Shown here: positions 1 to 64,000 of the stretch, piece after piece
Layout: each line of letters opens with the position of its first letter
Position numbering within the stretch: position 1 is the first letter of the stretch
Source of the DNA: Pseudovirgaria hyperparasitica
Taxonomy: Eukaryota
NCBI GenBank assembly: GCA_010093815.1
Contig: ML996585.1
Direction: 5' to 3' (one strand)
Length of the DNA: 64,000 bases
The notes under the pieces: generated by a model
What the model was told of the DNA's origin: nothing
The model's input: the letters and a program-made list of their open reading frames with translations, nothing else
The model's database searches: none
Program-made: the position numbers and the translations under genes

Positions 1-1157
1 AAGTCGAGCACTGGGGGGAGACTCTAGGTATACGGGTTGGGAACACAAGGCGAGAGCCTTAAGGAGCCTAGATCAGCAGTACAATTAGTAGAACTGCTAT
101 GTTACACAGGCGTGACAGGCCAATGTAAATAGTAGTTGGAGAAGCAACGGGAGGATGCTGGGACAGCTGGTCTTGTCGTTCGCGATAGGGCGACGTGGGG
201 CGGGACGGATCAATCAAATGATCCGGAACGCGTCGGCTGTTTGACAGGTCCTCTCTGCCGGGCATAGCTGCGGAGTAATCGCGGCTGAAACCGTGTAGGA
301 ATTAACTAACTAACTAACTAACTAAGCTTCCCGGCCAGCCTCAAATTTCAAACCAACTTTTTGAGCTATACCAGCTTGTCAACTATTACTATTCGCCCGT
401 TGATCATGCCTCTTAAGGCACAAGCACGCAATAAACCCTTGACTCGACCTTGCCGTCTTACAGGCCGCATTGGACCCAAATTCTAGTCATTCAAATTGGG
501 GAAGTTCATATCACTATCTCACGGGCTGATGATCCTTTCGGCGAATCAAGACCTTGATCTGGCTCATCTCTGTGTTCAGGAATCTTCCTCTGAGGGGGTG
601 ATGCGTTTGCTTCTTTCTGGCGTATGACAGGTAGCTTACGAGCGATTTGCTAGTTCACCATGGGGCTTGGCTATGTGCACCAAGCCCTATCTGCAGTCAT
701 GTCGTATCTAGACGGCAGAACGACATTTGCCACACTGAAACATTGCTAATTCCTGACCCTGGGGACCCGATTCTGCAGCTCTGTGGCAAGTTCACAAGCT
801 GCTAGGTTTCATGGAAGCCTAGTGGACACTGACTCTACATACACACGGGCCTCAACTCTTGGACCTATCCTACGTTGTGGTTGATGTCACCCCCAAACTT
901 TTGGAGCTTGAGACAGTAGTCGAGAGCGCAGACATCCCATTTCTGCTACACCCTAGTAGGTCAGTTCGCCAGTAACTTGATTGTAGAGGGCAAAGCCTGT
1001 CATATCATGCATGCAAAGTGGCCGTTGCTAATAGCCTCATCTTGATATATCATATTTCTATATCAAAGACTGCCGTACGTTCCACGCATCTTGCTTTCTA
1101 AACCTTCTTTCTCAGTTTGCTTCTCAGCAAGATCGGTCTACCCCCCACTTTCTTAGT

Positions 1158-2089
1158 ATGAGCCGGTACATAACTATGACCCAAACTCATGATGACACGA
1201 ACATCATCGAGCAAATCGCCATTCTCCTCAGAGCCAGACACGATCAATGGGAAAGCGCCTTACCGGCTGCCAGAGGCTGTATCGCTTCACTTGATGCCAG
1301 ACTGTGGATGCAGAGTCCCGTGCCATTGAAAGACAAGATATATACGATTGAGGTGTTACAAAGTTTAGCGTTCGCTGATGCGGACTCAGGAGGTGTGGAC
1401 GATATTGCCAACTGGTGTCTATACCAGCTCATGGCCCTGCTATACCACTCACCCAATGACTCGGCCATCCTCAGAGGTAAATCGCCAAGACCGGATTAGA
1501 GTATGGCTGACAGGCTCAGACATAGGACAGAACTGGTTGCAACGTGCACAACCTTACCTAGCGGCCATTCACATTCAATATAGCACATCATCCAGTTCTA
1601 ACAGCACTCGAAGCAGTACTCATGGATTAGTTCTCACCGCGAGCGAGGAGGAACGCTTGAATGCCGCGACAATGGCGGAAGCGGAAGAAAGACTGCACAC
1701 AAGCAACTACGTAGAGGCTCGAGGCATTCTCGTACCAGCCACAGAATACTTCAGTCGTGCAGTGGAAGCCTCACAACGCTTGGGGTCGCTATCTGGGCAT
1801 CTCCTTATTGAGGTATCTGTTCTCTGGTAGGCTCACTTTCAGTCGAGACGCAACACTAAATCCTACGACAGGCAGCTGAAGCTTTCATGAGCTTGGGGAA
1901 CGTCTCTTATTCGAGAACGAACGAGCAATACTTTCGTAGGGCCATCCATTATCTGCGTATGGCAACAGCCATGCCGACTTTCAATCTACCAGCGCATCTT
2001 CAACAGTAAGCAGGGCCTCAGCTGGTCCTCAAAACACGTACTCATTGTGGCGCAGATATTTGGATGACTATGGTCGATTTGTAGACTGA
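1158..2089 (+). CDS. Fungal hypothetical helical protein, 4 exons
   Basis: ORFs 1158 and 1378 join via GT-AG introns 1477-1519 (or -1525), 1813-1871 and 2006-2055. The spliced product ends ...AEAFMSLGNVSY...QQYLDDYGRFVD*. Confidence 0.7.
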
Positions 2090-2772
2090 TCTACACTTCC
2101 AGTATGTTCCATGAATCCGGATAGTCTAATAGCGTGGAGTCAAGGGATTGGTCAGTGATCAGATAGAAACTCAATGAGCGCGTTTAGCAATGCGAAAGCG
2201 CACAAGCAATTGCCGTCGAGGTGGTATTATTCCTGGGCATGAACTGGTCCTGTATGTATTAATTATCGAACATATCTCTTCTCGATCCTAGAGAACATGT
2301 CCCAGTAATTTTAGAAGTGGTGCTTCCATTGCTGCTCGACATCGAGGTTGACGCACGTTGTTCCCAGATGTTCAATTGACAGAAGACGTCTTGAAGCGAG
2401 GGAGACTTGGAGTTTTCAGCCTTAGCACGCTATACCCTGATGAGCTAGTATGATCGGTAGAGTCGGCACCTACGGACATCCGGATTGCTCGAAGTCACTC
2501 CGAGTCATTCGCAACACCAACGACCACACATCATCAGGTACCAGCGATCCGCAAACTTTACCCACACAGAAACTCGCGGTATCTCAACTCTGACTCCCAC
2601 TCGCTGATCGCCTGACCTCGTCTTACGTGTGAGACACCCTCAGCTTATAATCCGGAACAGCCTAGCTTCTCTTTGTTTAAAAGGCTCGATCTGTTAAACT
2701 CATCGCAAACGAACCCCGTTCGGCCTCGCCGATTGAAGGCCTCCCACCGCCTCGAGAATAATTGCCACCATC

Positions 2773-3232
2773 ATGGATGAGCGGGAACTAGCAATCGCGC
2801 CCATCGTGGGTGACAGTATGCAGCACAACCACAGGGTATGTTCACACTGTACGACAGGATACACGCACCACAATTCTTCGAAAATGCTCCAATGCCCCTT
2901 CATCTTTGACTGCATCTGCCAAAACCTGTGCTTAACAGCTGCCCCCAATGAGACCTAATCCATCGTAGACCATATCCAACATCCGCAGCCTAACAGCCTC
3001 TCTTTTCGGTGTCGCGGCCGGTACTCTTGGTCTGGAATCCTACCCCGGCTTCATATTCTACCTCGTCGGTACCTTCATAGTATCTGCCCTCATATTTGCG
3101 TTACGTATGGATGGCCAACCTGGGAAATACTTCTATCGGCCACTGAGCGAGTTCTGGATTGGAGACGTCTTTGGGGGAGCAATGAGCTTTATATTAACGT
3201 GGACACTGTTCTTTGGTATTGTCCAAGCGTGA
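2773..3232 (+). CDS. EMC6: ER membrane protein complex subunit 6
   Basis: Intron 2836-2968 (GTATGT...CCTAAT...TAG). Spliced 108 aa protein contains NIRSLTASLFGVAAGTLGLESYPGF...SFILTWTLFFGIV, typical of EMC6. Confidence 0.9.
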
Positions 3233-4361
3233 GGACCCAACGGAACAAAGCAATAGAGAGGTAAATTGTACAATATGGGAGGTCAGATGAGAGTCGAGTC
3301 TCGACTTCCGCACAGAGACCTGTGGAGCAAGAGAAGACCTTAAAAAACGCCAGAGCTCAGAACATACGAGGCAAAAAGCCCAAGACGAAACGCATGTAGC
3401 CGTTTGGTACATTTCTATGCGAAGGCAATACGGCTCGGAATCACTAATACATTGTGGCCGCATAGAAGCCTGCAAAATATCATGAAATACCCTGCACAGA
3501 TTTGATCGTCACAACGTTATCATTTTCGTTCGAGGATGATGTACGAGGTTATACCTATTCGGTCCAAATCTTTATTTCACGGCTTTTTTAGTCATGAATT
3601 GAGTTTACACTCACCGCAATCGACACAGTCCAAAAGTACACGTTGATCGCGTTATTTTCCGACCTCCGACCCTACCTGTCTTTGTCCGTGGGCTCGCACA
3701 AGAGCAACGACAAGCCTGATCCTCCTCCAGGCAGTAACTAAGTACGCCTTCGGAAAACACATACCTGGAGAGATAAAAGCCGGTGGTACGCCATTGTGCG
3801 TATACACGACTACACGTCAGCCATCGTGTCGGTGAGGTAGTGGCTAGAATCGCTCAGGTGGTTGGGAATCACAATAAATCTGCTATACGTTGCATCATTA
3901 CCTGACCTATCTCATCCGTATCGTGGTCTCTCCTTGTTATTGCGCACGATTGTCCTCTCTACCGTTCGATCCGCATGCGATTGCTTTGCCAAGCGTTCCA
4001 TCCTTTTCAACTCGCCTAGCCCTTTCTGCGATAGTGATCTTGCTTTCAGTGAATTATCGATGCATTGTCGGTCATAGTCAAGATCTTCCTACCAGAACTT
4101 GTAAATGACGCGTACTGAGCACGTTGTGTCATGTGGTGCTGAGGGAGACTTCATGCCTACGAACCTCAACATTAACTTATAATTCCCCAAATATCGTTTC
4201 TGTCCCTACGAATCTGCTCGAGAGATCACTGTATACTGTATCTCAACTCTACCTACCTGACTCCTATGCATCTTGGAAGAACTCATACTCGACTTACGAA
4301 CCAGTCACCTTGACTACGCACTTCTTACTGGATCTTGTTTGATTCACGCGCCGACGACACG

Positions 4362-5312
4362 ATGCAAACCAAGTCAACCACCATACTTGTTCTTGCCATG
4401 CTGGCCATGAGCTGCACAAGTAGTATGACCAAGCGGAAACTTCGCACAGATACCATGATGGACGTAATACCTCTCAAATTTCGACGAACAGCACAGTCGA
4501 TCGCGCCTACACCGACTCAGGAGACATGGAGAACAGTCTACACCACAGTCTCAACATACATCCATTGCACCTCCAAAATCTCTGATCTGGCTCCTGCGGC
4601 CACGGTCACTATCTCAAACGACCCCAACCAGCTCCCAGGGGGATTCATCACGACGACAGTCCAGCCCCGAGCAGAATCCTCAACGAGCATCACCATCAAG
4701 ACATCAACACCACCAATGTCTTCCAGCCAGCAAGCCAACACAGCGCAACCACCATCATCTCTCGAGCAAGCAACCACACCTATCCAATCCCCCAGCCCCT
4801 CACCAACCCCCATTATCCCCACCACACCCTCAGATCCCGCATCCCCAACAAGCGCACCGCCTACAGCCCCGTCACAACCCGCCAGCCCAGCCGCACCAGC
4901 CCTCTCCCTCCCCTCCGCCTCCGACACATCCACCCTCCACACCGGCGATCTCACATACTACGACCCCGGTCTCGGCGCCTGCGGCATCACCTCCGCCCCC
5001 ACCGATCCCATCGTCGCCATCTCCCACGATCTATTCGACGCCTACATGCCCGTCGGCGCATCCAATCCAAACCTAAACCCACTATGTGGGCGCGAGATTG
5101 AGATTTTCAGGAATCCAGCTGGTGGTGTTGCTGCCGGGGTTGCTGATGGGAATCCTGACGGGGGTGTCAAGACTATGATTGTCAAGGTGGTGGATCGCTG
5201 CACGGGTTGTGCGCCGACGGATCTGGATGTGCCGAAGATGGTGCATGAGTTTTTTGTTGCGGATTCGACGTTTGAGGGCCGTGTGGAGGATATGCAGTGG
5301 CGGTGGGTGTGA
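4362..5312 (+). CDS. Secreted RlpA-like double-psi beta-barrel (expansin-like/Asp f 7-type) protein
   Basis: Signal peptide, Ser/Thr/Pro-rich linker and C-terminal GDLTYYDPGLGACG...IVAISH...NPLCGR...VVDRCTGC...DLD motifs. Confidence 0.85.
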   Translation: MQTKSTTILVLAMLAMSCTSSMTKRKLRTDTMMDVIPLKFRRTAQSIAPTPTQETWRTVYTTVSTYIHCTSKISDLAPAATVTISNDPNQLPGGFITTTVQPRAESSTSITIKTSTPPMSSSQQANTAQPPSSLEQATTPIQSPSPSPTPIIPTTPSDPASPTSAPPTAPSQPASPAAPALSLPSASDTSTLHTGDLTYYDPGLGACGITSAPTDPIVAISHDLFDAYMPVGASNPNLNPLCGREIEIFRNPAGGVAAGVADGNPDGGVKTMIVKVVDRCTGCAPTDLDVPKMVHEFFVADSTFEGRVEDMQWRWV

Positions 5313-5827
5313 TTTTCCGTAGTTTGTTTGTGGTGCTTAAGGGGGCGGCGTTCTGTGGGGAGTTTTGCGTTCGTTGGGATGGATTGGTGTTATTTTGTTT
5401 CTCATCAGTGATGTATGGCGTTGGTTTGGGGGAATGTTATTATTTGTAAATGAGGAGGCGAAAGGGATGGGTTTGATTTATGGATTTGGAGGTTGTTTGG
5501 CGAAGGTTACTTACGCGGTGTATGCTTCGTGCTATGTGTATGTATGGTATATATACGCGCGATCTATCGGTGTATAATCTCTGAATAATAACAGTCTTGT
5601 TGGATTATCAGACTGGTATGATCATTTCGTCAAGAGTAGCCTATTGAGATCTAATCCACATCACCCACGTGAGCACAGAGAGTGGGAAAGGGGCGAGGGA
5701 AGGGAGTTTACAAGAAGCGAGAGCGACTCTCACCATGTCACTGTGCAGAAGACACTCGGCAGGACTAAACAGAGATAGTATGAATTCTATTAGGATATAT
5801 AGTATGAACATGTGTTATCCGGGTCCC

Positions 5828-7048
5828 TTATAACAATAGCCCCAGGATCGCGACGCCCTGGATACCGACGATCCTGCCCCCGCTCACGATGAAGTTCTTT
5901 GGTGTCAATCCACCCTCTACAACGTCGAGATCTGAGTCGACGCCGCTGTACACGGGGGCTTTGTCGTTGTGAGGGTTGCCGGGGACGTGAGTGACGGTTG
6001 CAGAGCTGGAGGGTGGGCAAGGGTCAGAGGGTGTGTCGGTGTGCTCCTGCGCATCATAGTAGACATCTATATACTCTGTGGATTTCTCCATGAACGCTGG
6101 TATTGGTGCATGCTCTGTTAGAGTGGGCTGTGTTGACTGGCGGGTCTCTGCGGCGTCAGCACATTCGGAAGTCTTCTGGAGCAACACAGGCGCTGGGTTT
6201 CTGACGGCGTACTTGGTGTCCCATTGCGTGTCGAACCATTCGCGAATGTCTGCGATGGATTGCTCTGTTGCGGGATAGTCTTTCGTGGGTTTGAGTCGCA
6301 TGCCGTGTCGGTCGCTACGGTCGAACTGGCGTTCGCTGGTTTCCAATGCCTTGGCTATCGCTGCGATCTGGGCTTCCAGGCCGAGCACTATTTCCTTTGG
6401 GAGCCAGTCGATGATGCGATCTAAGGCAATACCAGGGATGCGACGTGTGGCGAGAAGAGCTGACATTACGACCCGCTTCTTAGGTTCTTTCTTCGTACTG
6501 TTTGCGTACACAGGATCAAAATCCGGTATTGGGCCGACCTTTCCAGAGAACAGAACTTCCGGAACCGCGATGTCGAAACCTCCTTTGTCCAGAGCTTCCC
6601 TCGCGAACACCATGCACCTCTTGTACAGCTGATCCGATTTGTGGAAGTCGTACCACCGCAGCGACTCATCCACGTTGTGGTATGAGCGCACAAGAACGGT
6701 CCCGACGCCATATATCTCTCTCCCATAGTCTGATCTCCAGCGTCGGAACAGTCGCTGATCATCCGAACAGAACTGCTGAATTCCTCTCCAATATGCGACG
6801 CACTCAGGAGAGTAACTAGTCTGACGTACGCCGCTCCAAGCTCTGGGGTCAATATTGGGATCAATATAGTGTGGATTAGGGACGAAGTCCATCGCCGATC
6901 GACGATACACTCCATCAACATTGAAGTATGAAGAATCGACCTCGGGCAATTCGCATACGATGTTGTAGTCGTAGTCGAATGCTTCGAGTGCTTCCTCAGG
7001 CGTCATTGCTGTCAATGCTGATGATTCTGGTTTTGGAATTCGCGGCAT
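5828..7048 (-). CDS. APH/choline-kinase-like fold protein with degenerate catalytic motifs
   Basis: Intronless 406 aa ORF with VPEVLFSGKV and RRIPGIAL segments. C-terminal EGGLTPKNFIVSGGRIVGIQG aligns by eye to HGDLxxxNIxVxxGxIxGIIDW. Confidence 0.55.
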   Translation of the reverse strand: MPRIPKPESSALTAMTPEEALEAFDYDYNIVCELPEVDSSYFNVDGVYRRSAMDFVPNPHYIDPNIDPRAWSGVRQTSYSPECVAYWRGIQQFCSDDQRLFRRWRSDYGREIYGVGTVLVRSYHNVDESLRWYDFHKSDQLYKRCMVFAREALDKGGFDIAVPEVLFSGKVGPIPDFDPVYANSTKKEPKKRVVMSALLATRRIPGIALDRIIDWLPKEIVLGLEAQIAAIAKALETSERQFDRSDRHGMRLKPTKDYPATEQSIADIREWFDTQWDTKYAVRNPAPVLLQKTSECADAAETRQSTQPTLTEHAPIPAFMEKSTEYIDVYYDAQEHTDTPSDPCPPSSSATVTHVPGNPHNDKAPVYSGVDSDLDVVEGGLTPKNFIVSGGRIVGIQGVAILGLLL

Positions 7049-8598
7049 TATATTGATAGCGCTCGTCTTTGGATGATTTCGCTTGTCAACTCAGTGGCTT
7101 ACCGGGAATGTTCGTGATCTAGCGTGAGGGACATGGCCTTTATCAAGCCTTGGATATTGTCAGCGTGAGAAACTATCTGTGAACACAGAGTGACAAGCTT
7201 GTGATGTGCGAATTGAATATTCCCAGAAATATATATCAGGGCATGGAGCGAGATCGTGAGTGACAGCTGCTGTTTGTGACTGTCGCTCGTGATACTATCT
7301 TCTCTACGACAAACAATTTCCTGGGGCGTGCCACGGGAGTAAAAGTGATGGTGAAGCACAGTAATTATCATTTATGTCGCATAGAGTGATTATGGAGCGA
7401 CGCGGTGCGCGTTGTGCCGGGCTTTCGCTCAATACCCGGTCCGCCATTATATGAAAGATCCAGAGAATCATGTGCAGGCATACTGGTGCTATTCTTGCGA
7501 AGGAACCGTAGGACATCATCATCAATGTATAGCATCTAGCTCGCACGTCAGTAGTAAGAGCATAGTCAGCTGGAAGGATGGCTTGTTTCTGTTTATTCAC
7601 CACAGAAGTGAAGAAGTGGTGAAGGATGAGTATGAAACTCTAGATGAGGTCGATATTGCGCTCGCGCTAGACCGAAAACGACTAGTTGCCGCCCGCAGCG
7701 AGTCCACAAATCATAGTTGGAGACGGGTGGACCTCGGGAGCGACGCCTGGAAGCATAATTAGTAGCCTGAGGCGCAGAGGCTAAGGCAGCTAACGACTCT
7801 CTGTTGTCTGATTGGACAGCTAGCCAAGACGCTTCATCTGCATCAAGCGTCCACCCAGCGCGTACAGAAGCGTTTCTGTTTCCTTTCGCCCATCTCCACG
7901 TCTATGAAACTCTTCCCAGCGGGTAATTCGACGTCGCTCATGTCGTCCACTCATGCTAAGCAACGGCTTCCCTGCGAACGGGCGGCACTATAACCTTTGA
8001 ACCAATTGCTGCCTTCTGCCTAGCGATGAGTCAAATCGCTTGCCTACCATGTCGACGCATTCCACGAATGAGAAACGCGACACACATGATATGCCTCCTG
8101 CGTAGTACCATATCCGGTCTGGATTCAATATGCTTTTGATGCCTCTCCAGCTTGTGTCCCCGTGCTCACGCGTTAGACGTCCATCGATCGCCATGGTCAC
8201 TGATGTCCCAAGCTTCGACTGTCGTGTCTGGGCTAAGTAATAGTCGTCTTTCTTTACTTCCCTTTCTCTATTCATCTTCGTCTCTTCTCGTTACTCGTAG
8301 CTCTGTTTGATTTCGTTGAGGCAGATTGCTATTGTCGTGTCATTCACTTCATTCCTCAATAGCAGGACCTCACACAATTGCGTCTCGGCTTGTTGAAGCT
8401 AGCATCGAGCTTCCGGGCGGCTACAGGACGTACACCAGTATTTCCACGTTTCACACTGCTTAGGAGAGACGTTGTCGACCATACATATTCTTCGTAGAGT
8501 CGGTAAGCCTATCACTGGAACCGACGCCGAACCCATCTGTAACCTGTGCTACGCAACAGGATTACGAGTGCAGACACAGCCGGAACCACCGGTCGGCT

Positions 8599-11500
8599 AT
8601 GTCAGGGCAACTTCCTCCTGCTCCACTTCGAAAAGATACGATATATCTGCAGAGACGTAACGAGCGAGACCAATCCCGTGAGCCGACCCACCAACAGTCC
8701 AACAATGAGGGTACAGAGGTCGCATTCGCAATGGAGAAGAACATGACATATCAGAACGTGTCTCACACTCGAAGTTCCAGTACCCAGAGCAACTCGGGCC
8801 TACTCGATCTCACGTCCTCGCACACGCAAGATGATACACATCCATACTCGGAAGACCGAGTCCTCACAAGGAAACCGTCGAGGATTTTCAAATACAAGAA
8901 CAATGCTATACAGGGTTCCAAGAGAACGCTGCGAGCATCGCAGAAGAGGAGGCAAGCTGGCATAACAGTGGACACCGGGCATTCAAGACACAAGGGCATG
9001 ACCCCGAAAGAGTTGCGGTACGGAACAGCGGCCGAGAAGCATGCTGGCTTGAGAATATTCGCGTCTCCGAGATCTGCCATGGATAGCCCTGTGCTAGGGT
9101 CAGAAGGCTGGTGGCGTTCGAGATCCAAGAAACGTGCGAGCAGAGCAGCAAGAGGAACTAGAAACCGAACGACATCCAACACCTCTGATAGAGGCGTAAT
9201 TCCTGGTCTGGATGCTCTCAACGCTCAGAGTGCCACCGAACATTTATCACCTTCGAAATTGCAGTCTCTGGACATCTCCCCTGCCGACCGTCCTATCTTC
9301 ATTGGCATGTCCGTAGCGCCAGAAGCATTGTCTGAAGTAGAGTCTGACATCGAAGCGAGGACTCGAAAGCGCAGCGACAGCGGTGATTCTCCGTTCACGC
9401 CGACTATTATCATCACTCCGGCCGTACAGAGGTCGCAATTTTCCCCAGATCAACACCCCCGACCAGCGTCTAGCGTGTACTCCAGATTCACAAGCGCAGC
9501 AAGGACCCCCTATACTGTGACGACATCCCATCCTCCCGTCCCCGCACTGCCAGATTTCGCGAAAACCCAGACGAACAACAATGTTGCTGCGGCAACTACA
9601 AAATATTTCAATTTTGAGAAAGGCGACAAATGGCCTCGGCGCATACGCGATTCAAACATGACTGACTTTGAAGAGGACGCTGATGATAGTGCCAATGTGC
9701 GCCGTAACCGTGTCATGTCAGGCGAAACCGTGTTTGAAGAGGACGATAGTCCTGTACGGAGAGACTTGATGGTCAGAAACTCGGGCATCACTATCGATAC
9801 AAATGTCCCCACCCCACGAAGGTCCCGTGGGTGGTGGAATTACATTACGACACCATTCGACGCCTCCCATCCGGAGTCTTTATGGCCGCGGACTCCTGCA
9901 GACGATAAATCGGTTGGAACGCCTAAGGTATCCGAAGAGAAACCTCAAGTCCCGGCACTGGGCCTTCAAACTAGAATCGACATTCAGAGAGAAGCACCGC
10001 TGATTTCTGCATTCTCTGCCTCGACCGTGACAACTATGGCATCACCGTGGGGAAGAGGTGATGCAGAGAAAACCCCAGTGTCTCCAATAGGACTTTCCCT
10101 GTCGCCATCGCACACTACCTATGCGGGACCTGGTCTTTCTATTGCTGAGCAACTGTCTATGGCTCCGAGTCCGCCAAAGTCTGCAGCAGCAAGTGTCATG
10201 AATACTACACCCCCAGAGCTGCATCAGCCATCTCCGTCCGTAGATGACAGCCCTCCGAAGGATGTTGTGGCTAGGTCGAGCGCATGGCCTTTTGGCCAGA
10301 CATCAACTACATACACGACTAGCTATGATTCGCCTTCACTGCAGCAGATTCCTGTGATGTCTATGACCACACCAGGTCCGGAGCTGGATGCGATGGAAGC
10401 GCGGACAAGTGAAGAGCGTGATCCACCACCTATGGTGGGGGCACATGTCTCGAACGGTCATAACAAAACCCGCGAGTCGAAGACTTCTGAGTCTTCGAGG
10501 TCACGATCGGTAGGAACTGCCTTGACGTCCCCGTACCATTCCCCAGCGACTTACGGCCCACGCGACACCGTTTTTCCAGGAAGCAAGACAGATAGCTCAC
10601 ATACGCAGCGCATGCAGCACTCTAACCACACTTCTTACCATAGTGGTGGTTCCAGGTCGATGAAAGGAGATGCCCTCAAGGTGTATACTGAGAAGGACTT
10701 TCTTCCGCCACCTCAAGCCGTGAAGAAACAGAAGTCCGACAAGCCTAAGCGCCAATGCAACTTGTTCAAGAAAAGGAGCGACAAGCCTGTAGACAAGAAG
10801 AAGCGGAAGAAACGCATGTGTATCATTTGCGGTCTCTGTGGGGGTGCCCTTATTGCCGTTATACTCATCGTTGTATTGGTCTTGGTCTTGACGAAGAAAC
10901 ACAAGCCAGATGACACGCCGATCCAAAGCCAGTGGCTAAACCTTACCAACTATCCGCCCATCCCAACCGGCATCTCGACCATCGCAGGACCTACTCTAGC
11001 GCACGAAGAAACTGGTTGTGTCATACCAGCAACGCAGTGGTCTTGCTCCTTACCAAAGGAGGAGCATGATTCGGTGGCACCAAATCGATCCGACCAACCC
11101 AACTTCCGCCTGATCATTCGCTACAAGAACGATACCGCGACCAAAACTCGTCGCCAGGACGACCTCTTCTCGCCGAATCCCTCGCCCCCTTCGGCTGAAG
11201 ACCAAGCCTTCCTTGGCAATACAACGGACAAGAACGTCGAGCCGTTTGCTGGTGAAGACACCCCTTTCTTCATCTCCTTCATCACCCCTAGCGGCACTCC
11301 TTCGATCTCAAAGCGTCAGTCTGATGATGGCGATGTTGTACCTAACATTGAAGACATAATACCGCCCCCTGCAACTGTGTCTGGTGGCCTTGCAGCACCT
11401 GCAAATCTGCTTCCGCTTCCAGTTGCACAACCCCTTCACCTCTACAACCGCGGCACAGTCGATGAACATTACGGCTTTTACACGTATTTCGACCGCTCGA

Positions 11501-12033
11501 TATTCCTAAAGGACATCAATGCTACGAGATCGGGATTTGGCGGGAACCCAGCAGACCAGGACGGGGGGTCAAGCTTCGACAGCGCGACGCTGCGTTGCAC
11601 ATGGGCGCAGACACGCTTTCTGGTACAGATCTGGACGAACAGCGCCTCGACCAAGCCGTTGCTGCAAGCCGCCTCGGGCACGCCAACATCAACATCTTCT
11701 GCGTCCACTCCATCGTCCTCGTCCTCGGCAAACGACTTTGTCACACCCGGCTCCTTTCCCTACCCGGTGACCATCACGCTGGACAGGCACGGCGGCGCCG
11801 CTGCCAAGAAGCTGGTATACTGCTACGGCATGGACGCGTCTGGCAAGATCGAGCCGAAGCGCAGCACCATCACGCTCGAGGATAGGTCCTTTGGCGGGGT
11901 CGCCGTGAATGGCAACAAGGGCCCGTTTACCAACACCACCGTCAGCGTGGGCGATGGTGGGCCTGGGGGCCTTGATGGCGGCAGCGGGGGCTGTGGCTGC
12001 TCGTGGGTAAACTGGGCGGGCGCAGGCACGTGA
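8599..12033 (+). CDS. Large single-pass type II membrane protein (fungal family often auto-annotated 'glycoprotease')
   Basis: Intronless 1144 aa ORF. Disordered S/T/P N-terminus with GWWNYITTPF, a basic stretch plus TM helix, then a Cys-containing luminal domain (WLNLTNYPPIPTG, CTWAQTRFLVQIWT, GSFPYPVTITLDRHGG, GCGCSWVNW). Confidence 0.8.
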   Translation: MSGQLPPAPLRKDTIYLQRRNERDQSREPTHQQSNNEGTEVAFAMEKNMTYQNVSHTRSSSTQSNSGLLDLTSSHTQDDTHPYSEDRVLTRKPSRIFKYKNNAIQGSKRTLRASQKRRQAGITVDTGHSRHKGMTPKELRYGTAAEKHAGLRIFASPRSAMDSPVLGSEGWWRSRSKKRASRAARGTRNRTTSNTSDRGVIPGLDALNAQSATEHLSPSKLQSLDISPADRPIFIGMSVAPEALSEVESDIEARTRKRSDSGDSPFTPTIIITPAVQRSQFSPDQHPRPASSVYSRFTSAARTPYTVTTSHPPVPALPDFAKTQTNNNVAAATTKYFNFEKGDKWPRRIRDSNMTDFEEDADDSANVRRNRVMSGETVFEEDDSPVRRDLMVRNSGITIDTNVPTPRRSRGWWNYITTPFDASHPESLWPRTPADDKSVGTPKVSEEKPQVPALGLQTRIDIQREAPLISAFSASTVTTMASPWGRGDAEKTPVSPIGLSLSPSHTTYAGPGLSIAEQLSMAPSPPKSAAASVMNTTPPELHQPSPSVDDSPPKDVVARSSAWPFGQTSTTYTTSYDSPSLQQIPVMSMTTPGPELDAMEARTSEERDPPPMVGAHVSNGHNKTRESKTSESSRSRSVGTALTSPYHSPATYGPRDTVFPGSKTDSSHTQRMQHSNHTSYHSGGSRSMKGDALKVYTEKDFLPPPQAVKKQKSDKPKRQCNLFKKRSDKPVDKKKRKKRMCIICGLCGGALIAVILIVVLVLVLTKKHKPDDTPIQSQWLNLTNYPPIPTGISTIAGPTLAHEETGCVIPATQWSCSLPKEEHDSVAPNRSDQPNFRLIIRYKNDTATKTRRQDDLFSPNPSPPSAEDQAFLGNTTDKNVEPFAGEDTPFFISFITPSGTPSISKRQSDDGDVVPNIEDIIPPPATVSGGLAAPANLLPLPVAQPLHLYNRGTVDEHYGFYTYFDRSIFLKDINATRSGFGGNPADQDGGSSFDSATLRCTWAQTRFLVQIWTNSASTKPLLQAASGTPTSTSSASTPSSSSSANDFVTPGSFPYPVTITLDRHGGAAAKKLVYCYGMDASGKIEPKRSTITLEDRSFGGVAVNGNKGPFTNTTVSVGDGGPGGLDGGSGGCGCSWVNWAGAGT

Positions 12034-13249
12034 TGAGTGAGACTTCATGTGTGTTGAGGGGGTGGGTGAAGAAGCAAATACTACTATTATCCTCTTTGTA
12101 TACATATTTCTGTTTGTGGGGTGGCTTGGTGGAATCTTTTCTGTTGCATTGCGAAGGGGCGTGGGCATGGCATGATATGGTGTGGCATGCGTAGATAGCT
12201 TAGTTACTTGGGTACGTATTAATAGTCTGCGAGACAGATGTGTGTATACAGTGGCTAGTCATTTTCTGCTTGGGCCCGTGATGCTGCTGCGAGTGGAAAT
12301 GGATGGCTCTGAAAGTCTGACATGTACGTGTCTCTACAGCTCTCATTCGTGTTGGCCAAGACATCCTGTCTTGTTCTTGTCCCTTGACGAAGGCCTGAGG
12401 ACTTTATTGTCCGCTGGGGTCTTGTCCGCTGGGTCTTGTCCACTCTGCTCCGTAGTCAATGTATTATGCTATTTTACAGATATATACATACATATACATA
12501 TACAAGCCTGAACTAAACCTAATCCCACACCAACGCCATCACCGCAAAAGCATAAGATAGATAGTCACTCGTCTAAATCTACCTCTTGACCTTCAGTCCG
12601 TCATTAGTGCTTTTATATCTTAAGTAAGTAATCTTTGACGTACCCATATATGTCCGCTACGTACCCAGCACACAATCTACCCTACTAGCTAGTCCACTCA
12701 TTCACTGACCCACTCAAACACACGCTCTCTCTCCTTCACTTATATACTTGATATTGGCGTTGACTAGTTCATGGACTATCTGGCTCGTTGATGCTTGATC
12801 CCTGTGTTGGGGTCTCTTTCCTTTCTTTCTTTCTTTCTTTATTTCTTTCTTGCTCTCCTTCCTTCCTTGCTTTCTTTCTTTCCTTACTTCTCGCTGAGAA
12901 CAAGAACATGCACCGGAACTGTCGATGCGACGATTCGGCAAATGGGACGAGACCGCGCATGGATCCACAAGGACACAGGCGCTATGCGCTTGCTCGCTCG
13001 CTCGCTCGTTCGCCCGTGCTGGGCTGGGCTATGTTTGAGCATGTCCCAGGACCGCAGTGCGTATCATGCATGCGTGTGTTTGGGGGGTTGGGGTTGTGCG
13101 TTGTGTTGTCGACATGTATTACCATTGTGCATTATCATTATATAGTGCTGCTGATCCACGACACTGAAACTGACGCTACTGATTGGATAACTACCATCAT
13201 ACAACAATGCCAACCATCACCATCACTACTAATCCACACAAACACGCAT

Positions 13250-13375
13250 CTGCTCAAAATTCATGAAAGCGTCGATTATAGTTTCCAAACACTTGGAACA
13301 CGCAGTGCCACATCCTTTCTATCTTCCATTGTAGAAGCAAGGGTTATACTGGTCTTCTACTCTTAGATAGAGAAG
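13250..13375 (-). ncRNA. Candidate structured ncRNA, unit A (unidentified)
   Basis: Lies downstream of TATAAATA (13406-13399) and CAACCCGGCAC (13452-13442). Has two hairpins and an Sm-site-like GAATTTTGAG at 13262-13253. Boundaries are approximate. Confidence 0.35.
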
Positions 13376-13398
13376 GGGAGATAGGAGAGGGGGATGGG

Positions 13399-13452
13399 TA
13401 TTTATAGGGGTTGGTTGAAGGGCCGGGGTTAGTAGGGGTGTGTGCCGGGTTG
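13399..13452 (-). promoter_or_regulatory. CAACCCGGCAC motif plus TATA box (unit A promoter)
   Basis: Plus strand gtgccgggttg at 13442-13452 and tatttata at 13399-13406. The same architecture recurs twice nearby. Confidence 0.5.
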
Positions 13453-13823
13453 GCCTGGGCATGTAGCGGGTCAGTCTAGATATTGCGTGATTCAACTTGA
13501 CTAAACTAAGTAGTTAACTGACAACTGACTGAATCATTCACAGGACGAATGGCGTGTTTATGCTAGATAAGATGTATATAAATAGATAGATTTGTGAGTC
13601 CTTAAGTTTTCGGGTAGAGTGTAACTACATACGTGTTATAGGGTTACTACGACTAGTTCTACTACTGCTACGAACGAGAACGACTCTGATCATGCTGCTG
13701 TCTATGCTATTGATGGTAATGCACTTTATCATCATCACCACACACCACACACCACACACCAACCCCCAAACATACAAACAAACAACAGCCTCCCCACACC
13801 ATGCCATCTCAACGATACACACA

Positions 13824-13985
13824 CCCATGGGCCATGGATTTTCTACTCTGAGAATGAGTAGCGCCGGGCCACTACAATAATGCTCATGTCTCTTCTTATT
13901 CTGGGAACATGCTTGAACTGTGCCATATAGTTCCTTATAACCAACCCGTGCGAAACGCATTTGCACTGTGGGTTTTGGGGTTGGG
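13824..13985 (-). ncRNA. Candidate structured ncRNA, unit B (possibly H/ACA-like)
   Basis: Lies downstream of TATAAATA (14018-14011) and two CAACCCGRCAC motifs. Contains a series of hairpins with ANANNA boxes at 13902-13897 and 13844-13839. Confidence 0.4.
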
Positions 13986-14010
13986 AATGGGGGGAGGGAA
14001 TGGGGGTTGG

Positions 14011-14428
14011 TATTTATAGGTGGTATGTGTCGGGTTGGAGGAGGGGAGGGGAGGGTAGGGTAGGGTAAGTGGGTTGGTTGTTAATATGTGCCGGGTTGGT
14101 CTGGGTGGTCTAGTCGTTCTACTTAGTGTAAATGTAGGGTAGTTCGCGTGACTTGAGTTTGACTGGGTGACTTACTTATTCACTGAACGCCCAACGAAGA
14201 TGTGTGGTAGCCTGACTGGCTGGCTAGCTAGCTGGGTACGTCTTAACACGTACGTGCTACTAGACATACATGTTAACAATAGGTGGGTTAATACGTATCC
14301 TGTAATTCTTACACAAGCCTGTCATACTCTTCTCCTATCATACCCTTCTCATATCGAGCACGTACACGTCAACCCGACGCGTCAACCCGGCACTAATTAG
14401 TAAGTCAGCGTATATACATCTATATAAA
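14011..14428. promoter_or_regulatory. Divergent promoters of units B and C
   Basis: Minus strand: motifs 14088-14098 and 14027-14037 with TATA 14011-14018. Plus strand: motifs 14370-14380 and 14383-14393 with TATA 14421-14428. Confidence 0.5.
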
Positions 14429-14440
14429 CCCCCCTCCTCT

Positions 14441-14620
14441 CTCCCTCCTCCGTCCCTCCCAACCAACCCCCTCAACCCCACACGCACCGCAACAGGTCTT
14501 AGTTTATGCTGCGGTCGCCGCGGCGGTGGAACTATATGGATTCAAGGTGTGCGTTGTGGGGCTCGGTTTGAGGGGAAAGAGGAAGGGGAAATTATGGACA
14601 GGGACGGAGGAAAAAGGGAG
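14441..14620 (+). ncRNA. Candidate long-hairpin ncRNA, unit C (unidentified)
   Basis: Lies downstream of two CAACCCGRCRC motifs and TATATAAA (14421-14428). Nested inverted repeats close a roughly 180 nt foldback. Confidence 0.4.
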
Positions 14621-15016
14621 GTGATGGGGGATGAAAAGGCAAAGCAAATGATGTGAGAGGTTTTGGAGGGGGGAGAGTGAGGGTTGTGGGGTGTTGGGTG
14701 TTGGTGGTGATAAGTGGTATTTGGTCTTGATGATGATGATGACTATGAGCGATGACGATAGTGAACAGTAAACAGCATCTGCAAGAGCGCAGCTCACACA
14801 TCTCACCCTCCCATACCCTCCCCAACAGAGCAGTATTCGCAATCCCACGCACCAAGGCCACATCTACGCGCCACCAAGCCACCACGATCCACAAACTCAG
14901 GTCTTGAAAACGCTATTTACCGCGGATGTGTGCGTGTACAACCTACGAGGTAGATATATCAGAGATTATATACATGCGTAGCAGTCATTCGATTCCTATG
15001 TTCCAACCAAGGCTAT

Positions 15017-17694
15017 CTACCTCCCCCTCGAATTATCCCACATCAAATCAAACCCACTACCACTTCCAGGTCCAGACCTAGCCCCAGAGCTAGCCCCAGC
15101 CCCAAACGACACTCTCTCCCGCTCCGGCTCGTCGTCCATCTCCGGCTCCGGCGCTACGACTTGCAAGTCGGCTCCGTCGTCGGATTCTGTGTCGTAGTCT
15201 TCTGGGTCGGACGCGGGTGTGGGGTTTGGAGAGCCTGCTGCGGGTGGAGAACGGGGTGTTGGTGTTGAAGTTAAGATAGGGTGGTTTGAGTTGTTGTGGG
15301 ATGATGAGGAGCCGGGGCGTTCTAGCTCAGGGGAGAGGAGGGCTTTTTGTTCTTTGGGTTGGAATACTGATGGGTGGGGGTGTGTTGGTAGGGGGCGTGT
15401 GAGAGGTGCTTTGGGTCGTTGGGGGAGGGAAGGTGTTGGTTCGATGTCTGTGTCGAGGAGGGATGAGAGGAGGTCGCTTGGTTTTGACGAGCTTGTTGAA
15501 TGATGTGGCTGAGGACTGGTAGACATCAGGCCTTGCCCCCCTGCTCCTGACGGGCGCTGCCACTCCGGCGTGGTGTTCTCGTCGACGTCGATATCGAGCA
15601 ACGGCTTTGTGCTGTCCACCATCACGATACCATGTCCGCTGTCCTGCGCCTTGACCATCGTCTCGACGTCGACCTTTTTTCTTTCCGCCATTCCCTGCTT
15701 GCCCTTCTGTTCTTGCTTCCGCATTCTCTGCTCTTCAATCTCCCTCTCAACCACATCCCTATTCACATCCTCCCACCCAATTCTCAGCAGTACCTGTCCA
15801 ACAAGATCCTTATAGCTCGTGTGCCCGTCCACCGCACCGCCCAGATCCACATTCTCCACACCCTCCACGCCCCTCACCTTCTGCAGCCCGGCAACACCCC
15901 ATTGCAGTGCCCCAGCACGATACACCAGCCCAAGAATCCAATCATCGCCACTATACGCATTCACAACCCTCCCACACACCACCGCCCTCACCTTCCGCCA
16001 CTGCCCTTCGTCCGCGGGCACCGGCGCACCCATAAACACCACGCTCTCCACCAGCCCGAACGCGCCACACTCGGCCAGCCTCAGCAGCGCAAACCACAAC
16101 ACTCGCGCACCCAGACTGTAGCCCACGAGACTGACCGGGCGCTCGCCCTGGACACGGTCCATGAGTGCCTGGGCAAGCACGGCGCCCGCCTTCTCGCTGC
16201 GACTCTTGGCCACGGCCCACGGCGAGTCGAGCATGTTTGCCGTACGGATCAGGCCGATGGGCATCAGGCCCGCGGCGATGCTGGAGAGTAGGGTTGCGCG
16301 CAGGACTTCCCAGGTCAGGGTGTCGACGGCAAATGATTGGATGAGTGTGGCGAGGTTGGTGCCTAGGCGGAGCAGGGCGTCCGTCTCATACTGGAGGGCG
16401 AACGGTTCGGTGGTGTGTGAGTCGAGACAGTTCCAGGGCTGGGTGATGTCGGCAGCAGAGGTGAGGAAGCCGGATATGGCGATTGTGAGGCGGAGGTGGT
16501 GGGTGCGTTTTGCTTGGATGATTGCAGAGTCGTTGGGATGGCTTGCTGGTTCAGGGGATTGATCATGCCCTGGAGCTTGTCAATAAGAAAATCACGACGC
16601 TGGAGTGGACAAGTACCATGTATTGGCACAAACTGGAATTCTTCAACATCCTTGGCGTACTTCTCCACGATGCCACCCGTCATCTTCCCTCCATAGGCAC
16701 CAAACAACCCCCCTATCAGGAAAAAATTGGTGGCTAGAGGTCCCAGTAGAGTAGCCAGAGCACCGAGTCCCAGGCTCCCCATAACACCGCCGATAGCACC
16801 AGCAAGTATAGGAGCCGCAAGACCGCCAGTGACTCCAATAAGTACAGCTCCACCGACTGTCGCCAGACCAACTTTCCATTTCCGCGACAAAACACCGTCA
16901 TCGGACTGCTTTTGTTTCGCTTCCTCGGCAGACATCTGTGAGGCAGCTGAATCCAGTAGACCGCGTGCTACTGTCGCTTCACGCTCAGACAGGACACAAT
17001 CAGACAACCGGAAGCTTTTCTGCAAGTACTGCAGTAAAATCCGCGAGTAGGCATGATAGTGCTCCAGACTTAGCACTAGCAGTAACATGCAATGTAGAAC
17101 AAGAACTCGCTGCGGCTCCTCAAGCTTAGTGATGTTCGTAGGTATCGAGCGGACGCGAAAAGTGTACTCTAGCTCGCTATCTGCCGGCTCGTCAGCAGCA
17201 GCATCCTCTCCCTGAGCCCAGGCGTAGAACCTCGCTTCTCTACGCTTCGTAGCTGCAGCGTCTGCTTCAGCAGATGCGTTTCGGCGAGCAATCCGCACTT
17301 CCTCAGATCGAACCGACAGGACTTCGCCAACTCGCTTCAGCACCTTCATACGCCACCCGTCAAAATCGGCAAGTGCCTCTTTCTGGAAACGCTGCATCTC
17401 CGGTGTCGATAATTCGGCTTCTCTGCGACGCCGGTTCTGCTCAATCTTCGCTCTTTCGTCGGTCTTCCGGTCGTCGACGTCGAGCAGAGAGTCTGCACCT
17501 GAGGAAGCACGTGACAGTGGAGCTGAGACATCGAAATTGGCCAGAAGGTTTCGACGCATGTTGTCGGCGGCGAGACAGACCAGCAGAGCGAGATCGACGC
17601 GTTGTGCTTTCGTGTTTAGGATAGTGGTCAGCGACATGTCGTCCTCTTTCTGCGAGGAGGCGCCGCGGCCTGCGTTGCCCCAGCCGGAGAACAT
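15017..17694 (-). CDS. DUF726 / TMCO4-family membrane protein (alpha/beta hydrolase-like)
   Basis: Intron 16570-16616 (GTACTT...CAG) joins the two ORFs. Motifs GLATVGGAVLIGVTGGLAAP, LTIAISGFL, RPVSLVGYSLGARV and VVNAYSGDDWILG. Confidence 0.9.
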
Positions 17695-18144
17695 GTTGAA
17701 CGCTGTACTTCTGTTCTGAGCTCGCTATAATGATGTGTTACTTGAAGGGACCTGTGATGCGAGCCCTTCAATTGTGGCTTGTTGGTGGAAAGGTTGTTGC
17801 TTTGCCAAGAATACGTCCAATGTTGGCTTGGCTGCTGCCTGAATATCAATCCTCACGACCAGGACACGGGAATATTTGCGCCATCGTTTTCCTGATGGTA
17901 ATCGCAATGATATCAGACGTGGAAACAGAAATATTGGAAGTGTTGTTATTCGTTTTCTGAGCAGCGATGATACGTGATCTGTGGAAGGAGGATAGATTCA
18001 AGGTTTCATCTATGCTTATGGTGGGGCACACGAGCGATGTATTAGTTCGGCAGATCCCGACACAGTGAAGATTCGAAGAATGGTGGTGCAGGTAGATGGC
18101 ATTCTGAACTTTTATCCTATTAACCAAGCATCAATTACCTCATC

Positions 18145-19211
18145 CTAGACAATGAGCCCATTTTCGGGTTCGCTGTACTTGGTGGATAGGTCGACCGAAT
18201 CCACCTTGTTACCGATCTTTACCTTGACAGAGTTGAAATGGACGTTCATGCTACGGAGACTGGACATGAGATCTGTTACGTTGCTAGCTTCGTCAAAGTT
18301 CGGTCCACATATGGGTTGCAGTGCCCAAGCCAGACTGACGTGAAAGCAGTGCGTGCGGTCAACAACTTCAACAAGGCTGTCGCTGCGACTACTACTGCCA
18401 TGATGCTGCTTTTTGGTTTTGACAGAATGGTCGTGCAGCTCTGCCTCTTTATCATCGTATAGCTGATCCAAGTCCAAGGACGCTGCAGCTCGATTACTCG
18501 CGTCCAAGAGACGGTTAAGCTCGTCGCTGTCTGGTCTATCGATGCCAGCGACTAGAAAGTAACGCGTACGCGAATGATTGGGTACCCACCTCAGTGAGGT
18601 GAACTTGATATGGAAAGGTCGCACACCACTTTGCTTGAGACTCACGACAGTCTTCGTGTAGAAGCTATCCTTCTGCGCCGTCGTCAGGGTTAGGGAACGA
18701 GAGAGGGAGATATGTAGCGGAAGGGACATCTGAATATCGGAAGTAAGCAGACTCGTAATGCGTGGACGTATTGGTGTATCTCCCGACGGGCGCCGAGGCG
18801 AATCTCCGGCCGTCTTGCGAGCAAAGTCCACGAGACTATTGAGAACTGTGGACTCGGCAGAGTTCGGATGCCCTCGGAGTCATAGTTAGTCATTACAGGC
18901 ACTGCTGTATACCATAAGCAGCTATACGCGGTACGCAACTTACATTCCAGATAGACATGGGAGGGCCAATTTCCTTGTCTGTGCGGCACGGCCCTGATGC
19001 GGCCGCCATGCAAGGCTGGATCGTCTTCTGTAGTGGTCCTCGCGTTATACGAGTACAGGTCGTGAAATGAGTCTGGAAGTGGTGGCAGATCGGATGATGT
19101 GGAGTTGTCGTGTTTTCGCTTCAAGGCGTTGTTGGTGTTGGCTTTGCGTGGCAGCGGCTGGGCGTCTTGGAGGTCATCGTCGTCCGAGTCGGAATAGTCG
19201 ACGAGGCCCAT
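18145..19211 (-). CDS. USB1: U6 snRNA phosphodiesterase Usb1/Mpn1
   Basis: MGLVDYSDSD start, [23 protein letters not shown] and two HxS motifs (LHISLS, FHVSLAW). Intron 18873-18943. Confidence 0.9.
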
Positions 19212-19840
19212 TACATGTTCTTCTTCTTCTTCCTCTTTTCCTCGTGCTCCGGATTCGGGATGACAAGGCTGACGGAGGTGGATTTGCGTAGACGTGTACC
19301 TGACGAGGAAAGGGAAAAGAGATGACGTTAATCCCGGGCGATTTAGAGGGATTCGATCTGCAGACCCTTTTCTTATGGGACTACTATTGTGTAGCGGCGG
19401 GCTGGGCTGGCTGGACTGGGCTGGAATACTGTAAGCGGGCGGGCTGGGGGCGCTGATTGGCGTCTAATTGGCGTCTTTTTGGGGAGGGACCCGCCCTTTT
19501 CGGGGGATGGACCCGCCGATTTGGAGGGAATGACCCTGGCGGCGGGCTGTTGGGCATGACGTAGCGCGGATTGGCCCATGCAGTGTATGTACCTGCCACG
19601 CGTCATGGCCCGTCAGGTCGTGGCTTCCAAATCAACACGAGGCTGCCCGCATCCGCATCTTAATAATATCTGCGGCCTCGTGCTGCACCCCCGGTTCTGC
19701 ATTTGACCTTGTCCGTCCTATTTACTGTACTCCTCTGCTTCTCACTTCCACCTCTCGCTCTCTGTACAGCTGCAAAAGCCTCCTCATTTGTGTTTCATTG
19801 TCGTCTGACACTGTCCTGATTACATTATACTACCACTAGA

Positions 19841-21020
19841 ATGGGCGAAGACAAAGCTTGGGTAAGCAATCAGCTCTCTTCCTATCCCATCATGTTCGAT
19901 AATTGACACTTGACAGGCAAAGGCCTATGTCCTCGATCCATTAAGCGGACCTGATCCAAGCGATGAGACTGGTCCTGGATCACATTTCCGCTCCACATAT
20001 GATTCACTTCCTCCGTCTCCGGCATCCGATTCGTCCAAGACTCCACAAGTAGCTGTCCAGACTACCGGTGGAAGCTCATCCACGAACCCATTCAAACGCA
20101 ACACAAACTCTCACTCCCGAGCAAGCTCAAACCCTTCATACCCTACTCCGCCAAGCTCTACAAGCCCACGACGAGAACAGTTTCCTGTTTTGCCAGACCA
20201 CGGCTCACCAAGTCATTTGTCTCCAAGCCAGTCGCACGGCAGGGATGGACCGTCCGGGCATAGACGCCGTGGGAGCTCGCTCAATGAGAGGTACCCTGGC
20301 GATCCTACAGTTCGCCCTCTCGACATGCTCCGCAAAGATACCAAGCGGGCACACCGAGCACCACATCTCCGCAAAGCAAACCACATTGGTCCTGATTTGA
20401 TCGATCGCCTCGATCCGACCATGACGTATCATCATGAGAGCCCCTATGACGCCGCGTCAATTGCTCGCAACCAACAGAAAAAGTACAGCCCTATTGCAGC
20501 TCTCGAGTCGAGCAACAAGGAGGCCTTGAAAGCAACTCCTCGTGAAAACATTCAGAATGCAGTCCAACGCCATCGTCCACTTGAAGGCGTAGCGACTGTC
20601 CCTCCAGGGATGGAAGATCGCTTCGGACGCAAGTACGATTACGAAGAAGGTTCCGACATGCAGCGTGAAAACGGTGGCGACTATAAGCGGTGGCCGGGTC
20701 TGGTGAGTTCAACCACGTGTTCTTGTAATGTAAATGTACATACTAATCCCGCTCAGCAATATCACCCCAATGATCTCAAGGGCAAAAGCGAGCCGTCGTA
20801 CACCATTGAGAAAGCACTGAAAGATCACAAGGCGCGCGGAGGTGATGTCGAGATGACGTCCCGAGCACGCAACAAGAGTCTAAACCACACCGACCGACCG
20901 AGCAGCCTCAACGGACACGCCGCGAGTGGTATCGATCGCAGCAACAGCACCGGTGCCAACGTCACATCCGCACTCAAGCAGCGCCTGCACATCGGCCGCA
21001 AGCCTGTCACTCAGAACTAA
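19841..21020 (+). CDS. pal1: Pal1 cell morphology protein
   Basis: Exon 1 MGEDKAW, introns 19862-19916 and 20703-20756. Motifs DLIDRLD...YHHESPYDAA..RN...YSPIAAL. Confidence 0.8.
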
Positions 21021-21532
21021 CATGATCCATACTCAAGAACAATCTACTCCGTCATGTACGATACGACTTAGTAACTGGACGAGTAACTAGAATAGGCGAG
21101 AAAATGGAGGAATTGGATTACACAATGGAGTCTTGGATACCACAAAACGTTGATGATCATCACACTGCCTGGACATTATTGCTCCACGATATATCTATAT
21201 CTTTTCAGAATTAACGACGCCACGAGTCTCCTTATTGCTTCATAGTAGTGTGTATATTATATATAGAGAGAGGAAAGATTTGGATATACCGCTTTGTACG
21301 TCATGTTCGTGTCATGTGTCAACTAACTGTGTCTCGTATTGGAAGAGCATTGTAGCGTTCCATGTCGTCAATCAGCCCTACACACTCTTCATCAATGAAC
21401 CATGTCACTAGATTTTGACTTGACTCTCAAAATTAACAAGACATAAACGTGCGGTACTATGCATTTTCAGTTGATACGACTATACACATATAACTATCTA
21501 TGTGTTCCCCTTCACCAACCAAACCAAACCAA

Positions 21533-21764
21533 ATCCATTCATCCATCCGTCCATTCATCCATCCGTCCATTCATCCATCCGTCCATTCATCCATCCGTCC
21601 ATTCATCCATCCGTCCATTCATCCATNNNNNNNNNNNNNNNNNNNNNNNNNNNNNNNNNNNNNNNNNNNNNTCCATTCATCCATCCGTCCATTCATCCAT
21701 CCGTCCATTCATCCATCCGTCCATTCATCCATCCGTCCATTCATCCATCCGTCCATTCATCCAT
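21533..21764. repeat. 16-bp tandem repeat (CATCCATCCGTCCATT)n spanning an assembly gap
   Basis: Perfect units on both sides of 45 Ns at 21627-21671, so the true length is unknown. Confidence 0.95.
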
Positions 21765-21789
21765 TGATGCATCCATAGATAGATACATA

Positions 21790-22032
21790 CATATCCATAT
21801 CCATATCCATAGTCCATAGTCCATATCCATAGTCCATATCCATAGTCCATATCCATAATCCACATCCATAATCCACATCCATAGTCCCTATCCATAGTCC
21901 CTATCCATAGTCCATAATCCATAATCCATCCAAGACTATCTCAACAACGATAATCCATAGTCCATATCCATAATCCATCCAAGACTATCTCCACAACGAT
22001 AATCCACATCCATATCCATAATCCATAATCCA
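21790..22032. repeat. Degenerate hexamer array (TCCATA/ATCCAT variants) with longer duplicated subunits
   Basis: Runs of atccat, gtccat and atccac. The subunit atccatccaagactatct occurs twice. Confidence 0.85.
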
Positions 22033-22232
22033 ATCCACGACTATCCCCACAACGCCACGCTGTGATGACGATGATGAAACATATAACATGCAACTTATTG
22101 TCTTCCCACCAGATCCCATATAATCAATCAATCAATCAATCAATCAATATGACCACCCCTCCGCCAAGGGACGAATTACTGCTTTTATACTTTGCGTCGC
22201 AAGATCCTTTTTCCTCTTTCTTTTTATTCCAA

Positions 22233-24427
22233 TCACATGCTCGTCTCCGTCTCCGTCGCCGTGCCTTCCTCGTCCACCTCGTTCTCATCCTCACCTTCGC
22301 CACCATCACTCCCATCAACATCCTCCTCCCCCTCCTCCTCCTCATCATCATCATCATCCTCGCTATCCTCGCTATCCTCGCTATCCTCCTCCTCCTCCTC
22401 CTCAGCATCATCCAGCCCCGGAATCCGCTTCCACTCGACATAGTCGCCAACCAACCACCTCTTACTCCTCGGCAGCCGATACGGATCAAAGGGGAAATAG
22501 CTCTCGAGCTGAAACTGCGCGTCGCCAGAACGCCCACTAAGCGCCGTTTCGCGCGCGCCAATCTGCACCTTACTCGCGCCTCCTCCTCCTCCCGACGACA
22601 ACGCGCCCACACCGCCAGACCCGTTGGGTCCAGAGCCGGGCATGTGGCCGAGGCGGACACGCATGTTCGTCTGCAGCTTGGAGTAGACGTAGCTGAACTG
22701 GGTGAAGTTTGCGATGCGGGCGAACTGGGCGACGACGTCGGGTGCGCAGACCTTGAGTGGGTTGAAGCGCGAGTGGAGCAGGGTGCGGTCGAGCTTGGCG
22801 CGGACGTCGGCGTGCCAGTCAAAGTCGTGGCCTTCTGCGAGGGCGATGTCGGGCGTGGAGCAGTTTGCGAATGTCTCTGCGTTGCGCGGCGAGCGTGTGC
22901 AGATAAGGTCGCGCCAGCGGAAGCAGAAGATGTAGAGGAGGGCTTGCACTTGCGCGTAGAAGGGGGCGTAGCGCGCGCGATCGGGCCCGGGGCAGGTCGC
23001 TTCGTTGTGGCGGCGGTAGCGGTCGACGCAGTCTGTGAGGAGGGCGAAGAGGGTGCGGACAACTGGGGCGGAGATGTGTGCTCCTCGGGCCACGAAGGAG
23101 GCGAGGTATGATGCTGCAGCGATGCGCTCCATTGTCGAGCGTGAGTGGGTCGAGTCGATGGTGATGTGGGCCGTGCGGGAGATGAAGGCCTCGGCGAAGT
23201 CAGGTCGGGTTTGGGCGTAGTGGAAGAGGAGGAATTGGACGTGACGGGTGCGTTCGGTGGAGAGGATATCCGAGGCGAATTGGTTCAGGAGGAAAGTAAA
23301 GGACGCGTTGGAGGCGTAGCCACCGTGCACAAAGATGTCATGGTAGTGGGAAAAGACCATGTCAAGTAGTGTATCGAGCTTTTTGGCCTTTTCCTTGAGG
23401 ATCGCGAGCCGCTGGGCTTCGTCGTCTTCATCACTTCCGTCGCTCGAGACTGATTCCCCGTCGCTATCCGAGTCGACATCGTCGTCTTTGATATCGTCGT
23501 TCATTTCATTGACAAGGTCCTCGCCAACACCGTCTTCGAGCTCGTCAAGGTCCGCCTGGATAGCGTTGTCAATCTTCACTAGCTGCTGCATAATAAGTCG
23601 TTGTATCTCGCCATTAAGACTGGTGTGATGGCCGGCAACTTTGAAAAGATTGCTTATATAGTTTGCCAGATATTTGGTGGAATCGTCAATGTGCGGAAAT
23701 CCTTCGTCGAGTATATGTTTGAGTGTAGTTGCCGAAGATGGGACCTTGGTATATATATCTTCAAGACAAGTGTGAGCTCGCTCCCAGATCTCTGTCCGTG
23801 TGATGGTTGGATCGTCCGGGTGTCGCCAACTGGCACGGGGAGCTGATTGCAGTTCAGTCAATGTCTGCCAGCTTGTGCCTCTCCAATCGCACACGACTTA
23901 CGATGACTGAATATAGAGGCAACCTCCTTGTACATGGCCTCACAGTACCCCATATGAGCCGTACCCACAGTCTGAATGAAAGCGCGAAACGCCCGCACAA
24001 AAGCGTCATCCCGGATCGCCCAGTTGCACCCAAGCACGGCGTACACAACACCCGAGAACTTCCGGTCCAGCCGCGCACTCTCAGACGTCAGAGCAATCAG
24101 GTATTTCCGCAACAGGCTGCTGGTCGGGGCGTCTTCGTCCATGGGCTTCACCTTGAACAGCCGGACAATCTGGTCGTAGGCGGCGCTGTCGTCGCTGTCT
24201 GCGCGCTGGACCAGGGCTCGCTTCACCTCCTCGCGGACGAGGTCCATGCCCTTCTCCTTGAAGCCGGGCAGCGCATGCTCTTGGATCTCATCGTTGAACG
24301 CTACTCGAGGTTTTTTGGTGCGGCTTGCGTCGGGCGACGGTGTTGTGTCTGAGAGTTTGCGTTTGAGGATTGGCTTGTGGGGCTGCGGGTCCATTGTATG
24401 GTTACGAACGGTAGCAATAGATACCAT
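22233..24427 (-). CDS. RRN3: RNA polymerase I transcription initiation factor Rrn3
   Basis: Intron 23843-23901 joins the ORFs. Motifs TRHVQFLLFHYAQ, AAASYLASFVARG, FYAQVQALLYIFCFRWRDL, FNPLKVC and LESYFPFDPYRLP, plus an acidic tail. Confidence 0.93.
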
Positions 24428-24804
24428 GATGACGTCGCAGCGATTTCTGCTCGCTGCTACACTACATGGCAGTTGATATTTGGAATAGAGGGGTGAAGAA
24501 GGCGGAGGACGATGACCTACGAGAAAGTTGAGTCGTGTGGGCGGTAAGGCGAGTGGAGCAACCAGGCTAACGTCAAAATCTATCCGCCCCGCTTTATTTT
24601 CTCAGTGATGGCGCGTGCACTACAGCCAATCAAAGCCGCCTTACATAAAGTGAATCAGTATTGCTCATGCGACACAACATCGTGTTTGGAAACAAACGTA
24701 CGATACGACAGGTCTCGTATATTCTGGAGTGATCTTAGCATGCTATGTGCCACACCTAACTTTTCCCTTCTTTTATGTCCAATTCTAGTAATATGTAGCA
24801 TTCA

Positions 24805-27800
24805 TCATTCCTCGCTGTCGTCCGAGTCAACAACCCGTCTCAGCCGTTTCCTCCCAGCCTGCTGGGCAACTACTACAGGGCCTTCTTCTTCGTTCTCGCT
24901 GCTAACATCCAGCACCTCCGCAGGTGGCACCGCACCCTTCTTCCGAGGCCGTGCAAACGACGTAGCATCCGGTAGCTCCTCATCACTGTCATCATTGTCG
25001 TGGACGCTACTGCTGAATAGATGGCTGGGTCTGATTCGTGACGGCGGAGGCGGAGAAGACGTCGCGATTGGCACCGGCTCGAGATCGTCCGCGATGAAGT
25101 CTGCAAGCTCAGAGTCTGGCACGTCGTCTTCTTCGTCTTCGCCAGACGTGTCGGAGTCGCCTAATGAGACTGCTTGTGAAAGGAAGCGCATGCGAGGGTC
25201 TGTGGCTGGAGGACTGCTGCTTCGCCCATCTGCCACCATGTCATCCTCAATCATGTCGGAGACACGATTGCTGACTGTCGTTTTTGCTCCCCGGCGCGGC
25301 GCCTTAGGTGCCTTTGGTGTTTTGGGAGCCTTGGGAGCTCTCGGTGCTCGAGGAGCCTTCGGCGCCTTCGTATGCTTGGGTAGAGGAAGGGTGTCCATGT
25401 CGACATCAAACTCTACAATCTCGACTGCATCGCGCACCATGTCGACATCCATATTGATAAAGTCTCTCGGTAGTCCAAGATCTTCTTCCGAAGTCGTATC
25501 CAAAGTCACTCCCATGTCCTCCCATCTACTTACTCGCGCAGCGTCGACAGTAGACATTGCATTGACTGCCTTTACGAAGCCCTTTGAAGCCCTGCCTGGA
25601 GACTTGAACGCTATCGTACGATACGGCTGCCGCTGACGCTCGGGGTAGCGCGTCAGATTCGGCAGAGTTATGACCTCGGAGTCATCAGTAACACTCAGGT
25701 ACCTATCGAGCTGTGCTTCTTCGCTGGGACTAAGCACGAGCTCACTTAGTGGCGGGTTGATGGCTATGTCGTCGCGTGGCGCTGCCTGGGCTTTGGCTTT
25801 TGCGGGTTTATGATTTTGAGATAGCTCAACAAAAACAGGATCGTCGTTTAGCCGCGACACGCTCACGAATCCAGTGATGGCGCCGTCGGGCATGTTGAAC
25901 TTCTTAGGAGGGCGCTTTGGTGCACGTCCGCCACGCTTCTTGGGTTCTGGAAGGCCTTCTTGTGAATTTTCCAGTGGTATATCTACCACGCGCTTGTCGA
26001 CGAGGGGCTGGAACTCCTTGGGAACAATTCTGCGATTACGGTCGTCGTGAAAGGTGAATCTAGTGCCATTGGCAATCATTTCTTGCATCTTCTCATAATT
26101 GTCCTTGGCTTTGGCCGCGTCCGTCTCTTCTTTGCCTTTCATCTGGAGCAGAATGATCTTGCCCGCCCGCTTGCGACCTGTTCTGCCCATCCGCTGAAGC
26201 ATCCGTATGGGCGACGCCTTCGAGTCGTAGCAGACGATCAGATCAATCTCGCCGATATCGAGGCCTTCTTCGCCGATAGAGGTCGCAACAAGCGTGTTGT
26301 ATGCACCAGTCTTGAACTTGTGCATGATTTCGAGCTGGTACTTCTGGTCCATGCCGTCCGAGTTGCGCGACGCTGCCTGTCCGACAAACACATGGGCCCG
26401 GATCATGGGTTCGTGGCGCTTCAGCACGCGTACAATGTCCTCAGCGCTGTCTCTCCAATGCGCAAAGATCATGACTCTGGTGCTCGAGGGCGGTTGGCAG
26501 TCAAGTCCGCGGCCGTCGCCTGCATCCATGAAATGCGTCAAGACGCGCTGTGTGAGGAACTCCAGCTTCGGGTGCCCAATGAAGTCTGGAAGATTGTTCC
26601 ATGTCCGCAGACGGGACATCATCTTTTGGAAGTCTTCATTCTGGACGATTTCTTTTCTGTACTTTCCGCCATTGGTGTCCCCTTGGTCTTGGAAATGTTG
26701 CAGTCCAGAGTAGAAGGGTCGCATGCCATGATATTTGAGGAGATCCATGCTATGAGCCAGACTGGCCAACGTCGAAAATATTGTTTTGACCATGCCCTTC
26801 ACAGCGTATGGAGCCTTTCTGCCCGCGTCCGAAGCGAACCACTGGCCCATTGCTTTGGTGAGGCCGAAGGGGGTAAGAGCGATGGGATCCTTGACCCAAT
26901 ATGCATTTTGGCCGTTTAGTCGAGCCAACACAGGTCGCACAGCTTTCGAGTAGAGGTCCATGCACATTTCCATCTCGTCTGTGTTGTCGAACACATGCTT
27001 GTCGATTTGTCTATGGTAGACGTATTGGCGAATGTCAAGAGACTGTTCTGTCCGTATCTCCACTCTCGAAATGTCGAGGCTGTCAATGACCTCCTGGACA
27101 GATTCGACATCCGAGCCAGGCGTAGCGGTCAGGGCAAGTACCCTAAAGCTCTGATTGAAGCGACGCACGAACTTGACGATCTCGGCATAGGCATATGCTC
27201 CCGTGGCTTTGTGGGCTTCGTCGATGACTATCAGGATGAGCCTTTTCGGGTCGCAGATGCCAGATTTCAGATCATTGATCATGGTTTGGGGAGTCATGAA
27301 GAAGACTCGCTTCGACGACCACTCCTCGGCACGGAGACCCGGGCTCACACCGCCCGTGAGCATTGAGGTGTCGGAGCGCGGAATACCTGCAATCCCAAAA
27401 CATGCCTGAACCTGCTGAGACACAAGAGGCTTGGTCGGCGCGACAAAGACAATCTGCGCGCTTTTCGTCCAGCGATACCAGTTGAGCATGATGGTTGCAG
27501 CGATGAAAGTCTTTCCCAGACCCGTCGGCAGAGCGACGAGTAGGTTGTGGAACAATCCTCGCTGCACAATGTTAAATTGATAATCACGAATCGAGCCAAT
27601 GTTGATGGGATATATCCAAGTCGTCATTGCGTCTATATTCAACTGGTGGTGGGTTGGAGGCTCATCCTGTGCTGGCTTTGCATGATCCAGGCGGTTGTTG
27701 AGCTGCGATGCCGGTCTGGCTTCCAGGCCCCGACCGAACAGCGTGGTTTGACGTAGACCTGTCTGTGGTGCTGCAACGACTCCGCCAACGCCTGCCCGCG

Positions 27801-28517
27801 AGGATTGCGATTTCTGCGGTGATGATGATGAGTAGTCAAATGCATCCGACGGGATATCAGCAAGCTCTCCATTTGTGTCAAAACCAGTAGTGAATCTGGG
27901 TCTCATCAGTGACTCGGTCCATGCAAATGCTAGCAAAGAGAAGCTGACCGCGGTATTACTAGAGACTCAAACGCATCGTCTGAATCAGAACATTCGGCGG
28001 CCCCAACTTGAGGTGTCTGCTTCTTCTTCTTCTTTGATGGTGGGAGGCCGACGCCAGTACGGCTGACGTAGCCATTCCTGTGAGGCGAGTCACTGCTCGG
28101 GATCTGTGAGGCAGTATATTGATAGGTGGGAACTTTAGTAGACGTCTTCACGACTGCTTTACGAGCACCAGGGCGCTGGAGTTTTGATCCATGTGCTACC
28201 CCTCCTCCATTAACCTTCCCAGCGGCAGGTCTAGGAGGTGGCGCAAATCGATTCTTCATGGCATGCAATTCACTCGCGAGCGGAGCTGGACCGGATGCAT
28301 TTGCAGACTTCTCACGCCCGAAGCCATAGGCATTGAGGCTGCCATTTGCGTAGCCAGTGCGACTGTCAAGCTTGAGGCGCTTGGCCGGACGTGGCGAGTC
28401 CTCGAAATCGGCAGCGGCAGCGGCAGCGGCAGCATCTGTTGGAGCATCTCCAGTGAGCAGTCCTGTGGCAGCGATAAGGTCATCGTCGTCGAAATCGCCA
28501 TAGTCGCTGTCGGGCAT
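24805..28517 (-). CDS. MPH1: FANCM-family DEAH DNA helicase Mph1/Fml1
   Basis: [40 protein letters not shown] and QRMGRTGR. In-frame intron 27896-27948 (GTCAGC...ACTGAT...CAG). Confidence 0.93.
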
Positions 28518-28539
28518 TGTGTTGAGCCATTAATTCTGC

Positions 28540-28655
28540 GTGCGCGCGTGATTGAGCAATCAATGTTGATGATGCTCGCGTCGGCCTTGGGGTGAGGTGA
28601 GGTTGAGTAGTTGCCTTGGATGTAAGGCATCAAGACGCGTCTCATCTCACGCGCC
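28540..28655. promoter_or_regulatory. Cluster of MCB-like ACGCG elements upstream of MPH1
   Basis: ACGCGT at 28635-28640, plus ACGCG copies near 28546, 28577 (minus) and 28649 within about 140 bp of the start codon. Confidence 0.45.
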
Positions 28656-29289
28656 TGCGATTGATTGTTGTTCCTGTGATATCTAAGGAGCAGGCATGCA
28701 CTAACATTTCGGCCATCTCCTGCAAACAGTGGGCAGTATCTGCCATTCCATCGTGTTTCTCACGCAAGAAGAGTCTGCTGAAGAGTAATCATCTCCATCT
28801 CCAACATCAGCATCCTACGCACGTACTTGTATGCACGATGCATCGTACTTTGTTGATCTGAGATTCGATTTCTGCGGGGAACCTGCTCCTTAAGAACGGG
28901 CGCCCCTTGAAACCCAGACTGGCCAGCCAGTCCTTGCCTTGTGACAGTAATTAAAATTCCCACAGGCGGCGCTAAGATGAGCAGAAAGGGGAAAGGGAGT
29001 GTTGGAGTGGTCTGAGAACCTTGTTTGGGGCCTTGTCTGGCCTTGTTTTTATGCGGCGACAATTGCCAGTTCCAATAATTTCCATTTCCCTCTAATTTGG
29101 GTGACATTTCGCGGCAAACTAAAACCCTTCGTTTTCCCGCTCCTCTTGCACACACTCGTTCACTCACTCACTCACTCACACACTCGTTACTCTTTTTCTT
29201 ACATTCGCTTTCAACAGACACTTTTTCTTCCTTCCAAACCTTCAAATCTCACTTCTAAACCACTAAATCTCTCATCCAAACCACCGAAA

Positions 29290-29871
29290 ATGAAGTTCTC
29301 CACCCTCGCCCTCACCACCTTCGCCGCCGCCGTCTGCGCCCAAGACGCGCCCACAACCGTCCACTCGGCCCCCTCCATGACCGTCTCCCTCCGGCCCGAA
29401 GTCTCGTGCGTGAACGCCTGTCCGATCGGCGACGTCAACTGCCAGGCCCGCTGCGTCGGCGTGCCCTTCCCCGACGAGAACCAGACCAACCAGACCAACG
29501 AGTGCGCCGGCAAGTGCGACCAGGGCGACGGCTCCCCCGAGGCCACGGAGAAGTTCTCGCAGTGTGTGCAGGGCTGCATCTCGTCGTACTTTTTGACTGC
29601 GACGGCCGCGCCGACGGCGGGTGGTGCCGCGCCGAGTGGTGGTGCTGCGCCGACGGGTGCGGGTCAGACTACGGGGCCTTCGTCGGGTGAGTTTTTGCGA
29701 TGGGTTGAGGGGTTGAGGTGTGATTGATGCTGATTGTGATGCTTAGGATCGCCGTCTGAGACTGGTAGCGGTGCGCAGCCGTCTGGCTCGCAGGGCGCTG
29801 CTGCTGGAAGCGTGCAGATGAATGTTGCGACTGGCTTTGTCGGTCTGTTCATGGCCATGCTTGCTCTCTAA
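29290..29871 (+). CDS. Small Cys-rich secreted, probably GPI-anchored protein
   Basis: Signal peptide MKFSTLALTTFAAAVCA, 8-Cys domain, S/T/G/A linker and hydrophobic C-terminus (GFVGLFMAMLAL*). Intron 29687-29746. Confidence 0.85.
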
Positions 29872-32800
29872 GACAGACATGCACGATGCCCATAGTCTTC
29901 TAGCTAAGGTAGTCTGTCACCTCTCCACGACATAATACGACGGTGTGGTCTCGGACTTTCATCATCATCACGAACGATACGTCCGAGCTGAGACGACGGT
30001 TATCTGAAAGGGACGCATTTCAAGGGTTGTAGTATAGTAGTGATTCGGCCTGACTGGCTGTAACCCACGCGCCGGGGGAGGGGGTTCAAATACATGGTAT
30101 AATATGGAGTTTTACTTTTCTACTTTGCGCAAACTGTTTCCGTCGTGCGTGTGCGTGCGTGCATGCGTGCATGCGTACATGTATGCATATATGAACCGAG
30201 TAGCGTGCCGATGATCTCGGTATCGCGTGAGCTGGATGCGTGTGTCACGTGACGTGCATTCGAAACTTACAAGCCCGGTCTGCCAGGGCCCAGTGGTGGC
30301 AGGCATCAAACTCTACTCCGGCCTACCACCACCACCTAATTACCAACAATCATCACTATCATAAAGTATGATTATAGCAACACTCCCACTCCTCGTCTAG
30401 TCGTAGAGTAGTGCTTCTTAAATGCACATGCCATGTGCAAACGTTAATACTGTATCACCCAAAGCTCCCCGGCCGGCCGGAGTTACATACCTGTGCGGGC
30501 ATCAAGTTGGGCTCATGGAAGTCTTGGAGATGCACGCGGTGGTGCGTGTTCTCGGCTGACCTCGGCGGGTTTGCGTGCTGCTTGCTTGCTTGTTTGCTTG
30601 CTTGCTTGGGAGACAGGCGTGTGGTAGGTACATGAGTGTCAGTGTGTGTTGTGCAGTGCTGGCTGGCTGGCTGGCTGGAGGGAGGGAGGATGGGCGGATG
30701 GGCGGATGGCGCAGGTATGGCGCAGGCGGCACTCCGTCTGGCCTTGGGGGATGGATCTACAGAGTATTATCATGTTGAGTGAGTGATGACTGACTGGCTG
30801 ACTGAGTAATGATGGCGAGTAAGCAGTCTATCAAGTATTATATCATCCATTCGCCTGTTACTGTGACTGTGACTGTTACTGTTACTGTTGCTATCACAGG
30901 CCATCCCATCCAACCCCCCAAAGCGCCGCCGTTAGGTTTCAAACAGCGTAAAACGCGCCGGAGCTCGAACAGGTCAAGTCCCAGGTCCCTCCCCCAGGCT
31001 ACTACTACTGGATCCCAGACTAATTAGTATTAATTAGGTCCCTCCCCCCGTGCCTGCACGTCAAAACGGGCGCATCGCATCGTACTTACTTGCTCACGTG
31101 ACGGCGTGGGATTCATTACTAGGACGTACACTCTATAAACGTCTCAAAGTCTTGAAAAGAATGGAGGAAGAAAAGATAAAAAGGAAGAGAAAGCCAAAAG
31201 AAGAGAATGGCGCACTAAGCCCCCGACAAAGCCGTGACACGCTGACTGGTGGGGTTTGGTGATGGCTTGATGACTACGTATGGTATGGTATGGTAAAGTT
31301 CGTGTAGAGTACGATGCGTGGGCTGCTTATTTTTACATACATCCATAGCACTGCCGCTGCTGTTCCTTGCTTTGCTTGGGGGTGTGGCTTAGGACTGCTA
31401 CAGAACAGTACAGTACAGTACAGTACAATACATAACATACCTTACACCCTCCCCGTCCCCCACCCATCCCCTTGGCCCTGTCCTGCCCTGTCCCGCCCCT
31501 GTCTTGCCTTGTAAGTAAGAAGTCAGAAGTTAGAAGTAAGAAAGCGATGCTGACGAAGCCTTGTTCGTTTCGATGCGGTACGTGCGTGCGTGCGGCTGTC
31601 TCATGTCTCTCTCTGCCATGTCTCAATGTTCTTCAATTTATGTACTGTATGTATATCGAAGTGCGCGTTTTAATTGTCTCGTTTGGGTTGGTAGTAGGTA
31701 GGTAGGTAGTGAGTGGTAGGGGTACCCGGGTCCCTCCCACCCCTCCCCGCTTTCTGCGTTTTGAAAGTAATTTTGCTGGCTGTGTGTACTTGCACTTGGA
31801 GGGCTTAGTAAGGGATGAGGCTGTGCTGCTGTGGCAGATGGAGGATACTGCGATATTCCACACTATTCCACATTATTCCCCGTTTCTCTAGCAGATTGCG
31901 TATTCAGTCAGACTGTTGTGTAGCCTTGTTCGAACTGTTATGGTACTTTAGCTCCTACGTCGGTAGGTAGGTAGTAATTCAGTAGTGTTGACTGGCCTTT
32001 TGTCTTTTTCGCGCGTTGGCGGCCAATCCAGGGCAGGCAGGCTGGCAGGCTGGCTTTGTGTCCGATTGCGTGCCCCGGTCCATCCATCAGCCATCAGCCA
32101 TCAGCCATCAGCCATTACAGTATCCACCCGTTGCTGACATTGGGCGGAGTGGCGATTGGATCGGTGGGCGCATCATGTTCGGTGAAGCTTTTTTTTTTCT
32201 TTCTCCACGCTGTTACTTTATGTGCTGTGTGCTCGTGTGTGCTGTCGCTCTGACTTCCTCTGCTGGAGACTAACCCATGTATCTATCGTACTATAATATC
32301 AGGCCCGTTTCTTCTACATCTGAGTGGTGGTTTCATGCGATCCATCGCGCCAGAATAGGCCACGAGCATAACACTTGTTTTGTATGTGCAGTTCAACTGC
32401 CACGACCGAGACGTCTACGTGAAGATAGTATGGATGGAATTAATGAGTGAATGGATGGATGGATGAACTGGCCTCCAGCTCACAGAAGGCTGTGGTCGAG
32501 TGAGTGGATTAATGACTCGACAGAGTTGGGCGGATCTGCAGACTGAGTGACTGCAAGCAAAGTAAAGGGTAATAAATGACGATACTGCGCCCATCGAACG
32601 TCTAAGCGCTTCGAATTGTTCTCATTATCATTCTTCTTCTTCTCCTTCTTCCTCTTCTCTACCATCAAGACGTCCCCTGGCGATATAGGCAAGACTATAG
32701 CTCAATCAGGCCCTTCGAGACAGCAAGCGGCAGAAGTGAAGTGAGTGGGAAGTGAGACTGGGGGTTTTGTGGTGGTGCGTAACAGGACACTAGGCCTAAC

Positions 32801-34175
32801 GCGATCTAGGATACGCTAGACCAGGGTTCTGCAACGCTAGTGCCGCTTTCGGAGGCGATGCGTTCAAAGCACCTCGTGGTTCAAACATCTTCCTGACTTA
32901 GCGACGAGGATTCTTGTCTCATCCTTTCTTCCCCCTCCCCCCTCCCCCGGCTTCAAAATCACATAACGTTTTGCCGGGACTATACTCGACGACTGGCACG
33001 ACACTAAAAGGGCATCTCGCATGGGTGAATGTGTGTGTGTGTATATATGTGTTGTATTTGCCTTATGATCCGTGACTCTAATCAAGTACTCCGGGGAACC
33101 CGCGACGCCCCGGAAGCACGGGTCTGATCAGGCCAAAAGACGAGTCTGGGGGCTAGGGGAGTCGAAAAAGTGCGCGATGGATAGAGACGGGCTTGGGGAG
33201 GGCAGTTCTGATGACGAGAATGGTAGACGGGCGTTTGTTGGGGACGAAAGAGAGATGAAGGGCAGATGGAGGATAGAGAGGACGTGGAAATAGGTGTGGA
33301 AGAAGGGCCCCACGCTGCGGCAGGGTCGCGCGCGCGGATTCGATCTGCGGCCAACGAACATGGAAAATGACATACGTAGGTATTAGTAGTGTAGCTTGGA
33401 GGCGGCAGGACTAGACCACACACACACACATCTGATGATGATGATGATAATACTACTACTACTGCTGCTGCTGCTGTCCACGTACTACCAACACTGACCT
33501 GAATTACACGTGGAGCATGATCATGTATGTTTGACTGTAGCTGCACACGCGATCTCTGGCTGGGAGTGTGTGTGTGTGTGGCGCATGGAAGAAGGGTGTT
33601 GTTGTTCCTTGTTCCTGCGGATGGATCCATTAGGTGTGTGGTGGCCATATACACCTACCTCACTTATCGTCGCCGTACGTAGAGAGAGAGAGGCAGAACG
33701 ATGTGGCAGAGACTGCTATAATAACGATAACAATGACGATGATAATGATGAAGAAGAAGATGATGACGATGATAATAATAGCCACTACTACATACATACA
33801 GTACTACTACTACTACAGCCATAACAAGAGGCATGGGACAGGCTCGGCACGCCGCCGCGTAGGTCCATGTTTTAATCGTTCTATTACTGTATTACTTGCA
33901 TCCATCACATCAGGTTCTGCTCTTGGCTTTTCTTCTCTTCTTCCTCTTGTTCTTCTTCTCCAGTCTTGGAGCCCCAGAGCCGCCGTCTCTCTCTCTCTCT
34001 CTCTCTTCATCTGCTTCATCTGCTTCATCATCCTCTTCTTCTACTTCTTTTTTTCTCCATCTCCATCTTCCCCATCTTCCCCAATCCGTCCATCCATCCA
34101 TCCATCCATCCATCTTCCTCCCTCTCCCTCCCACTCACTACACTTACTCTCCCACATCTCCGCTGCCATCCAAGC

Positions 34176-34244
34176 TTACTACTACTACCACTACCACTAC
34201 CACTACCACTACCACTACCACTACCACTACCACTACCACCACTA
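34176..34244. repeat. (ACTACC)n microsatellite upstream of SNT2
   Basis: Direct reading of the tandem hexamer. Confidence 0.95.
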
Positions 34245-34760
34245 CTTTCTACCTGACCTTCCTCCGTGACCCACTTTTTTTTATTCCTCGCTCCCTTCCC
34301 CTTCCCTTCCGACACTTTCTTTCTTCCTTTCCTTCTCCCTCCCCCATAAATCACTTTCTCCTTCACACACAACACACCCACACGCTCCTTTGCTTTCACC
34401 AATTCGCGCCGCTGTCCCACGGTCTACTTTGCAAGCCAATCTTGCTCTTGGCTTGTATTCCCCCCCCCCCCTTGATCCTTACCCAGGGTACACGTTCAAC
34501 GGCTAGCCGCATCGGCCGTTCCAGCGGTGCTTGCCATATCAACGGCTTTTCTTGATATATCCTCTCTCTCACTCTCTCTCTCTCTCCAACAACACTCCAT
34601 CCTCAGCCACCACCACCACCACCACCACTTATCCTGTAATTCTTCGACCACACCCAGCCCCGGCGCGTCTATCTCGACCACACGTCCGTTGGCTTTTACT
34701 GGTCTTCTCTATCCCTGTGACGCCTACAGAGCATACCAGGTACCAACTACTGTGGCCTTC

Positions 34761-37700
34761 ATGCTGGATGCTCAGCATGCTGGACGCGACTCTTCGTCCT
34801 TTCACGCCGTAAATCATCATCATCATCAGCATCAAACCATGGCGTCCCCAGCTACTCGCGAGGACGCAATGCAACACGACACTGTGCAGCCTGCAGATGA
34901 GAGTGCTACGGGCACGAGCGGTGTGTCATCCGCCAGTCTGCCAAATCATCCTTCTACTTCCTCAAACCCTACCGCTACCACCTCTGTCGCCCAACCCTCG
35001 ACAGACTCTCCCCATCCTGCTGCCATCAACAACAACCCTCCCACCGCCGAATCCACCTCGACGCCAGACCAACCTGCACAGTCACAGCCCATGACCACGT
35101 CCAACTCGACGTCTTCAAATGCCTCTGCCAAGCAATCAAAGGACTCCAACATGGCTGCTACTTCTACTACTACTACCACTACCAACACCACCAACACCAC
35201 CGCCGCCGCCGCCGCTGCGCCTTATGGGACGCGTTCTCGAGGCACTCGCAATGTAGCACGCCCCAACTACGCCGAGGACGCCGACCTCATGGACTTTGAG
35301 CTGACCCAACCGGCCAAGAATGGCACTGCGCCCTCTGAATCAGGCGTGAAAAGCTCTGCAAATTCGGAGACTCAGGACTCGCCGACGGTGGCATCGCGCA
35401 AGGCAAACGCGAATGGGACTGCAAATGGCGCTTTCACCTCTGTCAATGACGCGAAAAAGGACGCGCCTGTTGCTGGCACTTTGACTTTTTCGACGACTGC
35501 TACCACAACCACCACCAACTCCTCCACTCCTGCGCCTGCGCCTGCGCCGGCACCGTCAAAGAGACGAAAGGCCCAGGCAAACCATGCTGCATCAAACGGT
35601 TCACTTGCGACGAGCACGGCAGGCACGCAATCAAGCTCGCGAAGAACCTCACATCAGATTGCAGCAGTTGCACAGCCATCACGCCAAAGCAACATGTACA
35701 CGTTCGAAAAGTCAAAGGCCATGTTGAAGAATGGCAAGCTGGAGGCAGACGATGGCACAGTATTCAACGTAAATGGTATGTTTTGTTTTTTGTTCTCTTT
35801 TCTCTCTTTTTGCACTTTTTGTTCAAGCTCTGTGCTGTTGTTGTTGTTGTTGTTGTGGTGGTGGTGGTGGTGGTGGTGGTGTTGGAGGTAGTGCATGGTG
35901 CATGCAGTTGTGGGTGGTGGGAGGGTGGCGATTACTGGGGCAGGCGCACGCATTGGCTTGAGGCTTGGCTAACGCGTCACAGATCACGTCTATCTAATTT
36001 GCGAACCGCCGGGAGAGCCATACTATCTCTGTCGACTGATGGAGTTTGTGCGCGATGAGAGCAATGATCCAAACTCGCCGATTGTGTCAATCCGAGTGAA
36101 TTGGTTCTATCGCCCTCGAGACGTGCAGCGTTTCAATAACGATACGCGACTTGTCTATGGCACGATGCATTCCGACATCTGTCCGCTGACTTCGCTCCGA
36201 GGCAAGTGTCAGATCAAGCACCGTGCCGAGATTGGCGACGTGGACGAGTATCGCAAGATTCCAGATTCCTTCTGGTTCAATCAGGCCTTTGACCGCTTCA
36301 TCCATCGCTGGTACGAGGTCATCCCGACGAAGCAGGTGATCAACGTGCCAGAGAAGGTCAAGAAGGCCCTGGACGAACGATGGAAATACGTCGTCGTGGA
36401 GACGAGTCGCGTCAAAGAACTGACGAGCGAAGTCAAGACGTGCAAACGGTGCACCGGGTATTGCCCAAAGTAAGTAATATGGAAGGAAAAAGAATCGTTT
36501 TCGGACTCGTGTGCCGTTTGCTAACGGCTTTGGTGCAGTCCCGAATCCGTGGAATGTGCGGTCTGTCACAATACCTACCACATGAATTGTGTCCGGCCGC
36601 CGTTGTTGAAGAAACCGTCGCGGGGATTTGCGTGGGCATGTGGACCTTGCAGCAGGGCGCAAGAGCGGAAACTAGAGGCGCGACGGACACCCATCATCGG
36701 CGAGGCCAGCCACGAGGCGGAGGAAGACGAGCAGATGGAGGAGGAGGAGGAGGATGGTGTTGGGCTGGCCAAAACAGCCGATTCCACCACTGCTGCCCCC
36801 AGCCCGACTGGATACGAAGCCCCAGCGGATTTGCATCCTGCCACCCAGGCCGAAATCGCCCTTGCGCAGATGTGGCCAATGAGATACCTGGGCATTCATG
36901 CTCGCGTAGAAGACGCTCTCCAGTACGACGATCGAGCAATCTACCCACGCGCAAGCTCTCGACTGGGCCCGCGTCATCAGGCCAACGTCAACGTCTGGCA
37001 TGGTCACCCGGTCGAGTTTGTCAAGCCTGCCGAGATCAAGAGACGCTACGTCAAGGCGGGCGGCCAGAAGAAAGACACGAAGTTGTCCAAAGAGACCGTC
37101 GCCGCGCTAGAGGCTGATCGCCAAGAAAAGGCCAAGCGCCCCAAATGGGTCCAGGACGAACCGCAGGGTTACGTGAGGCGAGGCGAGGACCTACCAAACA
37201 AAGACTCGAAGAACTCGGCGAAACTCATGTTTAGGATGCCTCCTCCACAGCCGGTGCATTCAGAGCGTGGCAACGATGATGTGCCTGCTGCTGCTGCTGC
37301 GGCTGCTGCCACGGAGGCTGACCTCGACGCCTACATGCACCGCGTCAAGACCCAGGTCGCGCCCATCATCGGCGTCGAGAAGTGGAACACAAACTTCCTC
37401 GACAAGGCCCTGGAACTGTACACGACCAACAACTACAATGCCGATGCCGCCATCCGGCAGCTCAAGAAGGTCGACCGCAAGAAGGACTTGAAGGAACCAG
37501 AGCTGACCAAAGAGGAGATTAAGAAGTTTGGAGAGGGTGTTGCCAAGTACGGTTCGGAGCTTCGGAATGTTCGACTACACGTAAAGACCATCACGCCCGG
37601 TGAGGCCGTCCGCTACTACTACTTGTGGAAGAAGCGAGAGGGCAAGGAGATCTGGAAGAACTATGGTGGTCGCAAAGGCCGCACGAAGAAGCCGGATAGC

Positions 37701-40259
37701 GAAGCCACCGCGAAACTGCTCGACGACGTCGCTCACGACCAGGACGACTCTGCATTCGACTGCGAGAAGGCCGAGAGGCGGAAACGCGGCTTTCAGTGCA
37801 AGTTTTGCAACATCAGACACTCCCGACAGTGGCGAAGGGCGCCAAACGCAGCGCCCGGCCAGACTGTGCTTGCCGATGGTCGAAGCAAAGAAAAGGGCCA
37901 AAGCCTCGTCGTTGCACTGTGCCAGAGATGCGCAAACCTGTGGCGTCGCTATGCCATCAAATGGGAGAACATTGACGAAATCGCAAAGAAGATTGCCATG
38001 GGCGGTCTAAAGGCTACCAAGCGGCGCATCGATGAAGAGCTTATCAACGAGTTCAACTTTGCAAAGAACAATCCTCACGCCATGGACATTGACCCGCCTG
38101 TCGAGCACGAGACGGTAGCGGAGCCCCCCAAGAAAAGGCTAAAGGTCGCGGCACTGGACAAGGACAGAGACGGCCACTCATCTGCGTCTGAGTCCAATGT
38201 AAAGAAGAAGCAGCAGCAACAACAACAACCGCGACAACAATTCATCCAACAACCCCCTCCTCCGCCCCCGCCGCCGCCAAAGCAACCTACACCACCCCCC
38301 GTCCCAGCGCAGCCAAAGATGGCCACCCTACCATGTTGCGTCTGCTACCAGTACGACCTCGAAAACGACCGACTGATGACCTGCAACGAGTGTCGACTCA
38401 CGGTCCACCGCAAGTGCTTTGGAGTCGACAGTCGTCGCACGAACAAATGGACATGCGACATGTGCCGGAACGACCGCAAGACCCATGTCTCGTACGCGTA
38501 CGAATGTGTGCTCTGCCCGGTCACACTGAACAACATAGACCTAGTCGAACCGCCCAAGGTGTCCCACAAGAAGAAGACGGACCGCGATCGTGAACGGGAA
38601 CGGATGGAGAAGGAACTGGCAGCAAACCTAGCGGCCAGCTATCGCCAGCAACAGCGCGACAAGGGCCGGCCTGAACTTCCACGGGAGCCACTGAAGCGAA
38701 CATCTGATGGAAACTGGGTGCACGTATACTGCGCTGCCTGGGTGCCAGAGACTAGGTTCAACGACCCAAAGAGCTTGGACATAATCGAAGGCATTGGATC
38801 TGTTGCGCTGCGGTACGAGCAGACTTGCAAGGTGTGCAAGACGGACAAGGGAGCATGTGTGTCCTGCCATCAGCCCGGGTGCAACGCATTGTTCCACGTC
38901 GGCTGTGCTCATCAAGCTGGGTACATATTTGGATTCGATGTTGCACCCGTCAAGGGCTCTCGACGCGATGTCAATCCGGTGTTCACGCTGGGTGCGGACA
39001 AGGCCGAGACCGGAGCACTCAATCCTGCTATATGGTGCAGGGAACATGCTGCTCCCAAAACGATCGTCCATCCCATCACGGAAATCGTGAACGATACTCC
39101 AAACCTCACTGCCCTGCAGGTCTACGTGCGCAACTACAAGGAGGCCGACTCGTCGACAACAGGCCCGGCTCGCAAAGCGGCCCTGATGGACCAGTCAGTG
39201 CTATCCAACTCTCTTAGCGCTGCCAACCGTCGTACGTCCGCAGTGCAGGGCGGCAATGCCACGGCTGGACGTGGCTCTCGCAGAATGTCTTCTGGCGATG
39301 CACTCAAGACAGAGGACGATGAGCATGCGCCTACCATGGACCGTCACTGCACAAAATGCAAAGTCGAGGTCTCGCCAAAGTGGTGGGTCGCCAACGAAAG
39401 GACGTTGCAAAAGGAGCCTGAGCGTCCGGCTACCGCGAACGGCATCTCACCCTACGATATATCGACCAGAGAGTACTCCGCCACGGTCGGTAAACCAACA
39501 GTCTGGCTGTGCAACAAGTGTCACTGGAAGAAACGGAATGCAGTCGAGGAGACTGAAGAGCGTCCACCGTCCAGGCCTGAAGCTATACGCCCGGAAGTGC
39601 CTGTCACCATGCCTCTGCGATCACCCACGACCATCCCCTACCCAGCTCCAACTCCCTGGAACCAACCTGGAGGTCCCATCGCGCAGCCCGCGCCTCCACT
39701 GTCCAGCTGGGCTGGCAATCACCCATCTTCAGCCCCGACACTGAGCAACGGCGTCACCTCCCACTCGCCTCGCGCTCACACACACCCAGCAACATACCAC
39801 GCACCCCCACCGCTACACCATTCACACCAAACAAACGGCTACCACCCCCCAAACATGCACCCAGTCGGCATCCCGCCTCCATACGGCACCGCCCATCCAT
39901 CCCACGCCCCTCTCGCCCCAATGCACGCTCCCAACGGCCACCACTCCCCCCGCCACCTCCAGCTGCACTCCCCAACTCACCCGCCTCCCCACCAGGGCTT
40001 TCCCCCTCCTCCGCCTCCTCCGCCACCATCTCGCCACACCAGCAGTCCCTACGCACCTGGTCCCTCCGGCCCGCCCCAACATCTCCCCGCTGCCTTTGGC
40101 TCCCATCATCAGAGCCCCCCGCTCTCCGCAGCGCATCCTCATCACCATAGGCCCACCACGCCGCGTACGCGTGAGAATACCCTCCCGCCGCTGCCTGCTG
40201 AGCGGCCGATGCCGAGCGGTGCGAGTGCGAGTCCTAGTCTGCGCAATCTCCTGCACTAG
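34761..40259 (+). CDS. SNT2: Snt2 chromatin protein (BAH, PHD, ELM2/SANT, zinc finger, PHD/ePHD)
   Basis: Introns 35776-35982 and 36470-36538. BAH (DHVYLICEPPGEPYY, VNWFYRPRD), PHD (CAVCHNTYHMNCVRPPL) and ePHD (WVHVYCAAWVPE). The start could instead be ATG 34839. Confidence 0.92.
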
Positions 40260-40702
40260 GGGGGGATTGAGGGTTGGAGCGAGGGAGATGATGGATGGAT
40301 CGAGGAAGGGATAGAGAGAGAATAAGGGAGGAGAATTTTGGGGGCATATTTGTATTTGTACTTTTTAGACAAGAAAACGGAGATGATGCAGATGAGGCCG
40401 ATGAAGAGGTCGATGGAGATGAGGCAGTAGAAGCTAGGAAGGATGGGAAGGAGGGTAAGGAGGGGAAAATGTAAAAATGTAAAGAAATTAAAAGACAATT
40501 AAGAAAGGATTTTCATTTTTCGGTTCTCATTGATTTTCTGATTAGCATTTTTTGCGGGGGAGAGGGGGAAAAGGGGTGGTAAGTCCGATTAGTGGTATGT
40601 GCTGTCTCGTGTCTTGTGTCTTGTGTCTTGTGTCTTGAGTATACGTCTACCACCACTCACTCACTCACTCACTCTCGTCGATCCTATGGTCATCGATCCC
40701 AT

Positions 40703-40704
<2 letters not shown>

Positions 40705-40743
<39 letters not shown>

Positions 40744-40988
40744 CGCGCAAACATTCAGAGGGCTTTTGAGGTTTCTTGAGCTTTTTGAAGTTGGGGGTGG
40801 CAGGGAGTTGGATGGGGAGTTGGATTGGGGGGTCAGAGGAGGGGGGAAGGGGGGTATTCAGGGTTTTTTTCTATTTCTTTTTTATCATGAGGTTGGTGTT
40901 TTTTTTTTGGGTTTTTTTTTTCTTTTTTTTTCTTTTTTTTTTCTTCTCAAATGGGGTGAGTGTGAGGTATGAGAGGTATGAGAGGTAT

Positions 40989-41068
<80 letters not shown>

Positions 41069-41290
41069 GTGTAGGTGTCGTGCGTGCTGAATACCTGGGC
41101 CCGATATGGGTAGGATAGGGTTGGATTAGATCCAACTGGATGGTGCTTGTTACTTGTTTCTTCTGATATTCCGGTGGCAGTAGTTGATACTTACTCGACA
41201 CCCCGTATCTCCTGGGTCGTTTTTCGTTGAAGAAGAAGAAGAAGAAGAAGAAGAAGAAGAAGAAGAGGAGGAGGAGGAGGAGGAGGAGGA
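40705..41290. repeat. Microsatellite cluster: (AT)n 40705-40739, poly-T tracts, (GT)n(GA)n 40988-41065, (GAA)n(GGA)n 41229-41290
   Basis: Direct reading. Confidence 0.95.
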
Positions 41291-42115
41291 GTTTGAGAAT
41301 TGGGGGGGTTAGTTGGTTTTTTGGCGGCATTTGCCAGGCAGGGGGTTTATTTTGTTTGGCTAGGGAGGGGGCAGAGTCTATAGAAATCATCAAATTGGGA
41401 ATACGAAAAGGAAACATTACCGGATTTCTCGATTGATATTGTGTGCTTTGTGCGCGTGTGTATACTGTGACGGGACGGGGGGCGAGTTGAGATGGAATTG
41501 AATGAGGTAGATGATGAGTGAGTGGCAAGGCAGGGGAAGGGGAGGTGATTAGTTGAGATGTTGGGTAATTTAGATTGATTAAATACAATCCAAAGAAAAC
41601 ATATAGAAAATGCACACACCAATTACACGCCAATTACGGTTTCTTCTTCCTTGTGAGATAAACACAGCTTGGTTCCTTGTCATGTACCGTGAGTAAGTGA
41701 GTGAGTGAGTGAGCGCCTGGATGCTAGGTATACATATATATAAATATCCGTAGGAGCGTGCGTGTGATAGGGACCACTCATAGGAAAGTGATCGATTGGT
41801 ATATATATATGCTATGCTATGCTACTCTATATAGTACAGTACGTGGAGGATGCTATGGACGGATAGTCCTGGCTGTGCGTATGCAGAGGAAAGACTGTTC
41901 GCCGGCGATGGGCATATGTCTGGCCCTCGAGCACTACTACTGTGCGGGGACCGGGGTGCGTCTGGAGATACAAGGGAAAAACACGGCCATTAGCTGCATT
42001 CATGCCGCATGTTGGGGGTATGATTATGGTATAAGAGTAAGAGAAACGTGGAGCGAAAGTGATGCGATGCGGCCGTGAGTATCATGAGTCGTCAATCGGG
42101 CGGTCCTTGCTTTCA

Positions 42116-43581
42116 TCACGGCCACCAGTTCATGCGCTTGTAACTCTCAATGACACTCTCCACCTCCTCCTTCGTCAGCTTCGGGTGTGTATATCTGGCA
42201 ACATGTTAGTCCGGTTCTCGTCCCCCTTACCGCCCTCAATCACTCACTGAAATCCCGTCGCATTTTCAAACGCACTCCCGTCCAAACACAGATCGGTATC
42301 CTTCAATAACTCCTTCTCCATAAACGGCGACAGCGGTCCACTCGTTGGAATTCCCGCGTCGAGCAGCAGGTCTGCCCAAGGATCCATTGTCTCTTCGTTA
42401 ACATCGTCCACCACAGAATCCAGATGCATACGGGCGAATGTGCTGATCAGCGTGCCTTGAAAGCCTGTTTCAATCTTGAATATTTCATGAAATATACGCG
42501 CTTGCGTGCCCTGGCTCGTGTCGCCGTGGTCGACAATGTTGAAGACCGTCGGCCCGGCCGTTGGCGACTGTTTCGAATACCAGTGTGCTGCCGTCCATGC
42601 CGCAGCTGTTACATCGTCAATGTGAACTGTATGTGTACGCAAGTCTTCCTTCCACAGCCACTTCATCTCCTTCTCCTCGCTCTGGTACACGCGCGCCATA
42701 CACAGTGCAGTCCCCAAGAACTTTCCTACATACGGACCATACACATGTGGTAATCGCAGAATCAGAAGTGGCAAGCCCTCAATTTTGGCGAGGTCCTCTT
42801 CAGCAGTGAGTTTCCACTTTGCGAGCTTGAGCCATGGCTTGAGTTTGTCAGTCTCCTTGCAAGGCGTCGACGACGGATTGTACACCATTCCGGTGCTCAT
42901 TTCGATGAAGCATTTAACTTTGCGCTTTGCGGCTTCGCGGCCAACAGCGAGCGAGAGAGCATGAGAACGCAGGCGATAGACCTCGTCTTCTTGACTGTAG
43001 CGTGTCTCGCCTCCACAATTAAAGACATAGTCGAACTGGGCGCCGTCCGGACGGTCGAATACCTTTTGTAGAGTAGCTGGACAGAAAAAGATTGAGGTCA
43101 GCTTTCAACTTTCTCTTTCACCCTGGCTATATCTTTTTGACAGGAGATTTTCAAAACGCACCCTCTCTTGACGCGTCTGCCTGCATGAATCTGTCCCGGG
43201 AGCACGCCTCTTTCAATTCAGGCGCAAGCATTGCCAACTCAGGCAAATGTTTGTCCACCAGTCTCATATCGGAGGCGAGGCCATTGTCATGTATGTATTT
43301 CGCCAAGAAGCGGCCGATATATCCTAGACAATATGGAATCAGCGTACATGGTCAGACGTGCGGATGTTATGCACCAAAATCTGGAGCCAAAGCGGCACAG
43401 CTCTAGAGGCTGCACGACGGCCACGACCACAGTACAGTCCAGTGAAGAGACAAAGATGTGCTTATGGAGAGCCCAGGATATCTGCATTGCAGTCGTATGC
43501 AGGATGAGTGAATCCGAGCAATAACATACCGAGTCCCCCAATGATCAAGACAGAGGGCTTCGATCCATCAGTTTCTGCCAT
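42116..43581 (-). CDS. NAD-dependent epimerase/dehydratase family (SDR) protein
   Basis: Spliced N-terminus SVLIIGGLGYIGRFLA (Rossmann motif). Introns 43324-43529, about 43077-43161 and about 42195-42248. Ends YKRMNWWP*. Confidence 0.88.
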
Positions 43582-46500
43582 GGCGGGGTAGTAGCGTACA
43601 GCAAAGTCCAGCGCAGCCAGCCAATGTCAGACGGCAAAAGCAGATCAAGAAAGGGTCCTGACTGTAAGAATGGCGGGGGATGAAGTGCTGACAGATGGCG
43701 TAGGGCAGCGAGGGTGATGCTTGGTTGGTGGGGTTGTTGAAGGGAGGGAGCGGACGAGTGTGGTGGCAGGACTCCAGGAGAGACGTCAATATGCTCTTTA
43801 ACAGTTTAAACTCAGAGGAGCAAGAGGCGTGAAAGTCGGTGAGAAGAAGGCATACCAGGCCAATTGCGGAGACGGGGGAGTAGAGAAGTGGAGAGAGTGA
43901 GTGGGAAGAAGATGGTGCTGGTTTTGGTCTTGTATGAAGTTGCGTTGCCGGCGGATGTCAGGCAGGCAGGCACACACACAGGCAAACACAGGCAGAAAGG
44001 CAGGCAGGAAAATGCTCAACCTCAGGCTAATTACCACTCCCACTTACTACCTACCACCGCTATCGCTACCACTACCACTAATACCGCTAATCACAAGTAC
44101 AGTAAATAAGCAATAAGCAATACTACATTATCCTACACTGCAATCGATCGAACACACCGCGGACAAGGACGGGCGGGTCTTGGCTAAACACACTCACACG
44201 TCCCGAACTCTGCATAGGCGGGAGTGCAAGGGGCAAAGGCAAGGGGGTGACGCCCACCAACAAGCGAGTGACGACACCGACCGATAGCCAACATCCCAGG
44301 CGCATAGTGAAGAATCATGCGGGCTCTATCGCACTCTCGATCAGGCTGGACAGAATCATCTTCATCATCATCATCTAGTGATAGCCACTTCACCACCCTT
44401 TCTTCACGTCACTTCTCTGTCGTTGACGCTGCTGCTGAAAAGCAGTGAGCAACTGTACAGGAGCAGAGTCTGGCCTGTCCTCGGACTTTCGTCATCCAAG
44501 GACGATTGACCCAGGAGGAATGAAAAAGGCCGCAGGACTAAAAGAAAAGTTTGCACCGGCGATTATAGCAGACTACTGAACTTATAATCTATGATAACTT
44601 CAAGACAGCACCTACGAGTCCACAGCGGCCGCTCCCCCCTCCTCCAGCAATACAGTAAGTACCCGGCCAAAGGAACCCCCGACGCCGTCGATGGCATGCA
44701 TGCAGTGCATGTCGAATGTCGACAGGGCAGCTCGCAGTGGTGGCGGTCCATCTATATGCAGGAGTCAGTGACCTGCATGCCTCTGCAGTGCTAATTTGAT
44801 GCTAATATCGGAAGCGGAGCAATAGCCTACGATACGATACGCTGCCCCCATCGTCCGACCCGCTCGCGCTGCAGCCGTTTGCGCGCGGCACTGCGGCAGT
44901 AATCACAAGGGGTAGTGACAATGCTAAATGCTATCTATCAAGAGAACTCCAAGTCTTCTTAATGCACTTGCAGCTGCAGCTACGAGAGCCGGCAGCATAT
45001 CGCCCGTCAGGATTGCATCGCCAGCTCCGTCGTGCTGCATCACTCAACAACTTCCACTTTGATGGCCAGAGTCGGCCCCCTCTTCTTCTCTTCTGCATGG
45101 CCTTGTACATATACTGGTACCTGGCTCCACTGTTATCGAAACAAAGTTTAGGTATCTTCTTCCTTCGACTTCATTTGGGCAGCTAGCACCACCGAGGGCG
45201 ACGTGCCCGCCAAAGCTCGGTCGAAATCCAGGGGAAAACGTTGCTGTGTCATTATTTCTGCTTCTCGCTGCAATCTTCTCGGCATCGTACGGAGTGGACA
45301 GTACACGTTATCTTGTCCTTGGCCGTTGCTCCGCACTTCAACGCGCGCGCATGCAGTGGTCCCGCCCCAAGAACGCTGCACCGTAATGACCGTCCGCGTA
45401 GACCGCCCAGAGCAGACGATCACAAGGTCACCGCATGAATATCTCTTGGCCAATACAATCGACTAACACCCCGACTGACCTCGGTGAGATTCGCGACTTG
45501 GACCGCAAGCCAGTCAGTGAGGCGCGGCACATACTGTGCATCTTATCAACCACTGAACAGATCCCACACAATTTTGACCGATCAATAATTAGCGACCCAT
45601 CATGCGTTTGTGAAAAGTGCTCACTTCCACTTCATTTCCTGAATGCACGTGAGTATAACAGTGGTCTAGCGCCGCAGTGCCTAGATCTGCGTAGTAGTAC
45701 TGCGCCCAACGAACGAGTTGAACTTCTTTTCTTTTCACCTACAGGTCGACTGTTATAGAACGACGTAGCAGATAGGTTCATATCATCAACAGGCAGTACC
45801 AATCAGCCAGTAGAGCCAGCAGTCGATACTTAGCAATGGGGGGTAGGTCGTGGGTAGCGGACAGTCTTGCGGTATAGACCGTATCTCAGTCAGCACTGTA
45901 CGATTCCGATCTTGTAAAGGGACGGTGCGATGTTACTAGCAATCATCTTCCTTAGTCTTTCTTCCCACGTGAGTTTGTAGAGGCATAATCCAGAACTTCT
46001 GACATGACACGATCGTGTTTTGTTCCATCTTGCTTTCCCGTTCTGCAGGCATCTTCGTTCCAAACGCAGGGATGCATGGCCCCGCTAGCTGCGCGTACCG
46101 ATCCGCCCCCTGGAGCCTGGGAACAAGCGTTTCCCAAGCCAGACGACCGGGGATGCCCGCATTGCATGCACTCCGCAACAACAGGTGATTAGGTGCATCT
46201 AAGAATTCTATCCTCAAGAAAATATGCTAGCGCGGACAACTGTTGCTTTTCGTGATATATACAATCCGATAAAAGATGCGTAGCTAATGCTAGATCGCCT
46301 TTCGCCCAGGCCTCGTCCAGATATCCCAAAGCCCCTCGTGCTAGCTATGTAACGCTCTAGTCCTCTGACCATAGATAGATATGACGGTTCAGACGAGGAC
46401 GCTATGTGGAGACAGCCTTATCCTGATTGCAGTCGTCAGAGCAGTAACTCTATGCTTGAATCCCATGTGTCGCATACTTACTTCGCCAATAGTCTTTAGC

Positions 46501-46660
46501 TTTTCTGTATCTAATGTACGACGCCGCCCCAACGCCAATAATGCAAGGAAATGTACATGAAAGCAAGCAAAGTCGAGAAATCGGAAGCCAGACGGATGGC
46601 CGTGGTGGAGGCATGAATCGCGGAGACCAGAGTCACCATGTATAGTATGAAGTGGAAGTC

Positions 46661-49600
46661 TTAGAATTCCCATGTTTCGTCGACAGATTTGACCGCCCAG
46701 TCGAACTTCTCACGGAGGGTTTTCGAAAAGAAACGTTCGATCGGTACGTTGAATTTCTTGGAGAAGACGACAGTCAAGCGTGGATCAATGTAGTTCTAGC
46801 GTCTCGTTAGCAGATCTACCAATTTAAGGTTTCTCAAATACTCACGATCTTCGATGTTCCAAGAGCAACCTCCTTGTTGCCTTCTTTGTCCTCGTACTGG
46901 ATCTTCATGGTCCGGATGCGCTGTTCAAGTTTCTCGATGTTGGCCTCAATCTTTTCAATCGTTGGTCCCTTGCCTTCGGCCTCGACCTTCCCTGTTTTGT
47001 TCTCCTTCTTGAATTGCTTGGCTAGGTCGTCTGCGTCCTTGAGACGCTCATCAAGCTCCTTGTCTTTCATTTCCTTACCACCTTCAGCCTTCAGCTTCTC
47101 ATTTTCCTTCTCGAATTTCTTGGTAATCTTGGTCCGCTGTTCGTCAACAAGGAAAGCTTGATGTTGCAGGACCCATTCGTCGTCAAGGTCTTTATCGCGC
47201 TGAAAGAAATCGGCGCCTCGCTTCTTTTTCTGTTTTGAATCCAGATCTAGCATCTGCTGTCGGAGACGCCATTGCTGATATCGCAAACCGTTGATTTTTT
47301 CTTGCATCTTCTCCATCTGACCCGCGTGACTCGCAGCGACTGTACGCTTGTGGTTACAAAGAATGGCAACCCTGCGATTGGCATCATTGTAGTCTTTGAC
47401 TTTCTCCGGGACAGTCCCCACTGACTTCATATCTTGCAACAGACTTGACATGGTCCAAGACGCATTATAGGTACGGAAGACCTTCGCTGTCAATCCAGGC
47501 ATGTAGTTGCTCAAGTGCTTGTTGAGCGCTGAGGTGGTCAGTCTGTCGAATATCTCATCGCCATCAGTCTTAGGAGCCTTCTTGAAAAGCTTCAAATTCT
47601 TGAAGACTTGTGGATCGACTTCAACCTCATCGTAGAATCGGATAGAATCTTTACCAAGGAAATCGAAGATGACAATGTTTGGAGGCTTGAGAGTAACATG
47701 CTCGTACTTCAACGAACAACATCCCACCGTGTCTGCTTCATCTTCGCCCTTTTCATTGCCCGCACGAAGCGCAAACTTATCGATGAGATAAACGGCTGTC
47801 GCGCGCTGTCGATCGGCCATGAGGTCAGCTTTCAGGTCCTTGGTGTAGTCCTTGCGAATCCTCGCGATATGCTTCTTGAGCTCACGAGCCTTCTCAAATT
47901 TCTTGAAGTCGCTTTGACCCTTGATGTCTGAATTGGCGGCAAGCATGACATACTTGTAAGCACCATTGATGTTTTCTTGCCACATGGCAAGCCAGGTTCC
48001 AGTGTTGTCATGTTTCACCTCTTTCCATTCATGGCCTTCTGGTGGGGGTGGCACCTTTGCCTCTTTACCGATGTTGATTGTGATCTGCTCTGGCAGGACT
48101 CTTTTCTTGACCCGGCCGGTCTTGGGATGTTCTCCCCGACCACGGAAGAGCGAAGGAGGTTCAACACGGAAGTTCCCGACCTTTTGCTTTCGCCCATCCC
48201 ACATGCAGTACTGATACGGAGCTTCTGCCTTATCCTTGACTTCTTTGATGGCCTTCTTCTCATCCTTGGACAAGTTCTTCTTCCTAGTACGCTCAGAGTC
48301 GAACCACTCGAAGATGGGCTTGAAGTCGCACTTCGAAAATTCTTTGATTTTCACAGGCTTGCCATCCCTATCTTTGGCGCCTCCTGATTCTTTGATGATC
48401 TCTTGGAAATCTTCAAAGAAGTTTTTGTTAAAGGTCGGGTTCTCGACATTGACGGTCGAGTTGAGCATAGATCCGTAGAATCCAGCAACTTCTTCAGCCT
48501 GAGGGGCCAGTGTGACGGGAACACCATCATAGAGCAGCTTTACATGCTTTGGGAGCCGTTCATACTCTGGAGGGAAGAGCACACCGTTATGTTCGAGAGT
48601 GGTCCATTTCGTAGTGCCATCTCCTTTGGCCGTATCTTCCCACCAGCGATATTCTTCCTCTTCCTCCTCGCCTGCTTCTTCTTGTGGCGACTCCTCTTTG
48701 ACAACTTTGCCCCTTTTTTTCGCCGGTGTCGAGCTTTCATTTTTCACCTTAGATTTCGCCTTCGCTGCTGTCGTCTTCAAAGGTTTATCATCATCAGGTT
48801 CTTTCTTCACGCCATTTGACATCCTTGGTTTCTTTGCATAAGGTGCAACTTTTGATTTCTTGGCCAAGGGAACATCGCTGTCACTGTCAGCGGCTTTGGA
48901 CTGACGTTTTGGCTTCCCATTAGATTTGTTTTTCGCGTTAATAGCATTTGCTGTCCTTTCGGCCTTCTTTTCAATCTTCTGCTTCTGAACGGCAAGCTTC
49001 CTCTCTATGGGTACATCTGAGTCCTCTGATTCACCTATCTGACTGGCGCGTATTCTTGGTGGTTTCCTGATACCCCCGATCAAGGGCTCATCGTCAGAGT
49101 CGGATCCCATAGTAGATTTTTCAGGTATTGCAGTCTTCCGCCGTTTTGACTTCATCATCGTCAGTAATTATGAGCTCATGAATGACGATTGTGAACGAAC
49201 CAAAGGTTTACTGTCTTCCTCGTCTGAGCTAGACGCGTCTTTGTAGTTCTTCCCATTGGTGATGCTACTCCGTGCCTTGCGTTTCCCATTGGTAGTACCG
49301 TTTGCCTCGGTAGTGTCCACATTCATTGGCTCTACTGGGCCCATTCTGACCGAGATGCCCGCCGGCTGTCCATTCGAAGGGTTCTGTCTGTCCATGGCAC
49401 GATCAACACTCTTTGGAATATAAGTGCTTGACTTGACTGAAAGGATCTATGATCAGCAAAATCGGATGAGGTTGGACAAGTAGAGCATGCCAGGATGTGG
49501 AGGATACATTGGGGAAATGCTGGTCGCGGAGCAGTCGACTTTTGAGCGCGTGTCCGTGTGATCCGATGAATGAGAGCCAAGACAAACAACGACAATTGAC

Positions 49601-49724
49601 AGCTGTTATGCAGCTGGGGGAAGTGTTGGGACATCATGAGAGACTACAAGCACGTCGCGGGAATCTGCTCACCTCCATTATTTCTGCCTCGAGCTAGCGG
49701 CCTGTCATCCTCCGACGAAGACAT
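46661..49724 (-). CDS. TOP1: DNA topoisomerase I (type IB)
   Basis: [34 protein letters not shown] and AILCNH. Catalytic TSKI|NYIDPR spans intron about 46796-46845. 5' introns at 49437-49672 and 49150-49200. Confidence 0.97.
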
Positions 49725-50227
49725 CTTGGGAGATAGCAAAGGTTGGGACCGCGCATAGAAAAGCGAAGGTTTTTCAGTCAGTGATGTCGGCGCGTTGTGT
49801 GCAAAACGCAGCGTTGAAAAAGGACCGAGAAGTTTCGAGGAAGGTGAACCGCGCGTGAAGAGGTGAAGACCACGCTGACGCGCGGAACTACAGCAGAGGG
49901 CGGCGATGATGGCTGCGGAAGAGGGACAGAAGTACCTAGAGGATCGATATGTATAGATGAGCGTCTGCAAACGGAAGACCAAAGGAAATGAAGAGAACGA
50001 ACGACTCGGGAACTTGCGAGGGTGCTCATGCCCACCCTTTAGCTGAAGTCGTGTCTGTGCGCTTCACGTGACTAGCCCATCACCCTCTCTAACCAGCCGA
50101 GCTAGCGCAGTTTTGACCAATTCACAAGAAGCCGCAAAGCTCTCTTCAGCCATCAACCTTCCACTGTCGACGTCGCCGCGACAGCCATCCCATCTCTACT
50201 CTGAACTCAGTCTCTTTCGGCTTCACG

Positions 50228-51388
50228 ATGCTGTCGAGAGCTGCACGGCCCGTTTTCAAGGCTGGCACCGCCGCCGCTGCCGCTCGGTATGGCCTATCGA
50301 CCTCTCCCCGGTCCCAGTTTCCCAACATCAATTGCGTTCAATTGCTAACAGGTCCATCCTCACGAGCAGTCCAGTGGCGATTGGAGCGACCAATGCCGCC
50401 AACTATGCTACCCTCCGCGAGATTGAAGGCCGTCTGAAGTCGATTCGCAACATAGAGAAGATCACCAAGACGATGAAAATTGTTGCTTCTACCAAGCTTA
50501 CCCGCGCGCAAAGAGCCATGAATGAATCCCGTAACTACGGTCAAACCTCGCAGGAAGTCTACGAGCAGGCCGAGACAAAGCCATTAGAGGGCGAGAACAA
50601 AAAGTTAATCATCGTCTGCAGCTCTGACAAAGGTCTTTGTGGAGGTATCCACTCAGGTCTAAGCAGAAAGATTCGTGCTCTTCTGCAGCAAAATGCAAAC
50701 TTTGATCTCGTCATCCTAGGTGAAAAGTGCAAGGCGCAGTTGGTGCGGTCCAGTCCCAAGAGCATTGTTCTCAGCTTCGCTGGGATTGGCAAGGATGTTC
50801 CAACCTTCGCGGACGCTTCAGCCATCGCCGACCAGGTCTCTCTGCTTCCAACCGAGTATTCTTCTGTTCAAGTTCTATACAACAAGTTCATCAATGCAAC
50901 AAGCTATGAGCCGACCTTTATCGACGCTTTCTCGGAGGATGCCATAACACAGTCCCGTAAGCTTTAGCCGTGCCATCCATAAAAGTCACGAATTCCTCTG
51001 ACATCTTCAGCAAACTTCGCTGCATACGAAATTGAGGATGAGACCCTACCCAACCTGCGTGAATATTCACTCGCCAACTCACTATATTGGGTGAGACGAC
51101 TCAGAGTTTACTGAACTATTTAATGAACATACTAATCATTTGATAGGCTCTCGCCGAAGGCCACGCTTGCGAGCAGTCAGCTCGACGCAACGCTATGGAG
51201 GTAAGTATCTCATCTTTTCTCCAGAACCTGGGTCCGTTCGACACTGACATGCCTTCAAGAACGCCTCTAGCAACGCTTCCGATATGATCGGCAAATTCCA
51301 GATCCTGTACAATCGTACCCGCCAAGCCGTCATTACAGGTGAACTGGTTGAGATTATTACAGGTGCAGCAGCATCAGCAGATGCTTAA
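50228..51388 (+). CDS. ATP3: Mitochondrial ATP synthase F1 gamma subunit
   Basis: Presequence [44 protein letters not shown] and [20 protein letters not shown]. Four introns. Confidence 0.96.
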
Positions 51389-52345
51389 TCTCACCCGTCT
51401 GAGGCATTTCCTATGTCAACCGATTTAGAGGTTGGGCCCCTAGCATATGCTTCGCTAGTGTACGTATGTAGAATAGGTTAAACCTGAAGTCTGTTCAAAT
51501 ATTGCTACACTCCGAAAGTGCTAGTGTCTACGGTGGCCAGTGGACATGAAAACTTAGCGTAGCACAGTTGATTATGAAGGCAGGGTAAGCGTTGACCGAT
51601 TGCCGCTTTGATAAATTTACATATTACATAGTACCTAAGTGCTCATTTCACGCAACGTTCCGCACACATTCCAAATTCTATCGACTTCTCTATCTCTATA
51701 GAAGAGCCTCTACATTTTAATCTATATAGACTTTTAGCATGGAACTATATAGTGATTTTGATATGGTTCTAGAGTTCTAGAATCCTTACCAATCTAGCTT
51801 GGAGGCTCTCGAGCCAGAAGAAAGAGACATTGTAAGAATTCTTATCGGTCAACTCTGTTGGAACTTCATTTCCTCTAAGAAGCCCCCTCTAGACCTCAAA
51901 ACTAAATCATAGAATTAGGCTTATATACTTGAATATTTACCATATGTCTTTCTACACGATATATATCGAAGTCTATGATTCACGGCTCTTCAACATATTG
52001 CGCATGCCTAGCGCCGCAGAGTACAGCTATTCTACATAAAATTGCTCTACAGATGTAGAGCAGAAATGAAGACTATCTCAAGAGGTCCTTTCGTTGGTTA
52101 AATGCTTTAATACCTCAGCGCTATGCTCGTAAAATCTTTCGCAACAACAATGTACTCAAGCCATCTCTGTTCGAATCATGCAAAGGCAGAATGAACTTTT
52201 TCTTCAATACTACGCAAATAAATGGATCCTCTGAGTCAATTATCTTGTATATAATGGAGTCACGACCTCCATGATTCCAGGTCGACGAATATCAAGAAGT
52301 CCATCGCCTAATTACCAAAACAATATATATACACCAACCTCTACT

Positions 52346-52966
52346 ATGCACTTTTTACCGACCATTATCGCTACGTTGTTGGCTGCCACCAGCGTAGCCC
52401 CTGTCACTGCACATGAGATCACATCAATTGAGGCAGCTGTCGATGAGATCCACATGCTTCTCAATCATACAAGTCCTCATCCTGGAGAGGTATGGAAGAA
52501 CACTAGAGTTGCATTCCTCGATCACGGCAGTCATATCTGGCTTCAAATTATTCGAGATTTCGACCGCATCGAGTTACCTGAACACTTGGTGAAGGGAAAG
52601 GTCAAATGTGGGGACTATTTTATGAATATAGACGATTACAGATTTCCCATTGCGCAACTATTCGAATGGATACGGGATTCTGGTAGAGGCAGAATCCGAT
52701 TCGACGATTTTCATCAATTCCACGACGGAACTAGGATCAGAGCATATGCCTGTGATTCAGCCTGCGGACAGACAGCACACTTAGAAGATATCATACCCAT
52801 GTTTGCCGAGATCTGGAAAAGGTGTCCGGACAGATTGGGAGTATTTAGCATGGACAAGAAATGGCACGCATCTTACGGTTTAGCCGTTGTTTCGGGCTAT
52901 ACTGTTTGCTTTAAGCTAAAGATATTTGGGGCTACATTGCCCCTTTGCAAACACCATTACAAGTAG
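52346..52966 (+). CDS. Small secreted Cys-containing protein (effector-like)
   Basis: Intronless, signal peptide MHFLPTIIATLLAATSVAPVTA, 206 aa with 6 Cys, and a TATA-like TATATAA near 52248. Confidence 0.7.
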   Translation: MHFLPTIIATLLAATSVAPVTAHEITSIEAAVDEIHMLLNHTSPHPGEVWKNTRVAFLDHGSHIWLQIIRDFDRIELPEHLVKGKVKCGDYFMNIDDYRFPIAQLFEWIRDSGRGRIRFDDFHQFHDGTRIRAYACDSACGQTAHLEDIIPMFAEIWKRCPDRLGVFSMDKKWHASYGLAVVSGYTVCFKLKIFGATLPLCKHHYK

Positions 52967-54075
52967 GTTCAAGAAAACCTACGAGTCTTGGAAAAGAAGT
53001 TATTCGAGAGTGAGCTCGCGCAAGAATGTAATGCTGGTATGGTTTGAGAAGTCACACTCTCTCTCTTGCTTTTCCTAGATTAGAGTGTTTTGATACGATA
53101 TACATGTATGTAATCGACTACCTTACTTCACTCTATACGTTTCCCATGTACTATAATATATAGACTTTTTGTAGAGATGGATAAAGAAATTTTATAGTCC
53201 TTCGGAAAGACGGAGGTGGAAGCGCACGCTGCAAGTGCTGAATGGTTTTGCTCTTTCTGCTCGTAACTGATGGTGAGAGACAGGATAGGCAGGCTAACCG
53301 AAACACCAAAGCTGAGCCCAACATGCAGGTACAGCCGATATGAAACATTACAGGGAAAATCCCGCCATATGCGACCCAGTGAGACTGCAGTTATGCTACC
53401 GAGCATGGATTAACGAGTATTTGTTTGTGCGCAAGAATCCCAAATGAGCGTGGGAGAGCGTTTAACCCTTGGCTAACTCCCGCTTTCATCCATTCATTCA
53501 ATGCCGCATCCATCTCTCTCCCCATCGAATCCTCGCGTCCTCACCCTCGCCCCATCTAGAAAGATGCATGGGATGAGCAAGCTGATGGGATGCACGCGAA
53601 GGTGAGAAGTCGAGTGCAGATGATCCCGGTTTCCCAAGAAATGTTATAACAATGTAGGCCATGCCATACGTATGCAGGCAGTGCGGCACAGGTAGGCAAG
53701 TGAATTACTCAGTAATGTTCACCATTCTGTTCCCTCAGTTCCCTCAGTTCCTTCATCTGCGATAATCCAGAGTGGAAAGACACGATATCTGATCGGGCCA
53801 GTTCAGCTTCGCCTGTTTCTCTCTCAGTCCACTCTCTTATTCCTCTTTTTGGTCGCCCAGGCGTCTAGCTGTCGTTGTACTGTGGCTCGTCTCCGCTCGC
53901 GGTCCCAGTGCAAACCTGGCTTTCCTTGCGCGTCTCTTTTTTTCTAGCCCTTGCATACATTCGCGTTGCCTTGTCTTCCTCCATTGGGCTCTAAACGTCC
54001 GAATTCGTCCATTCCTTGCACGTCATTCGATCTTCGCCTGGCTCTGGGCGCCTTTCTGCACATATAGAGATCACC

Positions 54076-55486
54076 ATGAGCCCTACTTTCAGTCTCCAAA
54101 GACCTGACTTGGGCACGTTGACGAGCGAGGACGATAAAATCACTACCGCGCTGTCCACAATGAATGCACGTCTGCCCGAGATCAAGAGCCTCTTCTTGAC
54201 GCGACGCTTCAAGAATTGTGCTGCTGCATGCGAAACGCTCCTCCAGGACACCACTTGGCACAAAGATACCAACAACGTGAGCACCAACAGCATGTGCTAA
54301 CACCTACAGATCAAAGACTGACACGTCGTAGACCGTTTCTCAGATATACGAATGCTACCTGAACTTCTATGCGGGCCTTTCTTACGATGCTCTCGCTCGA
54401 AACATGGCTCACGCTGCTCCATCCCGTGTTGCTGTGCTCCGTCAGGCTGAGATCAAGTACCTTGCTGCTGAAGCCAATCTTCCGCAGCCCGCCAGCACTC
54501 CCCTATCTCATTACGAATCTGACGAGGGCCTCACGGCTGACGATGATGATGTCTCACCCGAAAGCTCTGTTTCACACTCAACGCGCAATTCCATTAACTC
54601 GTACACTTCTCACTATTCCGCCTACAGCCTTAATTATCTCCTCCATTCTGAGACTATGAGCACTTTAATGCGCTCAGACACCATGAATACCTTCGATCCA
54701 ACCAGCCGCATCATCGATCACTATTACTCATCCGACCGTGTACCCAAGCCGTCGCCGCTACATATCCGCAAAGATAGACCTGCCGTCCGCTTGAGCGCCG
54801 TCTCCTTCCATTTTCCCGTCACTCCTACTTCGTCTCTGGGCAACGACCCCTTCTCCGATATCCTCACCCCGCTCTCAGCAGCCCTCGACCACCCGGACGA
54901 CTTCGCAGAGACCGCTTCAACATTCAGCCCGTCCGAGCCAGACTGCGAATACCCGGACGAGCAAAACTCGCACGACCGCAGCGGCGCAGACTCACCAACC
55001 CTGCCCCCTTCGCCCATGCTAGCAGTCACGAGACCGCAGCACACCACCTCTATCCCACAGTTCCCAGCACCTCCGTCACCACCACCATCTCCACTCACAC
55101 CCTCCGCAAACCACCCCTCGCGCTCAGCCAGCTCCTCTCGTGGCCTCAACTCGCCGCTTCCTAGCCCTCGCACATCCAACCCTCGCCTCTCCGTCAACTC
55201 CGCCCTATTCGCACATGTCCTCGCGTACAACCAGACCCTTCGCTCCTTCAGCACAATGCTATACGCGCACATTGCCGCTGTGCGTGACATGCAAAAGGAG
55301 GCGCCAGTGGCTGCGGTCCGCATCGCCAAGACTAAAGGAAGCAGCGTGAACCAGTGGCGCGAGCAGGAGAGCCATGTCGTGCGGGAGGCGAAAAGGACGG
55401 AGTTGGTACAGAGGGCCTTGGCGAGGGAGAGGTTTCGGCCCGAGCGCTATATGGAGCTGTGCCAGAAGGCATTGAGTGAGATTTAG
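54076..55486 (+). CDS. Fungal hypothetical protein with helical ends and a Ser/Pro-rich middle
   Basis: Intron 54277-54331 joins exon 1 in frame to the 360 aa ORF. C-terminus RERFRPERYMELCQKALSEI. Confidence 0.75.
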
Positions 55487-55963
55487 TGTGTGATTATTGG
55501 ATTTTGCGGGGCTAATGTGTAGGATGTTTGCAATCTGGTTGGAGACCTGATGTACTTTGGTCGATAGTGCTGTGGTGATGGTCCGCCTGGTCTGTTTGTC
55601 TATGATTGTTTCTGAGTACGGGGAGGACGAATTTGGGAGACGAGATCCTCGCGGCGTACAAGGAAGGCTCGGGCGTGTCGATATCTTACCTTGTTGCTAT
55701 AAGCTGCTTTGTTATGAGATTATGCCTAGATACCGAAAAGTTTGACTTACGATGGAGTTCAGAGGTGTACAGAGGTGTTTAAAGCACACGTCCGTGACGA
55801 GTCAAGTCACTCTCCGTCCTGTAATATATTCTACGCGTCCTTTGATATCACTACTACAATGAATCTAAACTTTTTCTAACCATATGTCAGGCCAATGCGC
55901 CGCCAATCCTTAACACCAGCGCTATGCAACCTGAAAAATGGACAACATCACCCTATGTACGCC

Positions 55964-57248
55964 TCAGCTCTGTGTCAGCAGGTCCAGATCCCTCTTTACC
56001 CGCAGGCACTTCGCTTTCAATAGCTTCACACTTTCCAAGAAGAGCTCGTCGCTGTCCCACTGCCCCGTGCTTTCGACCTGGAAGATAAAGTGATCCCGCA
56101 CACGCCCAAGCTTGACCTTGTCTTTAAACTCCTCGTGTCGTAAGCACTCCCTGCTCACAGTGTCCTTCATGGCATTTACCACAACCGCCTTCGGCTCGCC
56201 CTCATGGCCAGCATATGGATTCTTCTCATCTGGTTCCACGTCACGCACCGTTCTTCGCCACACTGCGTCGGGCATGCTTGCCTCCTCGTGCGTGACTGCC
56301 TCGAAGCCAATTACACCTTTCGGGAAACAGCGCGCGAATTTCTTCGCGTGGTCTTTCCCTATGATTGGACGCTGGATGTCAATGTGCGGAAGTAGTCTGT
56401 ATGATGCAGGACAGACGGGCGAGTATTTGGCGTGATCCGCGCCAATACCCTTTTCGGCATGCATACTTAACACAATCTTCTGGCCGGGCCGCAGTTTTGC
56501 GATCAGAATGTCTGGATTGACCGGTCTTATAGTTGTCTCTGGCGTTCCAAACCAGCGATTGTGTTGGCCCATGGGATGGAATACGATTTGGTTTGCAAGC
56601 ACGTTATGCCCCACATATAGCTTATCCGGATCTGTCTCGCCTTGCGCGGAAAGAGCAGGCCCGTCTTTGCTCCATTTGCATTCTGCCTCGAGTACGAGAA
56701 CGATGGTGTTGAAGTCATTGGGTTCTTCGGGGATATTATTTTCGTCGCGCTTGCGCCAGCGCAGCCAATTTAGGCCTTCTTTGCCACCTGTGAGGGGGAC
56801 TAAGCCGAGGCGGTGGGCGAGGACCTCGTCTTGGATGATCGAGGTGTTGTTGTTGAAGAAGACGCTTTCAATGGCGAGGACTGGAATTTCGGCGATTAGG
56901 ATGCGGCGAAAGGCATTTGCAACGGCGGCGTCAAGGCCAATGAGGGAGAACTGCGCATTATGAGGTTCGTTCATGTGGAATTGAACACGGAATTTCTGAG
57001 TTTCGTGAGCTTGACGAGAGTAGGTTGATATGAGGTCGAACTCACGTCGCGAAATTTGTCTACATCCCATGAGTTATCCTCGCCAGGCCAGTGGCCAGGA
57101 AAGTCTGTGGATGTGATATTCGAGACTGTTTCTGTGCCGATGCCAATGATCTGAGAATTGTGAGCAGTCTTAGGGTAGGTAGGAACGGATGTAGGCTCAC
57201 CCTTCTCTTTTGGATCGCTTCTTCCGAAGGCACTACAGCTGGACTCAT
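55964..57248 (-). CDS. RPC40: RNA polymerase I/III shared subunit AC40
   Basis: ANAFRRILIAEIP, NNTSIIQDEVLAHRLGLVP, GIGADHAKYSPV and DTVSRECLRH. Two 5' introns at about 57152-57200 and 56996-57046. Confidence 0.95.
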
Positions 57249-57525
57249 CGTATTTATCGTTGCGCAATAAGATGTAACGTGCTGCCAGGGTCTGTCGCAT
57301 ACTCAATTCCCGATAATTAGCTTTCAACTTTTTTGAAAGCATATGTCTTGGCAAAGACTAGCTTCAATCCAGCGATGGTTGACTAAGCCTCGAATCTGCC
57401 CGTCATTGAATGCCACCAATGCTGGAGCTCTCATTTGTAACATCACGAAACCTTGTACTTCGCCTCTCCACTCCTAACGACGCCTCTGAACGGGATCAGG
57501 GCAATTGAACGAGCTCAATTGCACA

Positions 57526-59043
57526 ATGCCCGTCAATCTCGCTCGCGCTGCCGGTCATGCAGCGAAGCGGGTGTGCCTGACCCCCCGCGTCTCTCGCACC
57601 GTACCCTCCCGTCCTGTTATACGATGCCTCTCGTCCACAACGCAGAATCGATACGCTGAGCCATATGAAGGAACAAGACTCATCCCTACTGATGAGAGAT
57701 TCTCCCAGCAAACACATGGACCCGAGGCCACACATCCCAACAAGATCACCGATGACGCTGAGAACCCTGAAGAGCGAAAAGTAAGACACTACACCGTCAA
57801 CTTCGGGCCACAGCATCCAGCGGCGCATGGTGTGCTGCGATTGATCCTAGAACTGGATGGAGAAATCATCAAGCGAGCTGATCCGCACGTCGGGCTGCTG
57901 CATCGAGGAACAGAGAAGCTCATCGAATACCGAACATATCTTCAAGCACTGCCATATTTTGACCGTTTCGATTATGTCTCCATGATGACAAACGAGCAAT
58001 GCTTTTCCTTGGGAGTGGAGAAGCTCCTGAACATTGAGATTCCAGAAAGAGCGAAATGGATAAGGACAATGTTCGGAGAGATCACACGTATACTGAACCA
58101 CCTTATGTCGATCCTGTCTCACGCCATGGACGTGGGTGCTCTGACACCATTCTTGTGGGGATTTGAAGAGCGTGAAAAGCTGATGGTCAGTATATTACAG
58201 TCGCTCTCAATGGGTTGCGCTAATCGTTGAATAGGAATTCTACGAACGTGTTTCTGGTGCACGTTTGCACTCAGCCTATGTGCGGCCAGGCGGAGTTTCT
58301 CAAGATCTTCCTCTTGGGCTGCTCGATGATATCTATCAATGGGCCACACAGTTTGGTGATCGCATTGATGAGACTGAGGAGCTGCTCACAGACAATCGTA
58401 TCTGGATAGGCCGGACAAAGGGTATTGGTAGAGTCTCTGCAGCTGAGGCTCTTAACTATTCATTCTCCGGTGTCATGCTTCGTGGCTCGGGTGTTCCTTG
58501 GGACATTAGGAAATCACAACCATACGACGCATACGGCGAAGTCGAGTTTGACGTTCCAGTCGGCGTCAATGGAGACTGCTATGACCGTTACTTATGCCGG
58601 ATGGAGGAGTTCCGCCAATCGCTCCGGATCATTCACCAATGTCTGAATAAGATGCCCGCTGGTCCCATCAAAGTCGAAGATTATAAGATCGCTCCTCCTC
58701 CTCGCGCTGCGATGAAGGAGAACATGGAAGCTCTCATTCATCACTTCTTGCTCTACAGCAAAGGTTATGCCGTACCGCCTGGCGAGACCTACAGTGCTAT
58801 TGAGGCTCCAAAAGGCGAGATGGGTGTCTTCATCGTCAGTGATGGTAGTGAGAGACCATACAGAGTCAAGGTCCGAGCACCTGGTTTCGCACATTTAGCC
58901 TGCTTTGATCAAATTTCGAGAGGTCATCTGTTGGCTGATGCTGTCGCTATTATCGGTACTATGGATCTGGTGTTTGTAAGTGACCTGGACCATCTGGTCT
59001 GTATTCAATGCTAATAACTGTACAGGGTGAGGTTGATAGGTAG
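57526..59043 (+). CDS. NDUFS2: NADH:ubiquinone oxidoreductase 49 kDa subunit
   Basis: [25 protein letters not shown] and EAPKGE. Ends DLVF|GEVDR*. Introns about 58186-58234 and 58976-59025. Confidence 0.97.
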
Positions 59044-59311
59044 AGCTTGTATATTGAAAGATGCAGTAGACACGTGGAGATCATACTTTATAGGACAAAA
59101 CTTGCAACGACCGACCACGTCACGACGCAAGCCTGTACATATACTTCGTTTGTGCGAGCAATGTTATGCGTAAAACTACAGATATCCTCCAAGGCTCCTT
59201 ATTACTCACATGCGCCTGCCTTCACTATATCACAGTTCCGAGAGCCCCATACATTCAGCAATCAATAGCACCCCGTTCGCCTCCATGGATGAAAGGCAGT
59301 CGAGAAAGGCG

Positions 59312-59681
59312 TCAGCGACCTGTGAACGGCTTCGAGATATCATCCGCAGCCTCGCCAGCTGTATCGCCAAGTGGGTTTTGCGCGCTTCCACCAGCAATAT
59401 TGCCAAGACTAGACTTCAAATTTTTGATGTCTTGCTGGTCAGCATCTGGGACCTTGCTGATCTGGTCTAACATTCATTCACATTAGACTCGAGTTGAGAA
59501 GTCCACACAATATATACTAACCTTTCATCATGTACGACATCTTGTTTTCGCCCATCGTTTTCAGGGCCCCTTGTTCCATCTTCCTTTTCAGCTCCGGAGG
59601 AATACCATAAAAGTAAACGAACAGGGAGAGCAGTGCAACTATGCCTGCGAAGCTTGTGAGGATTGCTGATGTGGACGGCAT
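59312..59681 (-). CDS. Small (104 aa) membrane-anchored hypothetical protein, absent from the ORF track
   Basis: Intron 59467-59521 (GTTAGT...TCTAAT...TAG) gives MPSTSAILTSFAGIVALLSLFVYFYGIPPELKRKMEQGALKTMGENKMSYMMK|DQISKVPD...KPFTGR*. Confidence 0.75.
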
Positions 59682-61008
59682 CGTCGAAGGTTCGTTCGTA
59701 GGAAAGGGTTCTTAAGCTGCTCTCGCTTGTAGTGTGATGTAAAAGTGCAGCAAGTAGCAGAACCAAAGAAGCTGTAGAAGGAATATCAGAGTCTATTTAT
59801 CTCTCCAGATAAGCTAGACAAGCAAGTTTCTCGTTTGCAGCATGTTCTCTGTCATGGTGACATATGACGTGCAGTGGGCTTGTACGTTTGATTGCCTGTT
59901 TGCATCCTTGTTTTGCGCGGGAGGCCCTCGGAGACGCGGGGCGATGCTCTCGACTGATTCGTTCGACGGGATATATTAATTGCAGACTGGCTACTTGTTT
60001 GTTATATGCAATTGGTACCTCCAACGACTCGGCGGGCTCCTTAGCATTGGAGTATGCCAAGGACGCTTCTTCTCAGGACCTAGGACCAGATATATACCAA
60101 AGCCCGAGCTTACTAGAGATGGCTAGTGATAATACTCATGGTGTGACGGGAGTAGGAGCTTCTCCGAATAATAATCAACAGAATGCGTTATGTCGCTTTT
60201 TTTTGGACGGGAGCAGAATGCCCAGTTTGCCATTGCAGGCGAACTCAGCTGAGCATACAGAACGGCTCCGACAATTATCTTCTAGTAAAGAGAGAGATTC
60301 CATATGTTATCTGGTTGATCAGATACGCGTAGCGCGTCGGTCTTCAGAGACAGTAGCTGTTAAGCTAACAGCTACAATACACCTATTCACTTCATGTCTT
60401 GCTTATTCCTATAAGTATCCGCGATATTCTTATCACTTCGAAAGGCTGCTCCTTACTTCTGGGGATCCTTCTCAGTTCCCTCTAATTACTGCGGGGTCAC
60501 GGAGTGTTACATAGATGGTACCCCGTCACGCGCCACCTTATCTTGTTGAATTCTGGCATTTTGGAACTTCCTCCTCCACGATAGCACTGCCACATCTTGT
60601 AGGAATTCAGCAACACAGGTACCCTCTAGGCGATACGGGATTGGGTCGTATGAGGGAGCTCAGCCACGGCAGTCAGCCTGGTACATGGTGGCAGCTGCGA
60701 CCCCACCCCCACCGGCCCTTCCTTTGCGGCGGAGACAACAGCAGCTTTCATCTTGAGACACATTGAGGTATCAGTAACCAAAATTTTTAACCTGAAGTCC
60801 TTACTTATCTCCTTTTTGACTTTCCTCTACCTTATACTGCTTCCTACCTTATAACTCAGAATCCCTATTTGCGAGACACAATCCATTACGGGCGGTCGTC
60901 CGCATTGAGGACCCCTCTTTCAGCTTACTCCTTCGCGCGCCAGCTGGCAGCCTGATCGACCCTTGAAAGATATTGACAGTAGAATCTGACAAGCCTGATC
61001 AGGAAAAC

Positions 61009-62499
<1,491 letters not shown>

Positions 62500-63118
62500 G
62501 GTACGATTATATTTTGGGGGATCCTAAGACATCGTTTGCTTGGGCCGCCGACCAATCATGGCCTTGACTCATACCGGTAGCAACATAGCACATGCCCGTA
62601 CGTCCATGAAAGCGATACCCTTCATGAGATAGTCGCAGGCGGGATATGTGTGTTCAATAACCTGCTTGTATATCTTGCAGTACTCTTTTCATGAAAGTCA
62701 TTTTTGCAGCGAACCTATCCAGGATGACTGGCCAATTCCGGCGAGCATTCCATTGTTGTTGATCCTGCGGGAATGTTGTGGTGGTTGTGGCTTGTAGACA
62801 GAGGCGCTTGGAGCAGGTAGTACCTTTTTATCTAAACGACGACAACATCATGCCACGATACGCTTTACAATAGCTTTGTGAATAGCTACGCAGGGTATCT
62901 TAGGTGGCTTGTGAAGGAGCACATAAATATAAGTCAATCACGTGATACCGTCACGGACCTTCCAATAACCCGCCCAACTCGAACCGGCAGGGATCGCAAA
63001 CGCGCAATTGAAGAAAGCTCAATAACAACGTCGCGCCAACGTATCAACCCGCATTTCAAACCACGATTAGCAGTACTAGGACTCAGTGCATTACGCTGCA
63101 ATCCCAATTCCATTCAAG

Positions 63119-64000
63119 ATGGAGCGCGAAGGCAAGCGGAAGGGTGCGCCGGGCGCATCGCCAGACAACGCAGGGCGCTCAGCCAAAAGACAGAAACTAC
63201 CTGTAAGTCGATTCTCTTTGAGCAACGTGCGCATGCGTAAGCTTGCGGTAGCTGCATCATGATGGAAAGGACGCGAGGAGTGCGGGCTGCGAGATCTTAA
63301 GCCGCAAGGCGATCGCGACGCTTGGGGTTTGTCCAGAAACGACCTTGCGGACCTACCCACCTCTCCTCCGCGTTAAGACCTCAAAATATTCGCACGGGTT
63401 TGATGCAGAGCGATCAACTCAAATTTCTCTTGGGAAGAAACCCACGAGCCATGGTAGCCACTGCTAACATATCGCTAATTGCATCAGGAACCCGTACAAG
63501 GCGCAGAGACACCAGAGACCACGACGGAGATGGGACAGTTGTTCCTCAATTCGATCACTTCGGCTAAAGATAAGACGTAAGCACATTGCAAAAGATCCAT
63601 TTGTTTCTCTCTAGATTCCAGCTTTGGAAGTGCTCAGGTTTCAATGTGCTAACATCACTACAGTGGTCGACCTATCGCAAATGCATTCCTCACTCTTCCT
63701 AACGCCGTACTGTGTTCCCCAGACAAGAAATAAATGAATATTTGAACTGATGAGCTTCACAGAAGGATGTACCTGGATATTATGAAGAGGTCAAATTACC
63801 TATGGCGCTTGATACTATACAGGTACGCATGTGAATAGGGAACATACAACCAATCTTGATAGACCATGAATGCTCAGCAAAATCTAAAGAGATGGAAGAG
63901 CGAAATGAGTTCGACAGAGATGCTGACATTTGTCATCAGGAAAAACTGAGCAACAAACAATATCCGACGCTGGCAGCATTAGAAAGCGACTTTAAGCGCT
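63119..64000 (+). CDS. Bromodomain protein (polybromo/RSC-like), 5' part, runs off the window
   Basis: Exons 63119-63202, 63488-63576, 63664-63706, 63763-63822 and 63940 onward splice to GRPIANAFLTLPNA-KDVPGYYEEVKLPMALDTIQ-EKLSNKQYPTLAALESDFKR. Confidence 0.85.

Follow-up and report, generated by a model that had tools for sequence, protein, structure and literature searches.

Three putative TATA-driven units with a shared, oriented 11-nucleotide element in an intergenic gap of Pseudovirgaria hyperparasitica

What, if anything, is encoded in the ~3-kb gap between two convergent genes in DNA matching Pseudovirgaria hyperparasitica, an isolated fungal lineage? The gap lies in a gene-dense housekeeping region, within the 64,000-base stretch of DNA that was analysed as a whole (hereafter the window). 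The ORF on its left (+ strand) ends at position 12033, and a DUF726 ORF on its right (- strand) ends at 15017. An original prediction had placed here a family of three small structured RNA genes with a dedicated promoter; its account of the gap, of the convergent flanks and of every coordinate holds on re-check. Units A and B point leftward and unit C rightward, such that B and C are head-to-head and the units face outward to both convergent genes (Table 1). Units B and C form a large imperfect inverted repeat. An imperfect palindrome is also present between them, at ~14243-14280.

Table 1. Features assigned to the three units, in unit orientation.
Feature	Coordinates	Strand	Remarks
Unit A 11-mer CAACCCGGCAC	13442..13452	-	35 nt upstream of TATA box
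Unit A TATA box TATAAATA within 12-mer CCTATAAATACC	13399..13406	-	CCTATAAATACC identical in unit B
Unit A C/T-rich leader	13365..13398	-	15-nt tandem repeat over part of its length
Unit A putative transcribed body and G/T-rich tail	13190..13364	-	Two hairpins, GGAAACTATA, AAUUUUGA
Unit B distal 11-mer CAACCCGGCAC	14088..14098	-	69 nt upstream of TATA box
Unit B (ACCCT)5 tandem repeat	14042..14067	-	Between both 11-mer copies
Unit B proximal 11-mer CAACCCGACAC	14027..14037	-	8 nt upstream of TATA box
Unit B TATA box TATAAATA within CCTATAAATACC	14011..14018	-	TATAWAWR match
Unit B C-rich leader	13965..14010	-	13-nt tandem repeat x2.6
Unit B conserved box: GGAACTATATGG, 5 nt, TTCAAG	13912..13934	-	Exact 12-mer at 13923-13934
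Unit B remaining putative body and G/T-rich tail	13700..13911	-	(TGTGGTG)n, then TGATGATGAT
Unit C 11-mer, two copies	14370..14380, 14383..14393	+	40 and 27 nt upstream of TATA box
Unit C TATA box TATATAAA	14421..14428	+	TATAWAWR match
Unit C C-rich leader	14429..14490	+	C fraction 0.54; 11-nt tandem repeat
Unit C conserved box: GGAACTATATGG, 1 nt, TTCAAG	14528..14546	+	Exact 12-mer at 14528-14539
Unit C G-rich, then G/T-rich putative tail	14547..14760	+	Ends in (TGA)5

The 11-mer CAACCCGRCRC has five exact matches in the window, at the five places given in the original prediction and all of them inside 13442-14393 (~950 bp). The number expected by chance is 0.08, and at least five matches were obtained in 0 of 100 shuffles. 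Differences among the five copies are confined to the two purine positions, and allowing one mismatch adds three sites: 14473(+), which falls inside the leader of unit C, 25749(-) and 34872(+). Each of the five copies is followed on the same strand by a TATAWAWR box after a gap of 8-69 nt (A, 35; B, 8 and 69; C, 27 and 40 nt), and none is preceded by one. A box of this type lies at most 100 nt downstream of 1.6-2.2% of window positions, so the claim that every copy aims at a TATA box (13406, 14018 and 14421) is well founded. Furthermore, of 10 neighbouring genes, none has a TATAWA box at a distance of 400 nt or less from its first in-frame ATG, which indicates that this promoter design is special to the gap.

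Downstream of the boxes, the predicted C-rich leaders and GT-rich tails are both present. Over the 80 nt that follow the TATA box, C makes up a fraction of 0.34 in A, 0.40 in B and 0.54 in C. Of all TATAWAWR sites in the window, these rank among the highest, although 0.35-0.36 is reached at two unrelated ones. The G/T-rich tails have a GC skew of +0.7 to +0.9 in unit orientation. Also confirmed is the 12-mer GGAACTATATGG, followed by TTCAAG in both B and C, which occurs exactly in the window only at 13923-13934(-) and 14528-14539(+). The internal sequence attributed to unit A, GGAAACTATA, is found a single time where it had been placed, at 13277-13286(-), with 0.03 occurrences expected. We consider the best explanation, with a probability of roughly 40%, to be that the gap holds three co-regulated, TATA-dependent Pol II units that would give rise to short non-coding transcripts.

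To compare the units, their shared 8-mers were counted against dinucleotide shuffles. Units A and B share 22 (shuffle mean 3.6), including a collinear chain of 5, and units B and C share 35 (4.2), including a chain of 6; neither chain was reproduced in 300 shuffles. Slippage lies outside this shuffle model, and because leaders and tails consist largely of tandem repeats of 3-16 nt, part of the likeness between B and C (TGATGATGAT and GT repeats) may reflect slippage rather than homology. The promoter blocks are 81-95% alike, whereas the transcribed part of A resembles those of B and C at chance level (p = 0.17 and 0.11), which argues for selection on the promoter. In the region upstream of the 11-mer, the likeness of A to B and to C is not significant (p = 0.34 and 0.33). 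Thus, what the proposed three-unit family has in common, to a degree far above chance, is a promoter design (an oriented 11-mer followed by a TATA box and a pyrimidine leader); the transcribed part of A is not significantly like those of B and C. The putative membership of unit A in the family rests on its promoter.

These comparisons bear directly on the alternative that survives best, although we judge it unlikely: a segment that carried a promoter gave rise to three copies, one of them inverted, and these are drifting without function, with slippage repeats mimicking leaders and tails. The repetitive make-up of leaders and tails is what this account would predict. It also agrees with the origin of the 11-mer pair in unit C as a tandem 13-nt duplication, with bodies that have neither excess structure nor a coding signal, and with the lack of any 11-mer elsewhere in the window that might suggest a wider regulon. 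However, neutral decay should erode a sequence evenly, yet the five 11-mers vary only at two purines and all keep the same orientation to the TATA box, and the TATA context of A and B is identical while the transcribed part of A has reached chance likeness.

A second alternative, which we regard as quite unlikely, accepts the promoters as real and has them produce longer antisense or intergenic transcripts, so that either the antisense RNA or transcription as such would tune the convergent neighbours, with A and B entering the 3′ end of the left gene, C entering the 3′ end of the DUF726 gene, and no small RNA being made. The outward aim of the units at both genes and the poor conservation of the bodies between units are consistent with such a role, as is the fact that no defined terminator, snRNA-type 3′ box or T run was found after the bodies. 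Set against this model is the need for unit B to read through the promoter of unit A 500 nt downstream. Moreover, a G/T-rich tract follows each body at a similar distance, and transcription alone leaves the exact 12-mer within the bodies of B and C unexplained.

The bodies had also been described as structured, a claim that folding does not bear out. On the proposed strand, z-scores for A, B and C are -0.32, -0.44 and +0.34 for whole units and -1.22, +0.59 and +0.34 for 148-nt bodies; neither set shows stability above that of shuffled sequences. The opposite strand of unit A folds better than the proposed one (z = -2.38). A long hairpin between C-rich leader and G-rich tail was considered and rejected, as the candidate arm pairs are 75-77% complementary and mutually incompatible, and the z-scores are null.

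A known small-RNA class (H/ACA snoRNA, C/D snoRNA or divergent snRNA) that Rfam missed in a lineage far from its seeds is an improbable source of the units. Independently transcribed snoRNA genes of yeasts do carry TATA boxes and general-factor sites. Unit A, read by eye, begins with a pocket-type hairpin with an internal loop, followed by AAAGGA (ANANNA-type), and its AAUUUUGA fits the Sm-site pattern RAU(3-6)GR. Two tails give weak C/D-type Rfam matches (E = 0.68-9.9), but these score 15-17 bits against cut-offs of 39-54. The Rfam search, which the original prediction had proposed, returned no family at gathering score over the whole window. Spliceosomal snRNA families were absent from the gap even at E values up to 10, and ARAGORN found no tRNA gene in the window. 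A Pol III gene with internal A/B boxes and a T-run terminator does not fit either, T4 runs being present, by eye, only in units A and C. These nulls agree with the reported absence of U1, U2, U4, U5, U6, U3, RNase P/MRP, SRP and tRNA signatures. Both strands of 12100-15000 were scanned for a box C (RUGAUGA) separated by 40-200 nt from a box D (CUGA), the two being joined by a terminal stem, and no candidates emerged. The H/ACA arrangement (hairpin, ANANNA, hairpin, and ACA 3 nt from the 3′ end) is incomplete in unit A, where by eye no ACA follows the second hairpin, and units B and C have neither two hairpins nor an Sm-type site with the usual A. Finally, the 60 nt of C-rich sequence at the 5′ end set the units apart from these classes. 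Telomerase RNA was considered separately and rejected: by eye, the gap holds no template of 1.5 telomere repeats, the closest sequence being CTAACCCC in the promoter of unit A.

Highly expressed fungal mRNAs also combine a TATA box with a pyrimidine leader, and each leader in the gap is soon followed by a short ORF (17, 111 and 21 amino acids in A, B and C), as would be the case if the units encoded small proteins or peptides, perhaps in genes with introns, and escaped ORF-based checks. We find this reading slightly harder still to sustain. On reading the frames, the short peptides are indeed unrelated to each other, as had been stated, and GGAACTATATGG falls in different frames in B and C. 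No Pfam family scored above cut-off for any of 10 gap ORFs, and the four longest gap ORFs have codon-usage scores of -0.06 to -0.11, whereas real genes read in their correct frame score +0.05 to +0.35. None of the 10 M-to-stop gap ORFs occurs in a collection of 15 billion proteins that includes the Pseudovirgaria hyperparasitica annotation, and the 151-amino-acid frame of unit B has no relatives among 1.84 billion representatives. The sole pheromone-type CaaX match in the gap is an unconvincing 12-amino-acid frame in a GT repeat. By ORF-based checks, beyond which lie spliced models with very short exons, the gap contains no believable coding frame. This result, together with the promoter design, indicates that the units probably make small non-coding transcripts.

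Least probable of all are relics of mobile elements, either solo LTRs or foldback-type repeats with their own promoter, because although LTRs are a few hundred bases long with an enhancer and a TATA box, and although B and C together form an inverted repeat, the 11-mer and 12-mer have no further copy in the other 62 kb of the window, no reverse-transcriptase or integrase domain appears in the 23 large ORFs scanned (of 47 listed), the units have diverged much more in some parts than in others, as LTRs of one family do not, and many intact CpA sites (by eye) argue against repeat-induced point mutation.

If the 11-mer is a promoter element, its spacing suggests of what kind. Plant snRNA promoters combine a USE with a TATA box, those of fission yeast combine an upstream element near -55 with a TATA box, and core snRNA promoter elements keep a constant distance. 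The gap units resemble them in having a dedicated upstream element and TATA box before short, putatively non-coding units. In contrast, the gap between the proximal 11-mer and the TATA box varies (8, 27 or 35 nt), each unit has one or two 11-mer copies, and the units further depart from snRNA genes in having no family match, no 3′ box and an Sm-type site only in A. The ‘snRNA-like upstream element’ of the original prediction is therefore not supported, and an activator site fits the variable distance better than a fixed snRNA-type core element.

Two other promoter types offer parallels. TATA-containing, activator-driven (stress-type) promoters of fungal mRNAs or lncRNAs share the TATA box, the CT/C-rich tract and multiple upstream sites. 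Further points of likeness are CCCCT words near the gap units and the AP-1-like words TTAGTAA (unit C) and TGACTAA (upstream of unit A). Unlike such promoters, those of the gap are followed by no conserved ORF, and three copies sit together between convergent genes. In budding yeast, independently transcribed snoRNA genes and other short non-coding units of Pol II, which combine a general regulatory factor site (Reb1, Tbf1, Rap1 or Abf1) with a TATA box and short-transcript termination, likewise have an oriented factor site at variable distance, are short and ORF-free, and have a G/U-rich region in which GUA and words like UCUUG may serve termination. The termination pathway is not known to work alike in this fungal class. 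The gap units differ from the yeast snoRNA units in having no box C/D or H/ACA design, and in their long C-rich 5′ part.

The yeast comparison extends to the 11-mer, whose core ACCCGGC matches the best-studied yeast Reb1 site. The same core occurs in GTTACCCGGC, the longest-lived of the Reb1 sites in Table 1 of PMC12305957. On this basis, the foremost candidate to bind the 11-mer is a Myb-type factor of the Reb1 family. The yeast site has the core TTACCCG with a preferred 3′ flank of GC. The sequence CAACCCGGC has 7 of 9 bases in common with TTACCCGGC (PMC12305957), but the orthologue in this fungus may prefer another sequence. Both mismatches place CA where yeast has TT, within the conserved yeast core. 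The word TTACCCG itself occurs three times in the window, none at an evident promoter. Moreover, a general-factor site would predict copies at other promoters, and no other promoter in the window has the 11-mer.

Outside the window, the specific pattern of 11-mer, TATA box and GGAACTATA had no match in metagenome scans. A looser pattern (11-mer, then CTATAWAWACC) matched 14 loci, with ~14 estimated by chance; none has a C-rich tract, a second 11-mer copy or the core, several are mutual duplicates, and most look bacterial. Among the matches listed, a literature search with an 8-mer gave only unrelated papers, mostly with primer or oligonucleotide sequences, one on snRNA promoters in filamentous fungi turned up nothing pertinent, and one naming Pseudovirgaria hyperparasitica gave none on its RNAs by title or abstract. 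For snoRNA and ribosomal-protein promoters in Ascomycota, the passages available from one study (PMC4138321) name the Homol-D and TBF1 motifs rather than CAACCCGRCRC.

The gap thus has a non-random, promoter-like anatomy but neither a believable coding frame nor a match to a known RNA family. Under our preferred reading of three co-regulated Pol II units, each would be driven by a canonical TATA box and one or two oriented activator sites, CAACCCGRCAC, acting as upstream activating or nucleosome-excluding sites rather than as a core element tied to one position. The transcript would begin within the pyrimidine-rich tract ~30 nt past the TATA box, extend through a body of ~100-150 nt and terminate in the G/T-rich tract, yielding non-coding RNAs of roughly 250-350 nt. 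Units B and C would be diverged, inverted paralogues that retain one 12-nt box, and A a third, more diverged copy. From the anatomy we infer transcription itself, its strand and ends, a bound factor, and that the RNA matters rather than the act of transcription. The choice of strand is only provisional, because the opposite strand of each unit also carries TATA-like boxes and C/A-rich tracts (13139, 13575 and ~14967). A bolder proposal, possible but doubtful, is that the units encode non-coding Pol II RNAs of ~250-350 nt that are specific to this lineage and match no described family, with a pyrimidine-rich 5′ part, a protein- or RNA-binding box GGAACTATATGG..TTCAAG and a G/U-rich 3′ part, all three being switched on together by a dedicated activator of CAACCCGRCAC.

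Either a set of non-coding units or a drifting duplication accounts for the lack of an annotated gene in this 3-kb stretch. If the units are only a drifting duplication, they have no wider meaning. If transcripts are confirmed, the gap would hold a small co-regulated set of non-coding genes with a defined cis-element, in a fungal class in which non-coding RNAs and promoter grammar have hardly been studied, and the 11-mer would provide a handle for finding the remaining regulon members as well as the factor.

The 11-mer CAACCCGRCRC (the motif) occurs five times in the 64-kb window, all between positions 13442 and 14393, where 0.08 copies are expected and none of 100 shuffles held at least five. 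Allowing one mismatch adds only three sites in the window, one within unit C. As originally predicted, all five copies face a TATAWAWR box on the same strand, and such a box lies within 100 nt downstream of only about 2% of window positions. The copies head three units (A, B and C), whose promoter blocks are 81–95% alike, with a 12-mer, CCTATAAATACC, that makes the TATA context of A and B identical. The motif was not found at other promoters of the window, and TATAWA was absent from the 400 nt before the first in-frame ATG of all ten neighbouring genes, with starts that are approximate because introns were left out of the gene models. The label ‘snRNA-like’ is not supported for this arrangement, as both the distance between motif and TATA box and the motif copy number vary. 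Such variability fits an activator or nucleosome-excluding site and not an snRNA-type core element with its fixed position.

The units lie in a 3-kb gap in which an ORF scan found no convincing ORF, within a gene-dense, housekeeping stretch of fungal DNA (DUF726, an HVSL/USB1-like gene, RRN3, a helicase, topoisomerase I, ATP synthase gamma and others). HVSL/USB1 is the family of the U6 snRNA 3′ end phosphodiesterase. Pseudovirgaria hyperparasitica belongs to the Acrospermales (Dothideomycetes). Over residues 180–640, topoisomerase I shares 100% identity with a protein bearing this species' name and the next best match reaches only 83%, and thus the lineage is isolated; the protein search found no close sequenced relative. 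Two metagenome scans returned no matches to a strict pattern (motif, TATA box and then a further specified sequence) and 14, at chance level, to a looser one (motif, then CTATAWAWACC).

Features of the intergenic gap and its surroundings
Feature	Position	Strand	Description
Unit A	~13190–13452	−	Motif to TATAWAWR, 35 nt
Unit B	~13700–14098	−	Motif to TATAWAWR, 8 and 69 nt
Unit C	14370–~14760	+	Motif to TATAWAWR, 27 and 40 nt
Long ORF	end at 12033	+	Left border of gap
DUF726 gene	end at 15017	−	Right border of gap
Fourth promoter-like block	12741–12910	+	Faces unit A; TATA-like word, (TCTT)16 at 12815–12882, ATG at 12908
TATATA[CA]AT-type words	12481, 13575, 14411, 14967	+	All four on this strand of gap; 13575, between A and B, is full TATATAAATA without a C-rich tract after it
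Tandem repeat	14042–14067		(AGGGT)5 / (ACCCT)5, separates unit B's two motif copies
Imperfect palindrome	~14243–14280		TTAACAYGTAYGT...ACRTACRTGTTAA, ACGT-core-rich; midway between head-to-head B and C
HVSL/USB1-family gene	18148–19463	−	Adjoins DUF726; two ORFs separated by an intron
Run of 45 N	21627–21671		Sole ambiguous run in window
Long (TA)n microsatellite	40706–40745		GAGT and CAAGA-type repeats at flanks; another gene-poor stretch
Topoisomerase I	46837–49167	−
TATATATA box	52324	+	~20 nt ahead of ATG; first part of the frame hydrophobic, resembling a signal peptide; may be a gene for a small secreted protein

The most economical account, to which we assign a probability of roughly 40%, is that A, B and C are Pol II units, co-regulated and TATA-dependent, that encode no protein. 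Transcripts would begin within the pyrimidine tract and finish within the G/T-rich tract. The predicted C-rich leaders are present (34%, 40% and 54% C in the 80 nt after the TATA boxes of A, B and C, among the highest of the window's TATA-like sites), as are the tails, the skew switching to G-rich downstream of the leader in unit orientation. Exact matching also confirmed the 12-mer GGAACTATATGG, followed by TTCAAG, in B and C only, and GGAAACTATA once, in A. Tandem repeats with a period of 3–16 nt make up much of the leaders and tails; the B–C tail alignment is significant (0 of 200 shuffles as good), and slippage may explain part of the likeness of leaders and tails between units, these two tails included. 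The (AGGGT)5 / (ACCCT)5 repeat is G-quadruplex-prone on the plus strand and resembles the fission-yeast Homol-E word ACCCTACCCT.

Drifting local duplication is an unlikely reading, although it fares best among the alternatives. Collinear 8-mer blocks are shared by A and B, and by B and C, beyond dinucleotide shuffles (0 of 300 each), and more weakly by A and C (count p = 0.01, chain p = 0.057). The putatively transcribed part of unit A, aligned against shuffles, resembles B or C only at chance level, and A is a member of the set by virtue of its promoter. This uneven divergence, with the 11-mer kept five times and the A and B TATA contexts identical, speaks for selection on the promoters. Rather less probable is that the promoters give rise to longer transcripts running antisense into the flanking convergent genes.

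The bodies had been described as structured, which folding does not bear out: z-scores for A, B and C are −0.32, −0.44 and +0.34 for whole units, without excess stability, and −1.22, +0.59 and +0.34 for the 148-nt bodies on the proposed strand, the best body score (−2.38) being on the opposite strand of unit A. It is improbable that the units belong to an established snoRNA or snRNA class that Rfam overlooks. By eye, unit A starts with a hairpin that contains an internal loop, then an ANANNA-type word, and carries an Sm-like AAUUUUGA, but no ACA box was found, and B and C lack both the hairpin–ANANNA arrangement and an Sm-like site. Consistent with the original prediction, Rfam gave no family that reached its gathering score anywhere in the window (in the gap, solely 15–17-bit C/D-type matches within TGATGA-rich tails) and ARAGORN no tRNA; a scan for box C, box D and a terminal stem gave no candidates.

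Small protein genes are slightly less probable still. The peptides that could be encoded just past the leaders (17, 111 and 21 amino acids in A, B and C) are mutually unrelated, as predicted, and the B/C 12-mer is read in different frames. Pfam matched none of ten gap ORFs above cut-off. The four longest gap ORFs have negative codon scores, versus +0.05 to +0.35 for real genes and −0.23 for a gene read out of frame. None of ten M-to-stop gap ORFs occurs in a protein collection holding this species' annotated proteins, and a 151-amino-acid frame in unit B has no relatives among 1.84 billion representatives. The 152-amino-acid ORF after the ATG of the fourth block likewise scores negatively and is absent from the collection. 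Mobile-element relics are the least probable reading.

Of the yeast Reb1 sites in Table 1 of PMC12305957, the longest-lived by half-life is GTTACCCGGC, whose core is the ACCCGGC core of the motif; the two bases at which motif and yeast site differ fall within the yeast core. This core identity makes a Reb1-family Myb-type factor a testable candidate for the motif binder. The sequence pattern is real, and with ‘structured’ and ‘snRNA-like’ set aside, the units plausibly form a small putative non-coding gene family with a common cis-element.
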